NCBI GenBank assembly: GCA_031290885.1
Contig: JAISLQ010000059.1
Location: 1,514 to 65,513, forward strand
Direction of reading: 5' to 3'
Source of the DNA: Acidaminococcales bacterium
Lineage (GTDB): Bacteria; Bacillota; Negativicutes; Acidaminococcales; JAISLQ01
DNA: 64,000 nt
Position numbers and translations under genes: made by a program
The notes under the pieces: model-generated
What the model saw: the letters and a program-made list of their open reading frames with translations, nothing else
What the model was told of the DNA's origin: nothing
The model's database searches: none
Shown: positions 1 to 64,000 of the stretch, one piece after another
Layout of the letters: every line of letters begins with the position of its first letter
How positions within the stretch are numbered: position 1 is the stretch's first letter

Positions 1-36
1 TTGGGTTTGGCTCATACATCGGTTTTAGAAAGCAAT

Positions 37-127
37 AAAATCCCCCGCGTATGCGGGGGAATCCGAAAAGCTGTCATAGAGGCAGACAGCAAGCGGCTAA
101 AATTTCCCGCATATGCAGGGGCGTCCT
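37..127 (+). CRISPR. possible leader-distal tail of a type I-E-like CRISPR array (only 2 repeat copies visible)
   Basis: A 29-nt repeat AAAATCCCCCGCGTATGCGGGGGAATCCG lies at 37-65, with palindromic core CCCCCGC/GCGGGGG. A degenerate copy AAAATTTCCCGCATATGCAGGGGCGTCCT lies at 99-127, with a 33-nt unique spacer between them. Repeat length, period and hairpin shape resemble type I-E repeats, and a degenerate last repeat is typical. No third repeat is visible in bases 1-36. Confidence 0.3.
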
Positions 128-209
128 TGTTTTATGGCATTTTTGCGCCCTATGCTAAAGCATAAGGCGCAGGGCAAGGCGCGAAAAAGGAAAACTATAA
201 GGGCAAAAC

Positions 210-239
210 AAAACCGCACTATTAAAAAAGTGCGGTTTT
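210..239 (-). terminator. rho-independent terminator downstream of tRNA-Ala (hairpin usable in both directions)
   Basis: AAAACCGCAC(210-219) and GTGCGGTTTT(230-239) form a 10-bp stem. T-runs follow on both strands (GTTTTG on the minus strand, ATCATTTTTTT on the plus strand). Confidence 0.5.
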
Positions 240-249
240 ATCATTTTTT

Positions 250-325
<76 letters not shown>

Positions 326-353
326 AAAGTCATCGTGAACCTTGACATTGTTA

Positions 354-384
354 ATTATAATGTATTTTTCTTGTTTTTGTCAAC
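354..384 (-). promoter_or_regulatory. sigma-A type promoter for tRNA-Ala
   Basis: On the minus strand, TTGACA (plus 379-384) is followed by an 18-nt spacer and TATAAT (plus 354-359), about 25 nt upstream of the mature tRNA 5' end. Confidence 0.5.
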
Positions 385-613
385 GCCCTTGTTTTTGCCG
401 ATTATAACTTGTAATATATAATTGCGGTTTGTATTGTCCCGAGATTAAAACACGGCGTAGATTTGCGAAATGATTTGCCGCCCCGCGCGGCGCAAAGCGC
501 CGGCGTATCCTTATTGGGCGAGGCTTCAGGGCAAAGCAAGGCGGCAAATTGGCCGCAAAGTAAAGATAATATGATTTTAATTCGGGAGCAGCATTAAAAA
601 AAGGAGAGATGTT

Positions 614-1387
614 ATGTCTGGCGGGACTGTATTGGTGGACAGAGAGGAAGTTTTAGGCATTATAACCATAAACAGGCCGGAAGCTTTGAACGCGCTCAAC
701 GGTGAAGTCATAAGCGGCATCAAGCGCGCTGTTCTGGAAATAGAAAGCGACCCTGCGATAAAAGTGATTATTATTACCGGCGCCGGCGAAAAAGCGTTTG
801 CAGCCGGCGCGGACATCGCGGAAATGGCAAAAAAAGGGGCGCAGGAAGCTAAGGAGTTTTCTTTGCGGGGACATGAATTGATGGATAAAATTGAAACAAG
901 CGAAAAACCGGTGATTGCCGCCATAAACGGCTTTGCTTTGGGCGGCGGTTGTGAATTGGCCATGGCTTGCGATATGCGCGTGGCGTCAGATAAAGCCAAG
1001 TTTGGGCAACCGGAAGTCAATTTGGGGATTATTCCGGCATTTGGCGGCACGCAGCGCTTGCTGCGCTTAGTGGGGAAGGGCATGACAAAAATGCTCATCA
1101 TGTCGGCGCGCATGATTGACGCGGCAACGGCTTTGCGCATAGGGCTTGTTGACATGGTAACGACGGAAAGCGAATTGATACCAAAGGTCAGGAAATTGGC
1201 TTTGGAGATAGCGGGCAAAAGCCAGAATGCCGTGAGGTTGGCCAAGCTGTCCATCAACGCGGGGCATGAAATGGGACTTAAGGCCGGCAACGATTTTGAG
1301 GCGGAGAATTTCAGCGAATGTTTCCGCAGCGCCGAGCAAAAAGAAGGCATGGCCGCTTTTTTGGAAAAGCGGCCGGCGAAGTTTTGA
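614..1387 (+). CDS. enoyl-CoA hydratase / crotonase family (short-chain, 3-hydroxybutyryl-CoA dehydratase-like)
   Basis: The 257-aa product has a typical crotonase fold signature: ITINRPEALNAL, GAGEKAFAAGADI, FALGGGCELAMACDMR and C-terminal EGMAAFLEKRPAKF. A strong SD (AAAGGAGAG) sits 6 nt upstream of the ATG. Confidence 0.9.
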   Translation: MSGGTVLVDREEVLGIITINRPEALNALNGEVISGIKRAVLEIESDPAIKVIIITGAGEKAFAAGADIAEMAKKGAQEAKEFSLRGHELMDKIETSEKPVIAAINGFALGGGCELAMACDMRVASDKAKFGQPEVNLGIIPAFGGTQRLLRLVGKGMTKMLIMSARMIDAATALRIGLVDMVTTESELIPKVRKLALEIAGKSQNAVRLAKLSINAGHEMGLKAGNDFEAENFSECFRSAEQKEGMAAFLEKRPAKF

Positions 1388-1644
1388 TGCCGACGTTGTT
1401 CCCCGGCTAAAGTCCGGACAAGGTTTGCGTGTCGGCTTGCCGCCTTGCGAAGCGCAAAAACAGGCGGAAGGGTTGCGGTCAAGAGCATGGCAAATAAACC
1501 GCAAATATGCCGCAGTTTTGGCCGGGGAACAGTATAATGGGGATTTGTAAGCGCGCCTTTGTTCCAATATGAATATATTCGTGCTATAATAATTTAAGAA
1601 AATCGTTCAGATACTTCCCTCGCGCCACGAGCGGGCGGACGGCG

Positions 1645-3027
1645 GTGTTCCGCCGTTCTTTCAAAAGCCCTCCGGGTTCGCGTTGCGGCGACAACAAGCG
1701 TTTGCAGGCGGTGATTTTTGTGAAGCCCCCTTATTTTATGCTGAACGCCTGGGATATCTGGCAAAAATGCGGCAACCTTCATGATCGCCAAGCTTGGAAG
1801 AATTTTTGGGCCGATATAGCGCTTTACGTCAAAACCAATCCCGGACAGGCAATTTTTTTTGAAGAACTCTTCAAAGAGGCGGGACTGAAAAAACAGGCGG
1901 CCGACTGTTTGAAAATTCCGTTGCCGATAGCTGCAAAAAAACTGCTCAGAGCGTCCGGCGCTTTTGGCCGGGAGCGCTGGGCTGAAGTCATAAATGAATG
2001 GGCCAAAATAAAGGCCGACCTGAAAACAAGAACCCAAGCGGCAATTTTGCAAAGCAACCGCCTCATCAAAGACTTTCTCCTCGCGGCGCTGGAGAAGGCG
2101 GACAATCCCCGGCTGCTTGCCGATAGCGCGGCGGGCGGGAGCGGGCTGCCCAAACGCTACCCCAAAAGCGACGTCATCCTGATGCTTTGCTTTATAGTGG
2201 CGGAATCGCTTTCCGCCGAGATAATAAAAGAGGGGTTTGATGGCCACATGGACAAAAGCATTTTTCAACTTGCCGACGATACCATGCCGGATGAAGCAGG
2301 CGGCACGCCCGTGGAAAGCGGCCGCTTCACGGCTGAAATTTTGCCGGACGCAAAAAATCCGCCGTCTTTTGCAAAGCTTTGCGAGGAATTTTTGCGCAGC
2401 ATAGACAGCCTTGACCCTTTGTCCTCCGATTGGTCTGAAACAGAAAGATATTTAAGCGAAGCGGCCTTGATCGCCAGCCAAAAAAGCGAGGAACAGGCGG
2501 CTATTTTGCGCCGGCGCGCGTTAATTGACGATTTTACCGGCAAGACAAGCCATATTTTAAATACCTTCTCCGAGCAGTTGCGCTATATAGGTTTTAACCT
2601 GCCGGCGGCGGAAACGGCGGGCAAGCTGCCGGACAGCGCCTTGGAAGCTTGCATAGATGCTTTGTCCGGCCTTACCGAAGCCCTCCATAGTTACAACGAC
2701 CTTTCGTCCGGGCGAAAAGGCGGTTTCAGCGAAGACAAAAAACGCGTAGGCCTTTTGTTATCGACCATGACCGATATCGAAAATGGCATGGAAGTGATCA
2801 GGCAAATCTTAAAGGTGGAGCTGTCCGCCGAAAACCAGGAAGCCGCCGGCGAACAGGATGAATGCACAGAGGCGAGAAAAATGCTGACAGCGCCGGTTCC
2901 GGATGGCCAAGACGCTTGCGGCGCTATTTTGCGGCAGCCGGACGCGGCGCGGGAGGAACCGGCTTTGTTGGCGCAGTCGGATGACAAAGACGCGCAAATG
3001 GAACTTTTCTCGGAAAAGAACGCTTGA
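1645..3027 (+). CDS. hypothetical protein, predicted mostly helical, no recognisable motif (start uncertain: GTG 1645 or ATG 1738)
   Basis: This is a long uninterrupted ORF with no competing credible ORF on the other strand. A TATAAT lies at 1585-1590 upstream. Its stop overlaps the next gene's start (TGATG at 3025-3029). Confidence 0.55.
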   Translation: MFRRSFKSPPGSRCGDNKRLQAVIFVKPPYFMLNAWDIWQKCGNLHDRQAWKNFWADIALYVKTNPGQAIFFEELFKEAGLKKQAADCLKIPLPIAAKKLLRASGAFGRERWAEVINEWAKIKADLKTRTQAAILQSNRLIKDFLLAALEKADNPRLLADSAAGGSGLPKRYPKSDVILMLCFIVAESLSAEIIKEGFDGHMDKSIFQLADDTMPDEAGGTPVESGRFTAEILPDAKNPPSFAKLCEEFLRSIDSLDPLSSDWSETERYLSEAALIASQKSEEQAAILRRRALIDDFTGKTSHILNTFSEQLRYIGFNLPAAETAGKLPDSALEACIDALSGLTEALHSYNDLSSGRKGGFSEDKKRVGLLLSTMTDIENGMEVIRQILKVELSAENQEAAGEQDECTEARKMLTAPVPDGQDACGAILRQPDAAREEPALLAQSDDKDAQMELFSEKNA

Positions 3028-3773
3028 TGCGGGACGTAATTATCCCCTGCGCCATTCGCAGCATACATGGTTTCTTGCATCCGGCGCGCGCGGCCGCAGG
3101 GCGGGACGCGTCATTGATTGTCAGCCACGGGTTCCGGGGGTCGCCGGACGGCGGCGGGCGGGCGCTGATACTGGCGCAAGCGGCGTCGGAACATCTTAAC
3201 GTGCTTAGATTCCCTTTCACGCCGCTCAGCGGCCTTTCCCGGCAAATAGAGGAACTCCTGGCGGTCATTGCTTACGCGCGCGGCGCGCTCGGCCCTGATG
3301 TAATATTGCTCGGCCGCAGCATGGGCGGCGCCGCTTCTTTGCTTGCCGCCGCGAAAGCGCGCGATGTGCGCGGCCTGATCCTCTGGTCGGTTCCTTTTGA
3401 CCTCGTCGGCGCGCTTGCTGCCGCACTGGGCAGAGAAAACATGGACAAACTGCGTTTGGGCCAACCGGCCGAACTGGACGACGAATGGGGGAAAGGCGTC
3501 CTGACGCCGGATTTTTATACGGATTTACTGTCTTACGACCTTTTCGGCGTATTCGCCGTTTTGCCGGACATGCCGCTTTTGTTCGTGCACGGCGAAAGGG
3601 ATGAACTCGCGCCGGCCGAAGATGCGCGGGATGCGTTTGCGCTGGCGCGCGGCGGCAAGAGGTTTCACCTTGTCAAGGGCGGCGACCATAGATTCATCGA
3701 GGGCTTCCCTGACTGCTTGGACGCGGTCATGGCCTGGCTTAAAGATAATTACGGGAGGGACGGCATTTGCTAA
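3027..3773 (+). CDS. alpha/beta-fold hydrolase
   Basis: The product has a nucleophile elbow GRSMGG, an acid motif in HGERDELAP and a C-terminal GGDHRF histidine. Its ATG overlaps the upstream stop by 1 nt. Confidence 0.8.
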
Positions 3774-4354
3774 AAAAAGCTTCCATCGCGATTTTTTTCC
3801 TGTCGGCTTTACTTTTCGGCACAGGCTGCGCGGCCGTAAAACCGGCGAACGAAGCGGCGGCAAGCCGCCCGGAACAGACCGGCGGCAACTTGGCGGTATT
3901 CGATACATCCAAAGGTGTTTTTAAAATTGAGCTTTTCACGCAGGAGGCACCGCTGACTGCCGGCAACTTCGCCGCTTTGGCCAAACGCGGGTTTTATGAC
4001 GGGCTTATTTTTCATCGGGTCATAGACGGCTTCATGATCCAAGGCGGCGACCCCAACGGCAACGGGACGGGCGGCCCCGGCTATGCGATCAAAGACGAAT
4101 TCTCGCCCCGCCTGAAACATGATAAACCGGGGACACTGTCCATGGCCAACGCCGGCCCTAATACCGGCGGTTCGCAGTTTTTCATCACCTTGGCCCCCGC
4201 CCCTTGGCTTGACGGCAAACACAGCGTTTTTGGGCAGGTAGTCGAGGGCATGGAAGTGGTGGCGGCGATTGGCAAGGTAAAAACAGGCTCGCAGGACAAA
4301 CCGCTGGAGGCCGTAGTCATTAAAAAAGTTACGATCGAGGAAGGAACGAAGTAA
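3767..4354 (+). CDS. cyclophilin-type peptidyl-prolyl cis-trans isomerase, probable secreted/lipoprotein form
   Basis: Motifs [15 protein letters not shown] and [17 protein letters not shown] are present. The N-terminal hydrophobic signal ends in GTGC. The start is TTG, with GGGAGGG 7 nt upstream. Confidence 0.9.
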
Positions 4355-4357
4355 GTT

Positions 4358-5335
4358 TTGAGCGATGCGGACAACGCACTCAAAGTGCTTTTGCGCGACC
4401 AGGCGGAAGCTCTCGGCATTTTTGGCCATAACGATGAATTTTTGCGGCTGATCGGGCAAGCCTTTTCCTGCCGGATACTCACCCGCGGCGAAGAAATACT
4501 CCTTGCCGGCGACGCCGGGGAAACCGCCAGCTTGAAAAGGTTGTTTGAGGAGCTTCTGTTTCTTTGCCGGCAGGGACATCCCCTGACGGCGCATGACGTG
4601 CGCTACGGCATCCGAATGGTCAAAGAAGGCTGCGCCGACAACCTGCACAAGATGTTTTCCGATACGGTAATCGTTACAAACAGAGGGCGGCACATCAAAG
4701 CGAAAACGCTCGGGCAGTGGATATATCTTGAGGCCATCAAGCGCAATTTTATAACGATCGGCATCGGCCCGGCCGGCACCGGCAAAACCTACCTGGCGGT
4801 CGCCATGGCGCTCGGAGCGCTGAAAAACAAAGACGCGGAACGGATCATCCTGACCAGGCCTGCGGTTGAGGCGGGAGAAAAACTCGGCTTTTTGCCGGGA
4901 GACATGCAGGAGAAAGTAGATCCCTATCTGCGCCCCCTGTACGATGCGCTTTATGAAATATCGGGCAGCGAATTGTTCCAAAAATACATGGGCAAGGGAC
5001 TGATCGAAGTAGCTCCGCTCGCTTATATGCGCGGGCGGACCTTAAACGACTCCTTCATCATATTGGACGAAGCGCAGAACGCCACGCCCGAGCAGATGAA
5101 GATGTTCCTCACCCGCCTGGGGTTCGGTTCCAAGATGGTGGTCGCCGGCGATGCCACTCAGACGGATTTGCCGCAAGGCAAGCAGTCTGGGCTGGCGCAC
5201 GCGGAAAAAGTATTGCAAGGGATAGACGGCATACAAATAGTGCGCTTTTCCAAAAAAGACGTGGTGCGGCACGAGATCGTCGGCATGATGATCAAAGCTT
5301 ACGAAAATTTTGACCAGCGCTGCAAGAATAAATAA
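4358..5335 (+). CDS. phoH: PhoH-like ATPase
   Basis: Walker A GPAGTGKTYLAVA and Walker B ILDEAQN are present, followed by a PhoH-family C-terminus. Its position upstream of ybeY-era is conserved. Confidence 0.9.
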   Translation: MSDADNALKVLLRDQAEALGIFGHNDEFLRLIGQAFSCRILTRGEEILLAGDAGETASLKRLFEELLFLCRQGHPLTAHDVRYGIRMVKEGCADNLHKMFSDTVIVTNRGRHIKAKTLGQWIYLEAIKRNFITIGIGPAGTGKTYLAVAMALGALKNKDAERIILTRPAVEAGEKLGFLPGDMQEKVDPYLRPLYDALYEISGSELFQKYMGKGLIEVAPLAYMRGRTLNDSFIILDEAQNATPEQMKMFLTRLGFGSKMVVAGDATQTDLPQGKQSGLAHAEKVLQGIDGIQIVRFSKKDVVRHEIVGMMIKAYENFDQRCKNK

Positions 5336-5336
5336 A

Positions 5337-5804
5337 ATGCGTATTTTTTTGAGCAGCGACATGGACGCCTGCCCGCCTGGCGGCGCAAAGACGCGTTTGA
5401 TCAAACGGGCGCTCGGCGCGGCCGCCGATTTGGAAAAGCTGAAAAAACGCGTCCAGGTGAGCGTAACTTTGGTGGACGATGCGAAAATGCGTTCAATCAA
5501 CCGGGAATTTCGCGGCGCCGACAAGGTAACCGATGTCATTTCCTTTGCCCTGAACGAAGGGGAAGAAACATGCGCCGCAGGCGGGCCGGAAAAAGACTTG
5601 TTGGGGGAGATTGTCATCTGCCTGCCGCAGGCCGCCCGCCAGGCGGAAGAATATGGGCACAGCTTGGAGCGCGAATTGAGCTATCTGGCGGCGCACGGCT
5701 TTTTGCATCTTTTGGGCTACGATCATATAACCGCGCAAGACAGGAAAGCCATGCGCGCGCAAGAGGAGAACATTATGGCGAAAATCGGGCTTGTAAGGCC
5801 GTGA
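5337..5804 (+). CDS. ybeY: rRNA maturation endoribonuclease YbeY
   Basis: The zinc-binding motif HGFLHLLGYDH is present. ATG 5337 is chosen over the in-frame TTG 5310, which overlaps phoH. Confidence 0.9.
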   Translation: MRIFLSSDMDACPPGGAKTRLIKRALGAAADLEKLKKRVQVSVTLVDDAKMRSINREFRGADKVTDVISFALNEGEETCAAGGPEKDLLGEIVICLPQAARQAEEYGHSLERELSYLAAHGFLHLLGYDHITAQDRKAMRAQEENIMAKIGLVRP

Positions 5805-5821
5805 AAACAGACGGCAAGGAT

Positions 5822-6727
5822 ATGGCGGGGGCAACCTTTAAATCCGGCTTTGTCGCGGTAGTCGGCCGGCCGAACGTTGGCAAGTCCACCTTGGTCAACC
5901 GGTTGGTCGGCGGGAAGGTATCCATTGTTTCCGACAAGCCTCAGACTACGCGCAACCGCATCATGTGCGTCCTGACGCAGGAATCCGCGCAAATGGTTTT
6001 CCTCGACACGCCGGGCATTCACAAGCCGCGGGGCAAATTGGGCGCGTTCATGCTCAAGGCGGCCGAAAGCGCCTTGGCCGAAGTGAACGTTATAATTTTC
6101 GTTGTGGACGCGTCCCGGAAAAAGGGCGGCGGCGACGAATACATCATGGCAAAACTCGCCCAAGCGGACGCGCCGGTAATACTGGCGGCCAACAAAATTG
6201 ACCTTTTGCCCGACAGTCGGGCCATCCTGCCGGCCATAAAAAGCTATGCGGACGATCTGCCGCTCAGCGCGGCCGTTCCGGTTTGCGCCCTGAAACAAAC
6301 AGACTTTGCGCCGCTTTTGACGGAAATAGGCAAACACCTGACTTGCGGGCCGAAATATTTCCCCGACGGCATGGTTACCGACCAGCCGGAACAAATGCTT
6401 GCGGCGGAGATGATCAGGGAGAAAATTCTCCGGGCGACGGCAGGCGAGGTGCCACATTCCATCGCCGTGAAAACAGACGAGATGAAACTGCGCGAAAATC
6501 AGGACATGTACATCAGGGCGACCATTTACGTTGAGCGCGCCTCACAAAAAGGAATAATCATCGGCGCGGGCGGGCGGCTCATAAAAGAGATCGGCCAGGC
6601 GGCGCGCGCCGATATACAGGCGCTGTTGGGCAACAGGGTGTATCTTGACCTGTGGGTAAAAGTGAAAGAAGGTTGGCGCGACCGCGATGGCGCGCTGCGC
6701 GAATTCGGCTTCGGACGGACATGCTGA
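5822..6727 (+). CDS. era: GTPase Era
   Basis: G1 GRPNVGKSTL, G3 DTPG and G4 NKID are present, followed by a C-terminal KH domain. The start is either ATG 5822 or GTG 5801 (a GTGA overlap with the ybeY stop). The 385-aa track ORF is an upstream extension. Confidence 0.9.
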   Translation: MAGATFKSGFVAVVGRPNVGKSTLVNRLVGGKVSIVSDKPQTTRNRIMCVLTQESAQMVFLDTPGIHKPRGKLGAFMLKAAESALAEVNVIIFVVDASRKKGGGDEYIMAKLAQADAPVILAANKIDLLPDSRAILPAIKSYADDLPLSAAVPVCALKQTDFAPLLTEIGKHLTCGPKYFPDGMVTDQPEQMLAAEMIREKILRATAGEVPHSIAVKTDEMKLRENQDMYIRATIYVERASQKGIIIGAGGRLIKEIGQAARADIQALLGNRVYLDLWVKVKEGWRDRDGALREFGFGRTC

Positions 6728-6882
6728 CAAGGCCGGCCCGCCGTTTGTCCCCGGCGGGCGGCGTCCTCCTTTTGCTGGCGCGCGGGGGGCGCAACGGTTA
6801 CATTGGTATCGTTACGGCGGCAAGCCGTGCGGGAAAAATCGTCGGCGATTTACGGGACGGATACAACCGGGAAGAAGGAACT

Positions 6883-7146
6883 ATGCTGAAAAAACCTGAC
6901 GGCAGCTTTGAGTTTGGCGGCACAATGCTGCCGGGCGCCGCAGAGAGAATGTTGGGCGCCGCCCTGCCCGGACAAGGGGCCGCCTTGGGCGGATGCATAT
7001 TCGGCCTGCCGGGGCGGCATCCGCAAACCGGCGGACGAGCCGGCGGCGGCCATGGTTTTGCAGCCGCAAGGTCAAAAGGCTTCCGTGTCGGGCGGGCAAA
7101 ACTGGCAAAGAAACGCGGCGCGGAAAACGGCAATGACGGACAATAA
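6883..7146 (+). CDS. small Gly/Ala-rich basic-tailed hypothetical protein (87 aa)
   Basis: The ATG is preceded by GGAAGAAGGAA at good spacing. The ORF fills the long era-recO spacer and overlaps the recO start by 14 nt. Its low-complexity composition means it could be a chance ORF in GC-rich DNA. Confidence 0.3.
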   Translation: MLKKPDGSFEFGGTMLPGAAERMLGAALPGQGAALGGCIFGLPGRHPQTGGRAGGGHGFAAARSKGFRVGRAKLAKKRGAENGNDGQ

Positions 7147-7867
7147 CCTTTATCAGGACGATATTATCATTCTCAGGGCGAGGGACTGGCAAACTTATGA
7201 CAAGATCGCGGACGCCTTTTCCCGCAGCCACGGCCGCATCTTATTTATCGCCTACGGCGCGCGGCATATAAAGAACCGCAACAGCGCCCTGATGCAAAGC
7301 CTTGCCCACGCCAGCGCGCAATTGGCGCCCGGGCAGAAATTCGACACATTGCGGCAATGCGAACTGCTCGAACCCTTGCTGGCTTCGCCGGAAATCGCGA
7401 AATTCGCCTATGCTTCTTTCGCCGCCGAGCTTACCATAGAGGCGACGCCGGAGCGCGAGCCGCAGGAAGAAATATACCATCTCTTGCGCGGCGCCCTGCA
7501 AGCCATGAACAAGCGCAATCCGCGCCTGGTCATACTGGCTTTTGTCATGAAACTCTTTTCCCTGTGCGGCATATCGCCCAGTTTCGACAACTGCGTGTGC
7601 TGCGGCAAAGCGATCGAGGGCAGCGCATGGGCCAGCGCCGTGCAAGGCGGCTGCGTCTGCGGCGATTGCCGGACGGGGGCGGAAGCCGATTTTTCGCAAA
7701 GCGCCCGCGCGCTGAGCGCCGCCCTGCGCAATGTCGACTTGGCCGCCGCCGGCGGCTTTACGGCCAAGGGGCACGATTTGCGCGCGCTGGAAGATTTTTT
7801 ATATAAATTTGTTCTCGCGCAAATTGAAAAGCCGCTGAAAAGCCTGCAATTTTTAAGCAAGCTGTAG
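7133..7867 (+). CDS. recO: DNA repair protein RecO
   Basis: An N-terminal OB-fold-like region (IILRARDWQTYDK) and a Cys4 zinc motif (CVCCG...CVCGDC) are present. Position after era is conserved. The start is taken at MTDNNLYQDD. Confidence 0.85.
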   Translation: MTDNNLYQDDIIILRARDWQTYDKIADAFSRSHGRILFIAYGARHIKNRNSALMQSLAHASAQLAPGQKFDTLRQCELLEPLLASPEIAKFAYASFAAELTIEATPEREPQEEIYHLLRGALQAMNKRNPRLVILAFVMKLFSLCGISPSFDNCVCCGKAIEGSAWASAVQGGCVCGDCRTGAEADFSQSARALSAALRNVDLAAAGGFTAKGHDLRALEDFLYKFVLAQIEKPLKSLQFLSKL

Positions 7868-7950
7868 CGCCCGGTTTTTCGTGAAACTGGCTGCGGGCGA
7901 CACGCCCAAAGCGTTATTGGCTGTTTCCTGAATACTTAAGGAGTGAAAGC

Positions 7951-8835
7951 ATGGATTTACAAACAATGATCTTGCATTTGCAAAATTTCTGGTCGCGGCA
8001 AAATTGCGTGCTTGGCCAGCCCTATGATGTGGAAAAAGGCGCCGGCACCATGAACCCGGCTACCTTTTTGCGCGCCTTGGGGCCGGAACCCTGGAACACC
8101 GCTTATGTGGAACCGTCCCGCCGGCCGGCCGACGGACGTTACGGCGACAATCCCAACAGGCTTTTCCAGCACCATCAATATCAGGTAATCATGAAACCTT
8201 CCCCGCTTGACATCCAGCAATTGTACCTGTCCAGCTTGGAAGAGCTGGGGATCGCGGCCAAAGATCATGACATCAGGTTTGTTGAAGATAACTGGGAAGC
8301 GCCGACGCTGGGGGCTTGGGGGCTTGGCTGGGAAGTCTGGCTCGATGGCATGGAAATAACCCAGTTTACTTATTTTCAGCAGGTCGGCGGCCTTGACGTC
8401 AAGCCGGTTACGGTTGAAATTACCTACGGGCTGGAGCGGCTGGCCATGTACATACAGGGCAAAGACAACGTCTATGACTTGCAATGGGTTGGCGGCGTAA
8501 CTTACGGCGATATTTTCCGGCAGAACGAATACGAGCAGTCGTTATATAATTTCGAGCGCTCGAACGCCGCGCTCTTATTTAAACTTTTTGACTGCTATGA
8601 GGAGGAAGCCGTCCGCATCATAGCGGAAGGGCTGGTTTTGCCCGGTTATGATTATGCGCTCAAATGTTCCCATGTTTTCAATCTGCTGGCCGCGCGGGGG
8701 GCGATCGGCATAAGCGAGCGCACGGCCTTCATCGGGCGGGTGCGCAATCTGGCGCGCGCGGCGGCGGCGGCTTATTTGCGGGAACGCGAGAGACTGGGGT
8801 TCCCGCTCTTAAAAGGAGGCCGCCAAAGTGAATAA
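7951..8835 (+). CDS. glyQ: glycine--tRNA ligase alpha subunit
   Basis: A highly conserved GlyQ sequence ([40 protein letters not shown]) is present. SD AAGGAG lies upstream. Confidence 0.95.
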
Positions 8836-10885
8836 AGATTTGCTTCTTGAAATCGGAACGGAAGAAATGCCGGCGAAATTTTTGCCGGAAACGGTCGTTC
8901 AACTGGAAAAGGCTGCCGCCGACGCATTGAACCGCCTCCTCATACCTTTTGAAAAAGTAAAAGCCTACGCTACTCCCCGGCGCATGGCCGTCATAGCTTA
9001 TTCCCTGCCGCCGGAGCAGGCGCGGTCTTTCCTTGAACATAAAGGCCCGCCGCTCAAAATCGCCTGCAACGACGACGGCTCCTGGAGCAAGGCGGCGCTG
9101 GGCTTCGCGCGGGGACAGGCGGCGTCTCCGGATGCGCTTTTTGCCAAGGGAGGATACCTTTACGTAAGGAAAGATTGCGGCGGCGGGCCGGTGGAGAATC
9201 TTTTGCCGGAGGCGCTGTTAAGCATCATAAATTCACTCGCTTTTCCCAAAAGCATGCGCTGGTCCGATTTGGATTTTCGCTTCGTGCGGCCTATTCACTG
9301 GCTTTTGGCGCTGTTTGGCGGCAAGGAGCTTCCTTTGGAAATAGCGCGCGTAAAGTCGGGCGCGGCCAGCCGGGGGCACCGATTTTTAAGCGCGGGGCCG
9401 ATAAAAATAGATTCCCCCGCGCGTTATCTGGAAACGCTTAAGGAAAATTTTGTGCTGGCCGACCAGGACGAACGGCGCGCCCTCATCAGGGGGCAAATAG
9501 AGCAAATAGCCGACCGGCTTGGGGGCAAAGCCGCCATCGACCCGGAACTGCTTGAAGAAGTGGTGTATCTGGTGGAATACCCGACCGCTCTTTTCGGCCG
9601 GATTGACAAAGAATTTCTCGCTCTGCCCCAGGAAGCGGTCATAACGCCCATGCGCGAACATCAGCGCTATTTCCCGCTGCTGGACGCCGGCGGGAAGCTG
9701 CTTCCTTATTTCATCACCGTAAGAAACGGCGACGGCAATAACCTTGACGGCATAGCGGCCGGCAACGAGCGTGTGCTCCGGGCGCGCCTCAGCGATGCGG
9801 CGTTCTTCTTTGGCGAAGATAAAAAACACACTTTGGCGTCGCGGACGGAAAAATTGAAAACAGTAGTTTTCCGGGAAGGGCTTGGCAGCATCTACGACAA
9901 AGCGCGCCGGATAGTCGAATTGTCGGCTTTTGTGGCGGACGCGGCGGCCTTGCGGCTGAACGGGGGCGAACAGGAAATGCTCGCCCGGACCGCCCTATTG
10001 TGCAAAGCCGATTTGACTTGCGGCATGGTATGCGAATTTACCGAACTGCAGGGAATAATGGGCCGCGAATACGCGCTGCTGGACGGCGAGCCGGCACCAG
10101 TTGCGGACGGCATTTGCGAACATTACTTGCCGCGCTTTGCCGGGGACGCGCTGCCCCGCTCCTTTACCGGCCGGCTCACGGGCATTGCCGACAAATTGGA
10201 CAATATAACGGCCGCCTTCAGCTTTGGGCAGGCCCCGACCGGATCGCAGGATCCATACGCCTTGCGCCGCCAAGCGATCGGCATAATCAACATCATACGC
10301 GACGCCGGCTGGAACCTCTCCCTGTCCGCCGCCGTCCGCGAAAGCATGCGGCTGCTGGACGTATCGGCCACGGGGATTGCCGCGCCAATAACGGATTTTT
10401 TCAGCCTGCGCGCAAGAAACATGCTCGCCGAAGAAGGATTGCGCCATGACCTCGCCGATGCCGTGCTGTCGGCGGATGCCGACAACATAGCGCAGGTGTT
10501 TAAGCGCGCGGCGGCCCTTAGGGAATTTGCCGCCGGCAGCCTGATGCCCGATGCCGTGCGCGCCTTTACGCGGGTAGCCAACATTGCCAAACAGCCGCCG
10601 ATGGGCGATTTTGACGAAAAATTGCTCGTTGAGCCGGCGGAAAAGGAGCTGTTTTCCGTTTTTTCCATATTGCAAGAGCAGGCGCGCGCGGCGGCCGCCA
10701 ACGGGAAATACGTCCTTGCCTTGGAACTGGCGGCGCGTTTGGCGCCGGCGGTGGACAAATTCTTTGCCGAGGTCATGGTCATGTCGCCTGACGAAAAATT
10801 AAAGGGCAACCGTTTGCGGCTTTTGGCGGCCATTAAAAAATTCGCCGCCGGCGTGGCCGATTTCAGCCGAATAGCGGGCGCGTAA
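8828..10885 (+). CDS. glyS: glycine--tRNA ligase beta subunit
   Basis: The N-terminus [13 protein letters not shown], the 685-aa length and an 8-nt overlap with glyQ all fit GlyS. Confidence 0.95.
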
Positions 10886-11275
10886 TGCGGCCGGCGCGAA
10901 AATATCGCGTAGCGGCGCAAAACATAGTCGCGCCCTTAGCCGCAAAGACAGCATGCTTTTAATCTGAGCGCAGTATAAGCCATAGCTTTTAAAATGCCGC
11001 TTAAAGCGCCTTTTTCGCAAATAGAAATTTTGGGGGGTTTTCAAACTGTCCCTGCCCGGACATGGCCGCTTGTTGCGCCCGCTGTTTGCGTTCCCCCAAA
11101 TAATGATTGTTTGCTTTACTTTTTTCCCAAAATAGTATATGCTAATTACGAGAACCAACGAGAACGGCATGCATTGCCAAGCGCGGCTTGATTTGACGCC
11201 AGATCCGGCCATGGCCGAATGTCAAGGCGCCGATTCAGTAATTAAACGGAAATATTCCCTAAGGAGGTTCCCCCT

Positions 11276-13660
11276 ATGTCAAAAGAAAATAGTTTGCTGC
11301 TCTGGTTTGATGAGTTGCGACGCGACGACGTGCCGATAGTCGGAGGCAAGTCCTCTTCGCTGGGCGAAATGACTTCACAGACTAAAGTGCCCATTCCCTA
11401 TGGTTTTGCGACCACCGCTTACTCTTACCGTTATTTCATAAAAAAAAGCGGTTTGGAGAAAAAAATCGCCGGTCTGCTGAAAACCTTGCCCGACGTTGAA
11501 GACAGCGCGCAGTTAAAAAAAGTCAGCCGCCAAATCCGTGAAGCGATCATGGCGGGCAAAATGCCGGAGGACTTGCAAAAGGCCATAGCCTCAGCTTACG
11601 CCAAGTTAGGGGAACGCGCCGGCGAACAGGAGCCTTTTGTCGCCGTGCGCTCCAGCGCCACGGCCGAAGACCTGCCGGATGCCAGTTTCGCCGGGCAGCA
11701 GGATACGTACCTGAACGTAAAGGGCGCGGCGGAAATAATTGCCAAGATCAAAGAATGCTACGCCTCCACTTTTACCGACAGGGCGCTTTATTATCGCACC
11801 AACAAGGGGTTTGACCATTTGGAAGTGGCGTTGAGCGCGGTCGTCCAGATGATGGTATACTCAAAAGCCTCAGGCGTCATGTTTACGGTGGACATAGTGT
11901 CAGGCAACGACAAAGACATTCTGATCGAAGCCGCCTGGGGGCTGGGCGAATATGTCGTGCAGGGGGTCGTTACGCCGGATCGCTATATTGTGGAAAAGGG
12001 CACCGGGCGGATCATCGACAGGGAAGTTTCCGAACAGTCGATCATGATGGTACGGGCGCCCGGCGGCGGGGTGCGGGAAGAAAAGGTCCCTACGGAACTG
12101 ATAGGCAGCCAAGTGCTAAGCGACGAGCAGATACGGGAGCTGTCCTCTTACGCGCTGGACATCGAAAGGCATTACGGCTGTTATATGGACATAGAATGGG
12201 GAATTGACGAGCGGACGGGGAAAACTTGGATATTGCAGGCGCGCCCGGAAACAGTATGGTCAAAACACAAAAAAAGCGGCGCAAGCGCCGAAAGCGGCGA
12301 GCAAGCGCCGCCCGCCCGCAAGGTATTGGTCAAGGGGTTGCCCGCCAGCCCCGGCAAGGCGGCCGGCCATGCGAAGATCATCCTTGATCCTTCGCGGATC
12401 GGCGAATTTAAAGAAGGGGAGATTCTTGTCACGGAAATGACGGCGCCGGACTGGGTTCCGGCCATGAAAAAGGCCAGGGCCATTGTTACCGACTCGGGCG
12501 GGACAACTTGCCACGCTTCCATTGTCAGCCGCGAACTGGGCATACCCTGCATTGTGGGCACCAAGAGCCGGGGCGTGGCTGCGACCGCCGCCATTGGCAA
12601 AGGGGCGGAAATTACGGTGGATGCCAGTAACGGCGTTGTCTATGAGGGCAGGGTGGACGATCTGGCCAAAAAAGCGTCCGCCGACACGCCGGCCGCAGCG
12701 CCGGCCGCCGAAACCTTCCCGGTAACCGGCGTCAAAATCTATATGAACCTCGGCGATCCGGAACTGGCGGAAAAGCACTCTGAACTTCCCTGCGATGGGA
12801 TCGGCCTGATGCGCGAGGAGTTTATCTGGACCACTTATATACATGAACACCCGCTTTATCTTATTGAAACCGGACGCGCCGACAAGGTAGTCGACAGTCT
12901 GGCCGAGGGCGTGCGCAAAGTTTGCCAGCCGTTTTCGCCGCGCCCGGTAATACTTCGTTTCAGCGATTTTAAATCCAGCGAATACCGCGACCTTACCGGC
13001 GGGGACAAATTCGAGCCGCACGAACCCAGCGCGCTGCTCGGCTGGCGGGGCGCGTCGCGCTACTATGATCCCAAGTACAGCGCGGCTTTCCAATTGGAAC
13101 TTAAAGCGGTAAAAAAAGTGCGCGAGGAATACGGTTTAAAAAATCTGCATGTGATGATCCCATTTTGCCGCACGGTGGAAGAGGCGGAAAAGGTAACCGG
13201 CATTATGGCGCAGGAGGGCCTTGTGCGCGGCGCCGATTTCAAGGTGTGGCTGATGGCGGAAATACCGTCGAATATAATCTTGGCCGATCAATTCAACAAA
13301 TACGTCGACGGCTATTCCATCGGCTCCAACGACCTGACCATGCTGATTCTCGGTTGCGACCGGGACAACGATACCGTGGCGCATATCTATGACGAGCGCA
13401 ATCTCGCGGTCAAGCGCGCCTTGCGCCACCTCATAGAAACAGCGCACAAGGACGGCAAAACCGTTTCCATCTGTGGGCAGGCGCCAAGCGTTTATCCGGA
13501 ATTTACTGAATTTCTCATTAAAAGCGGCGTAGATTCCATATCGGTAAACCCGGACGCCGTCAAATTCACCAAAAAAATGGCCGCGCAGGCCGAACAGAGG
13601 ATAATTTTGGACGCGCTTACCAAACGCGGCAAAGCGGAAGATCCCGCTTACGAATGGTAA
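11276..13660 (+). CDS. ppsA: phosphoenolpyruvate synthase (pyruvate, water dikinase)
   Basis: The 794-aa product has an N-terminal ATP-grasp domain, the phosphohistidine motif GGTTCHASIVSRELGIPCIVG and a C-terminal PEP-utilising TIM barrel (GSNDLTM). SD AAGGAGG lies upstream. Confidence 0.9.
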   Translation: MSKENSLLLWFDELRRDDVPIVGGKSSSLGEMTSQTKVPIPYGFATTAYSYRYFIKKSGLEKKIAGLLKTLPDVEDSAQLKKVSRQIREAIMAGKMPEDLQKAIASAYAKLGERAGEQEPFVAVRSSATAEDLPDASFAGQQDTYLNVKGAAEIIAKIKECYASTFTDRALYYRTNKGFDHLEVALSAVVQMMVYSKASGVMFTVDIVSGNDKDILIEAAWGLGEYVVQGVVTPDRYIVEKGTGRIIDREVSEQSIMMVRAPGGGVREEKVPTELIGSQVLSDEQIRELSSYALDIERHYGCYMDIEWGIDERTGKTWILQARPETVWSKHKKSGASAESGEQAPPARKVLVKGLPASPGKAAGHAKIILDPSRIGEFKEGEILVTEMTAPDWVPAMKKARAIVTDSGGTTCHASIVSRELGIPCIVGTKSRGVAATAAIGKGAEITVDASNGVVYEGRVDDLAKKASADTPAAAPAAETFPVTGVKIYMNLGDPELAEKHSELPCDGIGLMREEFIWTTYIHEHPLYLIETGRADKVVDSLAEGVRKVCQPFSPRPVILRFSDFKSSEYRDLTGGDKFEPHEPSALLGWRGASRYYDPKYSAAFQLELKAVKKVREEYGLKNLHVMIPFCRTVEEAEKVTGIMAQEGLVRGADFKVWLMAEIPSNIILADQFNKYVDGYSIGSNDLTMLILGCDRDNDTVAHIYDERNLAVKRALRHLIETAHKDGKTVSICGQAPSVYPEFTEFLIKSGVDSISVNPDAVKFTKKMAAQAEQRIILDALTKRGKAEDPAYEW

Positions 13661-13681
13661 CAAGCGCGGACGGAAAGAGAG

Positions 13682-14341
13682 GTGGGCAAAATACCTCTTA
13701 CGGCACGACAAAAAAAAATAGCGCAGATAGTGGAAACGGCCGGCCCTATCACCGGCGATAAAATCGCCCGGCGGCTTGAAGTAACGAGGGCGGCTCTGCG
13801 CTCGGATCTGGCGATCTTGGTCATGAGCGGCATTTTAGAGGCGCGGACAAGAGTCGGATATTTTTATACAGGCAAAAAAAGCCTGACAGTATTCATCGAA
13901 GAAATAAAAGACATACGGGTGCGGGACGTGCAGGATTTGCCGGTGGTGATTGGCGACACGGCCAACGCTTATGGCGCGATGGCGGCCATGTTGGCCGAAA
14001 ATGCCGGAGACGTTTTTGTTGTTACGGAAAAAGGCGACCTAGCGGGGGGGATTTCCCGCAAAGACCTTCTGGAAGCGGCGGCGGCCGGCGGCAAACTCGC
14101 TTCTTTGCCGGTCAGGATGGTTATGACGCCTTTGCCCGATCTGGCATTCGTTTTTGCCTGCGAGCCGATTGTGGCGGCCGCGCGCAAGATTGCCGAAAAC
14201 GACATAGATTCTTTGCCGGTTGTCGAGGAAATTGACGCGGCGCAAAACAAATACAAAGTGATCGGCCGCCTGGGCAAAACCAACATAACCAAGTTGCTGC
14301 TTGAACTGGCGGAAGGAAAGGAAGTGCCTCATCATAACTGA
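13682..14341 (+). CDS. ccpN: CcpN-like transcriptional repressor (N-terminal HTH + two CBS domains)
   Basis: An HTH region (LTARQKKIAQIVETAGPITGDKIARRLEVTRAALRSDL) is followed by CBS-pair-like repeats. The gene sits directly upstream of the PSRP/YqfL gene, as in Bacillus ccpN-yqfL. Confidence 0.7.
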   Translation: MGKIPLTARQKKIAQIVETAGPITGDKIARRLEVTRAALRSDLAILVMSGILEARTRVGYFYTGKKSLTVFIEEIKDIRVRDVQDLPVVIGDTANAYGAMAAMLAENAGDVFVVTEKGDLAGGISRKDLLEAAAAGGKLASLPVRMVMTPLPDLAFVFACEPIVAAARKIAENDIDSLPVVEEIDAAQNKYKVIGRLGKTNITKLLLELAEGKEVPHHN

Positions 14342-15155
14342 GAACAATTTTGTAATTTACGCGGTGTCCGATTCCATAGGCGAAACGGCGGAGCGTTTGG
14401 TCAAGGCGGCGGTAAGCCAGTTTGACGCAAGCAATTTTCAGATAGTGCGCATAGCGCATCTTGAAACGGAGCAGCAGATCGATGAATTGGTGGCCGACGC
14501 GGCCAAAGGGCAACGCATGATCTGCTATACGGTGGTTTCCGAAGGGCTCCGGCGGACGCTGGAAGAAAAAATCAACGAAAACGGCATATTGGCGACGGAC
14601 ATTTTAAGCCCGGTCATAAACAATTTGGAAAAACTGTCCGGGCTCAAATCGAGAAACAAGCCGGGCCTCGTCCACGTGCTTGACTCGGATTATTTCAAGC
14701 GGGTGGAAGCGGTGGAATTCGCCGTGAAAAATGACGACGGCAAAAATCCTTGGGGGCTTTCAAAAGCGGACATCGTGCTGGTCGGAGTGTCGAGGACTTC
14801 CAAAACGCCGCTTAGCATGTACCTGGCGCACAAGCGCATTAAAGTCTCCAATGTGCCGCTTGTGCCGGAACTTATGCCCCCGGAAGAGTTGTTTAAATTG
14901 CCGCCCAACAGGATCATCGGCCTGATCATCAATCCCGGCAAATTAAACGAAATCCGCGCCGAACGCCTGAAAACGATGGGGCTGTCCAATGATGCCAGTT
15001 ACGCCAATCTGGAAAGGATAAGCGAGGAAATCGAATACGCCAAGGGCATTATGCGCAAACTGCATTGCGTAATCATGGACGTGTCAAACAAAGCCATCGA
15101 AGAAACGGCCAATACCATAATTGAATATATAAACAAAAACAATCTGCGCAATTAG
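14301..15155 (+). CDS. pyruvate,phosphate/water dikinase regulatory protein (PSRP, DUF299, YqfL family)
   Basis: The N-terminus IYAVSDSIGETAE and P-loop GVSRTSKTPLSMYLA are present. The exact start is uncertain: TTG 14301 overlaps the ccpN 3' end. Confidence 0.85.
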   Translation: MNWRKERKCLIITENNFVIYAVSDSIGETAERLVKAAVSQFDASNFQIVRIAHLETEQQIDELVADAAKGQRMICYTVVSEGLRRTLEEKINENGILATDILSPVINNLEKLSGLKSRNKPGLVHVLDSDYFKRVEAVEFAVKNDDGKNPWGLSKADIVLVGVSRTSKTPLSMYLAHKRIKVSNVPLVPELMPPEELFKLPPNRIIGLIINPGKLNEIRAERLKTMGLSNDASYANLERISEEIEYAKGIMRKLHCVIMDVSNKAIEETANTIIEYINKNNLRN

Positions 15156-15613
15156 AGCTTTGGGCGCCGCCGGGGACATAGCGCGGGCAAAAGGCCGCGC
15201 CAGGATTGTTTGGGGCATCGCTTGGCAAGGCTGCTTTTGCGCACTCATATGCCTCTGGCGGCAATGCCGGACATTGTTTAAGAACAATTCGCTAAAACCA
15301 ACTATCCATAGCCGACCGATGGCAAACGCCATGATTTTGGGCTGTTTAAGGAACCGGCAGCGCGCGTGCGCCCGGAAAAATCAGCGCAACCGATGACTTT
15401 GCGGCAAAACAGGCAAAACGAAAAACTTGCCAAAACAAACATTTGCCTTCTCGCAATCCGTCCTTTCGGCGGCAAGAGGGCGAGCTTCGCTTTTGCCGGA
15501 CCGCAGTGGCCGCCGTCCGCCCGGCCTCGCGCGGCAAGGGGTTTGCGCCTTATAAAGAAATGTGCGGAACAGCTTAAAATTACTTTTAAGTGTATCAAGG
15601 GAGGCAGCCAATC

Positions 15614-16828
15614 ATGTTAAAATTCAATTCAGCAAGCGTCCGCATCGCGGACAGTTCCCGCGCCGTAGATGAATGCATGGCGATCATGTTTAAAGGCGAA
15701 GAGCCGGAAGACGGCGGACTGTGGATAGTGAACGCCGTTATCGGACACAAACTGGATAAAATCGCGGCGGCGATAAAGGCGCATCTGCCGAAAACAGCGG
15801 TCGTCGGCAGTTCCTGTGGCGGCGTCATCGGGCGCGAAGGCGCCGGGGAAGCAATGACGCATATGGCGGTCATGTCCGTGAGCGGCCCCGCCGACGAGTA
15901 TGCTTGGTTCGGGGTCGATGATTTTCATGCGTCCAACGCGCGGGAAAAAGGGCTGGAACTTGCCAGGGGGCTGCACGGGAAACTGCCGGGCGCGAGCGTC
16001 ATTTATCTTCTCAGCCCCGGCTTGGATTCTTGCAACGATGAGTTGGTGGCGTCCCTGGAAGAAGTGTTTGGCGCGCAGGCGCTCATCTTCGGCGGCGCCT
16101 CGTCCGATAACTACAAGGCTTTGACGATGTCGCAGTATATAGGCGACAGGGCGAGTGCCTACGGCGCTTGGGCGGTGGGCTTCGCGGACAAAACCTTGAA
16201 GGCCTCGGCAAAGGCGACGCACGGGTTCAAGGCTTTTGGCGAGCCTATGGCCATTACCAAAGCCGACCATAACCAAATCGTGGAGCTGGACGGGCAGCCG
16301 GCGTGGACTACATACAGCCAGCGCGTCGGCGCGGCATCCAAGGATGACATGCGCAATTCCTTGGTGACCGGCGGCATCGCTTTCGACCTTTCGCCCGAGC
16401 TGGCCGAATGCTACGGCAACAAACACATCCTGCGCCTGGGCCTGCCCAGGGAGGACACAGGGCGGTTGTGGCTGTCGGTATCCGCCCGCGAAGGCGATCA
16501 TGTTTACATGACGGTCAGGGATGAAGAATTGATTTTTTCCGAGCAGAAAAAGACGCTCGAACTTTTGCGCGAAGAGATTGCGGCGCGCTCCAAAGACGAG
16601 AAGATAAGCCCGGTGGCCGTGTTCCAGACGGACTGCCTTTTGCGTGGGCGCACTTTGTTCGACAAAGTCATCAAAGACGAGATTATCGCCATGATGCAGA
16701 ACGCTTTCAGCAATGACGGCGAAACGCCGCCTTGGCTTGGCATGTACGGATTCGGCGAGTTTTGCCCGTTGGGAGGTAAAAACCTTTTTCACACCTACAC
16801 AACTTCGCTTTTGGTCCTCTACAGATGA
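15614..16828 (+). CDS. FIST-domain sensory protein (FIST_N + FIST_C)
   Basis: The 404-aa product has typical FIST architecture (VVGSSCGGVIG...; C-terminal YGFGEFCP). SD AGGGAGG lies 9 nt upstream of ATG 15614. The stop overlaps the kinase start as ATGA. Confidence 0.8.
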   Translation: MLKFNSASVRIADSSRAVDECMAIMFKGEEPEDGGLWIVNAVIGHKLDKIAAAIKAHLPKTAVVGSSCGGVIGREGAGEAMTHMAVMSVSGPADEYAWFGVDDFHASNAREKGLELARGLHGKLPGASVIYLLSPGLDSCNDELVASLEEVFGAQALIFGGASSDNYKALTMSQYIGDRASAYGAWAVGFADKTLKASAKATHGFKAFGEPMAITKADHNQIVELDGQPAWTTYSQRVGAASKDDMRNSLVTGGIAFDLSPELAECYGNKHILRLGLPREDTGRLWLSVSAREGDHVYMTVRDEELIFSEQKKTLELLREEIAARSKDEKISPVAVFQTDCLLRGRTLFDKVIKDEIIAMMQNAFSNDGETPPWLGMYGFGEFCPLGGKNLFHTYTTSLLVLYR

Positions 16829-18654
16829 ACGAGAACATAGCCGCCAGCGCAACGCAGGCGAATGAGCTGCGCCAGCTCAGGCAGCTTGTGGAAGAATTGC
16901 ATTTGAAAACAGCCCATAATGAAATCGAAAAGCAAAACATGCGCTTCATGCGGCGCGAACTCAACAATCAAATTGAACTGTTCGGACAGATACACCGTTT
17001 TACCCAGCGCGCGTTTGCCGCCGTATCGAAAACTGACCTTGCCAACATTTTGGCGGAAGGCGTCGTGGATGTGTTTCAGCTGGAAACGGCGGCTGTTTTG
17101 CGCTTGGACATTGCCGGGAACTATTTTACGCTTTTCGGCTCGTGCAACTTCAACGCGCCTTGCGCGGAAATTCCCGTTGCCAGGGAGTGGCTGGCCAAAC
17201 CGGAACTTTTGGATTTTAAGCGGCAAGCCGTCGAGAAAGAGTCTCCCCCGGACGATAAATCGCCGTTTCGGCAGCTTGATCTGTCTTACGCGATTTATAT
17301 GCCGTTTTTTGACAATGAGCGCAAGATGGAAGGCATTGTCTTGGGCGGGATCACGAGCGAGGGCGCCTTGGTTTATGACCGGATGCCGAAGGCCTTCTTC
17401 TCCTCTTTTTTAGTGTATTGCCAGACCATGAACGGCATTTACAACAACCTGGCCGCCATTGAGCGCGCTAAGGCCGCCGACAAGGCAAAGAGCCGCTTCC
17501 TTTCCAATCTGAGCCATGAAATACGGACGCCGATGAACGCGATTATCGGGATGGTGCAGATCGCGAACCACAACCCGGAACCAAGCGAATTGAAAAAATG
17601 CATCGCGCAAATCAACATTTCTTCCCAGCATCTGCTGGGGCTGGTGAACGACGTCCTGGACATGTCCAAAATCGAAGAAGGGAAACTGGCGCTGGAGAAA
17701 GCGCCTTTCGACCTGAACGGGATTTTGGAAAACATCGTCGGCAGTTTGCGCCCGACCGCGACAAACAAAGGCCTGTCCCTGTCGCTTAAGCTTGACACGG
17801 GCGGCGAGCGGCGGCTAAGGGTCCGCGGCGATTCCATGCGGTTGTCCCAGGTTTTGATAAACTTTATTTCCAACGCGGTCAAATTTACACAAAGCGGCGG
17901 CGCCGTAACGCTGGAAGCAAAAGTGCTGTCACGGGACAATGAAAAGGCGCTGATTTACTTTGCCGTGTCAGATACCGGCATAGGAATGACGGCGGAAGCG
18001 CTCGCGCGTATTTTCACCCCGTTTGAACAGGCGGACGCCAGCACTTCGCGCAAGTACGGAGGGACGGGGCTGGGCCTTTCCATCTGCCAGAACATCGTGA
18101 AGCTGATGGGGAGCGGCGTCACCGTAGAAAGCGAGGTGGGCAAAGGTTCCCGATTTTCTTTCAAGGCATGGCTCGAACTGGACGAATCTTTGCCGGCTGC
18201 GCCTGACGGCGGCGCGAGCAAAGGCGAATCTGCGGGCAGGGACTTCTCTGGCAGCCATATCATGATCGTGGACGACGTCGATATAAACCGTGAGATCATC
18301 TTGGCGTTTCTTGACGGCACGGGCGCGGAGTGCGAGTGCGCAGACAACGGCCGCGAGGCGGTAGACCTTTTCGCAAAGTCCGCAAACGGCTATTACGACT
18401 TGATCCTGATGGATATGCAAATGCCGGTATTGGACGGCTGCGACGCGACGCGCGAAATCCGCGCGCTGCGCCGCCCCGATGCCCGGACCGTCCAGATCGT
18501 TGCCATGTCGGCAAACGTATTCAAGGAAGACCTTGACGCGGTCATTGCCGCCGGCATGAACGGACACATCGGCAAACCCGTGGACTATGCCGTGGCGATG
18601 GACGTTATAGCCGGAGCGCTCCGGGGCGGCGCCAAGCAATGCCGTTCAGATTAA
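16825..18654 (+). CDS. cytoplasmic hybrid sensor histidine kinase (coiled-coil/GAF-like N-terminus, HisKA, HATPase, C-terminal receiver)
   Basis: It has the H-box SHEIRTPMNAIIGM, G-boxes DTGIGM and GGTGLGLSI, and a receiver domain (IMIVDDVDINREI...DLILMDMQMPVLDG...MSANVFKED). No transmembrane segment is obvious. Confidence 0.9.
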   Translation: MNENIAASATQANELRQLRQLVEELHLKTAHNEIEKQNMRFMRRELNNQIELFGQIHRFTQRAFAAVSKTDLANILAEGVVDVFQLETAAVLRLDIAGNYFTLFGSCNFNAPCAEIPVAREWLAKPELLDFKRQAVEKESPPDDKSPFRQLDLSYAIYMPFFDNERKMEGIVLGGITSEGALVYDRMPKAFFSSFLVYCQTMNGIYNNLAAIERAKAADKAKSRFLSNLSHEIRTPMNAIIGMVQIANHNPEPSELKKCIAQINISSQHLLGLVNDVLDMSKIEEGKLALEKAPFDLNGILENIVGSLRPTATNKGLSLSLKLDTGGERRLRVRGDSMRLSQVLINFISNAVKFTQSGGAVTLEAKVLSRDNEKALIYFAVSDTGIGMTAEALARIFTPFEQADASTSRKYGGTGLGLSICQNIVKLMGSGVTVESEVGKGSRFSFKAWLELDESLPAAPDGGASKGESAGRDFSGSHIMIVDDVDINREIILAFLDGTGAECECADNGREAVDLFAKSANGYYDLILMDMQMPVLDGCDATREIRALRRPDARTVQIVAMSANVFKEDLDAVIAAGMNGHIGKPVDYAVAMDVIAGALRGGAKQCRSD

Positions 18655-18852
18655 AACCATGCTGGCTTTGCGGCCAATTTACAGCCCCGCGTTGCCCTGA
18701 AGCTTCGCCGGACCTAAGCGGGGCCATGCGTTTTGCGCCGCGCCGGCCGGCAAATTGCCTCGCAAAGCTTAAAGGGCGTTTTAATTCGATAACATTATGA
18801 AGGCGCGTGGGCGGCTGGCCCGCCATGCGGCGCTTCCCCCGAAAACAAAGGC

Positions 18853-18898
18853 AGCAAGGCGTATTCCCGCCAAGAAGGACACGCCTTGCTTATATTTT
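18853..18898. terminator. hairpin between convergent kinase and ATPase genes (possible bidirectional terminator)
   Basis: AGCAAGGCGT(18853-18862) pairs with ACGCCTTGCT(18881-18890). T-rich runs follow on both strands. Confidence 0.4.
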
Positions 18899-18920
18899 CC
18901 CGGCCTGCCCGCCGAAAGAG

Positions 18921-21272
18921 TCAGCTTGCCCGCTTCGCGCCGCCTTCGGCCATTATCCTGTCGGTTATCAGCGCAAACAGCCTCTCCGCCGGCAAACTTG
19001 CCGCCGCCATGACGATGAGGATGGTAAGCGTCCGGCCTTGCGGCACTTTGATGAGCAAAAATTCGTGAAAAAGAAGCATCCCGCCGAAGAAACCGATGGT
19101 CGTGGCCGCGCACAATACAGCCCGAAACCTGTCGAAAGGCCGGCTGGCCTTAAATACGGCTTGTACGCCGATAAACCCGATTATCCCGTACAATATGGTT
19201 ATCGACTCAATGCGCGCCAAACCGAACCGGGCCGCGGCAAAATGCGTCGCAAGCACGGCCAGTATGACGGCCAGGGCATTGGGGAAAGCCCGCCGCAATA
19301 CGGTGCGCAAAAAGGTGCCGGTAATTTTTTTGTTGTCTTTTTGAAAGGACATGGAAAAGGAAGGGAAACCCTCTATGGTCAGATCCATGAGCGTGCCCTG
19401 CAACGGTATGAGCGGGAAGGGTATGTTGAAAACGACGCAGAGCGCGCTTAAAAGCACCGAGTAAATGGTCTTGACAAAAAATATGCCGGCCGCCCGCGTA
19501 ATGTTGTTGACGACCCGGCGCCCTTCCGCCAGCACATAAAGCAGGGAGGAAAAATCGGAATTGAGCAGCACCAGCTTCGACACCTGCCGGGCGGCGTCGC
19601 TGCCCCCGGCGAGCGCCACGCTGCAATCGGCCTCGCGCAGGGCGAGCACGTCGTTCACCCCGTCGCCGGCCATGGCGACGATATGCCCCGCCTCTTTCAG
19701 CGCCCTGACGATAAGTTTTTTCTGCAGCGGGGACACCCGCCCGAAAACGCTGTATTCGGCCGCCGCCCGCTTGACGTCGCTTTCCTCTGCGTAGCCTGAC
19801 ATATCGACGAAATTGGCGTAGGTTTCCAAACCGGCGTTTTTGGCTATGGCGGAAACCGTCAACGGGTTGTCGCCGGAAATAATTTTTATTTCCACGCCCT
19901 GCTCTTTAAAATAGGCCAATGTTTCCGGCGCGTTGCGGCGCACCGGGTCGCTCAGGACAATATAGGCGAGCGGGACGAGCCCGGGCAGTTCATTGCCTAT
20001 GGGCGGCCGCTCGCCGTAGCCGGCCATCAGCACCCGCCCGCCCGCCGCTTCCGCCCGCGCCGCCGCTTCCGGCAGGGGCGCTTCGGACAGGCGCTCGGGC
20101 GCCCCTAAGACCAGCGTGCCGCCGCCGGCGAAAGTTACGGCGCTCCACTTTCTTTGCGAGGAAAACGGTATTTTGCGTGCGGCGGGCAAATCGCCGTTAA
20201 CGGCGAAATATTCTTTCAGCGCTAGGTAAGTGGCGTTGTTGTCGTCGGAATTGCCGAGAAAAGAGCCGATAAGCCGTTCAAAAGGGAGCGGGGTTCCTGC
20301 CCCTTCCAAAACGTGCACGGCCTGCACGGACATTTTTCCTTCGGTGATAGTGCCTGTCTTGTCAAGGCACAATATGTCGACATGCGCCAGGGACTCCAGG
20401 GCGAAAAGTTCCTGCACGAGTATTTTCCTTTTGGCGAGGGCTATGACGCCCGAGGCCAGCGCCACGCTAATCAGCAGCACAAGGCCCTTGGGCAGCATGC
20501 CCAAAAGGGCGGCCGCCGAAGACACGACCGCAAACTGCAAGTCATCGCGCCGCCAGAAGAACGCCTCCAGAAAAAGGCAAGCGCCCAAAGGGACGATCAA
20601 AAAGCTGGTAAAATTGGTAACTTTGCGCATGGAACGCAAAAGTTCGGAATTCACCTCTTTGTGTTTTTTGGCTTCATGCGCTATGGCGGCCGCGTAGTTG
20701 TCTATCCCCACATGCTCTACCCGGGCGTAACATTTGCCGCTGACGACAAAACTGCCGGAAAGCAGGTGGTCGCCGGGTTTTTTGGCAACAAGGTCGGATT
20801 CTCCGGTCAGCAGCGATTCATTTACTTCCGCCTCTCCGTAAAGCACCACCGAATCGACGCTGATTTGCCGGCCGCCGTCGAATATCACGACATCGTCAAG
20901 CACCAATTCCTCCACCGGCGCTTCCAAAATTGCGCCGCCGCGCACCACCGTCGTTTTCGGCATGTTCATGAGCGAAAGTTTTTCCACCAGGTTTTTGGCG
21001 TGAATTTCCTGCGCTACGCCTATGGCGATATTGACGACGATGATGGATATAAAGGCGATATTGGCGTAGGCGCCGACCAGCAGAAGAAAAAGAGCTATCA
21101 GGAAATTGTAAAAATTAAAAAGCGTGGCCAAGTTGTCCTTGACGATCTGGCCATTGGTCCTGGTGATTTTTTCCGGCGCGGTATTTTGCCGCCCCAGGCT
21201 TTTTTGCCGCGCGACCTCTTCCAACGTCAGTCCGGCGGCGTGTTCCGGGAAAAACCTTCCTTCCGTGGGCAT
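18921..21272 (-). CDS. cation-transporting P-type ATPase (HAD-IC family, 783 aa)
   Basis: It has the phosphorylation motif DKTGTITEG, TGES, the hinge GDGVNDVLAL, and multiple transmembrane segments. ATG 21272 has AGGAGG 5 nt upstream. The 958-aa track ORF is a spurious 5' extension. Confidence 0.9.
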   Translation of the reverse strand: MPTEGRFFPEHAAGLTLEEVARQKSLGRQNTAPEKITRTNGQIVKDNLATLFNFYNFLIALFLLLVGAYANIAFISIIVVNIAIGVAQEIHAKNLVEKLSLMNMPKTTVVRGGAILEAPVEELVLDDVVIFDGGRQISVDSVVLYGEAEVNESLLTGESDLVAKKPGDHLLSGSFVVSGKCYARVEHVGIDNYAAAIAHEAKKHKEVNSELLRSMRKVTNFTSFLIVPLGACLFLEAFFWRRDDLQFAVVSSAAALLGMLPKGLVLLISVALASGVIALAKRKILVQELFALESLAHVDILCLDKTGTITEGKMSVQAVHVLEGAGTPLPFERLIGSFLGNSDDNNATYLALKEYFAVNGDLPAARKIPFSSQRKWSAVTFAGGGTLVLGAPERLSEAPLPEAAARAEAAGGRVLMAGYGERPPIGNELPGLVPLAYIVLSDPVRRNAPETLAYFKEQGVEIKIISGDNPLTVSAIAKNAGLETYANFVDMSGYAEESDVKRAAAEYSVFGRVSPLQKKLIVRALKEAGHIVAMAGDGVNDVLALREADCSVALAGGSDAARQVSKLVLLNSDFSSLLYVLAEGRRVVNNITRAAGIFFVKTIYSVLLSALCVVFNIPFPLIPLQGTLMDLTIEGFPSFSMSFQKDNKKITGTFLRTVLRRAFPNALAVILAVLATHFAAARFGLARIESITILYGIIGFIGVQAVFKASRPFDRFRAVLCAATTIGFFGGMLLFHEFLLIKVPQGRTLTILIVMAAASLPAERLFALITDRIMAEGGAKRAS

Positions 21273-21418
21273 GCGACCTCCTATTAAACGGCGCGGTAGC
21301 GATAAATAAGTTGAACAATAACAATGATACCATAAATATGGACTGAAAAAAATACGGGGGATGCCAAGAGCCGGCAAAAAGCCTGTTTTAAAATAAAAAG
21401 CAAAGCCTTGCGGCCGTT

Positions 21419-21961
21419 TCAGCCGTCCCCGGCGCGAAAATTGCCGCGCCCAAGCAGCAGCAGGCCGCCTTGGGCGGCAAAACCGGTAAAAAGGCCGGCA
21501 GGCAGGGAAAAAATGACAAGCGGCGGCAGATAATATAACAGCGCCTGACTGTTTAAGAGCAAACAGGCGGCCAGCAATTGGCCGACATTGTGCGCCGCGG
21601 CGCCGGCCAGGCTGACCCCGGTGAGCGAAACGCGCGGGATTTTCCGCATCAGGGCCATAACCGAAAGGCTGGCCGCGCCGCCGGCCAAACTCAGAAAAAA
21701 AGCGGCCGACAGCAAAGTGCCGGTCAGAAAAGAAGCTATGAAAACCCGCAAAAAAATAACCGCGACGGTCAGCCGCAACGGCAGGAGATAAAGGCACATA
21801 AGCGCCGAAATATTGGCCAGCCCTATTTTAGCGCCCGGCACGGGCAAAAGGGGCGGCAGGGCGCTTTCGGCGACATTGAGGGCCACCCCTATCGCCGCGA
21901 GGGTGGAGGCGAGAACAAGCCGGCGCGCTTCATCGCGATATGGCATCAAGTTCATCCCCAA
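21419..21961 (-). CDS. Gx transporter / heptaprenyl-diphosphate-synthase-component-I-like membrane protein
   Basis: This is a 180-aa polytopic membrane protein with the family-typical PVPGAKIGLANI motif. It follows the NusG_II gene, as is usual for this family. Confidence 0.7.
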   Translation of the reverse strand: MGMNLMPYRDEARRLVLASTLAAIGVALNVAESALPPLLPVPGAKIGLANISALMCLYLLPLRLTVAVIFLRVFIASFLTGTLLSAAFFLSLAGGAASLSVMALMRKIPRVSLTGVSLAGAAAHNVGQLLAACLLLNSQALLYYLPPLVIFSLPAGLFTGFAAQGGLLLLGRGNFRAGDG

Positions 21962-22346
21962 TTCCCGGCTGCTCTATTGCGGCGTAAATTTGCCCGGGAA
22001 GGCAGACGATCATTTGCCGCGGTTTATTTATATAGGACATGTGCATACATATTTTATCGCGGCAGGACGCATCGATCGCCCTTATCCCCTTTTCCGGGTC
22101 AAATTCAAAGGTTATCGGGCCGGCGGCGCCGGCGAAAGACTTCGTGAAAACACCCTGGCGTTTGAGCCGCGCAAGGTCAACGGAAAACAGCTCCGCATCC
22201 TGGGTGGCTACGACCGCCCGCCCGCCGCCCGTTTCCCGGCCGGCAAGGGCGGGGGCTAAAGAAAATAGGGACAAAAGGACGATCGAACCCGCTATGTAAA
22301 AGTCATTTTTGCAAATAAAGCCATTCGCTTTTTTCATTTTTCTCAA
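21930..22346 (-). CDS. NusG domain II-containing (DUF1312) membrane-anchored protein
   Basis: It has an N-terminal transmembrane anchor followed by CRDKICMHMSYINKPRQMIVCLPGQIY, which is typical of the DUF1312 family. It overlaps both neighbouring genes. Confidence 0.7.
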   Translation of the reverse strand: MRKMKKANGFICKNDFYIAGSIVLLSLFSLAPALAGRETGGGRAVVATQDAELFSVDLARLKRQGVFTKSFAGAAGPITFEFDPEKGIRAIDASCRDKICMHMSYINKPRQMIVCLPGQIYAAIEQPGIGDELDAISR

Positions 22347-23379
22347 ATTTGTCCTTTAATCCGGCGGAAATATAAACAGTCCGGCCGCTGTCCACGATCA
22401 CCGCTTCCAATTCGGGTATGTTCTCCATGATGGCCATGCTTTCGGCCGCCGGCAGAAGGAAAAAAAGCGTGGAATAATAGTCGGCCAAAAAAGCGTTTTT
22501 CGTAACGGCGGTGGCGCTGATGTTCCTTGTGCCCGGCCAGCCTGTCTCCGGCAGCAATATATGATGGTAGCGGTTGCCGGACATTTCAAAATAACGCTGG
22601 TAGTCGCCTGAAGTCGCCACGCTCTCGCCGGGCGACAGCCTGAGCACGCCCAAATTCTCATTTAAAGCGCGCGGATCCTGTATGCCGACAAGCCAAGGGG
22701 CTTTATCCGGTTTTTCGCCCACGACCTTGATATTGCCGCCGCCATTGACCAAAGCGCAAATGACATCCGGATCGCCGGCCAAAAACCTGCCGGCTTCCTC
22801 TACCGCCCAACCTTTGGCCAGCGCGCCGAGGTCTATGGACATACCTTTTTCCTCAAGGTAAACCGTCTCCCCCGCCGCCCTGGCCGTTAATTTTTCTTTG
22901 CCCGTGAGCCGCATGGCTTTTCGCAGCTCGCCTGCCCCCGGCAGCCTTTTTTCATCGCGGCATTTGTTCCAAAGGTCGGTCAGCGGCCCTAAAGTTATAT
23001 CAAATTCGGGATATTGTTGGCCCAACACGAAATCTATAATGAAAAACACATCGGTGGATACGGCAACCGGCGCCGCGCCGGCGCTTTCGTTTATCCGCGC
23101 CACTTCCGACAGGCCGCTCTTGCCGTAGCGATCCGTTCGGTCCGCGACGCTTTGCATCAGGGCGAAAGCTTTGTTTACGGCTTCGCCGGTTTTTTGCCGG
23201 TCGTGTCCCATGGCATCTATTTGCACGGCGGTATCCATCATGAACTTGGCGGCGCTGCTTTTCTCCGGAACTTTTTTGCAGGCGGCGGACAAAACAAAAA
23301 GCGGCAGAAGAAAAAGCGCGAGCGATTTAAGGCGAAAAAGCGGCGATGACGGCAAACTGCCGACAAAAATCGTTCTCAA
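22303..23379 (-). CDS. apbE: FAD:protein FMN transferase (ApbE family), probable lipoprotein
   Basis: An ApbE-family core is present (MDTAVQIDA..., GALAKGWAVEE, SVATSGDYQRYFE...HHIL). A signal peptide ends in LSAAC. The start is uncertain: TTG 23379 after AGAAGGG is chosen, and the track ORF extends to 23532. Confidence 0.8.
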   Translation of the reverse strand: MRTIFVGSLPSSPLFRLKSLALFLLPLFVLSAACKKVPEKSSAAKFMMDTAVQIDAMGHDRQKTGEAVNKAFALMQSVADRTDRYGKSGLSEVARINESAGAAPVAVSTDVFFIIDFVLGQQYPEFDITLGPLTDLWNKCRDEKRLPGAGELRKAMRLTGKEKLTARAAGETVYLEEKGMSIDLGALAKGWAVEEAGRFLAGDPDVICALVNGGGNIKVVGEKPDKAPWLVGIQDPRALNENLGVLRLSPGESVATSGDYQRYFEMSGNRYHHILLPETGWPGTRNISATAVTKNAFLADYYSTLFFLLPAAESMAIMENIPELEAVIVDSGRTVYISAGLKDKFEKNEKSEWLYLQK

Positions 23380-23724
23380 AACCCTTCTGATTTGCGCGTA
23401 AAACAAAGGCAACACATCCGAATTGCTTTTCAAAATAAATGAAGTCTCTAAATAACCGCTTGCAAGACACTGCGCCGAACATTTTCCCCTCATGAAACTT
23501 GCCCATAAACAAGATAACACAAGACAACACAAGATATCAAGACCAAACAGCCATATTTTACAGTGCGCCGCTTAGTCTTGGAGAAGGATGGCCCAATATC
23601 AGGCAAATGCTGATTAATTGCCGGCTTTCCCACAAAATTGCATGGCATAAACGAACCTTTTGATGCGCGCGCGGCCGGCGGCCCATATAGGCCGAAGGGG
23701 GCGCGCCCTTTTGGCGCCGAACGG

Positions 23725-25011
23725 TCATTGCCGTGAAGCGGCCAAAGCCTGTTCCAGATCGCCGATGAGGTCGTCTGCGTCCTCTAACCCGACGGACAGG
23801 CGGATCAAGTCGTCGCCCGCCCCGGCCGCCGCCCGTTGCTGCGGCGTAAGCTGTGAATGGGTCGTGCTGGCCGGATGAATGACCAGTGATTTCGCGTCCC
23901 CCACATTGGCGAGCAGGGAGAATATTTTCAGCGCGTTGATGAACCGCGCGCCGGCGGCAAGGCCGCCTTTGATCCCAAAGGTGAGGATGGCGCCGGCGCC
24001 CCTGGGCAGGTATTTTTGCGCCAGGCCATAGTCTGGATGGCTTTTCAAGCCAGGATAGCTTACCCAGCCCACCGCAGGGTGCGCCGCCAAAAACTGCGCC
24101 ACTTTCAGCGCATTGTCGCTATGCCGCCGCATCCTTAGCGGCAAGGTTTCCAGCCCCTGCAAAAAAAGAAAACTGTTAAAAGGGCTCAAAGCCGCGCCCA
24201 AGTCGCGCAAAACCTGGACGCGTAGGCGGGTGATGAAGGCGGCGGCCCCGATGTCGCGGCTGTAACTTAGGTCATGGTAGCTGGCGTCCGGTTCGCTCAA
24301 ATTGGGGAACTTGCCCGTGCCCCAGTCAAACTTTCCCGCATCGATAACGACGCCGCCCATGGACGTCCCGTGGCCGCCGATAAATTTGGTCGCCGAGTGA
24401 ACGACGACGTCCGCGCCTGAAAAAATCGGACGCTGCAAGTACGGGGTGGAAAAGGTGGCGTCAACTAAGAGCGGCAGCCCGGCCTCGTGCGCGATGCGCG
24501 CGATCGCCTCGACGTCCAGCACGTTGAGGCGGGGGTTGCCGATGGTTTCCGCGTACAAGGCCTTGGTCTTTGGCGTGATCGCCCGGGAAAAATCGTCCGG
24601 GCCGCCTGCGGCGAAAACGACCTTGACGCCGAGTTTGGGCAAGGTGTAGGCAAACATGTTGTAGGTGCCGCCATAGAGCGCGGAGGAGCTTACTATCTCG
24701 TCGCCGTTTTGCGCAACATTGAAAATGGCGGCGCTGATGGCGGCGTGCCCGGAAGCGAAAGCCACGGCGCCGACGCCGCCTTCCAAAAGAGCCATGCGTT
24801 TTTCAAAGACATCGGTGGTTGGGTTCGTGATCCGGGTGTAGATGTTGCCGGCCTCTTTCAGCGCGAACAGGTTGGCGCCATGTTCGGCGTCGCGGAAATT
24901 GTAAGAAGTCGTTTGATAGACAGGCACGGCGCGCGCGCCGGTCGCCGGGTCGGGCTGCTGCCCGCCGTGTACGGCAAGCGTGTCAAAATGCAGATTGTCG
25001 GGCAAGGGCAA
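23725..25011 (-). CDS. metY: O-acetylhomoserine/O-acetylserine sulfhydrylase (PLP-dependent)
   Basis: FDTLAVHGGQ and the PLP-lysine motif HSATKFIGGHG are present. TTG 25011 lies 8 nt after AAAGGAGG. The track ORF start at 25065 is an extension. Confidence 0.9.
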   Translation of the reverse strand: MPLPDNLHFDTLAVHGGQQPDPATGARAVPVYQTTSYNFRDAEHGANLFALKEAGNIYTRITNPTTDVFEKRMALLEGGVGAVAFASGHAAISAAIFNVAQNGDEIVSSSALYGGTYNMFAYTLPKLGVKVVFAAGGPDDFSRAITPKTKALYAETIGNPRLNVLDVEAIARIAHEAGLPLLVDATFSTPYLQRPIFSGADVVVHSATKFIGGHGTSMGGVVIDAGKFDWGTGKFPNLSEPDASYHDLSYSRDIGAAAFITRLRVQVLRDLGAALSPFNSFLFLQGLETLPLRMRRHSDNALKVAQFLAAHPAVGWVSYPGLKSHPDYGLAQKYLPRGAGAILTFGIKGGLAAGARFINALKIFSLLANVGDAKSLVIHPASTTHSQLTPQQRAAAGAGDDLIRLSVGLEDADDLIGDLEQALAASRQ

Positions 25012-25226
25012 GATAAAAACCTCCTTTAAATACGGGGGAGTGCGGCCGCTTTCGGCTTCAAGCACGAGCCTCCTGTGTTTTAAAAACGCGCGGTTGCGCG
25101 ACTTTCAAATTTAAGATGGTAAAAATTGACCATTTTCAGCAAATCGCAAAACAGCATGTTCAGTTTGGTCGATATTTTCCAATGCTTGTCCTTTTTGACG
25201 TTCTTAAAATAAGGCTCGACTGCTTT

Positions 25227-25568
25227 TCAACGCAACAAAGGCGACCATAAATCGAATATTTGGGGATTGTTTATATAAAAACACATGATCGCGTCTTTGC
25301 CGCCGGATTTTCTTGCGATGAAACGCCCAATAGCATCGTCAATTTTCCGGCCACGGACAATATAAGCCAAACCGCCGTATTCGCCGAACGCTTTTTTCAA
25401 TTTCCCGGAAGTTATGGCCCAAAGAACAGAGGACGACGATAGCCTCTTTATCGTCGGGGATTTTCGGACAAAGCCCGCTGAAAACGGTCTGCCCCAAAGG
25501 GGAAACAGCGCGGCCCTTTGCATGCCCGAAAGATCCGATATTTCTTTTAAAGCCGCGTTCTGCTCCAT
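25227..25568 (-). pseudogene. N-terminal fragment of a TcmP/LCM-like class I SAM-dependent methyltransferase
   Basis: The product looks like the N-terminal 100 residues of that family (LSGMQRAALFPLWGR...GLAYIVRGRKIDDAIGRFI). It terminates before any GxGxG SAM-binding motif. Confidence 0.4.
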
Positions 25569-25601
25569 TAATCGCGCTCCGCCGCCATGTCGCTCCCGCA
25601 A

Positions 25602-26834
25602 TTACAGGCGCAGGGCGCCAGGCGGGGCGGGCAGGTCTTCGGCGCCGGCGTATGCAAACATGGCTTTGTCGATGTCTTTCACGATTTTTTCGTCAATGCA
25701 GCCTTTTTGCGCTAATTCATAAAGTATGGGCATGGTTTCTTTGTGGCTGCGGCTGGAGTGGTAAGGGCGCGCTTCGCTCACCGCCTGGTAGATGTCCAGG
25801 CAGGCGATGAGCCGCGCGTTAAAGTCCATGTTTTCCGCCCGCAAACCGAAAGGGTAGCCTGTGCCGTCCAATTTTTCATGGTGCTTATAGGCCCAGTCGC
25901 GTATGTCCTCGAACCCGGCAATGTTTTTGAGCAGTTCGTAGGTCATGCGCGCGTGGTCTTTTATCGTGGCGAATTCTTCCGCCGTCAGTGCGCCTTGTTT
26001 TTCCAGTATCCGCGCCGGGGTGGACAGCTTGCCGATGTCGTGCAGAGCGGCCGCAAGATATAGCTGCGCGCGCAAGGAGTGGCTGTGCCCGTAGTATTCG
26101 CCCATCAGCCACGCCCTGTTCGCAATCTGTATGGAATGGCGTTTGGTGAACTCCGATTTATAGTCGATAAACCGCGCGGCCAACCCGGCCAGCCGAAAAA
26201 CCGCCTCGTCTTCCACGTCCGCGCTCCAAGTCGGTATGATTTTTTCCACCGTGTCGGCGATCCGGCCGTCGCGCAGCAAAAGGAGCATTTCCTCGTCAAG
26301 CACCGTCAGCATGGCTTCGGCGGCGCGCCGGGTGAAATGTTTGCCGGCGCTTGCGGCTATCCGCCGGCGGATAGCCGCAAGGCCCTCCAAGGGTATGGTT
26401 TGCAGGTGGCTGCTGACATCGAGCATGTCGGAGATGGCGATCAGTTCCGCGCCCAGCGGCAATTCTCCCTCTTTCTTGCCGAAGGCGCCGCTGCCGTCGG
26501 CAAGTTCATGGTGATACAGCACAAAGCCGCTGATATCGGTTTTAAAAGGCAGCATTTCCACATCGCGCTGCCCATATTGGCAGTGCAGGCGCATGGCCGG
26601 GCTGTTGCCCATCCGTTCGGCGAGGATGTATTCGGTGAGCGCACAGTCGTGAAACAACGCGCAGGTAGCCAGAGCGGACAATTCGCTTTCGCCCATCTGG
26701 AAATGCCGCCCCATAGCGGCGCACAAAACGGCGATGCGCTTGCCGTGGTGGGTGCTTGCGCCCAAAAGGTCGCCTTCCACTATGTCAAGCGCCGCGGCGA
26801 CAGCCCTTACTAATTGATCCATTCTTATCCGCAT
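25602..26834 (-). CDS. tandem HD-GYP domain protein (putative c-di-GMP phosphodiesterase)
   Basis: The C-terminal domain is canonical (LHDIGK ... HHEKLDGTGYPFG). The N-terminal domain is a degenerate copy (HHGKRIA, LFHDCAL, YHHELADGSGAFG). Confidence 0.85.
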   Translation of the reverse strand: MRIRMDQLVRAVAAALDIVEGDLLGASTHHGKRIAVLCAAMGRHFQMGESELSALATCALFHDCALTEYILAERMGNSPAMRLHCQYGQRDVEMLPFKTDISGFVLYHHELADGSGAFGKKEGELPLGAELIAISDMLDVSSHLQTIPLEGLAAIRRRIAASAGKHFTRRAAEAMLTVLDEEMLLLLRDGRIADTVEKIIPTWSADVEDEAVFRLAGLAARFIDYKSEFTKRHSIQIANRAWLMGEYYGHSHSLRAQLYLAAALHDIGKLSTPARILEKQGALTAEEFATIKDHARMTYELLKNIAGFEDIRDWAYKHHEKLDGTGYPFGLRAENMDFNARLIACLDIYQAVSEARPYHSSRSHKETMPILYELAQKGCIDEKIVKDIDKAMFAYAGAEDLPAPPGALRL

Positions 26835-27018
26835 TTTTCGTCTCCGATTTTTGAAATTTATGGTGTTTGCCGTATTCAGCAGGTTGCGCCGGCAGAAGGA
26901 TTTTTTTGTTTGCCGCCGAAAATATTAATTTGGGAATGCGCATCTTGTTTTGTTTTGCGCTCACAGCCGCCCGGGGAAAGCGGGACGGCTGCCGGTTATT
27001 TTAAGGAGGAGATAAGAA

Positions 27019-27543
27019 ATGAGTACGGCGGTTATTTACACCCGGGGCGGCGATCAGGGCATGACCAGCCTTTTGGACGGCACGCGCGTCAAAAAATATG
27101 ATTTGCGGGTGGAAAGCTACGGCACTGTTGACGAACTTAATTCCCAGATCGGCTTTGCCCGGAATTTTCTTGAAAACGACGTTATGAGCGGACGCCTGCG
27201 GGATGCGCAGCGCGACCTTTTCGGCGTGGCCGGCGAACTGGCCGACCCTTCCGGCAAATATACCGCCGGGTTTACGGACGCAACGGTGAAAAAATTGGAG
27301 GATTGGATAGACGAGGCCATCAAACTTTACGATCCCGCGCCCAAATTCATCGTGCCCGGCAGCAACAATGCCTCCGGCGCGCTGCATATAGCGCGTACTG
27401 TGTGCCGGAGGGCGGAGCGTTTTATCGTCGCTTTAAACGATCGGTCGCCGGTCAACCCCGTGCTCATCCGATACATAAACAGACTTTCGGATCTGCTTTA
27501 TACTTATGCCCGCTACGCGGAAGAATGTCAGGATACTGTCTGA
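27019..27543 (+). CDS. PduO-type ATP:cob(I)alamin adenosyltransferase
   Basis: IYTRGGDQGMTSL and VESYGTVDELNSQIG are present. The 174-aa length fits, and SD AAGGAGGAG lies upstream. Confidence 0.9.
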   Translation: MSTAVIYTRGGDQGMTSLLDGTRVKKYDLRVESYGTVDELNSQIGFARNFLENDVMSGRLRDAQRDLFGVAGELADPSGKYTAGFTDATVKKLEDWIDEAIKLYDPAPKFIVPGSNNASGALHIARTVCRRAERFIVALNDRSPVNPVLIRYINRLSDLLYTYARYAEECQDTV

Positions 27544-27544
27544 A

Positions 27545-28030
27545 AAGTTCTGGCTGCCCTTTTTGCAACGCGCGCAACGAACTGGCCGGCCGCGCCCTCT
27601 ATGAGGAAGGCATGAAACCAATGTCGCCGTCTTTGAAAAATGCCGCCCCTTGCGAAAGCCGGGGCGCGGCGCATTTTAAGCCTGCCGGCACGTCACTGCG
27701 GCGGGCGGCGCGGTAGCTGGCCGGGCGGCGTTGCCGCCGGTTTCGGCGCGCGCCGCTTGCCGTGGGGCAGCGCAAGATAGCCTCTGCATAACCGAAGTTT
27801 GCCGCAACAGGGGTTGGGGCGAAAGGCTTTTGCGCAAAATCATCCGGGAATCGGAAAAGCACGGGATTTGGCCGCTGCCGGCGGTTGCCAGCGCCGATAA
27901 CGCGGCTGGCGTTGCCTTGCGCGAAAAATGCGCGCCCCGCCTAATCGGGCGCCGAGAAAGGATCGCCCAAGACAACGGCGGCCGGTGGCGCGGGGCCATT
28001 ATGCCGGAACTGCGCAGCAGCCGCCTTTGA
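27545..28030 (+). pseudogene. decayed GNAT N-acetyltransferase (phosphinothricin-acetyltransferase-like) remnant
   Basis: The C-terminal 99-codon ORF (27731-28030) reads like GNAT motif A/B and a PAT-type tail (RNRGWGERLL..., NAAGVALREKC..RLIGRRERIAQDNGGRWRG). Similarity continues upstream in the same frame but is interrupted by in-frame stops (TGA near 27599, TAA 27677-27679). The N-terminal third of the gene is missing. Confidence 0.35.
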
Positions 28031-28093
28031 ACGCGGGGATTTTTCCGTAAAGGATCCGGCCAAAACCCGCGAAAGCCATTCGCGCCTGCCTGG

Positions 28094-28978
28094 TCAGGAC
28101 TTTTTCAAACTTATCCGGCTGCCGGGTGGAACCGACTGCGTGAGAAAGACGTTGCTGCCTATGACGCTGCCTTTGCCGATGACCGTTTCGCCGCCCATGA
28201 TGGACGCGCCGGAATAGACGACAACATAGTCCTCCAGCGTCGGGTGGCGCTTGACGCCGCGCAGGGACTGCCCCTGCTGGGGCGACAGCGCGCCCAGCGT
28301 AACGCTCTGATATATGCGCACATAGTTGCCGATGCTGGTTGTTTCGCCTATGACTATGCCTGTGCCGTGGTCGATGAAGAAAGGGGCGCCGATGTTGGCG
28401 GCCGGATGTATGTCGATGCCGGTCTTGTTGTGGGCGTATTCGGTCATGATCCGCGGGATGAGCGGCACCAAGAGGGAATGCAGTTCATGCGCCAGACGGT
28501 ATATGCTGATGGCGAAGATGCCGGGGAAAGAAAACACCACTTCGTCGGTAGAGGTGACGGAAGGATCCCCATCGTAAGTCGCCTGCACGTCTTTGGCAAG
28601 GCAATTCCTTATTTCGGGCAGCTTGTCAAAAAACCGGCAAATCAACTCGTCCGCTTTTTCCGGCAATTCGTCCGGGGACGCCGCCGGCTGGCCGGTCTGG
28701 CTTTTCAGCGCGTGGCAGATCTGCCGGTGCAGTTTCATATAGATGTTGTCCAAAAGGTCGCCGATATGGTAATTTATGGACTGGGACGCAAGATCCAGCC
28801 GGCCGAAATAGCCGGGGAACAGCAAGGCCCGGAGCAAGTGGATGATTTCAACTATGGCGTCGCGGTCGGGCATGAACCCCAAGTCAAGCGAGATAATATG
28901 GGAATTTTCTTTATAATTGCTGGCAATGCTCGCGACATAGCCGTCAATTTTTTTATAAAAATTTTGTCTCATTGTCAT
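28094..28978 (-). CDS. cysE: serine O-acetyltransferase (long form)
   Basis: A left-handed beta-helix hexapeptide region is present (DIHPAANIGAPFFIDHGTGIVIGETTSIGNYVRIYQSVTLG), and the N-terminal helical SATase domain fits. The start is at MTMRQNF (ATG 28978). Confidence 0.9.
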   Translation of the reverse strand: MTMRQNFYKKIDGYVASIASNYKENSHIISLDLGFMPDRDAIVEIIHLLRALLFPGYFGRLDLASQSINYHIGDLLDNIYMKLHRQICHALKSQTGQPAASPDELPEKADELICRFFDKLPEIRNCLAKDVQATYDGDPSVTSTDEVVFSFPGIFAISIYRLAHELHSLLVPLIPRIMTEYAHNKTGIDIHPAANIGAPFFIDHGTGIVIGETTSIGNYVRIYQSVTLGALSPQQGQSLRGVKRHPTLEDYVVVYSGASIMGGETVIGKGSVIGSNVFLTQSVPPGSRISLKKS

Positions 28979-29030
28979 TGACACCTCTGTGCTTTTACGC
29001 CGCCTTGTTTTTCTTCGGGCAGATGCCCGG

Positions 29031-31880
29031 CTACGGGCGCGAGGCGGCGGCAAAAAGAATTTGTTCTATCTTTTTAATGGTCAGGTCGTAATCCATCGGT
29101 TTGGGCAGATGATCGTCCATGCCGGCCGCAAGGCATTTTTCGACGTCTTCTTTGAAAACGTTGGCAGTCATGGCGATTATGGGGACGCGTTCGCCGCCCT
29201 TTTCCAGCGACCGTATGCGGCGCGCGGCGCTAAAGCCGTCCATCAGCGGCATGTGGATATCCATCAGGATAAGGTCATACCCCCCCGCGCCGGCGGACAG
29301 GTATTTTTCCACCGCCTCCACGCCGTTTTGCGCCCAATCCAATTCCGCGTTCGTTTCTTCAAGGTAAGAATAAACTATCTCCTTGTTTATTTCAACATCT
29401 TCCACCAATAAAATCTTTTTGCCCGCAAAGTCCTTGCCTTCGGTTGCGACGCCGCCCGTATCCTTTGGGGGGACGCCGACGATCTCGTTTATGGCGTTGA
29501 TGACGGTGGAAGGGAAAAGCGGCTTGGGCAGCAATCTGCTGATGCCGGCCTCGGCCGCCCGGCTTTTGACTTCGTTCATTTTGGCCGGGGATATAAGGAT
29601 GACGGCAAAATGATCGCCAAACTCCGCGCGGATTTTATTGTAAAGCGATATGCCGTCCGTATTCGGCAGCCGCCAGTCAATGAACAACATGTTGAAAGGC
29701 CGCCCGGAAATTTTCGCGCGCCGCAATATGACCAGCGCGTCCTCGCTGCTTTGCGCCGTGGCGAAATATATGTTGGCCGCGGAAAAAAGCGTTTGGAAAA
29801 AACGCAGTATTTCAGCCGAATCGTCTATGATGAGTATCCGGATGCTGTCGATGGAAATGCTGCGGTCAAGCTGGTTGCCAACGCGCTTGTTGCTGTTTTT
29901 CAAATTCACCGCGAACTTAAAAACGCTGCCTTGCCCGTACTTGCTTTCAACAGTTATATCGCCGCCCATCAGGTTGACGATTTTTCTGCTTATGGCCAGT
30001 CCCAGGCCGGTGCCGCCGTATTTTCTGGCAATCCCGCCGTCCGCCTGCTCAAAGGGGACAAACAAACGGCCGAGCTGTTCTTCGGTCATGCCGATGCCGG
30101 AGTCGGCCACCTCGAAAAGGACGAGCGTGGAGTCCGGCCCTTTTTCCGCCTGCGTAACCGTCAGGCTAACCTTGCCGTCCGGCGGGGTGAACTTCACGGC
30201 GTTGCTCAAAAGATTGGTTATGACCTGCGACAGGCGCAGGCCGTCGCCTTTAAAACTCGTGCTCATGCGCGGGTCGACATTCACGATGAATTCCTGGTTT
30301 TTCTCGTCCGCGCGCACGGTAATGACATTGCAAATATCTATGAGCAACTTTTCCAGGCGCAATTCGCCTTCAACCAGTTCAAATTTTTCCGCCTCGATTT
30401 TGGACATGTCCAAAATGTCGTTGATCAAGGCGAGCAGGTGGGTGGAAGCCGAGTCTATTTTGTCGAGGAATTCGGCTACTTCGGCATAGTCCTTGGCTTT
30501 GCGCGCCATATAGGACATGCCGATGATCGCGTTTAAGGGCGTTCTTATTTCATGGCTCATCCTGGCCAAGAAATTGCTTTTCGCCAAGCTGGCTCTGCGC
30601 GCCACTTCAATGGCGGCCGCGAGGTCGGCGGCTTGCCGGCTGTTTTCTTCTATCTGGTTTTGCAAGCGGCAGTTCAGCTTCTGCGCCCGTTTTAATTCTT
30701 CGCGCAAATAGAAAACGCAGTTTTTTTCGTCATTTTCCCCGCGCAGCAAGGCGGCGGCAAACGCCGCGCAGCTTCCGTACCCGCAGGCGCCGCAGTCAAT
30801 CCGCCGGGATGCTTCGTCGGCCTTGTGCAGCTTTGCGTAGATGTCTTCCAAGGAGCCGGCGGGCAAAAAAATGACGGGCGCCGCTTCTTTGCGCGCGCGG
30901 CCGCGGGCGAAGTCTTCCAAGCGCAGGTTGATTCCCGGCCGCCGCTTTGCGGCAGCGGCCGATTCTGGGCACGGCGCCGCGCTTTTCCAGCTATCTTCTT
31001 TGCCGGCGCCCACGCTGAAAGAACAATTGTCGCCGCAGTTCAAAAGTATGGAGAGCGGGGGCAAATCGGCGCCGGCCTCTTTTTGCTCAAGATATCTGCT
31101 TAAATAACCGTAAACAGCTTGCCCGCCGATCGCCCGCCCGCCCGGTTCGCCGCCCGCATCCGGTATGCGCGCGCCCGGGGCGGCGTCAAAATCCCGCTCC
31201 GGGCAATTGCCGACATTGACGTTTTTTTGCGCCAAGTAATCTTTTAAATGGGCATAAGTTACGCTGTATTGGACGAGGCCGGCATCGCCGCCTGTCCAGG
31301 CGCGCGCCGCTATGCAGGGCGTCAGAAGGGCCAGGCGGCCTGCCAGGTTTAAATACCGGCGCAGGTAAACGGCCATGCACAGCATGGGGCTTTCCGTCGG
31401 AGCGAGGTTGTCTTTTAACGCGGGCAGGTATTTTTCGATATAATCCACAACCGGCGGGCAGGGAGTGTAAAGCAACGGGCGCTTTTCGGCTTTGGCGGCG
31501 GCGCGCCTTCCCCAGGCGGCGATTTCGCCGCCGAAGGAAGTGTCGTAAATGTGTTTTGCGCCGATGCTTTTCAAATAGCCCAATAAATTTTTATAGCCGG
31601 GAAAACAAGCGCGAAGCGATGCATCGGCTAAAACAGCTATATCGGCCCCTTGTTCCAAAGCGGCGAAAAATTCTGCCGTATCGTCATTGTAAAAGCGGCT
31701 TTCATGGCGGCAAACGGTTATACAGCCGCCACAGGAAATACATCGCTCCCGGTTTAAGTGCATCCTGCCCCGCGCGCCGTCGAAAATCGCTTTGTTCGCG
31801 CCGTCCGCCGGGCAAGCGGCAACGCATCTATTGCAACCGACGCATTTTTCTTGCTTGAGCGCGATAATTTCAGTAGGCAT
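29031..31880 (-). CDS. hybrid sensor histidine kinase with N-terminal 2x[4Fe-4S] ferredoxin + [FeFe]-hydrogenase-like domain + Fe-S (CxxCxxxxC) domain, HisKA/HATPase and two receiver domains
   Basis: Ferredoxin motifs [12 protein letters not shown] and [11 protein letters not shown] are present. Hydrogenase L1/L2/L3-like motifs are [18 protein letters not shown] and [13 protein letters not shown], followed by [16 protein letters not shown]...C. The H-box is [14 protein letters not shown], with G-boxes DSGIGM and GGTGLGLAI. Two REC domains follow (ILIIDDSAE... and [13 protein letters not shown]...[13 protein letters not shown]). Confidence 0.85.
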
Positions 31881-32042
31881 AACGAAGCTCCTTCGGCCTG
31901 GATAAATTTCATCTTGCTGACCTTAGTATATTATAGCACAAAAACGGCAACCCAACAGTTTTATTCCCGCAAAACGCGCTGCGCAGGTCTTGGCGGGCAG
32001 AGGTCGCCCGCGGCGCTTTCTGCTTTGCCGGCGGCTTTGCTA

Positions 32043-32071
32043 TTGTACATATTTATGATAAATGCTATAAT
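32043..32071 (+). promoter_or_regulatory. candidate sigma-A promoter for the Hpt/DUF362 genes
   Basis: TTGTAC (32043-32048) is followed by a 17-nt spacer and TATAAT (32066-32071), about 145 nt upstream of the Hpt start. Confidence 0.4.
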
Positions 32072-32216
32072 AACTTCGTAAAATAAATTAACAATTGCTG
32101 ACGGCGCGCGGCTGGATAAAGCGTTGCCCTTTAAGTTAAGGGCGGGTTTATGTGTGCCGGTTTCCCCAAATGGAGCGACGGCAACCGGCCGCACAAATGA
32201 AAGGAGAATGAACTAA

Positions 32217-32576
32217 ATGTCTGAAACGGGCGATACGGCAAAAACACTTGAGGATTATATCAATATGGCGGAAGGCGTCAAACGCGTCGCGAACAATAAA
32301 GGGCTGTATTTGCGGCTTTTGAAAAATTTTATCGCCAAGCCCCATATTCAGGAGCTTCTTGGAGCCATCGAGCAGGGCGATTTTAAAACCGCCGCCCTGG
32401 AGGCTCATACAATTAAAGGCGTTGCCGCCAACCTGTCTTTCCCGGAGTTGTACGCGGTCATGCAAAATTTGGAAAGCGAACTAAAAGAAGGCAAAACAGC
32501 AGGGTTCGACTTGGCGCTGGCGCAGTCGTGCGTAGAAACTACCATCAAATACGCCGACCAATTAATAGCAGGATAA
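32217..32576 (+). CDS. Hpt (histidine phosphotransfer) domain protein
   Basis: This 119-aa four-helix-type protein has the phospho-His motif AHTIKGVAANL. SD AAAGGAGAA lies upstream. It is transcribed divergently from the hydrogenase-like hybrid kinase. Confidence 0.8.
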   Translation: MSETGDTAKTLEDYINMAEGVKRVANNKGLYLRLLKNFIAKPHIQELLGAIEQGDFKTAALEAHTIKGVAANLSFPELYAVMQNLESELKEGKTAGFDLALAQSCVETTIKYADQLIAG

Positions 32577-32583
32577 TAAGGCA

Positions 32584-33675
32584 ATGCCCAGGTTTTCGCC
32601 GAAACGGGAAATGCAGGGCAACGGACGCAGGGCGAGGGATATGGCCGAAAACAAGGCGCGCCCGCAGCCGCCGGATTGTACGCGCAAGCGGGGCCGAGGG
32701 TTTTTGGCCGCTTGTTTTGCCGCCGGTTTATTGTTTTTCGTTTTGGCCGGACAGGGCTGCGCCGCTTTGGACGCCAAAAAGGGAGCGGCGGCGGGCGATC
32801 CGGTGAAAGCGCCGGCAGGCGAAGGCGCCGATGTTTACTTTACCGGCGATATCAGCGGCAAAGGCCTTATGGCGGTTTATAAAAAACTGAACGCCAATAT
32901 CGCGGGCAAAGTCGTGATCAAGCTGCACATGGGCGAGCGCGGCAATACGAATTATCTGTCGCCCGGCCTCTTGCGCGACCTTAGCGGCGCCGTCCGGGGC
33001 ACGCTGGCCGACAGCAATGTGCTGTATGGCGGCGCGCGCGCTGCGACTGCGGGACATTTGGCCTTAGCGAAAGAGCATGGTTTCACTTTCGCGCCGGTAG
33101 ACATCCTGGACGCAGACGGCGACAGCGTTATACCGGTTGCAGGCGGAAACCGGCTCAAAGAGGCCATTGTTGGCTCGCACATTTTGGATTATGACTGGCT
33201 GATCTCGGTCGCCCATTTCAAAGGGCACGGCATGGCCGGATTCGGCGGCACATTTAAGAACATTGCCGTAGGCGTGGCATCGCCGCGGGGCAAAAGGGCG
33301 ATCCACTCCTCGGGCGAGGGGACGTTTTCCTCAACCGGCGAACCTTTCCTCGAAAAAGTGATTGAATACGCCAAGGCGGTGATTGACACCAAAAAAGGCA
33401 AGGCGCTTTACATAAACGTGCTGAACAATCTATCGGTGGACTGTGACTGCGACGCGCGGGCGGCGCATCCTTTGATGCCTGACATCGGCATTCTCGCGTC
33501 CCTTGATCCGGTAGCGCTGGAAAAAGCCAGCCTCGATCTTATTTACGCGCGCCCGGACGCGGAGAAAAAGCATTTGGTAGAGCGCATAGAGTCCAAAAAC
33601 GGCGCCTACCAAATAAAGTACGCGGAAAAAATCGGCCTGGGCAGCGCGAAATACAAACTGATCAAAATAGACTGA
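32584..33675 (+). CDS. DUF362 domain protein with N-terminal signal/lipobox (start uncertain: 32584, 32611 or 32641)
   Basis: A DUF362-typical core is present (VVIKLHMGE..., HFKGHGMAGFGGTFKNIAVG, LSVDCDCD). A hydrophobic signal follows an RGRGF motif and ends in LAGQGC. Confidence 0.8.
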   Translation: MPRFSPKREMQGNGRRARDMAENKARPQPPDCTRKRGRGFLAACFAAGLLFFVLAGQGCAALDAKKGAAAGDPVKAPAGEGADVYFTGDISGKGLMAVYKKLNANIAGKVVIKLHMGERGNTNYLSPGLLRDLSGAVRGTLADSNVLYGGARAATAGHLALAKEHGFTFAPVDILDADGDSVIPVAGGNRLKEAIVGSHILDYDWLISVAHFKGHGMAGFGGTFKNIAVGVASPRGKRAIHSSGEGTFSSTGEPFLEKVIEYAKAVIDTKKGKALYINVLNNLSVDCDCDARAAHPLMPDIGILASLDPVALEKASLDLIYARPDAEKKHLVERIESKNGAYQIKYAEKIGLGSAKYKLIKID

Positions 33676-33717
33676 AACTGGCCGCCCATGTCGGGCGGCA
33701 ACGAAAGAGGCGGGAAA

Positions 33718-34374
33718 ATGACGGCTTATCAGTGCCCTTTTTGCGGCCTGTCGCTGGCCATGAGCCAAGACACGTACGTTAATTATTTTCTCAATTTCCA
33801 TGATGTGACAAAATTTAAAAACAACGCGGCAGTTTGGAAACGGGACAACCTTACCTCTATCAAAGTTGCCTTCATCAAATGCCCGAACTGCAAAAAAGTC
33901 AGCATTTACGCCTTCGGGCACAGCAAAGATCTTGACGGCCTTTTTGTAAACATACACCCGCGCGCCAATTACGCCAAATATCCCGGATACATACCCGAAC
34001 AAATCACCTCCGACTACCAAGAGGCTTGTTCGGTGCTGGAATTCAGCGAAAGGGCGGCGGCCGCTTTAGCCAGGCGATGCCTGCGCGCCATAATAAGGGA
34101 TTACTGGGAAATAAACAAAGACACTTTGTATGAAGAGATCCGCGCCTTGCGCGAATTTGTCGATGCGGAGCTCTGGCAGGCCATCGACAGCATTTCCCAA
34201 CTTGGCGGCATCGGCGAGCGCATGAAACAGGCGGACGGCCTGCTGCTGGACGTTGACCCGCAGGAAGCGCAGAGGCTGATAAAGCTCGTGGAACTTTTGC
34301 TCAAAGAATGGTACGTCGCCCGGCATAACCGCGAAGCTATCTTTGAAGAAATAGTCAACATAGACCTTGAATGA
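33718..34374 (+). CDS. Zn-ribbon + DUF4145 domain protein
   Basis: N-terminal CPFCG...CPNC cysteine pairs are followed by a C-terminal helical region with a DUF4145-like pattern (SDYQEACSVLEFSERAAAALARRCLRAIIRD...). The ATG is preceded by AGAGG. This is the first gene of the AT-richer islet. Confidence 0.65.
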   Translation: MTAYQCPFCGLSLAMSQDTYVNYFLNFHDVTKFKNNAAVWKRDNLTSIKVAFIKCPNCKKVSIYAFGHSKDLDGLFVNIHPRANYAKYPGYIPEQITSDYQEACSVLEFSERAAAALARRCLRAIIRDYWEINKDTLYEEIRALREFVDAELWQAIDSISQLGGIGERMKQADGLLLDVDPQEAQRLIKLVELLLKEWYVARHNREAIFEEIVNIDLE

Positions 34375-34753
34375 TCCAAATACGGCGGTTGTCGTGATTA
34401 TGCACATCTCGAAATTCGCGGCGCAGGGGAACCGCGGGGACAGTACGCCGCACTCTATCGGCAGCTACGCCATCGCGGGGATTTTTCGCACCCTGTGGAC
34501 GCTTGGGCGGTTGAAAGACGAACAAGGCAAACCTACTAACCAACGCGCGCCGTGCGCCAGCAAAAATAACCATGCGGAATCCGGCCCGCCCGCGCTCTTG
34601 TTTGAACTTCACGGCGGTTTTCATTGGGACGGCGTGAACGCGGACATCTTCGCCGAGGATTTGTATTGTTCTTTTCGACCTTTTCATTGGTTTCTGCAAG
34701 AATGTGATAAAACAACGAAGCCACCTCCTGTGATTTGTTATGGTAAACGATAA
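34375..34753 (+). pseudogene. C-terminal remnant of a mobile-element AAA_25/RepA-like (RecA-fold) ATPase
   Basis: The ORF reads TAVVVIMHISKF...GSYAIAGIFRTLWTLGR...KNNHAESGPPALLFELHGGFHWDG. This matches the C-terminal half pattern of plasmid/ICE AAA_25 ATPases. No Walker A-containing N-terminus exists upstream, and the fragment starts exactly where the DUF4145 gene ends. Confidence 0.45.
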
Positions 34754-34769
34754 TAATTGTTACGCATAT

Positions 34770-35873
34770 CTAAATATTGCTCTTGCGCCTATTGCAATCA
34801 TCACAGAGCATTTGACAGTTATCGGCGGTCGTCTTGCCGCCCTTGCTCCATGGTGTTATATGGTCGGCTTGCATTGTTTCAATGGGAAAGGGCTTTTTGC
34901 ATGCCGGACATATGCCCTTTTGCCGCTCGTATGCCGTCCGCGCCATTTTCGGCGAGAAGGCGCGTATGCTCAAAAGGCGTTCCGCCTTCCTGTCCTCGCC
35001 GGATAGCAGATACTCGTAAATGCCGCTGAACTTGGTTATGTCGTCGTCCTGCATAAGCTCGGATATACGCGCTTCAAGCTGTTTTGGGTCGTACTTGCCC
35101 GCGCCGTGCCTGTTATAGAGAATACCCCATTCAAGCCCTTTCATTTCCTTGCGGTAGTTTGGGAACGTCGCTTTAACCCAATTTATGACGGTCTGGAAGT
35201 ATAGCCATAACTCGTTGCAATTCGTGTCGTGTTGATGAGCCGCCATATAATCTTCTATTTCGTCGCCGCCTTTCGCCGCAATCCAGCGTACGGCAGTTTC
35301 CAAATACTCTTGCCGTATCGGTGAGCCGCGCATGTAGTCGCTTGCGATGGCATATGCCGGACAAGCGTTTTTGCTGAAATACTTCTTGCTCTCGGTCAGC
35401 CATTCACCCGTATAGATGGCGTTGCGGCGTTCCTGCGCGGAAAGCTGTTCGCCTACCATATTGACGATTTCAAACCAGTCCAGTTTTTCCTTGTCCGTTC
35501 CTTCGCAGATGTAAACCATAAGGGGATAGGCTAAAATTTGCCCTTGCTCTGTCTTGGTCAGGTTGTCAAAGCCCATATGGTCAATGGAATAGTCACCGTT
35601 GATGTACTGGCAAATGCTGATTGTGCGCTGCTGCCCATCCAGCACTTCAAAATTGCCGTCGTCGGACAGCACCCAATACATAACATTGAGCGGAAAATCT
35701 TTTCGTACCGTGCGGATAACCTCGTCGCGTTGTTTATCCTTATAGATAAACTCGCGCTGAAAGGCAGGTCGAACATTTAGACGGCTGTTGTACCCCACGA
35801 CGCCGTTTTCCGCGCTGTCCTTGTACCCTGCGACAACCTCGCGGATTGGGATTTCATGCAGTTTGATTTTCAT
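34770..35873 (-). CDS. DUF262 (ParB/Srx-fold, DGQQR) - HNH endonuclease fusion protein
   Basis: The N-terminal DUF262 signature is RPAFQREFIY...LDGQQRTISI. The C-terminal zinc-finger HNH is CPACKKPF...ADHITPWSKGGKTTADNCQMLCDDCNRRKSN. Its ATG overlaps the stop of the methyltransferase gene (ATGA at 35870-35873). Confidence 0.85.
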   Translation of the reverse strand: MKIKLHEIPIREVVAGYKDSAENGVVGYNSRLNVRPAFQREFIYKDKQRDEVIRTVRKDFPLNVMYWVLSDDGNFEVLDGQQRTISICQYINGDYSIDHMGFDNLTKTEQGQILAYPLMVYICEGTDKEKLDWFEIVNMVGEQLSAQERRNAIYTGEWLTESKKYFSKNACPAYAIASDYMRGSPIRQEYLETAVRWIAAKGGDEIEDYMAAHQHDTNCNELWLYFQTVINWVKATFPNYRKEMKGLEWGILYNRHGAGKYDPKQLEARISELMQDDDITKFSGIYEYLLSGEDRKAERLLSIRAFSPKMARTAYERQKGICPACKKPFPIETMQADHITPWSKGGKTTADNCQMLCDDCNRRKSNI

Positions 35874-37111
35874 TGTGTAGACAAACTCCTTCTTCGTATT
35901 GTTATACGAGCATATGTTGTTCTCCCGTTGATTTTGCCGTCGTTGCTCTTAATCATTCCGGGTATTGATGTTGCGAATGAGCAGTCTCGCATACTTGCGT
36001 TCTCCGTTTGCTGCCGGGTGTCTATGCCCGTCGAATGAGTATGCGGAAGTACGGCTGTACGGCTGTACGGCTGTACGGCTGTGCCGTCCTCTGCTTTAAC
36101 ATTTTGTGAATAATCTGTGAACGAGTAGGTCAAGTCTTTGCCGTCATTGCCTTTTCGGAACGCGACAATCTCAAATTGTTCTGGATTATATTTATCCAGA
36201 AACGTAATCGGCACACCCATTACGCCGTAATAGTCGCATGGTATATCGGCGGTTTTATCCACATTTATTGCGTCGTAATTGTCGTATTTAGGGTAAACGT
36301 CGGGCGAATACGTTCTAAACAAAGCCATGTCCTCATGGCGTTTTTCTATGTCAAGATTGGTAAACCAGCAAATGTTACCCATGCGGCGCCATTTTTGCCC
36401 GTTTTCATCTATCTTGAAATCAGTCGCCTTTGCCTCGTAGTTGTCGGGAACGGCAAACCAATAATGACCGCTATTATAACCCAACCACAATCTGTTGGTA
36501 GCTATTAATGGAAATATTTCCTTGTAAGTAACTGCGTTCATGTTGCCTATGATGGCAAACGACTTTTCACATTCCATAAGTTGCGCTATATACTCACGAA
36601 AAAGTGAAAAGGGCGGGTTGGTGACGACTATATCCGCTTGCTTCAAAAGTTCAATGCATTCCGCGCTCCGAAAATCGCCGTCGCCTTGTAAAAGGGTTAG
36701 CACGTTCTTTTTGTTTCTCAACAGATATTCTACGTCGGCAAGCCCCACGCGCCCGTCGCCGGTTTCGTCTGTAACTTCGGCAATTTCGATTTTATATGGC
36801 TTTTTTTTGCCCGGTTCTGCTCCTGCGGCCATTTCCGCCCCGAATAGCGTCAACTGGGTATAAACAATCGGGGACGTTGCATAACACGTTGCTATGAGTT
36901 TTTTTAACCCCATCGAATTGAAGTTGATGGCGAAGTATTTGAAAAAGTTGCTTTCATAGGGGTCGTCGCAATTACATAATACGACTTTTCCTCTGAAATG
37001 CCCCTTGTAGTGTTTTAGTTCGCTCTCGATAAGCGAAAGTTGGGTATAAAATTCATCTTGCTTGTTTCTTGACGAATCATGCAGATTGCTGTTGCCCGCC
37101 TTTGCTGCCAT
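35870..37111 (-). CDS. EcoRI-methylase-family N6-adenine DNA methyltransferase
   Basis: It has the family-typical N-terminus (NKQDEFYTQL...VVLCNCDDPYESNFFKYF), the catalytic motif IVVTNPPFSLFREY, and the C-terminal GVPITFLDKYNPEQFEIV ... TYARITIRRR. It contains the 8-bp x4 repeat at 36049-36080. Confidence 0.85.
   Translation of the reverse strand: MAAKAGNSNLHDSSRNKQDEFYTQLSLIESELKHYKGHFRGKVVLCNCDDPYESNFFKYFAINFNSMGLKKLIATCYATSPIVYTQLTLFGAEMAAGAEPGKKKPYKIEIAEVTDETGDGRVGLADVEYLLRNKKNVLTLLQGDGDFRSAECIELLKQADIVVTNPPFSLFREYIAQLMECEKSFAIIGNMNAVTYKEIFPLIATNRLWLGYNSGHYWFAVPDNYEAKATDFKIDENGQKWRRMGNICWFTNLDIEKRHEDMALFRTYSPDVYPKYDNYDAINVDKTADIPCDYYGVMGVPITFLDKYNPEQFEIVAFRKGNDGKDLTYSFTDYSQNVKAEDGTAVQPYSRTAVLPHTHSTGIDTRQQTENASMRDCSFATSIPGMIKSNDGKINGRTTYARITIRRRSLSTQ
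36049..36080. repeat. perfect tandem repeat (GTACGGCT)x4 inside the methyltransferase gene
   Basis: Read directly from the sequence: four contiguous 8-nt units lie at 36049-36080 on the plus strand (AGCCGTAC x4 on the coding strand), encoding TAVQPYSRTAVLP. The unit length is not a multiple of 3. Confidence 0.95.
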
Positions 37112-37114
37112 TGG

Positions 37115-37321
37115 TTACTTGCCCCCGTGCATATTGGATTCTTTAGATTCACGCGCCGCCTTTGTCCTGCCATCAAGCGGCTTTTGTGTGCCCTTGGGAA
37201 TCACCCACATATCTGCCAACTTAGTTGCGCCGTTCACCTGCCCGTTATCGCATAGCGCTTGGACACGTCGCACTGTTATGCCCCATTCATCGGCAGCCTG
37301 TTTTGTGGTTATCCAATCCAT
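37115..37321 (-). CDS. small helix-turn-helix DNA-binding protein (excisionase/MerR-like HTH, 68 aa)
   Basis: MDWITTKQAADEWGITVRRVQALCDNGQV is a typical HTH_17-like motif. SD GAGGTG lies 5 nt upstream of ATG 37321. The stop is 3 nt before the methyltransferase ATG. Confidence 0.7.
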   Translation of the reverse strand: MDWITTKQAADEWGITVRRVQALCDNGQVNGATKLADMWVIPKGTQKPLDGRTKAARESKESNMHGGK

Positions 37322-37360
37322 CGTTTCACCTCGCGCCCCGACCATCCGACAACTCAATTC

Positions 37361-37395
37361 ATTATACAGCGTCACAACGAATAAAGAAAGGGCTT
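37361..37395 (-). promoter_or_regulatory. candidate extended -10 promoter for the HTH-MTase-nuclease operon
   Basis: The minus strand reads TGTATAAT (an extended -10, with TATAAT at plus 37361-37366). The -35 is weak (TTTCTT) at 17-nt spacing. The element lies about 35 nt upstream of the HTH start. Confidence 0.35.
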
Positions 37396-37477
37396 TTTTC
37401 TCCACGCCAAACTATGTCCTTGACAAACGCTCCCGAACGAACATGCAATGACCGGCGCCTGCCACGTCAGGGATTTT

Positions 37478-37537
37478 CCCGGACAAAGAGGGCGGGGCCC
37501 CCGCGATTTCGCGGGGGCCCCGCCCTCTTTGTCCGGG
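37478..37537. repeat. 60-bp perfect GC-rich palindrome (29-bp arms, 2-nt centre)
   Basis: CCCGGACAAAGAGGGCGGGGCCCCCGCGA-TT-TCGCGGGGGCCCCGCCCTCTTTGTCCGGG, read directly from the sequence. No U-tract follows on either side. Confidence 0.95.
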
Positions 37538-37785
37538 AACGGCCCGGGGGCATGGCCGAACCTGCCGCCCCAAAACCGCCGCTGGCACAGGAGCGTCTCT
37601 TTCTCCCCGTGCATAATTGTAGCACGGGCGGGATGCTTGTCGGTTTTCACGGCAGGTTCGGCAGGCAACACAATATAAAGAATGTTTCTTGGCATAAATA
37701 GAAAAAACCAGCCGACAAGCTGTTTGCGTATTTCGTGCGCGCCGGACAGTCGCTCAAATGGAGGTGGGGTTTTTCCGAGCCGCGT

Positions 37786-38304
37786 TCAGTCGTCCCGCCT
37801 AAGTTTTTCCAGCCTGGTTACGACCTCCGAAGCAAGGCGCTCGGACACTTCCCGGCGACCGGCCAAAAGCCCGCCGCCGCCCGCTTCGGCGATCGCGCGG
37901 CCTGTTTTCAGGCAATCGCCAATAAATTCGCCGACGGCCAGGCGGTAAGCGCCCATGCCCAACACGGCCATTTGTTCGCTTTGGTCGCCGGTAACGACAA
38001 AGACGTCGTTCTTTTCCCGCAAAAGGCGGTAAGCAGCCTTTTCTATATATGAATCGGCAGTTTCGCCTTCGGCGGTGAACACCACGTCAACCCCTGGCCG
38101 GTGTTCCACCACGGCATCACCTTTCGCCGCGTAGGCATCGAACACGACGGCCGGAAGGCAGCCCTTAAAAGAGGCGTAATCAGCTATAGTGTCCGCCAGC
38201 CGGTCGCGGGCGTGCGACAGATCCGCCACCCGCAGCTTGTCAAAGGCCGGCCAGTTATGAAGCACATTGTAACCGTCCACAAGCAGCCAGGCGCCTTTGT
38301 TCAT
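37786..38304 (-). CDS. NYN-domain ribonuclease YacP/Rae1 family
   Basis: LLVDGYNV, VVFDAY and the acidic motif TADSYIE are present. Position after rlmB is conserved, with a 4-nt overlap. Confidence 0.85.
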   Translation of the reverse strand: MNKGAWLLVDGYNVLHNWPAFDKLRVADLSHARDRLADTIADYASFKGCLPAVVFDAYAAKGDAVVEHRPGVDVVFTAEGETADSYIEKAAYRLLREKNDVFVVTGDQSEQMAVLGMGAYRLAVGEFIGDCLKTGRAIAEAGGGGLLAGRREVSERLASEVVTRLEKLRRDD

Positions 38305-39050
38305 AAGTGTTTCCCCGCGCCGCGCTTTCTCAACACTTCGTAAATAAGCAGGGCGGCCGCGACTGACGCGTTCAGCGTCAAGGCTTTTCCCGGCATGGGG
38401 ATGCGGACGACGATGTCGCAGGTTTCCCTGACCAGCCTCGCCATGCCTTTATCTTCGCCGCCGATGACCAGCGCCAGCGGCCAATCAAGTTCCGCCTCCC
38501 GGTAATCGGCGCCCGCGCCCGCGTCAGCCCCGACTATCCACAAACCCCGCTTTTTCAGTTCTTTCAGCGTCCCGGTTATGTTGCCGATCCGCACGATCGG
38601 AATATGTTCGGCTCCGCCCGCCGCCGCGCGCATGACCGCCGGCGTTATCTGGCAGCCGCGCTTTTCGGGGATGAGCGCCCCGTGGGCGCCGGCGGCGGCG
38701 GCGGTACGGATGATCGCGCCGGTATTGTGCGGGTCTTGAATCCCGGCCAGCAACACCAGAAAAGGCGGTTCATTTTTGGCGGCGGCCGCCGCCAGCGCGT
38801 CTTCTATTTCCCGGTAATGAATTTGCGCGGCAAAAGCGGCCACCCCTTGGTGCGGCGTCCCTTTGGCTATCGCATCCAGGCGGGCTTTCGGGGCCGTGTT
38901 TACCGGCACGCCCTTTTCCCCGGCCAGGTAAAGCAGTTCTTTTATGCTGCCCTGCCGCGGCCCTTCCTGCACGATTACGCGGTCGATCTCCCGGCCGGCT
39001 TTCAGCGCTTCCAGCACGCTTTTGCGCCCGAGCAAAAGGTCATCGGCCAT
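38301..39050 (-). CDS. rlmB: 23S rRNA (guanosine-2'-O)-methyltransferase RlmB (SpoU/TrmH family)
   Basis: It has an N-terminal L30e-like substrate-binding region and SpoU motifs (DPHNTGAIIRTA, LVIGGEDKGM, IPMPGKALTLNASVAAA). Confidence 0.9.
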   Translation of the reverse strand: MADDLLLGRKSVLEALKAGREIDRVIVQEGPRQGSIKELLYLAGEKGVPVNTAPKARLDAIAKGTPHQGVAAFAAQIHYREIEDALAAAAAKNEPPFLVLLAGIQDPHNTGAIIRTAAAAGAHGALIPEKRGCQITPAVMRAAAGGAEHIPIVRIGNITGTLKELKKRGLWIVGADAGAGADYREAELDWPLALVIGGEDKGMARLVRETCDIVVRIPMPGKALTLNASVAAALLIYEVLRKRGAGKHL

Positions 39051-39741
39051 CGCGCGCCCCGTCCTCTTTTAAAAGCGCGGCCAGGCGCCCGCAGGTTTTT
39101 TCCCCTTCGCGGCAGACGCGCTCGGCAACGCAGGATGGCCCGGCTTTTTCAAAAAGCGCCGGCGCGACCGCGCGGGCTTTTCCCAACATGCCCTCCGCCA
39201 GCCGCCTGATTTCCCATTGCGCCCGCAAGCAGCAGCGCAATTGAAAAAAGTTAAGCAAAGAGCGCGCGTTCATCGTTATGATGATCCGCGTGCCCGCCGC
39301 GTTGGGAAGGACGTAACGCGCGTCTTCTTTGTCTATTCCAAGGGCGGTAAGCTCGTTATAGGTCTTTTGGATTTCGTCCATCAGCAGATGAAATTTTTGT
39401 TTGGCCGCCGGGTTGTTTTCTACCGACAAAGGAGTTATCGCGGCAAAGTCGCCTTCAAACACGTACCGCTGCGATTGCTGCGAATAGGACGCTATCCGGT
39501 GGCGCACCAGTTGATGGGTCAAAACGCGCGAGATGCCTTCCGCCGCGAAAGTAAAGGAAGCGTGCTCAAATGTGGACAAATGCCCCATTGCCGCCAGCCG
39601 GCGGACAAAGCCGCGCGCGGACGCTTCATCAAGCCGTGCAGCCAACTCGCCGAGTCCGGACGGCGAATAGCAGAGCCGCCCCGCCAGGGCGACCGCCCGC
39701 TCCGGTTCCGGCGTGTAATATAAAAGTTCGACATTCATCAA
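39040..39741 (-). CDS. thyX: FAD-dependent thymidylate synthase ThyX
   Basis: The ThyX motif RHRIASYSQQSQRY is present. The product is 233 aa. Confidence 0.9.
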   Translation of the reverse strand: MMNVELLYYTPEPERAVALAGRLCYSPSGLGELAARLDEASARGFVRRLAAMGHLSTFEHASFTFAAEGISRVLTHQLVRHRIASYSQQSQRYVFEGDFAAITPLSVENNPAAKQKFHLLMDEIQKTYNELTALGIDKEDARYVLPNAAGTRIIITMNARSLLNFFQLRCCLRAQWEIRRLAEGMLGKARAVAPALFEKAGPSCVAERVCREGEKTCGRLAALLKEDGARDGR

Positions 39742-40205
39742 TCAATTGCCCTTTTTCGTAAGTTTTCGACCAAGAAACAGAAAGCCTTGTCCATCAGTAA
39801 ACAAAGCCGCCCACTATCCCCGCGCCAATGCAGCCAGCCCAGCAAGCACTCGAAGCCCGTGCTTTGCCGGTATTCGCGTACCGTGGCGTTTTTGGGCGCG
39901 GAAGATTTGGCGTTGCTCCCGCGGCGGACAACCGCCGCTTCCTCCGGCACCAAAAGCGGCCAAATTTCATCCAGCGCACTTGCCTGCGCCGCCGCGCAAA
40001 CAATCTGCGCGCCCACATCGTTGAGTACGCGCACTTTGCCGCGCTCGGCTGCCGCCAGCCGCTCGCGGACGTAGAGGGAAAACACCGCGTCGCCTATGTA
40101 GGCCAGAACCAAGGGCGCGGGCTGCGGCGTTCTTTCCCGACTGTCCGCCAAGATGGCTAAAGAGAGAAGTTTTTCTTTTAAAAAGCGGTATTGCTCAAAC
40201 CTCAT
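39738..40205 (-). CDS. mrnC: mini-ribonuclease 3
   Basis: The RNase III-like motif LAYIGDAVFSLYVRE is present. The position after cysS, with an ATGA overlap, matches Bacillus gene order. Confidence 0.85.
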   Translation of the reverse strand: MRFEQYRFLKEKLLSLAILADSRERTPQPAPLVLAYIGDAVFSLYVRERLAAAERGKVRVLNDVGAQIVCAAAQASALDEIWPLLVPEEAAVVRRGSNAKSSAPKNATVREYRQSTGFECLLGWLHWRGDSGRLCLLMDKAFCFLVENLRKRAID

Positions 40206-41632
40206 TTAAATTTCCATTGTACTCCCCGCGGCGTGTCTTCAAGCATGACGCCGATCTGCGACAGATCGTTCCTGATGCTGTCCGCCGTTTTGTAATCTTT
40301 GCCTTCCCTGGCCGCCTGGCGCAGTTTTATCAGCACGGCCATGACGTCAGCCGTTTTGCCGTCCGCTTCCGGCTTGCCGCCCGTTTCCAAAACGCCGAGG
40401 ATCGCGCACGTCATGCCGAACACGTCGTCCGCCGTTTGAATGGCTTTGCCGTCAGGCGGTTCCCCGCCTTCGACCTTTTGCGCGTAAATATTTATTTCTT
40501 TGGCTAAAGCAAACAGGTAACTGACGGCCAGCGCCGTATTAAAGTCATCGTCCATGGCGGCGATGAAGTCAGCTTTCAGCCTGAGCGCCGACGCCATAAG
40601 TTCGGCGCCGGCCGCATTCGGCCCGCGGCCGGGCAGGGACTTTAGCCGAGCGAGACATTCTTTCGCCGTGCCCAGACGCTCCAGAGCGCGCTTTGCGTCA
40701 TCCATCAGTTCGCCGCTGAAGTCAAGCGGGCTGCGGTAATGGGTGGCCAAGAGGAAAAACCGCAAGACTTGCGGATCGTATTTTTCCAATATGTCTTTCA
40801 CTAGGAAAAAATTGCCCAATGATTTGGACATTTTTTCTTTGTTTAAGGTGATAAACCCGTTGTGCAGCCAGTAACGGACAAAAGGCCGGCAGCCCGTGGC
40901 CGCTTCCGCCTGGGCGATTTCGTTTTCATGATGCGGGAAGATAAGATCGCTCCCGCCGCCGTGCAAATCAAACCCTGCCCCAAGATAGCGCAAAGACATG
41001 GCCGAACACTCAATATGCCAGCCCGGCCGCCCCCGTCCCCAGGGGCTTTCCCAGGAAGGCTCTCCCGGGCGGGCCGCTTTCCAAAGGGCAAAGTCCATCG
41101 GGTGCTCTTTGTTTTCGTCCACATCCACCCGCGCTCCGGCCTGCATATCGGCAAGGTTGCGTTTGGACAGTTTCCCGTAATCATGAAAATTTTCCACCCG
41201 GTAATAAACATTGCCGTCCGAGGCGTAGGCGTAACCTTTTTCGACCAGGGACGCCGCCATGGCGACGACCTCGCTTATATGCTCCGACACTCTGGGGTAA
41301 ATATGGGCCCTTTTTATGCCGAGCCGATCCATGGCCGCAAAATAGCTTTCGATATATTTGTCGGCGACCTCGCGCCAGGAAAGGGTTTCCGCCTGGGCGT
41401 TTTTAATTATCTTGTCGTCAATGTCGGTAAAGTTCTGCACATGCAGCACATCATAGCCCGAATATTCCAAATAACGGCGGAACACGTCCCATGTAACAAA
41501 GGGGCGGGCGTTGCCGATATGCGGGTGGTTGTAGGGGGTAACGCCGCAAACATATATTTTCGCCCGGCCGGGTTCCAAGGGAATAAAATCTTCTTTGCCG
41601 CCGGTCAGGGTATTGTAAACTTTAAGGCTCAT
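40202..41632 (-). CDS. cysS: cysteine--tRNA ligase
   Basis: HIGH-type HPHIGNARP and KMSKSLGN are present. The start is at MSLKVYNTLTG (ATG 41632) and overlaps the gltX 3' end. Confidence 0.95.
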   Translation of the reverse strand: MSLKVYNTLTGGKEDFIPLEPGRAKIYVCGVTPYNHPHIGNARPFVTWDVFRRYLEYSGYDVLHVQNFTDIDDKIIKNAQAETLSWREVADKYIESYFAAMDRLGIKRAHIYPRVSEHISEVVAMAASLVEKGYAYASDGNVYYRVENFHDYGKLSKRNLADMQAGARVDVDENKEHPMDFALWKAARPGEPSWESPWGRGRPGWHIECSAMSLRYLGAGFDLHGGGSDLIFPHHENEIAQAEAATGCRPFVRYWLHNGFITLNKEKMSKSLGNFFLVKDILEKYDPQVLRFFLLATHYRSPLDFSGELMDDAKRALERLGTAKECLARLKSLPGRGPNAAGAELMASALRLKADFIAAMDDDFNTALAVSYLFALAKEINIYAQKVEGGEPPDGKAIQTADDVFGMTCAILGVLETGGKPEADGKTADVMAVLIKLRQAAREGKDYKTADSIRNDLSQIGVMLEDTPRGVQWKFK

Positions 41633-43115
41633 CCTGTCCCCCCGCCCTTTCCGCCGATATTTTCGCAAGGCTGCAGTCTACCCTCTTTATTAGCGCCGGT
41701 GCCCCTAAAAGCGGGATGATTTGCGTAAGTTCCGGGCCGTGCATCTTGCCGGTAAGGGCTACCCGCACCGGCATATATACCTTTTTGCCGGGAAGCCCGC
41801 TTTTTTTGGCCAATTCTTTTAAAAGAGCCTTTACGCTTGGAAGGGACAAATCTTTTGCCGCGCCCACCAGCGATTTGAAGTCTGCCAGCACTTTCCCGGC
41901 GCTCGCCTCCTTGAGCGCCGCTTTTGCTTCTTCGTTTTCAAAGTCAAATTCATCTTCAAAATATAGCTTTATATGCTCCGGGATCTGTGCCGCGCAAGAA
42001 ACATGTTCCCGCGCCGTTGCCACGACCTTGAGCAGCCAGCTTTTCTCCCGCGACCCTTCGGCTGGCAACAGGCCGCTGTCCAAAAGTTGAGGCAATGCCA
42101 AAGCGTAAAATTCCTCGTCCGACAATTTCCTGATATGCTGGGCGTTTATCCAGTTGAGTTTTTCCAAGTCAAAAATCGCGGGGCTTTTCGCGCAGTGGGA
42201 CAGGGAAAAATCCTCCACCAGTTCCGCCGCCGTGAATATTTCCCGCTCATCGGCCGGCGCCCAGCCGAGCAGGGCCAAAAAGTTCAAAAGGCCTTCCCGC
42301 AGGTAACCCTGCCGCCGGTACATTTCCACCGAAGTTGCGCCGTGGCGTTTGCTCATTTTGCTGCGGTCCTTGCCGAGAATAAGGGAAATATGGCCGAATT
42401 TCGGCGGCGCAAAACCCAGCCCCCGGTAAACAAGCATCTGCCGCGGCGTGTTTGGCAGATGCTCCTCGCCCCTTATGACATGGGTAATCGCCATCAAAGC
42501 GTCGTCTATGGCCACCGCGTAATTATAAGTCGGAAGGCCGTCCGATTTGACAATGATGAAATCGCCTATGCCGTTCGAGTCAAAAACTACCTCGCCGCGC
42601 ACAAGGTCGTCAACCACTATCGCTTGATCCGGCGGCACGAGAAACCTGACCGCCGGTTTCCTGCCTTCTTTTTCGTATTGTTCCCGCCGCGCGGCGTCAA
42701 GCTGACGGCATTTGCCGGAATATTTCGGCGCCTGCCCCCGGGCCAGCGCCGCTTGCCGCTCTTGTTCCAGTTCCTCGCCGCTGCAAAAGCAATGGTAGGC
42801 CTGGCCTCTTTCCATGAGCTTTCGCGTATATTCCTTGTATATGGCCGTCCGCTCGGTCTGGCGATAAGGAGCGTACTCTCCTCCCGCGTCTACGCCCTCG
42901 TCCCAGGCAAGCCCCAGCCAGCGCAAGGCGTCCTTGATGCTTTCCTCCGACTCGGAGCTGGAGCGTTCCAGATCCGTATCCTCAATCCGCAGGATAAATT
43001 TGCCGCCGGCCTTTTTGGCCAGCAGCCAATTAAACAGCGCCGAACGAGCGCCGCCGATATGCAAAGGCCCGGTGGGGCTGGGCGCGAAGCGTACTCTCAC
43101 TTGGTTGCTTTCCAT
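41622..43115 (-). CDS. gltX: glutamate--tRNA ligase
   Basis: RFAPSPTGPLHIGGARSAL and KMSKRHG are present. The start is ATG 43115, with in-frame GTG 43130 as an alternative. Confidence 0.95.
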   Translation of the reverse strand: MESNQVRVRFAPSPTGPLHIGGARSALFNWLLAKKAGGKFILRIEDTDLERSSSESEESIKDALRWLGLAWDEGVDAGGEYAPYRQTERTAIYKEYTRKLMERGQAYHCFCSGEELEQERQAALARGQAPKYSGKCRQLDAARREQYEKEGRKPAVRFLVPPDQAIVVDDLVRGEVVFDSNGIGDFIIVKSDGLPTYNYAVAIDDALMAITHVIRGEEHLPNTPRQMLVYRGLGFAPPKFGHISLILGKDRSKMSKRHGATSVEMYRRQGYLREGLLNFLALLGWAPADEREIFTAAELVEDFSLSHCAKSPAIFDLEKLNWINAQHIRKLSDEEFYALALPQLLDSGLLPAEGSREKSWLLKVVATAREHVSCAAQIPEHIKLYFEDEFDFENEEAKAALKEASAGKVLADFKSLVGAAKDLSLPSVKALLKELAKKSGLPGKKVYMPVRVALTGKMHGPELTQIIPLLGAPALIKRVDCSLAKISAERAGGQDEP

Positions 43116-43133
43116 AATGATTTCACGCACTCC

Positions 43134-43616
43134 TCATAGAAACTTTACGATACTTGCCACAGCCTCGGCGGCTATCCCTTCGCCGCGACCGACAAAGCCA
43201 AGCAGTTCGGTCGTCGTAGCTTTTACGTTGACGGCCTGGGCGCTGACGCGGCATATTTGCGCAATGTTCTCCCGCATTTTTTCTATATAAGGCGCCATTT
43301 TAGGCGCCTGCGCCACGACTACGGCATCTATATTGTTCACCCGCCAGCCGACCGCATGCAAAAGCTCTATTACTTCGGCCAAAAGCGCAAGGCTGGAGGC
43401 GTCTTTGTAACGCTCATCGGTGTCGGGGAAATGCCGCCCGATGTCGCCCAGCCCGGCCGCCCCCAAAAGGGCATCGGCTATGGCGTGGGTAAGCGCGTCA
43501 GCATCGGAATGTCCCAAAAGCCCACGCTCATGCTCAATGGCAACGCCGCCTATGATCAGGCGCCGGCCGGGCGACAGGGCATGCACGTCAAATCCGTTCC
43601 CAATGCGAAAATCCAT
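43134..43616 (-). CDS. ispF: 2-C-methyl-D-erythritol 2,4-cyclodiphosphate synthase
   Basis: RIGNGFDVH and [11 protein letters not shown] are present. The product is 160 aa. Confidence 0.95.
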
Positions 43617-44309
43617 TCATTCCCCGCCAAGCAGCTTCTCAGCCAAAAAAATATCCATGGCGGTGGTTATTTTTATATTGCATGGATCACCCTCCGCCAC
43701 CGCTACCCGGTATCCGACGTTTTCCACCAGCGATGCGTCATCCGTGCCGAAAAAACCTTCGTTTTCCGCTTTCGCGTAAGCATCGGCAATTATTTTGCGG
43801 GAAAATATCTGCGGCGTCTGGGCAAACATTACATGCGCGCGATCTGCGGTGCTCTCAATCAAATTGTTGCGCACAAACTTGACCGTGTCATGGATGCCGG
43901 CGGCCGCAATCGCCGCGCCGGTTTTGTGCGCGGCCGCCAATACCCGTTCAAAAACCGGGGCGGCAATCAAAGGGCGCGCGCCATCGTGTATCGCGACAAA
44001 TTCGCAATCCGCCGGCACTTGTTTAAGCGCGTTGCCCACAGAGCGCTGGCGCGTTTCCCCTCCCGGCACTGCCGCGCAGACAAGGCGCGGAAAGAATTTT
44101 CTGTATTCTGCAAGCAATTCCCGAACGTGCGCCAATTCTTCCGGCGCGGCCGCAACAGTTACGGCCTCGCAAGCCGAACAGGCGTTGAGCGCTTTCAAAG
44201 TGCAAACCAAAACAGGCAGATCGCCGATCTTAATATACATTTTGTTCACGCCGGCGCCCAAGCGCAGCCCGCGGCCAGCCGCCGGCAAGATTGTATGAAG
44301 TTTTCCCAT
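43617..44309 (-). CDS. ispD: 2-C-methyl-D-erythritol 4-phosphate cytidylyltransferase
   Basis: ILPAAGRGLRLG is present. The gene is contiguous with ispF. Confidence 0.9.
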   Translation of the reverse strand: MGKLHTILPAAGRGLRLGAGVNKMYIKIGDLPVLVCTLKALNACSACEAVTVAAAPEELAHVRELLAEYRKFFPRLVCAAVPGGETRQRSVGNALKQVPADCEFVAIHDGARPLIAAPVFERVLAAAHKTGAAIAAAGIHDTVKFVRNNLIESTADRAHVMFAQTPQIFSRKIIADAYAKAENEGFFGTDDASLVENVGYRVAVAEGDPCNIKITTAMDIFLAEKLLGGE

Positions 44310-44327
44310 CGTTTTCTCCTTTGCGAA

Positions 44328-45434
44328 TCACTTTAGTTTCGCAAAAACCATTTTCCCGGCCGCCGTCTGCAAAACGGACGTAACGATGACTTCCATCATC
44401 TCGCCTATGCGCTGGCGCGCGCCTTCGACGATGATTATCGTCCCATCGTCAAGATAGGCCACGCCCTGGTTAAATTCCTTGCCTTCCCTGATGATGTTTA
44501 CCGTCATTTCCTCGCCCGGCAGGACGGCGGTCTTTACCGAATTGGCCAGCTCATTTATGTTGAGCACGCGCACCCCTTGCAACTCCGCCACTTTGTTCAG
44601 GTTATAATCGTTGGTAACGACGCTCGCGCCCAATTCCTGCCCCAGCCTGACCAATTTGGAGTCAACTTCCGTCAGGTCGTCGTAATCATAATCGACAATT
44701 TCCACCGCGCAATAACCATCGTCGCGCATCTCCTGCAAAACGCCCAAGCCGCGCCGGCCGCGGCCGCGCTTCATGGCATCGGCGGAGTCGGCTATGCGCT
44801 GCAATTCCTCAAGCACGAACTGGGGTACAAGCAACGTCCCTTCTAAAAAGCGCGTCTTGCAGATATCCGCAATCCGTCCGTCGATAATAACGCTTGTATC
44901 GAGTATTTTACTGGAAACGGCGGGACTTGTGGCCGCTATTTTTGGCTTTTTCACGCTTTTTTCGCGAAAAAGCGGTTTGCCGATTTTAATGATGTCCTGC
45001 TTTTTGGCAAGCGCGAGTTTCACGCCGGCAATGCCTAATACCACGCTCAACACGATTGGCAGATAATGGCCGATAAACGGCAGGTGGGAAGCGGCGCTCC
45101 CCAAGAGATTCGCCATGATGAGGGCTATTATGAGCCCGGCGGCGCCAATGGCAATCTCGCTTGTCGGCAATTCCGCCAACATATTGAGGACAAGCGCCGA
45201 GCAGATGTAGATGTATTTTATAATTAAAGGCGCTAAAAAATAACCCAAAATGCCGCAAGCGGCAAACCCAAACAAGTACGACAAGATGGATGTAAGCGGG
45301 ACGCTGAACAAGCCAATGTCCAAAACGACCGGCTCGACCAGTATGGAAACAAACGTCATTATATAAAGCCCAAGCAAGAGGCCGCTGAAGGAAAAAACCA
45401 CGACAATAACTATGCGCCAAATTTTCTCCAGCAT
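44328..45434 (-). CDS. PIN/TRAM domain membrane protein (YacL family)
   Basis: N-terminal transmembrane helices are followed by a PIN domain (ILDTSVIIDGRI) and a C-terminal TRAM domain. SD AAGGGGGTG lies 5 nt before ATG 45434. Position upstream of ispD is conserved. Confidence 0.85.
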   Translation of the reverse strand: MLEKIWRIVIVVVFSFSGLLLGLYIMTFVSILVEPVVLDIGLFSVPLTSILSYLFGFAACGILGYFLAPLIIKYIYICSALVLNMLAELPTSEIAIGAAGLIIALIMANLLGSAASHLPFIGHYLPIVLSVVLGIAGVKLALAKKQDIIKIGKPLFREKSVKKPKIAATSPAVSSKILDTSVIIDGRIADICKTRFLEGTLLVPQFVLEELQRIADSADAMKRGRGRRGLGVLQEMRDDGYCAVEIVDYDYDDLTEVDSKLVRLGQELGASVVTNDYNLNKVAELQGVRVLNINELANSVKTAVLPGEEMTVNIIREGKEFNQGVAYLDDGTIIIVEGARQRIGEMMEVIVTSVLQTAAGKMVFAKLK

Positions 45435-45853
45435 TTTTTCACCCCCTTGCACAAACATAATATCATCCGCGTCCGGCGCGCCGCCGCGCCCGGCAGGGCT
45501 CGGGCTTTGGCGCGTTATTTATGGCGATTGTTCGTATGCCGGGCGGCCTTTGTTTTTATAAAGTGCCACATACCTTAATAATACACAAAAATATATGCAA
45601 TAACAATGCCTACGCGCCGCCTTATGAAAAATAACTGCAAGGCCGCGAGATGCCCCCAGAGGTTTTCCAAAGAACGGCGAACTGGCACCGGCGCGGGAAA
45701 GTAGGCGTTTCGCCGCCAAAGTCCGGGCGGTTTGCCGCGAAACGCCGGAAAAGCCGACATCGCCCAAGAAACATTGCGGAAACCAAAAAGCCGCTGGCCG
45801 AAAAACAGCAACAGCGCCTACAATTATAGTAATTCAGTCTAACAATTATGCAG

Positions 45854-46700
45854 TTAGGGATAACGCAAAAAATATTGCGATATGGCGGGCACCAAGTCGT
45901 CCGTTACCCGCAAAATGTCAGCTGTCTCCCGCTTTATGTTTGCCCGGGTCTTTTCTATGGGGTTCAAGTCAAGCGAATTTGCCGGCAAAAACAGGACGCG
46001 CGCCCCGTGTCTCCTCGCCAAGCCCTTGGGCTTCTTCTTTCGGTGGAAGGCCGCCCTGTCCAAGATTATGGCCGACTTGCGCGGCACGGATTTCACAAGG
46101 TCCTTCTTGAACCAATCTGCAAACCTCTCCCCGTTCATTGTGCCAACATAACAGCGACACGAAACCACTTTTGTGCCCTCTGTAGTTTTGTATTGCCCTG
46201 CCACCACGCTTGTCCGTTGAAACTTGCGCCCCCGGCAGGGCATCGTCGTCCTTAACGCCGCGCATGCCCATGTTCGCGGACAAGGCGCTTGTTTATGCTG
46301 CTTTCGCCCACGTACGCGCGCGCGCCTTCCGAAATTTTTGCCGGCGCCCCCGGAAAGTTTCCCCTCTCCGCCCCTATCTGTTCAGAATACGTGAACGTCT
46401 TTTTTTCGAGAAATCTTGAGTTTCCTGAGCCTGTAGCCAATGGATTGGAGCGCATAGTGGAATTTGCCGGCCAACTCGCGCAGATAGACGTCGGGCTTCT
46501 CCTCAATCGCCCTCGGCAGTTGTTCCGGTTCAATCTTGCCACGCCGTGTCTTTGCCGATCTTGCGCGAAAGCCGCCCTCTTCTTGCCACTTGCTCCGGTC
46601 GCAATGGGTCGCCGCCGTAATCCCGAAGACTTCTTGCTGATCGGCGAAGGGGTGTCCCGCTTTCTCGAATGCAATCGCTCTTTCCCTGTATTTTTTATCG
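45854..46700 (-). mobile_element. decayed IS630-family transposase pseudogene
   Basis: The HTH part (DKKYRERAIAFEKAGH...), the middle (AYVGESSINKRLVREHG) and the DDE_3 C-terminus (ILDRAAFHRK...FLPANSLDLNPIEK) lie in three different frames. The ATG is lost, and the first catalytic D (YVDESG) is replaced by G. A T7 run at 46400-46406 corresponds to the A7 tract of the copy at 63626-63632. Confidence 0.7.
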
Positions 46701-46739
46701 CATGATTTGACTTATTTCTTTATATATTGGTCTAAATGG

Positions 46740-46976
46740 CTACATCCCGCAGTCTTGGGCAATGTGAAAATATGTACGGTACTCGCGCAGATATTCCGGC
46801 GAGATACGAAGTTTGTATTCTATTGGCAACTTGCTTTTGTGGCCGCTTTTGCACAGCTTTTCCGCTTCTGGAATATATAGGATCTCCATCATTTTCGCAA
46901 AGGTTGTACGCTTTATCCCTTTTAATATAATGAGCATATCACATTTTTGGTTGCGCAGAAAGTCTACTGTCTGCAT
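46740..46976 (-). pseudogene. N-terminal fragment (HTH_Tnp_4-like) of a DDE_Tnp_4/IS5-like transposase
   Basis: ILKGIKRTTFAKMMEIL...KLPIEYKLRISPEYLREYRTYFHIAQDCG matches the N-terminal HTH region of that family. The ORF stops abruptly where the IS630 remnant begins. Confidence 0.5.
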
Positions 46977-47207
46977 AGCTCTGATGGACTACTTTTTCGA
47001 TTTTAATTTTGAACTGGTTGTTGCGTGAGTAGCTGCGCTTGCCGCGCCAAATTATTATGGTTGCGGCGTTTTTTGCCTCACCATCCTTTCGGTTTCGTGG
47101 ATTTGGAAGCGGGAGCTATATTTATAGCCGGCAAATTCGGCGGCGCGGCATGTTTCGCCCGGGCACGGGGCGTTTTTCGCGGCAAGACCGGCACAAGAAG
47201 GCCGCCA

Positions 47208-47232
47208 ATAAAAAAAGCCCTTTTGCAAGGGC
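47208..47232 (-). terminator. rho-independent terminator of the LCP gene
   Basis: The minus strand reads GCCCTTGCAAAAGGGC followed by TTTTTTTATT, about 95 nt after the stop. Confidence 0.6.
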
Positions 47233-47326
47233 AAAATGAGGGGTGTGTTAATTGAACTAAATTATAACATTATTGTTTGTTAAATTCAAGCAACATCTTT
47301 AACAAAAACGAAATATCCCCCTGTCC

Positions 47327-48814
47327 TCAAATAAAATCTTTGCCAACATATACGATCGCTTCCACCGACGATTCGCTGTTGCGGCTAAGTTTTAGCGAGT
47401 AGCGGAAAGGCAGGCCGGCCAGTTTGCTTAAGACCCAGCCGTCATAAGTGTTCGAGATGATGGAACTGCTGTTTTGTATGTTGCCGTCAGATATTTCAGT
47501 TACAGTTACGCCGTTGCCCTGGAGCAGGGACTGCATTTTTGCGGCGCCGCCGGGGTCGCCGCTGCAATTGACTACCGCCGCGCGCAATTGCCGCGGCAGC
47601 CTTTCCGCCGGCGCGCTTGTTTTAGGCTTGCCGCCGGCTGCCGGGGGAGCGGATCGGTCGCCGCCCGGCGTTGGCTTCTTGCCCTCGTTTTCGCCTAGTT
47701 TTTCTTTTTTCGCGGGCGGTTCTTTGCCGCCTGGTTTTTCTTTTTCCGGCGCTGGTTCTTTGCCATCGGCCTTTTCCGCAACCGCTTCGCCATCGGCCTG
47801 CTCTTTCGCGGCCTCGCTTTCCGGCAGGTCATCGCCGTAATATACGACATTCTCCGGCAACGAATCCTTATAGAGAGCGGCAAGCTGGCGCGCGGAATTC
47901 ATAAAGTCGCTTTCGGCGTCCATTCCAAGCATTTTCGTCACTTCCGTGCGAATAGCCATGACGTCAGGCAACAGATAACTTATGCCGTCAATGTGTACCG
48001 GCTCGCCCGGCGCGGCAAAGGCGTTAAGGCCGGTGCGGCTGCTTTTTTGCAGCGTCCGGCCGATTTGCAGCATATCGGCAAAGCCCATATTGGTACTGAC
48101 GGAACTTAAAGCGATCGCCGCCAAGTCGGGCAGCCGGATCCACATAGCCGGATCGGACATTTTCGCGTAAAAGGCGGCGATAAAATCTTGCTGTCTTCTT
48201 ACCCTGCCAACGTCCCCTTCCTCGTCACGGTAACGGACAAATTGCATGGCCTTTTTGCCGTCAAGCACCTGTTCGCCCGGTTCCAGGTCGATAACAAGCC
48301 CGAACGGCCCGTCCCAGGGATCTTCGTAATACATCCTTTCGCGCACGTTGAGCGGGACGCCGCCAACGGCGTCCACAATCCGCTCAAAGCCGGAAAAATC
48401 CACCTGCACGTAATATTTTATGCTTATTCCCAGGAACCCTTCCAGCGCCGCGACGACATTTTCCGTTCCGCCGTAGTTGTAGGCATGATTTATCTTGTCC
48501 CAGCGCCCGCCGTTTATATACACCCTCATGTCGCGCGGCACGGAAACTAAGTTGATCTTCTCCGCCTTAGGATCGTACATGGCGACAATGATCGCGTCCG
48601 CCCGGCCTGCATCGTCATTGCGCTTGTCCACGCCCAAAATGACGACGTTCGTCTGGCCGGCCGCGACAAATTTATCTTCTTTTTCCGGTTTTTTTATATC
48701 CGGCCGCACCGTGCGCGGCGAGCGGTAAAAAACCTGAAAAGCGCCGTAAGCCGCAATGGAAGCGGTAACAACAATCGTAAAAAAAATCACCGCGAATTTT
48801 TTAATCAAATACAT
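47327..48814 (-). CDS. LytR-CpsA-Psr (LCP) family protein with Lys/Glu/Pro-rich linker and C-terminal LytR_C-like domain
   Basis: An N-terminal transmembrane anchor is followed by an LCP core (VVILGVDKR...GRADAIIVAMYDP...LVSVPRDMRV). The start is ATG 48814, with TTG 48841 as an alternative. Confidence 0.85.
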   Translation of the reverse strand: MYLIKKFAVIFFTIVVTASIAAYGAFQVFYRSPRTVRPDIKKPEKEDKFVAAGQTNVVILGVDKRNDDAGRADAIIVAMYDPKAEKINLVSVPRDMRVYINGGRWDKINHAYNYGGTENVVAALEGFLGISIKYYVQVDFSGFERIVDAVGGVPLNVRERMYYEDPWDGPFGLVIDLEPGEQVLDGKKAMQFVRYRDEEGDVGRVRRQQDFIAAFYAKMSDPAMWIRLPDLAAIALSSVSTNMGFADMLQIGRTLQKSSRTGLNAFAAPGEPVHIDGISYLLPDVMAIRTEVTKMLGMDAESDFMNSARQLAALYKDSLPENVVYYGDDLPESEAAKEQADGEAVAEKADGKEPAPEKEKPGGKEPPAKKEKLGENEGKKPTPGGDRSAPPAAGGKPKTSAPAERLPRQLRAAVVNCSGDPGGAAKMQSLLQGNGVTVTEISDGNIQNSSSIISNTYDGWVLSKLAGLPFRYSLKLSRNSESSVEAIVYVGKDFI

Positions 48815-49132
48815 CACTCGCAAACACAACAAAGTAAACAAGCATTCGCCCTATCTATAACGGCAGCCGGCCCATTGCCGAGCAACCGGCAGCGGTTCGG
48901 GCATCCCCGCCGCTTTGGGCAAAACGGCGGGACAAGCAGCCTATATATATTTTAGTATAGCAACAAGCGGCTTTGATCGTCAAGTTTGCGCCGCGACATT
49001 CCCGCAAAAAAATGTGGCGGGGCTGTTGCGGGATTTGGCGTAGGCGCGCAGGCTCTGCGGCGGCAATATTTACAGCGGACAAAATCACGGCGCCTTTGCG
49101 GTTAATTTGGCTTGCCCCGAATTTTGCTTTCA

Positions 49133-49162
49133 TTGACACGGCGTTGCGTTTTGCGGTATAAT
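49133..49162 (+). promoter_or_regulatory. sigma-A promoter of rpsU-yqeY
   Basis: TTGACA (49133-49138) is followed by an 18-nt spacer and TATAAT (49157-49162). Confidence 0.55.
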
Positions 49163-49224
49163 AAACAGGCATATCAATGATTTACTCTCCTTGTTAACGT
49201 CAATCAGGGGAGGAGGGATGATAA

Positions 49225-49401
49225 ATGGCTGAAGTAAAAGTTGGGAAAAACGAAACCTTGGACAGCGCATTGCGCCGTTTCAAACGCGCTACCCAGAAAG
49301 CGGGCGTCCTCTCCGAGGTTCGCAAGCGTGAGCATTATGAAAAACCCAGCGTAAAACGCAAAAAGAAATCTGAAGCGGCGAGAAAACGCAAGATCAAGTA
49401 A
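49225..49401 (+). CDS. rpsU: 30S ribosomal protein S21
   Basis: This 58-aa ORF is not in the track because it is under 60 aa: [69 protein letters not shown] lies upstream. Confidence 0.9.
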
Positions 49402-49415
49402 ATGAGGTAATTTAT

Positions 49416-49871
49416 ATGTCGCTTAAGACGCGACTGGGCGAAGATATGAAAGATGCCATGCGGGAACGGGAAAGCGGCAAGTTCCGCCTCTCGGTCATCC
49501 GCATGGTCAGGGCTGCCATAAAATACGCGGAAATAGAAGCGCGGCGCGAACTTGGCGAAGAAGAGGTTGTGTCCGTTTTGGCCAAAGAAGTCAAAATGCG
49601 CCGGGACTCTTTTGCGGAATTCACCAAAGGCAACCGTCCTGACCTGGCGCAACAGGCGCAGCGGGAAATAGATATTTTGCTGGCGTATATGCCTAAACAG
49701 CTCACCGTGGACGAAGTGCGTTCGCTTGTGGCGGAAGCCGTGCGGGAAACCGGCGCGGCTTCGCCGAAAGACATGGGCAAAGTCATGGCTTTTTTGGCTC
49801 CGAGGATAAAAGGCCGGGCGGACGGCAAACAGGTCAGTGGGCTTGTGCAGGAAACGCTCGGCGGCAAATGA
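49416..49871 (+). CDS. yqeY: GatB/YqeY domain protein
   Basis: The N-terminus LKTRLGEDMKDAMRE...RLSVIRMVRAAIK is typical of YqeY. The gene follows rpsU, as in Bacillus. Confidence 0.85.
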   Translation: MSLKTRLGEDMKDAMRERESGKFRLSVIRMVRAAIKYAEIEARRELGEEEVVSVLAKEVKMRRDSFAEFTKGNRPDLAQQAQREIDILLAYMPKQLTVDEVRSLVAEAVRETGAASPKDMGKVMAFLAPRIKGRADGKQVSGLVQETLGGK

Positions 49872-50038
49872 TCGTCTTTGGCCAATAACGGGGCATGGAA
49901 GACTGGGCTTTCGTGCAAGGCTGCCGCGCCCTTAGCGCCGCAAGCGGCTATAAGGAGTGGCCGCGAGAAAAAACGCTGTTTTGTTTATTTAAGGCTGCGC
50001 GGCTGTCTGAATTTGCAGCTAAGGAAAGAGGCGGGAGT

Positions 50039-51322
50039 TTGGCAAAAACGCTGTGCGCCATTTTGGCCGCGTTGTTTTTGGTTTTCAATGGCCAGGCGGC
50101 GTGGGCGGCGACCGACAAAAACGTGGTAGTAGTCGAGCTTTCGGGCGAGATTGACAGCGGCCAGGCGGCGCTTGTCCAAAGAGGGCTTGAACTGGCGAAA
50201 GAAAAGGGCGCCGCTTTTTTTATATTGCAAATGGATACTTTTGGAGGGCTGGTAGAATCCGCGACCAATATCCGTGACAAGGTTATAGAAAGTCCCATCC
50301 CGACCGTCTGTTATGTCAAAAACCGCGCCTGGTCGGCGGGGGCCTTGATCGCGCTCGCGCACGGGCGGATAGTTATGGCGCCGGGCGGCAGCATCGGGGC
50401 GGCCGAGCCCATACCGACGACAGAAAAGACCATCGCCGCCGTTAAAGCCGAATTTGCCGCCACCGCAAAGCAAACCGGCCGCGACCCGCAAATGGCGCAA
50501 GCTATGGTGGACAAAACCCTCGGATACAAGGAATACGCGAAAAAAGGCCAGATATTGGCCCTTACCGATTATCAGGCGGTAAAAGAAGGGCTGGCCGATT
50601 TCGTCGCGCCGGATCGGGCACAGCTTTTGCGCTCCTTGGATCTTGAAAATTGCGCGGTAGAAGTTGTCAGCAAAAGCTGGCGGGAAACATTTGTCAGTAT
50701 AATTGAAACGCCCGCAGTAAAATCGGCTCTCCTTTCCATTATAATTTTTGCGATCATCGCCGAAATAAAAACCGCCGGATTGGGCATAGGCGCGGCTGTA
50801 GCCGCTTTGGGGGCGCTTCTTTTGTTCGGCGGCGGGCTGGTCGTCGGCATCTTGGGCTGGATCGAGCTTCTGCTTTTTTTGTTGGGGGTCGTGCTTTTGG
50901 TCATTGAAGCGTTCATCCCTGGGTTCGGCTTGTTCGGCATCAGCGGCATCATAGCAATTGTGGGCAGCTTTTTTCTTGTGCTTGGCGGCGACCAGAACGC
51001 CGTCGCCTGGCTGTCTGCCAGCATAGCCGCAGCGATCGTCTTGTTTTTGCTCTTGCTCCGGCGGCTGCCTTCCAGCACGCTCTGGAACAAGGTCATACTG
51101 AAAAATACTTCCAGCAAGGAAGCCGGGTTCAGCGCCGGGCCAAATTATGAAAACTACTTGGGGCAAGAAGGCGTCAGCGTTACGCAATTGCGCCCCGGCG
51201 GTACGGCGGCGATTGGCGACAAAAAGTTTGACGTGCTGACGCAAGGCGAATTTATCGATGCCGGGGAACTTATCGTAGTAACAAGGACGGAAGGCAGCAA
51301 ATTGTTCGTCAAAAAGGCCTGA
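50039..51322 (+). CDS. NfeD-like membrane-bound ClpP-class serine protease (YqeZ family)
   Basis: A signal or transmembrane segment is followed by a ClpP-like domain, transmembrane helices and a C-terminal NfeD OB domain (VTQLRPGGTAAIGDKKFDVLTQGEFI). TTG 50039 after AGAGG is chosen. The gene lies upstream of floA. Confidence 0.85.
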   Translation: MAKTLCAILAALFLVFNGQAAWAATDKNVVVVELSGEIDSGQAALVQRGLELAKEKGAAFFILQMDTFGGLVESATNIRDKVIESPIPTVCYVKNRAWSAGALIALAHGRIVMAPGGSIGAAEPIPTTEKTIAAVKAEFAATAKQTGRDPQMAQAMVDKTLGYKEYAKKGQILALTDYQAVKEGLADFVAPDRAQLLRSLDLENCAVEVVSKSWRETFVSIIETPAVKSALLSIIIFAIIAEIKTAGLGIGAAVAALGALLLFGGGLVVGILGWIELLLFLLGVVLLVIEAFIPGFGLFGISGIIAIVGSFFLVLGGDQNAVAWLSASIAAAIVLFLLLLRRLPSSTLWNKVILKNTSSKEAGFSAGPNYENYLGQEGVSVTQLRPGGTAAIGDKKFDVLTQGEFIDAGELIVVTRTEGSKLFVKKA

Positions 51323-51426
51323 CGGTTTTTTGGGGCGGAACGGGCGAGAAATTGCCGCCGGCATTGCTGCGGCGCAAACCAGGCGCGTCGTTGTCCTGTT
51401 TGTAAATTTGATTATATGGGGAGATT

Positions 51427-52428
51427 TTGTTTATGCAATTAATCTTAGGCAGCGGCGTAATCGTTATATTGGCCATAGTCGCGTTATCTTTGTTTTTACA
51501 TTTCGTCCCGCTGGGACTATGGATATCAGCCATTTCCGCCGGCGCGCACGTGGGCATAGTCAATCTTGTCGGTATGCGTTTGCGCAGGGTAAGCCCAACG
51601 CAAATCGTCCTGCCGCTTATTAAGGCGAACAAGGCCGGGCTGGATGTGAACACGGATCAATTGGAAGCGCATTATCTGGCCGGCGGCAATGTCGACAAAG
51701 TCATAGACGCCTTGATCGCGGCGCACCGGGCCCAAATAAACCTGACCTTGCAAAGGGCGTTCGCCATAGACCTGGCCGGCCGCAATGTACTTGAAGCCGT
51801 GCAGATGAGCGTCAACCCCAAAGTCATCGAAACGCCCGCCATTTCCGCCGTCGCCAAAAACGGCATAGAACTTAAAGTAAAAGCGCGGGTTACCGTTCGG
51901 GCCAATATCGACCGGTTGGTGGGCGGCGCGGGCGAAGCGACCATCATAGCCCGCGTGGGCGAAGGCATAGTGACAAGCGTCGGATCCAAGGATTCGCACA
52001 TGGAAGTGCTGGAAAATCCTGACCACATATCCCGCACCGTGCTGGAGAAAGGGCTTGACGCGAGCACCGCTTTTGAGATACTTTCCATCGACATAGCCGA
52101 CGTTGACGTCGGGCGCAATATCGGCGCCCATCTTTTGACCGAGCAGGCCGAAGCCGACAAACGGATAGCCCAGGCCAAGGCGGAGGAAAGGCGCGCCATG
52201 GCTGTAGCGAAAGAGCAGGAAATGAAGGCCTATACGCAGGAAATGCAGGCCAGGGTCGTCGAAGCGCAGGCGCAAGTGCCGCAGGCGCTGGCGGCTGCGC
52301 TTCGCGACGGCAAATTGGGCGTGATGGACTACTATAACATGAACAACATAATCGCCGATACCCAGATGCGCAACAATATCGCCGGCGCATCCTCCGAGAG
52401 CGGCGAACTGCCGCCGGCCGGTAAGTAA
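51427..52428 (+). CDS. floA: flotillin-like protein FloA (UPF0365/YqfA)
   Basis: A highly conserved FloA sequence is present ([15 protein letters not shown]...[11 protein letters not shown]...[14 protein letters not shown]). Confidence 0.9.
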
Positions 52429-52431
52429 AAC

Positions 52432-53028
52432 ATGAAACTGCTTTTCGCGCTGATCGTGATCTTTCAAGTCGCAATGTGGTTTTACCGGCTGTTCAAACAC
52501 CCAAAAACCGATAGGGAAGACAGTCGGCGTCCGCCTGTTCCGCCGCCGGAAGATACGGCGGAAAGCGAACGGGACGTTGCCGAGGAAGAGAAAAAATTCA
52601 AAAAATGGCTGGAGGACGTTTTTGGAGCGGAGGGCGCGGGCGGGCAGGAAAACGGCGGCGCCGGAAATTCGGGCGGGCGGGAAAAATATGAAGATGATTA
52701 CAAAAGCGACGGCGAAAGCGGGGACGATTACGAAAACGAATACGAAGCGGAAGGCACAAAAGCTCAAGACGGCCTGGACGAAGGCGAAGCTGTCCGCACA
52801 TGCGGCGGCGTAGAAACCAAAACATACGTGCCGGAAACCCGGTCGGGAACTGCGGCGTCCGCTGCCGTCCCTTTCCCGTCCGCGTCTGTTCCAGTTGCCG
52901 GCAATAGCCGCGTTGCGGCTTTTACCGGCACCGACATGGCACATGGCTTGCTTATGGCGGAGATTTTCGCCCGGCCAAAAGCGTTGCGCCCCAAACGGCG
53001 GATGTTTTCCGGCCGCCATTATTTGTAG
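52432..53028 (+). CDS. hypothetical membrane-anchored acidic Gly/Glu/Asp-rich protein
   Basis: One N-terminal transmembrane helix is followed by a low-complexity acidic region. The start is 4 nt after the floA stop. Confidence 0.5.
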   Translation: MKLLFALIVIFQVAMWFYRLFKHPKTDREDSRRPPVPPPEDTAESERDVAEEEKKFKKWLEDVFGAEGAGGQENGGAGNSGGREKYEDDYKSDGESGDDYENEYEAEGTKAQDGLDEGEAVRTCGGVETKTYVPETRSGTAASAAVPFPSASVPVAGNSRVAAFTGTDMAHGLLMAEIFARPKALRPKRRMFSGRHYL

Positions 53029-53069
53029 TTGCCTGTTTTTATTTCCTGGGCAATATTTTTCGGAAAACC

Positions 53070-53837
53070 ATGAACAAAATTGAATTATGGCAAAAGGAAA
53101 TACGGCGAGCGGAAGAATTGGCGCGGCAAGATTCGCCTGTTCATTCTTTGCATCCCCTTGCCAAACTCATAACGACAATCTTTTTTCTGTTCATAGTGAT
53201 TTCTTTCCCTCCGGCGGAAGTATATAGAATGCTTCCGCTTTTTATCTATCCAATATTCCTCGCGGCAGCAGGCAATATACCTTGGAGCTTTCTTTTTTTG
53301 CGGGTGTTGCTGGCTTCGCCCTTTGTCCTTTTTCTCGTTTTGTCCAGCCTGTTTTTCGTGCCCGCCGCCGATGTCCGCATAGCAGGGGCTACTTGGCCGC
53401 TTGGCCTTGTATTCGCGCTGAACATTGTTCTGAAATTTATCTTGACAATTATCGCCGGCTCCCTTTTGCTGGCAACGACCGGCATGGCGCAACTGGCGCG
53501 CGCGCTGCATTGCCTGCCTGTGCCGCGACTGTTTGTTCAACAGCTGCTTATCCTGTACAGGTACATACATGTTTTGCTGATTGAAACTTGGCATACTACG
53601 CGCGCCTGCAGCCTGCGCAGTTGCGGCCGCGGCATAAGGGGAAAAGTTTGGGGGCCGCTGCTCGGGCAATTGCTCCTTCGCACGCTGAACCGCTGCGAAA
53701 ATATACATCAGGCCATGCTGGGGCGCGGTTTTGCCGGGTCGCTGCCTGTTGTAGGGCAAAAGGGCATCCGTGCGCAGGATGTTCTTTACGCGGTTTTTTT
53801 CTGCGGCCTATTTTTAGCCGCTCGCTTTTATCGTTGA
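53070..53837 (+). CDS. cbiQ: ECF/cobalt transporter transmembrane component (CbiQ/EcfT family)
   Basis: The polytopic membrane protein has family-typical features: a conserved Arg-rich loop and a C-terminal MLGRGF motif. It is followed by the CbiO-like ATPase gene. Confidence 0.75.
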   Translation: MNKIELWQKEIRRAEELARQDSPVHSLHPLAKLITTIFFLFIVISFPPAEVYRMLPLFIYPIFLAAAGNIPWSFLFLRVLLASPFVLFLVLSSLFFVPAADVRIAGATWPLGLVFALNIVLKFILTIIAGSLLLATTGMAQLARALHCLPVPRLFVQQLLILYRYIHVLLIETWHTTRACSLRSCGRGIRGKVWGPLLGQLLLRTLNRCENIHQAMLGRGFAGSLPVVGQKGIRAQDVLYAVFFCGLFLAARFYR

Positions 53838-53899
53838 AGCAATAATTTATTTTGCGCTTTGCGACAGGCGGAAAGCGCCGCCGCGAAAAGAGAGGATCT

Positions 53900-54625
53900 A
53901 TGTCCGAGGAATTGATAAGGTTCATAAATGTAAAATTCAGTTATCCATGCGGCAGACAAGCGCTATCCGGTATTTACTGCTCCATAAAAAAAGGCGAGGG
54001 CATAGGTTTGGTCGGCGCCAATGGCGCCGGGAAAACGTCTTTTCTGTCGCTGCTGGCCGGCCTATATTTGCCGCAGGCGGGACGTTTGTCTGTCTGTGGG
54101 CTGGAAGCGTCGCCTGAGAACCTGAAACAAATAAGGCAAAAGGTAGGATTTGTTTTTCAAAATCCGGACAACCAACTTTTTATGCTTACAGTATTTGACG
54201 ACGTCGCCTTCGGCCCTTTAAACAAAGGGCTCAGCGACAGCGCGGCCGCCCATGCCGCCAACGCCGCCCTGAAGGCGGTAGGCGCGGCAAAAATCGGCGC
54301 GCGCGCGCCCTATCAGTTGTCGGGCGGGGAGAAGCGCCTGGCGGCGCTGGCCAGCGTCCTTTCCATGCAGCCGGAAATCCTGGCGCTTGACGAACCTGAC
54401 GCCGGGCTTGATTCTTATTCGCGGCGGCGGCTGATCAATACCCTTAACAATATAACCGCAACTAAAATTATCGCCACCCATGATTTGAACTTAGTAATGG
54501 ACACATGCGGCAAAATTATCCTATTAAGCGACGGGGCAATATTGGCGCAGGGCGCGCCGCAGGATATCTTCCGCGACGCCGGGCTGCTGGCGGCGGCGCG
54601 CATAGAGCCGCCCGCCGGCCTGTAA
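53900..54625 (+). CDS. cbiO: ECF/cobalt transporter ATP-binding protein (CbiO/EcfA family)
   Basis: Walker A GANGAGKTS, signature LSGGEKRLAALA and Walker B ILALDEPDAGLD are present. ATG 53900 follows AGAGGA. Confidence 0.9.
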   Translation: MSEELIRFINVKFSYPCGRQALSGIYCSIKKGEGIGLVGANGAGKTSFLSLLAGLYLPQAGRLSVCGLEASPENLKQIRQKVGFVFQNPDNQLFMLTVFDDVAFGPLNKGLSDSAAAHAANAALKAVGAAKIGARAPYQLSGGEKRLAALASVLSMQPEILALDEPDAGLDSYSRRRLINTLNNITATKIIATHDLNLVMDTCGKIILLSDGAILAQGAPQDIFRDAGLLAAARIEPPAGL

Positions 54626-54903
54626 CGGGTCGGCTTGGGCTGTCCGCAAACAATGGATGGTGTCCGCGCGGCCAGTTGCGGCGATGCTTTCGGGCAAAGC
54701 GGGGCGTTAAATTGGCCGCAGAAAGATAGTATGCTTTTAACCCGCGAACAGTATGAGATGGCAATTTGCGCCAATGTTCCGCCATATTGAAAATTGCTGT
54801 AAAAAGATAAAAAACTATGTTATTATATATAATAACAGTAATTCTTTGCCCATCATAAGTGTGCGCAATTCCAGTAAGGTCCAAATAACGATAGCAAGCC
54901 AAA

Positions 54904-55782
54904 ATGAAACGCGTCTTGGGGATGATCGTTATAGATACGCCAGAAAAATTGCTAAAAGAACCATGCGCGGAACAAGATGCCAATGAGCGCCCCGCCACCG
55001 ATACGGCCGGGAACTCACAGGCAAATATCGAAAAAAAGCCCGCTATCATAATTTCTACGCCGGCGGAACAGGCAAGCGCAAACGCGGACAAGGTAGCGGA
55101 AAAACCTGCCCATGTGCTTTTGACGCCTAAAGACTGGTTTAAGCCCGGGCAAAAAATCAAGGCCCGGGTGGAGTCCGGCAATAAAGACCGAATATACGAA
55201 ACGCAGGTGCGCGGCGCCCTGCCCGACCGGCTGTGCGTAGATATTCCCGTTTACAACAACGCCTTTGTCGTGCCGGGGATGGGCAGCAGCATAAACGCCA
55301 GTTTTATTTTTAATAGCAATGTTTATTTTTTTGAAACGGTCGTTTTGGGAATCACCAAGCTGGAAGGCTATCCTGTGTGGGTATTGGATATGCCGTCCGA
55401 TTTCAAGCGCGTACAGCGCCGCAATTCGCTGCGCATGGACGTGCTTTTGCCGATAGGCGTCAGGGTGGAAACCAAAAACGGCATTTTCCTGCCGACGGTC
55501 AGGACAAACTGCCTCGACATAAGTTGCGGCGGGGTTAGGTATGTGCTGGATTTTCCGCTTGAGCCGGGCAAATTGGTCAAAATTGAAGCCAACGATTTCC
55601 CCGGCATCGGCAAATTTCAGGCGTTTTGCAAAGCTGTGCGCTCAGTCAAGTCGGAATACTCCGAAGATAATTATTGGATAGGCTCGCAGTTCGTCGATCT
55701 GCCGCACAATACCGAGAACAAAATCGCCCGTTACATTCATCAGATACAAAGAAGGATTGTTATAAACAGCAGTTCCGAATGA
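54904..55782 (+). CDS. PilZ domain protein (YcgR-like two-domain architecture)
   Basis: The c-di-GMP binding motifs RRNSLR and DISCGG are present in the C-terminal half. The N-terminal start is uncertain. Confidence 0.75.
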   Translation: MKRVLGMIVIDTPEKLLKEPCAEQDANERPATDTAGNSQANIEKKPAIIISTPAEQASANADKVAEKPAHVLLTPKDWFKPGQKIKARVESGNKDRIYETQVRGALPDRLCVDIPVYNNAFVVPGMGSSINASFIFNSNVYFFETVVLGITKLEGYPVWVLDMPSDFKRVQRRNSLRMDVLLPIGVRVETKNGIFLPTVRTNCLDISCGGVRYVLDFPLEPGKLVKIEANDFPGIGKFQAFCKAVRSVKSEYSEDNYWIGSQFVDLPHNTENKIARYIHQIQRRIVINSSSE

Positions 55783-55796
55783 AAAGAGGCGGGCGA

Positions 55797-56726
55797 ATGC
55801 GCGCTGAGCAAAGAAGCGGCCTTTTGAGCGCCATTCTTGCTTTTACCATCTGGGGGCTGTTCCCCGTTTATTGGAAACTTTTGGGCGCCGTGCCCGCCGA
55901 CGAAATTTTAGCGCACCGGATTTTGTGGTCGTTTGTGTTCATGCGGCTGCTTGTCGCGGCGTTGGGGATGTCCGCCGGCTTTCGCGCGGATTTGCGGGAA
56001 CTTCGCGGGCAAAGGGAGAAATTTCTTTTAGTGGCCGCCGCCGCCGTCCTTATCAGCGCCAATTGGTTTATTTTCATCTGGGCGGTCAATAAAGGCCGAG
56101 TGCTAGAAACCAGCCTCGGTTATTACATAAACCCGTTGGTCAACGTGCTTTTGGGCGTAATTTTTTTGCGCGAGCGGATGAATTTGTGGCAAAAGTTCGC
56201 CATTTTCCTGGCGGCGCTGGGCGTCGGCAACTTGGCGGCGCGCTTCGGCGCCGCTTTATGGATATCGCTCGGACTGGCTTTCAGCATGGGGCTTTACGGG
56301 CTGTGCAAGAAAAAGGCCGGAATGAACGCTTTCATCAGCATTACAATCGAAACGCTTTTGCTCGCGCCCTTGGCGGCGCTTTATCTGGGCAGCCTTTATT
56401 GCCGGGGAGAGGGGTTTTGGCCGGATCTGTCCCTGACGAGCCTGCTTTTGCTGTCCGGGGGCGCGGTAACGGCAGCGCCGCTTATTCTTTTCGCCAACGG
56501 CGCCAACAAGCTGCCGCTCTCGACGCTGGGCATGACGCAGTATGTTTGCCCGACGCTGACCTTTTTACTGGGGACAGTAATCTACAGCGAGCCGTTTACC
56601 GATGCCCATATTGTCTCTTTTGCCTTGATTTGGCTGGCGTTGGCCGTATTTTCTTTGTCCGGCCGGCTGCCGGGAAAAGAACGTGCCCCCGGGCATAACC
56701 GCCCTTCATCCGGCACGGGCGCCTGA
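55797..56726 (+). CDS. rarD: EamA/RarD family transporter
   Basis: A ten-transmembrane EamA pattern with the RarD-like N-terminus GLLSAILAFTIWGLFPVYWKLL is present. ATG 55797 lies 7 nt after AGAGG. Confidence 0.85.
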   Translation: MRAEQRSGLLSAILAFTIWGLFPVYWKLLGAVPADEILAHRILWSFVFMRLLVAALGMSAGFRADLRELRGQREKFLLVAAAAVLISANWFIFIWAVNKGRVLETSLGYYINPLVNVLLGVIFLRERMNLWQKFAIFLAALGVGNLAARFGAALWISLGLAFSMGLYGLCKKKAGMNAFISITIETLLLAPLAALYLGSLYCRGEGFWPDLSLTSLLLLSGGAVTAAPLILFANGANKLPLSTLGMTQYVCPTLTFLLGTVIYSEPFTDAHIVSFALIWLALAVFSLSGRLPGKERAPGHNRPSSGTGA

Positions 56727-56796
56727 CGGGGAAATGTGCCCTTTCATGTTTTTCCGCCGCGCTTGTGGCGGGCAAACGCAAAAGGTAAATTGCCGT

Positions 56797-56825
56797 TTGC
56801 CTAAGCGAATTTTTTTTGGTATTAT
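56797..56825 (+). promoter_or_regulatory. candidate sigma-A promoter for the gcv operon leader
   Basis: TTGCCT (56797-56802) is followed by a 17-nt spacer and TATTAT (56820-56825). Confidence 0.35.
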
Positions 56826-57004
56826 ATAGATATGGGAATCTCTTGTGGTTGCTTGCGGCGCTACGCTGGATCTTTTTCCGCCCGTAGGCCGATGCCATGC
56901 CATACGGAAAAATCCTCTGCCGCAATGTCCGCAGGCAGCTATTGAATGTTCCCTGAAGCCGCCCGAAAAAGGCGCGGCGACAATTAAACAGCGTGGCATG
57001 AAGG

Positions 57005-57170
57005 CCAAGGGAGAGATCGCGGCCGCAGGCTAAAGCCGGCGGCTGCGGCGCCGAAGGAGCAAGCCCTTTGTTCAGTCTCTCAGGCAAAAAGGACCTTGGC
57101 CCGACCAATCTCTTGAGAGCGCACAGCCGTGCCGCCGAAGGGGTAATCTCTCAGGCAAAAAGACAGAGGC
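57005..57170 (+). promoter_or_regulatory. tandem glycine riboswitch (two aptamers)
   Basis: Aptamer 1 runs CCAAGGGAGAG...GCGCCGAAGGAGCAA...TCTCTCAGGCAAAAAGGACCTTGG. Aptamer 2 runs CTCTTGAGAGCG...GCCGCCGAAGGGGTAA TCTCTCAGGCAAAAAGACAG. Both match the conserved glycine-aptamer cores. The element sits upstream of gcvT. Confidence 0.9.
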
Positions 57171-57211
57171 AAAGGAGAGTGGTTTTCTTTGTCGCGTCTT
57201 TTTGTTTTTTT
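57159..57211 (+). terminator. expression-platform terminator of the glycine riboswitch
   Basis: AAAGAC...CAAAG pairs with CTTTG...GTCTTT and is followed by TTGTTTTTTT. The 5' arm overlaps the end of aptamer 2. Confidence 0.6.
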
Positions 57212-57314
57212 GCGGCGGGGACATGTTTTGCGCCCGCCGGGCGGCAAGCCATGGCGCAAGTCTTTTGCGTGTTTCAGCCGATGGAAAGCATAAAACTTTA
57301 AAGGAGTGATCATT

Positions 57315-58415
57315 TTGACAGCGAAGCAAACGCCGCTTTACCAGATACATCTCGACGCGGGCGCGAAGATGGTGGAGTTCGGCGGCTGGCTGATGCCGGT
57401 GCAATATAGCGGCATCATCGAGGAACATCACGCGGTACGGCAAAAGGCGGGGCTGTTTGACGTTTCGCATATGGGTGAGTTTTTGGTCAGGGGCAAGGAC
57501 GCAGAGGCCTTTATTCAAAAACTGGCCGTCAACGATATTTCCGTCATGCAGCCGGGACAGGCGCAGTATTCGCCGATGTGCTATGAAAACGGCGGGACGG
57601 TGGACGATCTTTTGATTTACAAACACGCCGGCAATGATTATATGCTGGTGGTAAACGCCGGCAACATCGACAAGGACTGGCAATGGGCCAACCGGCATAA
57701 AGTGGGCTTCGACGTGGAAATTTCCGATATTTCCGGGCAGACCGCCCTCGTTGCCCTGCAAGGACCGCTATCGCAAGAGATAATCGCCGGCGTCCTGGAC
57801 GCCGACCTCGGGCGGCTCGGTTATTACCGCTTCCTGCCTTCCGTCCGGGTCGCCGGGATCAAAACGCTTCTGTCGCGCACCGGCTATACGGGCGAGGACG
57901 GGTTTGAGCTTTATTGCGACGCCGCCGACGCTGCGGCGCTTTGGCGCGCTTTGCTGCGGGCGGGCGCCGCCCACGGTTTGTTGCCGGCCGGGCTGGGCGC
58001 GCGGGACACTTTGCGCTTTGAGGCTTGCCTGCCGCTTTACGGGCATGAGCTTTCAGCCGAAATAACTCCCGTCGAGGCCGGTTTGGGCATGTTCGTCAAG
58101 CCGGACAAGGGTATTTTCAACGGGCAGGCGGTACTGGCCGCGCAGAAAAAAGACGGCGCGGCGCGCGCCTTGATTGGGCTGGAGATGACCGGGCGCGGGA
58201 TCGCCCGCGCCGATTATCCCGTATGGGCGGACGGAAAGCCGATCGGGCGGATAACCACCGGTTCGGTCGCGCCGACGCTCGGCAAAAATCTTGGGCTGGC
58301 GCTTGTCGACAAAAATTACGCCCGGATCGGGCAAGAGTTGTTTGTAGAAATACGCGGCAAGCAGGTAGCGGCAAAAGTGATTAAAAAACCATTTTATAAA
58401 AGAGAGGGGAAATAA
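57315..58415 (+). CDS. gcvT: glycine cleavage system aminomethyltransferase T
   Basis: [26 protein letters not shown] and DVSHMGEF are present. TTG 57315 lies 8 nt after AAGGAG. Confidence 0.95.
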
Positions 58416-58420
58416 ACCTG

Positions 58421-58810
58421 ATGAACACGCCGAAGGATTTAAAATATTCCCGCGACCATGAGTGGGTGAAGGTGGAGGGCGCAATCGCGACGGTGGGGAT
58501 CACCGATTTCGCGCAATCGCAGCTGGGCGACGTGGTATTCGTCGATTTGCCGGAAGAAGGCGCGGAAGTTGTCGCCGGCCAGGAATTTTGCGCCATTGAG
58601 TCGGTAAAGGCGGTTTCCGACGTTTACGCGCCGGTCAGCGGCATCATCCGCGAGGTCAACGCCAATCTGGCGGACGCGCCGGAGACAGTCAACCAGGACG
58701 CTTACGGCGAAGGCTGGATCGTAAAGATCGAGCTGAAAAACGAGAGCGAGGCCGAACAGCTTTTGGACGCCGGCGAATACGAGGCTTTGTGCGCGAAGGA
58801 GGGGCATTGA
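58421..58810 (+). CDS. gcvH: glycine cleavage system H protein
   Basis: The lipoyl-lysine motif [15 protein letters not shown] is present. The product is 129 aa. Confidence 0.95.
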
Positions 58811-60156
58811 TGACTTGGAGTTATCTGCCCCATACCGACACCGACCGCCGGGAGATGCTTGCGGCCATCGGCGCCGGCAACGTGGACGATCTTTTCCGGG
58901 ACGTGCCGGAACAATTACGGTTGAACCGCCGGCTGAACCTGCCCGAGCGGCTGGACGAAGCGGCCCTTGCGCGGCACATGCGGCAATTGGCGGGCAAAAA
59001 CGCCGCTTTCCATGAATATAGCTATTTCCTGGGCGCCGGCGTTTACGACCATTATGTGCCGGCGGTGGTAGACGCCGTCATCAGCCGTTCGGAGTTTTAC
59101 ACGGCGTACACGCAGTATCAGCCGGAAGTGGCCCAGGGCTATTTGCAAGCCTTGTGGGAATATCAAAGCATGATCGCATCCCTGGCCGGCATGGCGGCCG
59201 CCAACGCGTCGCTTTACGACGGGGGCACGGCTTTGGCCGAAGCCGCCATGATGGCCTGTTCGGTCGGAAAACGCGGCGAACTGGTAGTTTCCAAAGCCCT
59301 GCACCCGCATTACCGCGCCCTTTTGTCTACTTACGCCATAGACTTGTCCATCGCCGTAAAGGAGACGGGCTACCTTGACGGCGCATCTTCTGCAGAGGAA
59401 CTGACCGGCGCGGTTACCGGCGCAACCGCCGCCGTGATCGTTCAGACGCCTAATTTTTTCGGCGTGCCGGAAGACTTAAAAACGATCGCCGAACTGGCGC
59501 ACAAACAGGGCGCCTTGCTTATCGTCGCGGCCGATCCGGTCGCGCTGGCGCTTCTTGAGCCGCCGGGCGCCCTGGGCGCGGACATTGTGGTAGGCGAAGG
59601 GCAGCCGCTCGGTATCTGCGCCAGTTTCGGCGGGCCCGGGCTTGGATTTTTCGCGACGACGGAAAAGTTGATGCGCAAAATGCCCGGGCGCATTGTCGGC
59701 CAGACGCTGGATTCGAAAAAGCGGCGCGGTTTCGTGCTGACCTTGCAGGCGCGGGAACAGCATATCAGGCGCGAGAAGGCCACTTCCAATATTTGTTCCA
59801 ATCAGGCTTTGTGCGCCCTGTCGGCGGCGGTATATCTTAGCGCGGTCGGCAGGGCCGGGCTGCGGGATGTCGCCGAATTGTCGCTGCAAAAGGCGCACTA
59901 TGCCTTGGAGCGCATAACGGGCGCAAACGGCGGCGAAAGGGTATTCAACGCGCCCTTTTTCAAGGAATTTGCCGTAAGGCTGCGCAAGGACGTCTCTTAT
60001 GTCAACCGGCAGCTTCTGAAAGACAAGATAATCGGCGGGCTGGACCTTGGCCGTTATTATCCCGAACTGGAAAAATGTATGCTCATCTGCGTTACCGAAA
60101 ACCGCGCCAAAGCGGAAATTGACCTTTTGGCCGAACGATTGGGGGGTTTAGGATGA
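58810..60156 (+). CDS. gcvPA: glycine dehydrogenase (decarboxylating) subunit 1
   Basis: The N-terminus [13 protein letters not shown] and a conserved GcvPA core are present. The ATG shares 1 nt with the gcvH stop. Confidence 0.95.
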
Positions 60157-61607
60157 AAAAGGCGAAAGAGCTGGTTTTTGAACTTAGCCGCCCCGGACGC
60201 CGGGCGCTTGACCTTCCCGCCTGCGACGTGCCGCGCCGTCCGATTGAATCTATGCTGCCGGAGGCTTTTTTGCGCAAGGAGCCCCCTGTCCTGCCTGAAC
60301 TTAGCCAGCTTGACCTGGTGCGCCACTATACTAACTTGTCGCAGCGCAACTTCGGCCTGGACGCCGGTTTTTATCCGCTCGGCTCCTGCACGATGAAATA
60401 CAATCCCAAAATAAACGAGGCCGTCTGCCGCCTGCCGGGGTTTGCCTTCGCCCATCCTTTGCAGGATGAAAAGCTCTCCCAGGGGGCGCTGGAAGTAATA
60501 TACGCGGTGGAGAAATATCTTGCGGAGATAGCGGGCATGGACGCGGTGTCTTCCCAGCCGGCCGCCGGCGCGCACGGCGAATTGACTGGCATCAAGCTGA
60601 TCAAGGCTTATCACCGCAGCCGCAGCGACAACCGCACGAAAGTAATAGTGCCGGATTCCGCCCATGGCACAAACCCGGCGACAGCCACTGTCTGCGGCCT
60701 GGAAACGGTGGAAATCAAATCCAATCCGGACGGCTCCATCGACCTGGCCGCGCTGAAAGCGGCGGCCGGCCGGGACACGGCCGCCCTTATGCTGACAAAT
60801 CCCAGTACGCTCGGCCTTTTTGAAAGCCAAATCGTGGAAATAGCCAAAATCGTCCACGATGCAGGCGGGCTTTTGTACTACGACGGCGCCAACGCCAACG
60901 CCATACTCGGCTTAGTGCGGCCAGGCGACATGGGCTTTGACGTGGTGCATTTCAACACGCACAAAACCTTCGGCACGCCGCACGGGGGCGGCGGACCGGG
61001 AGCGGGGCCGATCGGCGTCAAAACTGAGCTGGCGCCGTTTCTGCCATCGCCGGTGGTAAAATACGAGCACGGCGAATATTCGCTGGACTATGACCGTCCT
61101 TTGTCCATCGGGCGGGTACATTCTTTCTTTGGCAACTTCGGCGTGCTTGTGCGTACTTACGCCTATATCCGGGCCATGGGCGCGGACGGGCTAAAGCAGG
61201 CGAGCGAGGACGCCGTGCTTAACGCCAATTACTGTTTAGCGCGGCTGAAGGACGCTTTTGATTCGCTTTTTGACCGTTTCTGCATGCATGAATGTGTGCT
61301 TACCGCTAAAAAACAAAAAGCCTCCGGCGTCAAAACATTGGACATCGCCAAACGGCTTTTGGATTACGGCTTTCATCCGCCCACCATTTATTTCCCTCTG
61401 ATCGTTGAGGAAGCGATCATGATCGAGCCGACCGAAACGGAAAGCCGGGAAACGCTGGATGGATTCGTGGACGCCATGATCGCCATTGCCGGCGAGGCGG
61501 CCGCCTCGCCGGATTTGGTCAAAAAAGCGCCGCATACCACGGCGGCGTCGCGCCTGGATGAAGCGGCCGCCGCGCGCAAGCCGGTCGTCAGATGGACGGG
61601 GATTTAA
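60153..61607 (+). CDS. gcvPB: glycine dehydrogenase (decarboxylating) subunit 2
   Basis: The PLP-lysine region [18 protein letters not shown] is present. The gene overlaps gcvPA as ATGA. Confidence 0.95.
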
Positions 61608-61676
61608 AGATAAAATTGCCGGGCGCGGCGCGGGAGGGGCAATTTCCCCGCCGCGCCCGCCTATCGGGAGGGCATC

Positions 61677-63077
61677 ATGGATTATGATATAGCGGTCATC
61701 GGCGGCGGCCCGGGCGGCTATGTGGCCGCCATACGCGCGGCCGGGCTGGGCGCGAAAGTCGCCTTGCTGGAAAAGGACGCGATCGGCGGCACCTGCCTGA
61801 ACCGCGGCTGCATCCCGACCAAGACGCTGCTCGCCAGCGCCGGCCGGCTGCGGGAGTTGAGAAATTGCCGGGAATTTGGCCTGAAGGCGGAAAATATCGG
61901 CTTTGATTTCTCCGCCGTCATGGCGCGCAAAAATTCCGTGGTCGGCCAGTTGCGCGCCGGCACGGCCAACTTGGTGAAAGCGGCCGGCGTGGAGTTTATC
62001 AACGCGCAGGCGCGCCTTTTGCCGGGCAAGGCCATAGCGGCCAAATTCCCCGGCGGCCAAGAGACAATCAGCGCGGGCAGGATAATTGTCGCCGCCGGTT
62101 CCCAAGCTTTCCGGCCGCCAATAGAAGGCGCGGATCTATCGGGGGCAACCGGCAGCGACGAATTGCTCGACATTGAAGACGTGCCGGAAAGCCTGACGGT
62201 CATCGGCGGCGGAGTGGTGGGCATGGAATTTGCCGGTATCTTCCAGGCTTTCGGCTGCCAAGTTACGGTGGTGGAGATGCTGCCCAATATACTCGATCGC
62301 ATGGACAAAGACATAATCGCCAGGCTGAGTTTGTCCTTGCGCAAGCAGGGCGTCAAGTTTTTGACGGGATCCCGGGTCAAAAGTATTGCCCGCAAAAATC
62401 CCGGGCTTTCCGTAACTGTGGAAACGCCCAAAGGCGAGCAGGAAATTCTCTGCCAGCGGGCGCTTTTTTCCGCCGGGCGGATACCCGCCGCAGACGGGTT
62501 GGGGTTGGAGGATGCGGGAGTGGCTTTCAGCCGGCAGGGCATTTCGGTCAACGAACGGCTGGAAACAAACGTGCCCGGCATTTACGCCGCAGGCGACGTA
62601 ACCGGGCGCTCCATGCTGGCGCACGCCGCTGCGGCGGCCGGGGCAATCGCGGCGGAAAACGCTTGCGGCCAGCACAACGAGATGGATTTTCGCGACATCC
62701 CGTCCTGCGTATTCACCGCGCCGGAGGCCGCCGGCGTAGGCCTTACCGAGCAGGCCGCGCGGTTGGAGGGACGGGATACGCTTGTGAGCAAATTTAACTT
62801 CGCCAGCAACGGCAAAGCGGCGGCGGCCGGCGAAACTGACGGCTTCGTCAAATTGCTGGCCGACGGCAGGACGCAAGCGGTACTGGGCATGCATATCATG
62901 GGGCCGCACGCCAGCGACATCATTATGGAAGGCGCCCTGGCCATAAAGAACAACCTGACCGCCAAACAATTGGCCCATACTATTCATCCGCACCCGACCT
63001 TTTCCGAGGCGGTCATGGAATGTGCGCGCGCGATATTGGGCGAACCGATACACCAGATAAAAATAGGCCGCAAGTAG
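61677..63077 (+). CDS. lpdA: dihydrolipoyl dehydrogenase
   Basis: The FAD motif GGGPGGY, redox disulfide GGTCLNRGCIPTK, NAD motif GGGVVGMEF and C-terminal HPHPTFSE are all present. Confidence 0.9.
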   Translation: MDYDIAVIGGGPGGYVAAIRAAGLGAKVALLEKDAIGGTCLNRGCIPTKTLLASAGRLRELRNCREFGLKAENIGFDFSAVMARKNSVVGQLRAGTANLVKAAGVEFINAQARLLPGKAIAAKFPGGQETISAGRIIVAAGSQAFRPPIEGADLSGATGSDELLDIEDVPESLTVIGGGVVGMEFAGIFQAFGCQVTVVEMLPNILDRMDKDIIARLSLSLRKQGVKFLTGSRVKSIARKNPGLSVTVETPKGEQEILCQRALFSAGRIPAADGLGLEDAGVAFSRQGISVNERLETNVPGIYAAGDVTGRSMLAHAAAAAGAIAAENACGQHNEMDFRDIPSCVFTAPEAAGVGLTEQAARLEGRDTLVSKFNFASNGKAAAAGETDGFVKLLADGRTQAVLGMHIMGPHASDIIMEGALAIKNNLTAKQLAHTIHPHPTFSEAVMECARAILGEPIHQIKIGRK

Positions 63078-63186
63078 GCTTAAGGCAGCCTAAATGCACA
63101 AGGCAGCCGCTAGGCGCTTCCGGCTTTTCGGTTTTATGAAAACGGCGCCCCGGCGGATAGCCTCGGGGCGCTTAATATTGTTTCGG

Positions 63187-63216
63187 AAAACCGCCGTTTT
63201 AATTGCGGCGGTTTTT
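63187..63216 (+). terminator. rho-independent terminator after lpdA
   Basis: AAAACCGCCG-TTTTAATTG-CGGCGGTTTT is followed by T. A second GC hairpin lies at 63145-63171. Confidence 0.6.
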
Positions 63217-63319
63217 ATAATTGAGCCATTGCGAAAAATAATTGGCGGCGCCAGCATAAACGCCCATATAGTCAAATAGCATTGAAAATATGACAGTAAA
63301 TTGATAATATAAAATTGCT

Positions 63320-64000
63320 ATGAGCTATGATAAAAAATATAGGAAACGGACAATTGAATATCTGAACGCTGGACACGAATACAGAGAAACAGCCGGAATA
63401 TTTGGCATATCAACAAACACCCTTGCCAAATGGGTAAAAATGCTGGAAAAAACTGGCGTGCTTACAGACCCGCCCCCTAAACGGGCTCCAAGGAAAACAA
63501 GGCCTTTGGAATTGCAGGCATATCTAAAAGCGCATCCCAACGCGTACCAGTCCGAAATGGCCGCGCACTTTCACTGCGCACAGGCATCGGTTTCCCGTTA
63601 CCTAAGAAAGGCCGGTTATACACGCAAAAAAAGACAAAGCGCTGCAAGGAGCAGATCGGGGAAAAGTCCAAGAGTACCTTCGCGAAACAGAATCAATCCC
63701 AAAGTCTCGAATTGCTTATGTTGATGAAACAGGCATTGACACATACCTGTGCCGCGAGCATTGTTGGTCGCCGAAAGGCCTTGGGGCAATAGGGCTGGTT
63801 AGCGGCAAAAAATGCCGCCGGGCGGGCATTGCAGCCGCCAAAATGGTAGGGCGCATACTTTCGCCTTTGCAATATGAAGGGACAATGGACAGCCAGTTGT
63901 TTGGGGCATGGCTTGAAAACGTGCCGATGGACGAACTTGACCAACAGTCGGCAATCGTCGTGGACAAAGCAGCTTTTCATCGCAAATCGAAGCTTGTTCC
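63320..64000 (+). mobile_element. IS630-family insertion sequence, partial (runs off the window), transposase split orfA/orfB at an A7 tract
   Basis: orfA (63320-63724) has HTH domains (MSYDKKYRKRTIEYLNAGHEYRETAGIFGISTNTLAKW). The DDE part (AYVDETGIDTY...VVDKAAFHRK) continues in the +1 frame from the A7 run at 63626-63632. Confidence 0.8.

Follow-up and report, generated by a model that had tools for sequence, protein, structure and literature searches.

A methylase gene that runs directly into the gene of a DUF262-HNH endonuclease raises the question of whether the two proteins form a defence system and, if so, of what kind. In an earlier reading, made from the sequence alone, it was suggested that the pair forms, with a small helix-turn-helix (HTH) gene, an undescribed modification-linked defence module, in which the nuclease is either restrained by methylation from its own partner or is of Type IV and merely accompanied by a protective methylase unrelated to it. 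These suggestions were followed up in the 64-kb window, by which we mean the whole stretch of DNA that was analysed, and in related loci. It was found that the restriction-modification (R-M) pair belongs to a widespread, horizontally moving and already catalogued family, and that its methylase gene carries, as the new observation, a short repeat that in relatives moves the tail of the methylase between three reading frames.

Organization of the locus

The ORF list of the window contains three ORFs in the order HTH, methylase, nuclease, all of which, like every feature described below, lie on the minus strand. A spacer of 3 nt separates the end of the HTH stop codon (37115) from the first base of the methylase ATG (37111), and the methylase TGA (35872-35870) lies over the nuclease ATG (35873-35871) to form an ATGA stop/start overlap at 35870..35873, an arrangement indicative of translational coupling. 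The tight, co-oriented packing described in the sequence-only reading was thus borne out, as was the AT-richer islet in which the genes were said to sit, since the GC content is 0.45-0.49 across 35-37 kb compared with 0.53-0.62 in the flanks. The mobile-element debris proposed to lie beside the islet was not confirmed, as no match to the ORFs at 34355-34753 was obtained from Pfam, with E-values of up to 10 allowed, or from PHROGs, PADLOC, NCBIfam and the plasmid collection. A search for phosphorothioate genes (sspABCD, dndABCDE) beside the DUF262 effector found none in the window or in the related loci.

The first gene of the trio (37115..37321, within an ORF spanning 37115-37405) encodes a small Xis/HTH_17-like protein of 68 aa, its conserved part beginning at the ATG at 37321, which is preceded by GAGGTG. 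Pfam gave HTH_17 at 5.8e-4 only, below the cut-off, and PHROGs gave an excisionase (phrog_2655) at 1.5e-6. The role of a C-protein-like controller once assigned to this gene did not hold up: the protein is not Cro/C1-like, and a homologue in the same position was found in only one of 80 loci (L003, 65% identity). Judged by this distribution, the HTH gene is lineage-specific and stands outside the conserved module, and it may regulate the operon. Among 62 other loci, 5-9 have unrelated HTH_26, HTH_3 or HTH_31 genes upstream; the position upstream of the R-M pair is thus recurrent for small HTH genes, of the Cro/C1 kind elsewhere, and the protein itself is not. A putative extended -10 box, TGTATAAT, was read by eye upstream of the HTH gene at 37361..37368; a promoter scan did not call it and found no excess of promoter-like sites.

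The methylase and the nuclease

The methylase gene (35870..37111) encodes, in its present frame (frame c), an EcoRI-family N6-adenine DNA methyltransferase of 413 aa. The match to the Pfam family EcoRI_methylase (PF13651) has an E-value of 3.6e-147 and a score of 490.6 bits, the cut-off being 26.4, that to the PADLOC MTase_II model PDLC03297 has an E-value of 8.4e-130, and homologues number in the thousands. The catalytic NPPF motif is located at aa 165-168 (36608..36619), and N165, P166, P167 and F168 are invariant in the methylase alignment, so that both the family and the motif named earlier proved correct. AF2 models had a pLDDT of 54-55, falling below 50 at the methylase C-terminus.

The downstream gene (34770..35873) encodes a DUF262-HNH endonuclease of 367 aa, of which residues 1-366 align to positions 1-371 of the 372 of the PADLOC REase_II model PDLC03418 (2.1e-138). 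Its DUF262/GmrSD_N domain, a ParB/Srx-fold NTPase, covers aa 34-154 (35412..35774; PF03235, 1.5e-16) and includes a DGQQR motif at 35625-35639, with D79, G80, Q81, Q82 and R83 invariant in the nuclease alignment. The zinc-finger HNH domain covers aa 322-366 (34776..34910; Pfam HNH, 4.7e-14), with the catalytic D337-H338 around 34860-34865. All of the motifs LDGQQRT, CPAC, DHITPW and CDDCNRRKSN were found, and in Pfam the C-terminal domain is PF01844/PF14279 HNH with DUF1524 absent, confirming that DUF262 is here joined to a canonical zinc HNH. Among solved structures, those most nearly related are the Gme HNH nickase 4h9d (about 3e-7) and McrA 6ghc; solved DUF262 structures gave no significant sequence match to the nuclease. 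Homologues that are 77-88% identical occur across many taxa, and the family comprises 489 clusters at 50% identity (E <= 1e-30). Assignment to Type III by subunit families was also considered and rejected, Pfam finding only EcoRI_methylase, DUF262 and HNH.

The pairing of the two genes was found to be a general property of the family. In about 70 of the 76 related loci that could be tested, which come from many phyla, a methylase gene immediately precedes the nuclease gene in the same orientation, and the gap between the two genes is -20 to +10 nt in nearly all related loci with upstream DNA. Co-conservation of the pair, whose lack would have weakened the proposal of a module, was thereby established, and it greatly exceeds what chance would produce. 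The two genes also occur together on plasmids of Proteobacteria, Actinobacteria, Firmicutes and Bacteroidota, annotated there only as "DUF262 domain-containing protein" and "adenine-specific methyltransferase EcoRI family protein". The flanks of the related loci are heterogeneous and consist mostly of housekeeping genes, suggesting that the pair is a self-contained cassette. Two loci (L002, L074) have an intact nuclease without an adjacent methylase, which is compatible with methylase dependence and also with decay, and two proteins (P0259, P0383) are methylase-nuclease fusions that could be sequencing frameshifts.

With regard to novelty, the suggestion that the module is undescribed could not be sustained. 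Of the DefenseFinder/PADLOC check that had been proposed, PADLOC was run, and both proteins match Type II models over their full length; the pair has the adjacent MTase_II and REase_II of the PADLOC Type II definition, with a 4-nt overlap. With Type II models for both proteins already in PADLOC, the finding that had been named as speaking against the earlier claim, close homologues catalogued as R-M, was largely made. Moreover, a system with a matching description, BanLI, has been published. Taken together, the sequence data support a methylase-linked restriction module, and the proposal of a nuclease checked by its cognate methylation fits them much better than that of a Type IV enzyme with an unrelated methylase.

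A repeat tract and three methylase tails

Within the methylase ORF, at 36049..36082, lies a perfect octanucleotide repeat which on the coding strand reads ACAGCCGT x4.25 (TRF: period 8, 4.2 copies, 100% match). It is the only perfect repeat in the 64-kb window with a unit of 2-12 nt and a length of at least 16 nt, and as an 8-nt unit does not make up a whole number of codons, the repeat is a candidate frame switch. Nothing else in the locus is as unusual as this repeat and the three overlapping alternative C-termini that follow it, neither of which the sequence-only reading mentioned.

All frames downstream of the tract are open, and each ends in the conserved C-terminal motif of the family. 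In the present frame c the methylase tail ends in SFATSIPGMIKSNDGKINGRTTYARITIRRRSLSTQ (35870..36046), and this is the sole frame whose stop overlaps the nuclease ATG. When one repeat unit was added by simulation (frame a), the tail ended in PYFRILIRRA (36022..36048), giving a methylase of 365 aa whose stop lies 148 nt upstream of the nuclease ATG. Simulated removal of one unit (frame b) gave a tail ending in ANGERKYARLLIRNINTRND (35949..36047) and a methylase of 384 aa with its stop 75 nt upstream. Across the family the terminal elements of frames a, b and c are conserved at 0.87, 0.59 and 0.82, respectively, while the linkers are at 0.39-0.46; the value for frame a is the mean identity among 24 type-a homologues, and that for frame c applies to its last 29 aa, compared with 0.46 for its linker.

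The same organization recurs in the relatives. The motif Y-x-R-[ILMV]-x-[ILV]-[RK] followed by a stop closes all three frames in each of the 15 testable repeat-bearing loci, whereas 52 of 56 repeat-less loci have one frame or none with that ending. Of the remaining four, two have two such frames (one of these has a G9 tract) and two have three, both with a short or masked repeat. No shuffle out of 1420 gave three motif-ending frames. In every repeat-bearing locus the stop that abuts the nuclease ATG is that of the longest frame alone, the stops of frames a and b lying 75-490 nt upstream of it. In a short class, to which the window belongs, the three tails differ in the last 12-60 residues only; in a long class each frame encodes a complete and unrelated alternative C-terminal module. 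Some of the long-class module types also serve in some genomes as the C-termini of separate tandem methylases, and tandem methylases with differing C-terminal modules were seen in four loci (L003, L009, L066, L068). Since each frame has a conserved, family-typical ending, the switch in the family is a three-way one between complete methylases and not an ON/OFF switch.

Tracts at the equivalent position were found in about one quarter of the related loci, as (AG)n, (GACA)n, (AGCA)n, (ACAG)n, a short (AG)6 or G9. A tract is present in 97 of the 120 closest methylase homologues and is common in gut Clostridia. Two metagenome contigs (L081 and L083) have 0 mismatches over 6200 bp and differ solely in carrying (AG)7 or (AG)8, with methylases of 423 aa and 399 aa, and lineages that are at least 95% identical over the first 300 aa include all three tail types. 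A search for a second copy of the window lineage found none, and length variation of the window tract was hence not observed there. By the usual marks of a phase-variable locus, an in-ORF tract with a unit that is not a multiple of 3 is present in the window, and variation in tract length is present in the family, both between the otherwise identical L081 and L083 and as series of lengths inside single lineages. The window tract has only four units, an ancestral (AG)n having decayed, and this copy may consequently be effectively locked.

Probable dependence of the nuclease on the methylase

We have found that nuclease similarity is correlated with that of the N-terminal 310 aa of the methylase (rho = 0.62) and is uncorrelated with that of the C-terminal module (rho = 0.00, p = 0.93). 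Nucleases that are 88-93% identical are paired with unrelated C-terminal modules, and no hypervariable segment was found in the nuclease. As the nuclease tracks the catalytic domain and not the C-terminal module, it is probably generic and methylase-dependent in a Type III-like manner; this is indirect, sequence-level evidence that argues against a nuclease with a matched specificity of its own. In favour of coupled translation, a Shine-Dalgarno core of at least 4 nt before the nuclease ATG is absent in about half of the loci. RNA folding around the nuclease start revealed no significant structure (z = -0.17), which leaves frame-dependent translation of the nuclease as a possibility only.

In the mechanism that we propose, the C-terminal modules would set or tune target recognition, and the nuclease would have no matched sequence specificity of its own. 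Dependence on the methylase, either as a targeting partner or through coupled translation, would keep the nuclease harmless during switching, as in Mod-Res systems, and the DUF262 domain might provide an NTP-dependent step. The window gene now stands in the nuclease-coupled frame c; gain of one unit would lead to the short form and loss of one unit to the medium form. That the locus is at once an R-M cassette, a three-way methylase tail switch and the source of a generic methylase-dependent nuclease is, in our judgment, probable. More tentatively, and with a good deal of doubt, the family may constitute an unrecognised R-M class filed as Type II, in which an EcoRI-family methylase acting on a single strand of an asymmetric site targets a generic nuclease with an NTP-dependent ParB-fold domain and an HNH domain, a Type III-like arrangement of unrelated components. 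The three tails would then let the host cycle through three specificities of methylation and restriction with no lethal gap.

Several other readings have to be weighed against this one. In a classical Type II or IIS system the nuclease would have a fixed specificity and the tails would be equivalent, serving solely to preserve protective methylation whichever frame is read. The repeat would tune nuclease translation, raising it in the coupled frame c and lowering it in frames a and b, and restriction would vary in phase while modification stays constant. Such tuning would agree with the PADLOC Type II label on both proteins, with the abutment of the longest frame alone to the nuclease ATG in every repeat-bearing locus, with the weak or absent Shine-Dalgarno sequence in about half of the loci, and with the short-class tails, including those of the window, that differ in the last 12-60 residues only. 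Nevertheless, the unrelated modules of the long class, some types of which are found also on tandem methylases, are hard to fit with a single specificity; near-identical nucleases are paired with unrelated modules, the nuclease has no variable region able to track specificity, and no RNA structure was detected that would tie its translation to upstream ribosomes. We regard a classical system as unlikely. Simple ON/OFF variation of the methylase, as in a phasevarion, would make the alternative endings relics or chance products and is quite improbable. Repeat tracts within mod genes are the usual ON/OFF device of Type III and Type I systems (PMC5909438, PMC7383803), but the closing of three frames in 15 of 15 repeat-bearing loci and in none of the shuffles, terminal elements about as conserved as the catalytic domain beside linkers that are not, and the rise of several unrelated repeat types at one position all oppose such a switch, and with the methylase OFF an intact Type II nuclease next to it would poison its own cell.

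A modification-dependent Type IV nuclease of the GmrSD/BrxU kind beside an unrelated protective or orphan methylase, the second of the arrangements originally envisaged, could draw on the N-terminal DUF262 domain common to GmrSD, BrxU and SspE (PMC4619093) and on weak PADLOC matches of the nuclease to mREase_IV (3.7e-6), NsnA and PD-T4-2_A. It fits worse, and we give it very little credence, because a methylase accompanies the nuclease in about 70 of 76 loci and on plasmids, with order and abutment strictly kept across phyla, nuclease similarity follows that of the catalytic domain of the methylase, fusions of the two exist, the C-terminal domain is a PF01844 HNH instead of DUF1524, and a nuclease that acts on m6A would, if coupled to a methylase that makes m6A, be toxic to its own cell. 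A function in mobile elements or phages, be it an HNH packaging or homing nuclease with an anti-restriction methylase or a plasmid addiction module, seems just as improbable. In its favour, small plasmids often carry the pair, TerL, resolvase, integrase or MobA genes are found among the neighbours in a few cases, one fecal phage contig bears the pair, and the local HTH protein is excisionase-like; against this, the flanks are mostly housekeeping genes, a near full-length match was found in just 4 of 50,697 phage records, and ordinary R-M systems are known to stabilise plasmids incidentally, which is compatible with restriction.

The phase-variable methylases known so far are either switched ON/OFF, as in Type III, some Type I and one Type IIG system, or diversified by recombination shufflons. 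One tract selecting three complete and conserved C-termini would be a compact new route to diversify methylation and restriction. As the nuclease is publicly annotated only as a "DUF262 domain-containing protein", its role in defence and as a barrier to transformation goes unnoticed. If the nuclease is indeed methylase- and NTP-dependent, the ParB/Srx NTPase fold would be extended to the restriction of unmodified DNA. Methylases locked in one frame could serve to pre-methylate DNA for the transformation of recalcitrant anaerobes.

Comparison with known systems

The closest described counterpart is BanLI of Bifidobacterium animalis subsp. lactis, listed in REBASE as Type II/IIS, in which an M.EcoRI-like m6A methylase acts on a single strand of its asymmetric target, RTCAGG, and is directly followed by the restriction gene, whose product of ~43.5 kDa is named by NCBI a "DUF262 domain-containing protein" (PMC3990576, PMC13091528). 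Restriction by BanLI in E. coli was weak but measurable, and its authors took the one-strand methylation to reflect an incomplete Type IIS system that had lost a second methylase (PMC3990576, PMC13091528). The likeness to the window pair, in architecture and protein sizes, is drawn from the published description. Unlike in the window methylase, neither a repeat tract nor a set of alternative tails has been reported in BanLI, and in contrast to the reading of a lost methylase, the two-gene unit is the norm in our family survey. A methylase- and NTP-dependent nuclease would explain the puzzling one-strand methylation.

Like the window locus, Type III systems (EcoP15I and the ModA, ModH and ModM phasevarions) have the methylase first, the nuclease abutting it and repeats within the methylase gene. 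They also combine a conserved NTPase-nuclease subunit with a methylase whose alleles differ by exchange of the recognition module, a role that the C-terminal modules would have here, and one-strand methylation of an asymmetric site would be shared as well if BanLI belongs to the window family. The components are nonetheless different. The window methylase is of the EcoRI family and not a Type III Mod, and its nuclease joins a ParB/Srx-type DUF262 to HNH, whereas Type III Res joins an SF2 helicase to PD-(D/E)xK. The window repeat lies in the 3' part of the gene and selects three complete C-termini, whereas Type III repeats switch the gene off.

With GmrSD, BrxU and SspE, which are NTP-stimulated and sense the modification state of DNA (PMC4619093, PMC12707154), the window nuclease shares an N-terminal DUF262 with DGQQR, a helical linker and a His-Me-finger nuclease. 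It differs in having a zinc HNH (PF01844) instead of DUF1524, in being about 200-300 residues shorter, and in that its family is paired with a cognate adenine methylase (~70 of 76 loci). In Type I systems, the hsdS inversions of SpnIII and the hsdS poly-G tract of NgoAV likewise offer alternative recognition modules at one locus, picked stochastically, with constant catalytic and restriction subunits, as proposed here; there the choice is made by recombination or truncation of a separate specificity subunit, whereas in the window it would be made by reading frame within one methylase gene, whose three tails lie in overlapping or successive frames downstream of a single repeat. Finally, M.EcoRI of the classical Type IIP EcoRI system and the window methylase both belong to PF13651 and have an N-terminal DEFYT and NPPF, while the window nuclease is unrelated to R.EcoRI and, unlike in the EcoRI system, the C-terminal region of the window-family methylase is modular and variable.

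The methylase-nuclease cassette

The DUF262-HNH nuclease gene (34770-35873, minus strand, 367 aa) and the EcoRI-family methylase gene (35870-37111, minus strand, 413 aa) were found to share an ATGA at 35870-35873 on the minus strand, in which the methylase stop overlaps the nuclease start, and the conserved part of a small HTH gene (minus strand, ATG at 37321, end at 37115) stops 3 bases before the methylase ATG. The three packed minus-strand genes, the spacing and the overlap described in the sequence-only reading are thus borne out by the ORF list. Its domain calls were likewise upheld by Pfam, which placed GmrSD_N/DUF262 at residues 34-154 (1.5e-16) and HNH at residues 322-366 (4.7e-14) of the nuclease, and matched the methylase to EcoRI_methylase (3.6e-147) with NPPF at residues 165-168. 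The HTH protein had been proposed to act as a C-protein-like controller. It matched Pfam HTH_17 below threshold only and was grouped by PHROGs with excisionases (1.5e-6), and among the fetched loci it recurs only in L003 (65% identity, equal 3-nt spacing), so that the proposal is not supported. In 5-9 of 62 other loci, for example L081, the position is taken by unrelated Cro/C1-type genes, HTH_26, HTH_3 or HTH_31. The nearest relative of the window arrangement is L003 itself (positions 3432-7116 of JAISYH010000013.1, a Burkholderiales-labelled MAG), ordered HTH-M1-M2-R. Its two methylases are near-identical over the first 200-290 residues and differ in their C-terminal modules, and the tandem duplication takes in the 3' end of the HTH gene.

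It had been suggested that the module is an undescribed defence module. Full-length PADLOC Type II models exist for both proteins, as REase_II PDLC03418 matched the window nuclease end to end (2.1e-138) and MTase_II PDLC03297 matched the methylase (8.4e-130); both models presumably derive from REBASE. The gene pair is a member of an already catalogued family, and the suggestion therefore fails. Homologues 77-88% identical to the nuclease, from Clostridia, Negativicutes, Armatimonadota and others, filled the best 120 matches. In contigs representing one genome per species 490 relatives were found, and the nuclease family comprised 489 clusters at 50% identity with E <= 1e-30. Plasmids of Proteobacteria, Actinobacteria, Firmicutes and Bacteroidota also carry the nuclease (72 records); there the PGAP annotation of the pair reads "DUF262 domain-containing protein" and "adenine-specific methyltransferase EcoRI family protein".

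The neighborhood survey called for by the sequence-only reading established that the cassette is conserved, as the pair and its abutting gap recur together in related loci. Wherever the 80 fetched loci include sufficient upstream DNA, the gene directly before the nuclease, on the same strand, encodes an EcoRI-family methylase, the exceptions being L002 and L074, in which an intact nuclease has no adjoining methylase; the distance from nuclease ATG to methylase stop is -20 to +10 nt. The neighbors include no other recurrent methylase family, and only in L003, L009, L066 and L068 does a second, tandem gene of the cassette's own methylase family occur. The flanks consist of varied housekeeping genes, and a resolvase, integrase, TerL or MobA gene occurs only now and then; the surroundings look like those of a self-mobile R-M cassette. 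Two protein representatives, P0259 (688 aa) and P0383 (515 aa), unite EcoRI_methylase, DUF262 and HNH in single ORFs and are either real fusions or frameshift artefacts at the stop/start overlap.

The islet in the window

The locus was confirmed to lie in an AT-richer islet (GC 0.45-0.49 vs 0.53-0.62 in the flanks), with a DUF362 gene on one side and yacP-rlmB-thyX-cysS, a series of housekeeping genes, on the other (rlmB, thyX and cysS being identified by eye from translations). A gene adjoining the R-M pair (33688-34374, plus strand, 228 aa) was similar to the single-gene defence candidate PD-T7-4 of PADLOC (6.1e-14) and to phrog_1305 "DNA binding protein" (5.8e-26). It also had a weak match to DUF4145, and its N-terminus carries a zinc-ribbon-like CxxC...CxxC. 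This gene and the R-M pair form a small defence islet flanked by the DUF362 gene and yacP. Between this gene and the nuclease lie overlapping ORFs at 34355-34753 of 128 aa (plus strand) and 114 aa (minus strand), neither of which had a match in Pfam, PHROGs, PADLOC, NCBIfam or the plasmid collection, so that "mobile-element debris" beside the module could not be confirmed. By eye the plus-strand ORF resembles the C-terminal part of a mobile-element RecA-like replicative ATPase; the family searches give this no support. Comparison with plasmids at the DNA level revealed none that shares the islet.

The intergenic space separating the HTH gene from yacP contains a 64-nt palindrome (37476-37539) that is unique in the window and consists of perfect 31-nt inverted arms around a 2-nt center (TTCCCGGACAAAGAGGGCGGGGCCCCCGCGA / TCGCGGGGGCCCCGCCCTCTTTGTCCGGGAA). 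It might delimit the islet or terminate transcription in both directions. The islet (about 34-37 kb) is also the point at which plus-strand and minus-strand gene blocks converge, and the cumulative GC skew, with a peak near 35 kb and a minimum near 49 kb, coincides with changes in gene orientation. A glycine riboswitch aptamer (56998-57106, plus strand, 57.5 bits) and a tRNA-Ala(GGC) gene (250-325, minus strand) are ordinary features unrelated to the R-M pair.

A three-position frame switch in the methylase family

The window methylase gene was found to contain a perfect octanucleotide repeat (ACAGCCGT, 4.25 copies on the coding strand, 36049-36082), the sole perfect repeat with a unit of 2-12 nt and a length of at least 16 nt within the 64 kb. 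At the equivalent place 18 related loci have (AG)9-28, (GACA)n, (AGCA)n or (ACAG)n, the (GACA)n tract of Selenomonas flueggei ATCC 43531 being 130 nt long, while L014 has (AG)6, L047 has G9 and L015 a run of N; with these three counted, roughly a quarter of all loci bear a tract. It is in just these repeat-bearing loci that tblastn splits the methylase into differently framed pieces. Oscillibacter valericigenes An907 and Catenisphaera adipataccumulans DSM 25799 are, like S. flueggei, isolates with the tract.

Downstream of the tract all three reading frames, a, b and c in order of increasing tail length, are open, and each ends in the C-terminal motif of the family, Y-x-R-[ILMV]-x-[ILV]-[RK], with a stop within a few codons. 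In loci with short tails, the window included, frame a ends in ..RTVQPYFRILIRRK, frame b in ..VIRPVLNGKKLYRRITIR or ..ANGERAYVxGxRKYARxLIR, and frame c in ..SFATSIPGMIKNAEGKINGKxTYARITIRRK. In the long class (L012, L022, L024, L025, L038 and L046, the last being the S. flueggei ATCC 43531 locus) every frame encodes an alternative module that is complete in itself: GVPITFLDKYNPDQFEIxG, then a variable stretch of 25-60 aa, then YxRIxIRRK. Motif plus stop was present in all three frames in 15 of 15 testable repeat-bearing loci; among repeat-less loci it was present in one frame in 42, in none in 10, in two in 2 and in three in 2 (L014 and L015), and none of 1420 shuffled sequences reached three motif frames. 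Conservation of the terminal element was 0.87 in frame a, 0.59 in frame b (which has two subtypes) and 0.82 in frame c, compared with 0.85 for the catalytic domain and only 0.39-0.46 for the linkers between tract and terminal element. The PYFRILIRR segment of frame a is read as AVLPHTHS or RTSAYS in the other two frames, and since the ending to which each of these leads varies by lineage, the constraint on this DNA stems from frame a itself. As judged from these reading frames, the tract is a three-position switch that gives three predicted complete methylases.

Other tracts were also seen. A G9 homopolymer lies inside the methylase gene of L047 and of L044, about 273 and 640 nt upstream of the nuclease ATG respectively, and as L047 has two alternative C-terminal modules in two frames, a homopolymer version of the frame switch exists. 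In L048 a (CA)13 tract occurs within the 5' half of the methylase reading frame, some 793 nt before the nuclease start codon. Here, unlike at the 3' tracts, the other frames stop soon, so that the tract may act as an ordinary ON/OFF switch.

An (ER)n stretch was present in 97 of the 120 closest methylase homologues, and the lengths of these proteins run in two-residue series (395/397/399/401/403 and 421/423/.../431), as steps of three AG units predict. Tails of type c numbered 43, of type b at least 33 and of type a 26, and all three types were found within lineages whose members share at least 95% identity in residues 1-300 (6 a, 15 b and 2 c in a lineage of 24; 3, 8 and 2 in one of 13; 1, 2 and 4 in one of 7). 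The most direct evidence of switching came from L081 and L083, loci from different Hadza gut samples with common flanking genes, which align over 6200 bp with 0 mismatches and one 2-nt gap, (AG)7 vs (AG)8, and encode a 423-aa c form and a 399-aa b form.

In the window copy the ancestral (AG)n has decayed to ..AAAGCAGAGGACGGC.., and the octamer derives from the adjoining RTVQPY-coding sequence. Simulation indicated that the present 4 units give the 413-aa frame c product, whose stop overlaps the nuclease ATG, that 3 units would give 384 aa in frame b with a stop 75 nt upstream of that ATG, and that 5 units would give 365 aa in frame a with a stop 148 nt upstream. No exact match to the window nuclease was found on record, the flank-anchored repeat pattern had no match in metagenomes, and no second example of the window lineage turned up that would show octamer slippage; the 16 metagenome matches to the bare octamer repeat were unrelated loci. 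The three-frame switch is strongly supported in the family and plausible in the window copy.

A constant nuclease beside exchanged C-termini

In pairwise comparisons, nuclease identity followed that of the methylase over its first 310 residues (Spearman 0.62, 1275 pairs) and showed no correlation with identity between the cores of the C-terminal modules (0.00, p = 0.93, 1711 pairs); nucleases 88-93% identical adjoin modules only 7-16% identical. Pairwise module-core identities were used because a common terminal motif links all modules and makes single-linkage clustering uninformative. Some of the module types found as alternative frames within a single gene are elsewhere the C-termini of distinct tandem methylases (L003 M1/M2, L009). 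The nuclease had no hypervariable stretch, block conservation being 0.61-0.94 with the minimum at residues 256-300. These comparisons demonstrate, at the level of predicted proteins, that methylase C-termini are exchanged as modules against a constant nuclease, which itself looks generic. AlphaFold2 models had pLDDT values (nuclease 53.9; methylase 55.4, with its C-terminus below 50) too low for tail placement or fold search, and PDB sequence and profile searches matched the HNH domain only (4h9d and 6ghc), the methylase and the DUF262 domain having no match.

Only one frame is coupled to the nuclease start. In every repeat-bearing locus it is the longest frame alone that stops at the nuclease ATG (-20 to +10 nt). 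The stop of the medium frame lies 38-79 nt (short class) or 116-306 nt (long class) before that ATG, and the stop of the shortest frame 126-174 or 355-490 nt before it. About half of all loci lack a Shine-Dalgarno core of at least 4 nt before the nuclease ATG, suggesting that translation of the nuclease may rely on ribosomes that reach it in frame c. In the window AGGAG lies 12 nt before this ATG, and RNA folding around the start gave no significant structure (z = -0.17), so that occlusion of the ribosome-binding site is unsupported.

Proposed mechanism and alternatives

In gamma-type adenine methylases C-terminal domains serve recognition, and by analogy the C-terminal modules would set or tune the target. 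The nuclease would attack DNA without the mark and would have no matched specificity of its own; such an enzyme could tolerate switching only if it depended on the methylase, either as its targeting subunit or through coupled translation. This would be Type III logic built from unrelated parts.

The main rival holds that the nuclease is a classical Type II enzyme, that the three tails keep protective methylation on, and that the frame merely sets nuclease translation. It would draw on the same coupling of frame c to the nuclease start, and would have to be reconciled with modules exchanged beside a constant nuclease; we regard it as rather unlikely. Plain ON/OFF variation of the methylase, which would sit with the repeat tract, fits poorly with three frames that each end in the terminal motif. 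The proposal that a Type IV enzyme travels with an unrelated methylase, compatible with the DUF262 domain, also fits poorly beside a conserved pair and was rejected. A phage or mobility function, to which the occasional TerL or MobA neighbor might point, fits no better among mostly housekeeping flanks, and a phage packaging HNH was likewise rejected. We prefer a methylase-dependent nuclease as the working model.

Relation to known systems

A literature search, which was not exhaustive, found nothing on the gene pair as a class or on a three-frame methylase switch, and no description of evidence for a generic nuclease was found, including in surveys of Type I and Type III repeats and a 2026 review of phase-variable methylases. 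Relative to the searchable literature, the family architecture as a class, the evidence for a generic nuclease and the three-frame alternative-tail switch appear to be new.

Compared with Type III systems, Mod is replaced here by an EcoRI-family methylase, and the helicase-PD-(D/E)xK Res by a ParB/Srx-type NTPase plus HNH. A published counterpart, by its description, is the BanLI system from Bifidobacterium animalis subsp. lactis (O'Connell Motherway et al. 2014, PMC3990576), in which the 41.7-kDa M.BanLI, aligned by its authors to M.EcoRI, modifies one strand of the asymmetric RTC(m6A)GG, and the next gene, banLI.R, encodes a 43.5-kDa product. The locus tags are BALAC2494_1402 for M.BanLI and BALAC2494_1401 for R.BanLI. 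The cloned pair lowered P1vir plaquing in E. coli about ten-fold (PMC3990576), and a 2026 paper gives the REBASE Type II enzyme there as a gene annotated "DUF262 domain-containing protein" (PMC13091528). No Bifidobacterium record was found among the cluster names of the GC-rich 43.5-kDa representatives or in a homologue search with the protein representative P0306; by its published description BanLI probably belongs to the R-M family of the window. Its authors interpreted the single hemi-methylating enzyme as what remains of a Type IIS system made incomplete by the loss of another methylase (PMC3990576), whereas in our family survey one methylase and one nuclease are the normal complete unit. 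Methylation of one strand of an asymmetric site, as in BanLI, would fit the Type III-like logic proposed here for the family.

Follow-up and report, generated by a model that had tools for sequence, protein, structure and literature searches.

An octanucleotide repeat as a probable selector among three C-terminal tails of an EcoRI-family methyltransferase

What happens to a restriction-modification methyltransferase (MTase) when a repeat inside its gene gains or loses a unit? This question is raised by a gene in a 64-kb stretch of DNA from an Acidaminococcales bacterium (the whole stretch is called the window below), in which an 8-nt unit stands four times in tandem. A preliminary description of this DNA regarded the repeat as a possible phase switch that would turn off the MTase and, together with it, the nuclease encoded downstream. 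We found that the DNA behind the repeat encodes a conserved end of the MTase in each of the three frames, and we consider it likely that the repeat works as a three-phase switch of C-terminal tails.

Three-frame coding behind the octanucleotide repeat

Inspection of the sequence and Tandem Repeats Finder both confirmed the repeat. GTACGGCT, read on the + strand, is present in four perfect copies at 36049-36080, and the program reported an array at 36049-36082 with a period of 8, 4.2 copies, 100% matches and a score of 68. No other perfect tandem array in the window has a unit of 4-12 nt in three or more copies. The top-scoring tandem repeat of the window is another one, a 36-bp unit repeated about twice at 47692-47776 (score 109), which is unrelated to the array in the MTase gene. 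The array starts at codon 344 of the 413 codons of the MTase ORF, and its unit is not a multiple of three, which is a feature of phasevarions. The ORF matches PF13651 (EcoRI_methylase) with an E-value of 3.6e-147 over profile positions 1-344 of 345; the present, long isoform scores 490.6 bits against a gathering cutoff of 26.4. It is also matched by the PADLOC model MTase_II (E 8.4e-130), and the catalytic N165-P166-P167-F168 is invariant in the family alignment. No solved homologue of the MTase was found by sequence, and there was no close fold match. The features of the locus and the repeats of related loci are listed in Table 1.

Table 1. Features of the MTase-nuclease locus in the window and repeats at the homologous site in relatives
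Feature	Location	Strand	Description
Small helix-turn-helix/excisionase-like ORF, 96 aa	37115..37405	(-)	Weak match, below Pfam cutoff; ends 3 nt before MTase start
MTase ORF, present phase (4 units, long tail), 413 aa	35870..37111	(-)	PF13651 EcoRI-family, predicted N6-adenine MTase, NPPF motif
Conserved MTase body	36081..37111	(-)	Upstream of the repeat and common to all three isoforms; alone matches profile 1-307; invariant columns
Octanucleotide repeat, (AGCCGTAC)x4 on coding strand	36049..36080	(-)	Proposed slipped-strand frame selector
Short tail frame, ..QPYFRILIRRA	36022..36051	(-)	2, 5 or 8 units; TAG 36022-36024; YFRILIR motif 36051-36031
Medium tail frame, ..RTSAYSFDGHRHPAANGERKYARLLIRNINTRND	35949..36053	(-)	0, 3 or 6 units; TAA 35949-35951; YARLLIR motif 35993-35973
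Long tail frame, ..VLPHTHS...SFATSIPGMIKSNDGKINGRTTYARITIRRRSLSTQ	35870..36052	(-)	1, 4 or 7 units (present state); TGA 35870-35872; YARITIR motif 35914-35894
AAGGAG, Shine-Dalgarno-like	35886..35891	(-)	12 nt before nuclease ATG; terminal R-R codons of the long tail; putative function
ATGA overlap of MTase stop and nuclease start	35870..35873	(-)	TGA 35870-35872, ATG 35871-35873; long-tail phase only
Partner nuclease, 367 aa	34770..35873	(-)	N-terminal DUF262/GmrSD_N (DGQQR) and C-terminal HNH; Pfam, PADLOC
(AG)9	L001, Eubacterium, metagenome-assembled genome		Homologous repeat site
(AG)16	L002, Selenomonadaceae		Homologous repeat site
(GA)6	L020, Abditibacteriota		Homologous repeat site
(GA)8	L076, Patescibacteria		Homologous repeat site
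G9	L050, L074, Clostridia and Porphyromonadaceae		Homologous repeat site
G11	L017		Homologous repeat site
(CAGA)6	L027, uncultured Clostridia assembly, 5000-5023		Homologous repeat site
(CAGA)27	L028, Christensenella assembly, 5000-5107		Homologous repeat site
(AGAC)12	L060		Homologous repeat site
(CAGAG)6	L082		Homologous repeat site
(AGAAC)3	L024		Homologous repeat site

The gene was rebuilt in silico with 0 to 8 units and the resulting frames were translated. As had been expected, one unit more or less shifts the frame, but this shift does not truncate the MTase in the way that the preliminary description had supposed. Only three outcomes were obtained, which cycle with unit number, and each frame reaches its own stop. 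Genes with 1, 4 or 7 units encode a long tail (...SFATSIPGMIKSNDGKINGRTTYARITIRRRSLSTQ), whose stop overlaps the ATG of the nuclease gene; those with 2, 5 or 8 units encode a short tail (...QPYFRILIRRA), whose stop lies 152 nt upstream of this ATG; and those with 0, 3 or 6 units encode a medium tail (...HPAANGERKYARLLIRNINTRND), with a stop 79 nt upstream. Loss of one unit from the present four thus ends in the medium tail and gain of one in the short tail, and neither is a bare truncation. After the repeat, the three tails have 9, 33 and 59 residues. Every tail ends with Y/F-x-R-h-x-I-R (YFRILIRR in the short, KYARLLIR in the medium and TYARITIRR in the long tail), and the Y, R and I of this motif are invariant or nearly so in family alignments. 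All three isoforms match the Pfam profile up to position 344 of 345, at 493.1, 491.9 and 490.6 bits, whereas the match ends at position 307 (480.5 bits) if the protein is cut off at the repeat. Hence three different C-termini are produced from three frames while the body is retained, which is a feature of C-terminal phase variation. Both alternative frames provide complete conserved tails, and the OFF state of a classical phasevarion is absent from this gene.

The motif precedes the first stop in all three frames of the window. Chance alternative ORFs were ruled out as its source, because, when this stretch was shuffled 20,000 times with dinucleotides preserved, not one shuffle had even two motif-bearing frames. 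The array encodes the peptide ...GTAVQPYSRTAVLP..., which had been described as an odd insert. The peptide is as described; it is, however, not a foreign insertion but T-V-Q-P-Y, the stretch with which the short tail begins, multiplied by the repeat. In other words, the 8-mer arose by amplification within the conserved codons for V-Q-P-Y at the opening of that tail.

We propose that the repeat would serve as the frame selector of a two-gene module composed of a PF13651 MTase and a DUF262-HNH nuclease. The DNA behind the repeat would be read in all three frames, each of which would end in its own copy of an essential last beta-strand, and the remainder of the copy number divided by three would determine the tail (1, long; 2, short; 0, medium). 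When slipped-strand mispairing adds or removes one 8-nt unit, a hypervariable C-terminal cassette would then be swapped. No phase would remove the MTase, and protection would never be lost; such a swap would meet the need of a system with a separately encoded nuclease to survive frame changes. A classical ON/OFF phasevarion, in which 3 or 5 units truncate or inactivate the MTase and translation of the nuclease is lost too, would equally be expected to have a non-triplet unit within a restriction-modification MTase gene, and a frame change does move the stop away from the ATGA overlap. This outcome is established for Type III mod genes (PMC1976455, PMC7383803). However, both alternative frames of the window gene restore the full Pfam match through conserved tails. 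Moreover, from the biology of Type II restriction-modification, switching off the MTase beside an independent nuclease should be self-destructive. We therefore regard an ON/OFF switch at this locus as very improbable.

Conserved three-frame tails and changing repeat length in relatives

The best 120 homologues of the MTase are 65-84% identical to it and carry, at the site of the array, runs such as VERERERER, which correspond to an (AG)n tract. When the DNA of loci from genomes and assemblies was compared, the alternative C-termini that follow the tract in these homologues turned out to be one DNA read in different frames. The tracts range over G9-11, (AG)6-16 and (CAGA)6-27, with units of 1, 2, 4 or 5 nt, and none of the units is a multiple of three. 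In a uniform scan, motif-bearing tails were present in all three frames in 15 of 16 repeat-bearing loci, the sixteenth having two, and more than one motif-bearing frame was found in none of 55 repeat-free loci. Three-frame coding is thus conserved among relatives and strictly associated with repeats at this site. The presence of three motif-bearing frames in 15 of the 16 relatives again argues against the ON/OFF switch.

In the clade with tetranucleotide repeats (L027, L028), the alternative tails are whole duplicated C-terminal modules that begin with GVPITFLDKYNPEQFEI and have different variable loops, and these loops resemble alleles fixed in repeat-free relatives. This bears on the explanation that repeats in the linker are a mutational liability and that the backup tails, all equivalent in function, only rescue the MTase from frameshifts. 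Preservation of the same terminal motif in every frame is what a fail-safe device would require, and loss of the MTase beside the nuclease would presumably be lethal. On the other hand, selection against a liability would break the tracts, yet five further unit types recur at the site and the tracts reach 27 units. Equivalent isoforms are also difficult to reconcile with alternative tails that resemble distinct allele classes fixed in repeat-free relatives, or with tetranucleotide-clade tails that are whole modules differing in their variable loops. Therefore, we think it very unlikely that the tails are merely fail-safes. Some homologues have C-terminal modules in tandem in one frame, four in P0135 (688 aa) and two in P0155 (488 aa), and in P0121 (587 aa) two MTase bodies are fused. 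These may be other ways to carry several cassettes.

The length of the repeat changes in relatives. One mobile element, with Rep and FtsK genes upstream, was found in eight contigs from eight independent assemblies (L083-86 and L087-90). Their flanks (1,040 nt left and 1,200 nt right of the tract) show 99.8-100% identity, and of the seven copies compared with L083, four match it there without a single difference. Four of the contigs (L083-86) have (AG)15 and a short tail, and the other four (L087-90) have (AG)11 and a medium tail. Because of this difference in tract length, copies of the same mobile element use different tails. A ninth, slightly diverged copy (L091) has (AG)16 and a long tail. 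Assembly error was ruled out as the source of the (AG)n differences, since each length was found in four independent assemblies. Furthermore, a cluster of 24 proteins with bodies at least 96% identical contains about 10 tract lengths, by our count, and all three tail types, and further clusters of at least 96% body identity show a like mix of tract lengths and tails. We also observed that contigs L042, L046, L049 and L059 have their 3' ends inside the (GACA/AGAC)n tract of the MTase gene, as assembly breaks. Such breaks are expected of an unstable or heterogeneous repeat. The preliminary view that this is a phase-switch site therefore stands insofar as many relatives have frame-shifting repeats here, with lengths that vary in nearly identical DNA; the OFF state that went with it does not.

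Three open frames would also permit the three tails to coexist at an unchanged DNA sequence, through transcriptional slippage or programmed ribosomal frameshifting. However, differences in DNA length are directly seen in relatives, and no stimulatory RNA structure was found (z = -1.0, not significant, for the stretch of mRNA from the early stops to the start of the nuclease gene). Neither the 8-nt unit nor (AG)n is known as a slippery site. Isoforms made at the level of RNA or the ribosome are thus an extremely improbable explanation.

The lineage of the window lacks the (AG)n tract; only GCAGAGGAC is left as a remnant, and four copies of CAGCCGTA occupy the place of the lost tract. The sequence thus suggests that the repeat was replaced, not merely lost, in this lineage. 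The closest relative (L081, about 78-80% identical) has only (AG)3 and does not have the 8-mer, and it keeps all three tails. Judging from its sequence, this is a lineage with a decayed, apparently 'locked' selector. The window and L082 differ in the triple-coded stretch by an indel whose length, 21 nt, is divisible by three. Exact scans of metagenome and viral contigs for two units plus conserved flank found no other carrier of the 8-mer, and no 8-mer with another copy number was found in the protein search, where the best relative (78% identical) lacks it.

These results have to be weighed against the main rival of the tail-switch model, a fixed duplication, in which the array arose by an in-frame expansion of 24 nt (1 to 4 units), is now invariant, and the tails are a relic of an (AG)n ancestor. 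The failure to find copy-number variants of the 8-mer in the protein search and in metagenome and viral contigs is consistent with this rival. So are the small number of copies, just four, and the retention of tails in the nearest relative despite its decayed (AG)3 tract. Slippage is also expected to be rarer for four copies of an 8-nt unit than for long mono-, di- or tetranucleotide tracts. Against a fixed duplication, the four units are perfect and none of the three tails has lost its motif or stop; stepwise growth from 1 to 4 units passes through both other frames; and the new array stands exactly where (AG)n was lost, which looks like the replacement of a selected mutable tract. Perfect units, intact tails and a growth path that traverses both other frames each point to recent or ongoing slippage, and from them we infer that the 8-mer itself still slips. 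Overall, a fixed duplication is unlikely, and a three-phase tail switch remains our preferred reading of the window gene.

The tails, the nuclease partner and the surroundings of the locus

How would the tails affect the enzyme? An AlphaFold model of a relative with a short tail (P0013; alignment of 141 sequences) had a mean pLDDT of 85.7. The residues encoded by the repeat form a low-confidence loop (about 330-350), and the terminal motif forms a confident beta-strand (354-359) that follows strand 310-315. This model suggests that the repeat encodes a tolerant linker and that the tail contributes a structural strand plus a variable insert. The model of the long isoform of the window, made with 55 close homologues, is too poor for conclusions on the tail (pLDDT 56.7, below 50 in the C-terminal half). 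The segment between the body and the last strand would grow from about 0 to about 20 and about 45 residues among the three phases, with possible effects on recognition, on activity or on contact with the nuclease.

Swapping of the tail follows neither the conserved body nor the conserved nuclease. Between the window and a Burkholderiales locus (L003), identity is 88% in the nuclease, 86% in the body and 14% in the tail, and over 56 loci similarity of the nuclease does not correlate with that of the tail (Spearman rho 0.02). The L003 locus (3713-7436) has two tandem MTase copies, with a helix-turn-helix gene before each and the nuclease downstream; this nuclease is about 87-88% identical to that of the window. 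Independent swapping fits, rather than proves, a tail that may act as a recognition or interaction cassette, by analogy with the variable Type III mod alleles beside a conserved res. The lack of covariation between nuclease and tail sequences leaves room for a nuclease that may borrow recognition from the MTase.

The nuclease matches GmrSD_N (E 1.5e-16) and HNH (E 4.7e-14). The PADLOC model REase_II (PDLC03418) matches it over its full length with E 2.1e-138, as a model name and not a functional test, whereas the match to mREase_IV is weak (E 3.7e-06). A homologue of the nuclease is encoded directly downstream of the MTase in at least 70 of 80 loci, which come from very diverse phyla. The pair is also found on plasmids and phages, with annotations that go no further than EcoRI-family methyltransferase and DUF262 protein. 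Adjacent and separately encoded MTase and endonuclease genes, which are matched by MTase_II and REase_II, respectively, represent the layout of Type II restriction-modification. The hallmark of GmrSD-type Type IV enzymes, which act alone on modified DNA with no cognate MTase, does not apply, as an MTase gene adjoins the nuclease in at least those 70 loci.

The ATGA overlap of the two genes, noted in the preliminary description, was confirmed (Table 1). The terminal codons of the last tail, which are purine-rich and resemble a Shine-Dalgarno sequence, precede or overlap the nuclease ATG in every locus. It had been proposed that a frame change abolishes the coupling and shuts off both activities together. 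The first part is correct in that the stop moves 79 or 152 nt upstream and the overlap is lost, and the second part is not supported. Since the MTase frame runs up to the nuclease ATG in the long-tail phase and in no other, translation of the nuclease may differ between phases. The intervening mRNA is not significantly structured (z = -1.0) and so gives no extra support for nuclease translation that depends on coupling. The number of promoter and terminator sites predicted in 34300-37900 was not above that in shuffled sequence.

A small helix-turn-helix gene stands upstream of the MTase gene in relatives, too (L081, L082), and the ORF in the window may encode a restriction-modification controller protein. 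An ORF of 228 aa (33688-34374, + strand) matches the candidate defence protein PD-T7-4 of PADLOC (E 6.1e-14) and phrog_1305. Because this PD-T7-4-like ORF adjoins the restriction-modification pair, the insert looks like a small defence island. The region around 33500-37250, which includes the MTase and nuclease pair, has a GC content of 0.44-0.50 compared with about 0.60 in the flanks, and this low-GC island follows yacP in a gene row of cysS, mini-RNase III, thyX, a SpoU-methylase and yacP. This suggests that the island was acquired horizontally.

Relation to known phase-variable systems and significance

C-terminal phase variation is a recognised repeat-driven class, according to passages on Helicobacter canadensis (Snyder et al. 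2010, PMC2823697) and Neisseria gonorrhoeae (Zelewska et al. 2016, PMC5320596). As in these passages, a repeat at the 3' end of the window gene swaps the C-terminus among three frames and the body is kept. A conserved motif common to the alternative ends is not mentioned in the passages, whereas the tails of the window gene are homologous and share an invariant terminal strand. Unlike the cases in these passages, the layout found in the window is conserved across phyla, occurs with six repeat units and belongs to a nuclease-coupled restriction-modification MTase. The window locus fits C-terminal phase variation and lacks the OFF state that defines a phasevarion.

Phase-variable Type III mod and Type I hsdM/hsdS genes are repeat-driven ON/OFF switches (PMC1976455, PMC7383803). 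They resemble the present locus in having a non-triplet repeat in a restriction-modification MTase gene, with tract lengths that vary between strains, and in placing a hypervariable segment beside a conserved nuclease partner; in phasevarions this segment is for recognition, and by analogy the hypervariable tail may have such a role. Unlike these switches, no phase of the window gene is without a complete MTase, and the families (PF13651 and DUF262-HNH) differ. Type I HsdS repeats (PMC7383803), which alter the identity of the enzyme and not its presence, would be the closest functional parallel, provided that the tails affect recognition. In HsdS, however, the S subunits are truncated or altered, whereas the window gene has three pre-encoded overlapping frames, and a change of specificity is hypothetical. 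The nuclease resembles GmrSD, BrxU and SspE (PMC12707154) in having a DUF262 domain with DGQQR followed by an HNH-type/His-Me finger nuclease. Those enzymes depend on modified DNA and are standalone or part of BREX or phosphorothioate systems, whereas the window nuclease has a predicted adenine MTase as its strict partner. In the full-text literature covered, which is only part of the whole and in which absence is not proof, no description of three-frame conserved tails in PF13651 MTases was found. Likewise, the part of the literature covered contained no system that combines overlapping frames that keep the motif, conservation across phyla with replacement of the repeat unit, and a separate nuclease.

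ON/OFF logic, by which phase-variable MTases are understood, suits a nuclease that depends on its MTase; where the two genes are separate, it should be lethal. Here, about 180 nt are read in three frames, each of which supplies the essential last strand, so that a mutable repeat changes the enzyme without deleting it. With six unit types in all, the same layout is found again in Firmicutes, Bacteroidota, Patescibacteria, Abditibacteriota and others, and on plasmids, phages and integrative elements. This recurrence suggests strong and repeated selection. As gene callers report the frame in which an assembly happens to be, such MTase genes give the impression of unrelated C-terminal variants or of frameshifted pseudogenes. 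A bolder reading, possible but in our view doubtful, is that these loci form a widespread 'frame-multiplexed' class of restriction-modification systems, in which the repeat would rotate the MTase among three recognition cassettes and the conserved nuclease would find its targets via the MTase, like Type III Res via Mod, giving a joint three-way specificity switch with the genome always protected. If it is true that the tails set specificity or the dosage of the nuclease, gut and rumen bacteria would have in this module a compact source of epigenetic and defence heterogeneity. The window locus and its relatives are a clean natural example of functional triple-frame coding.
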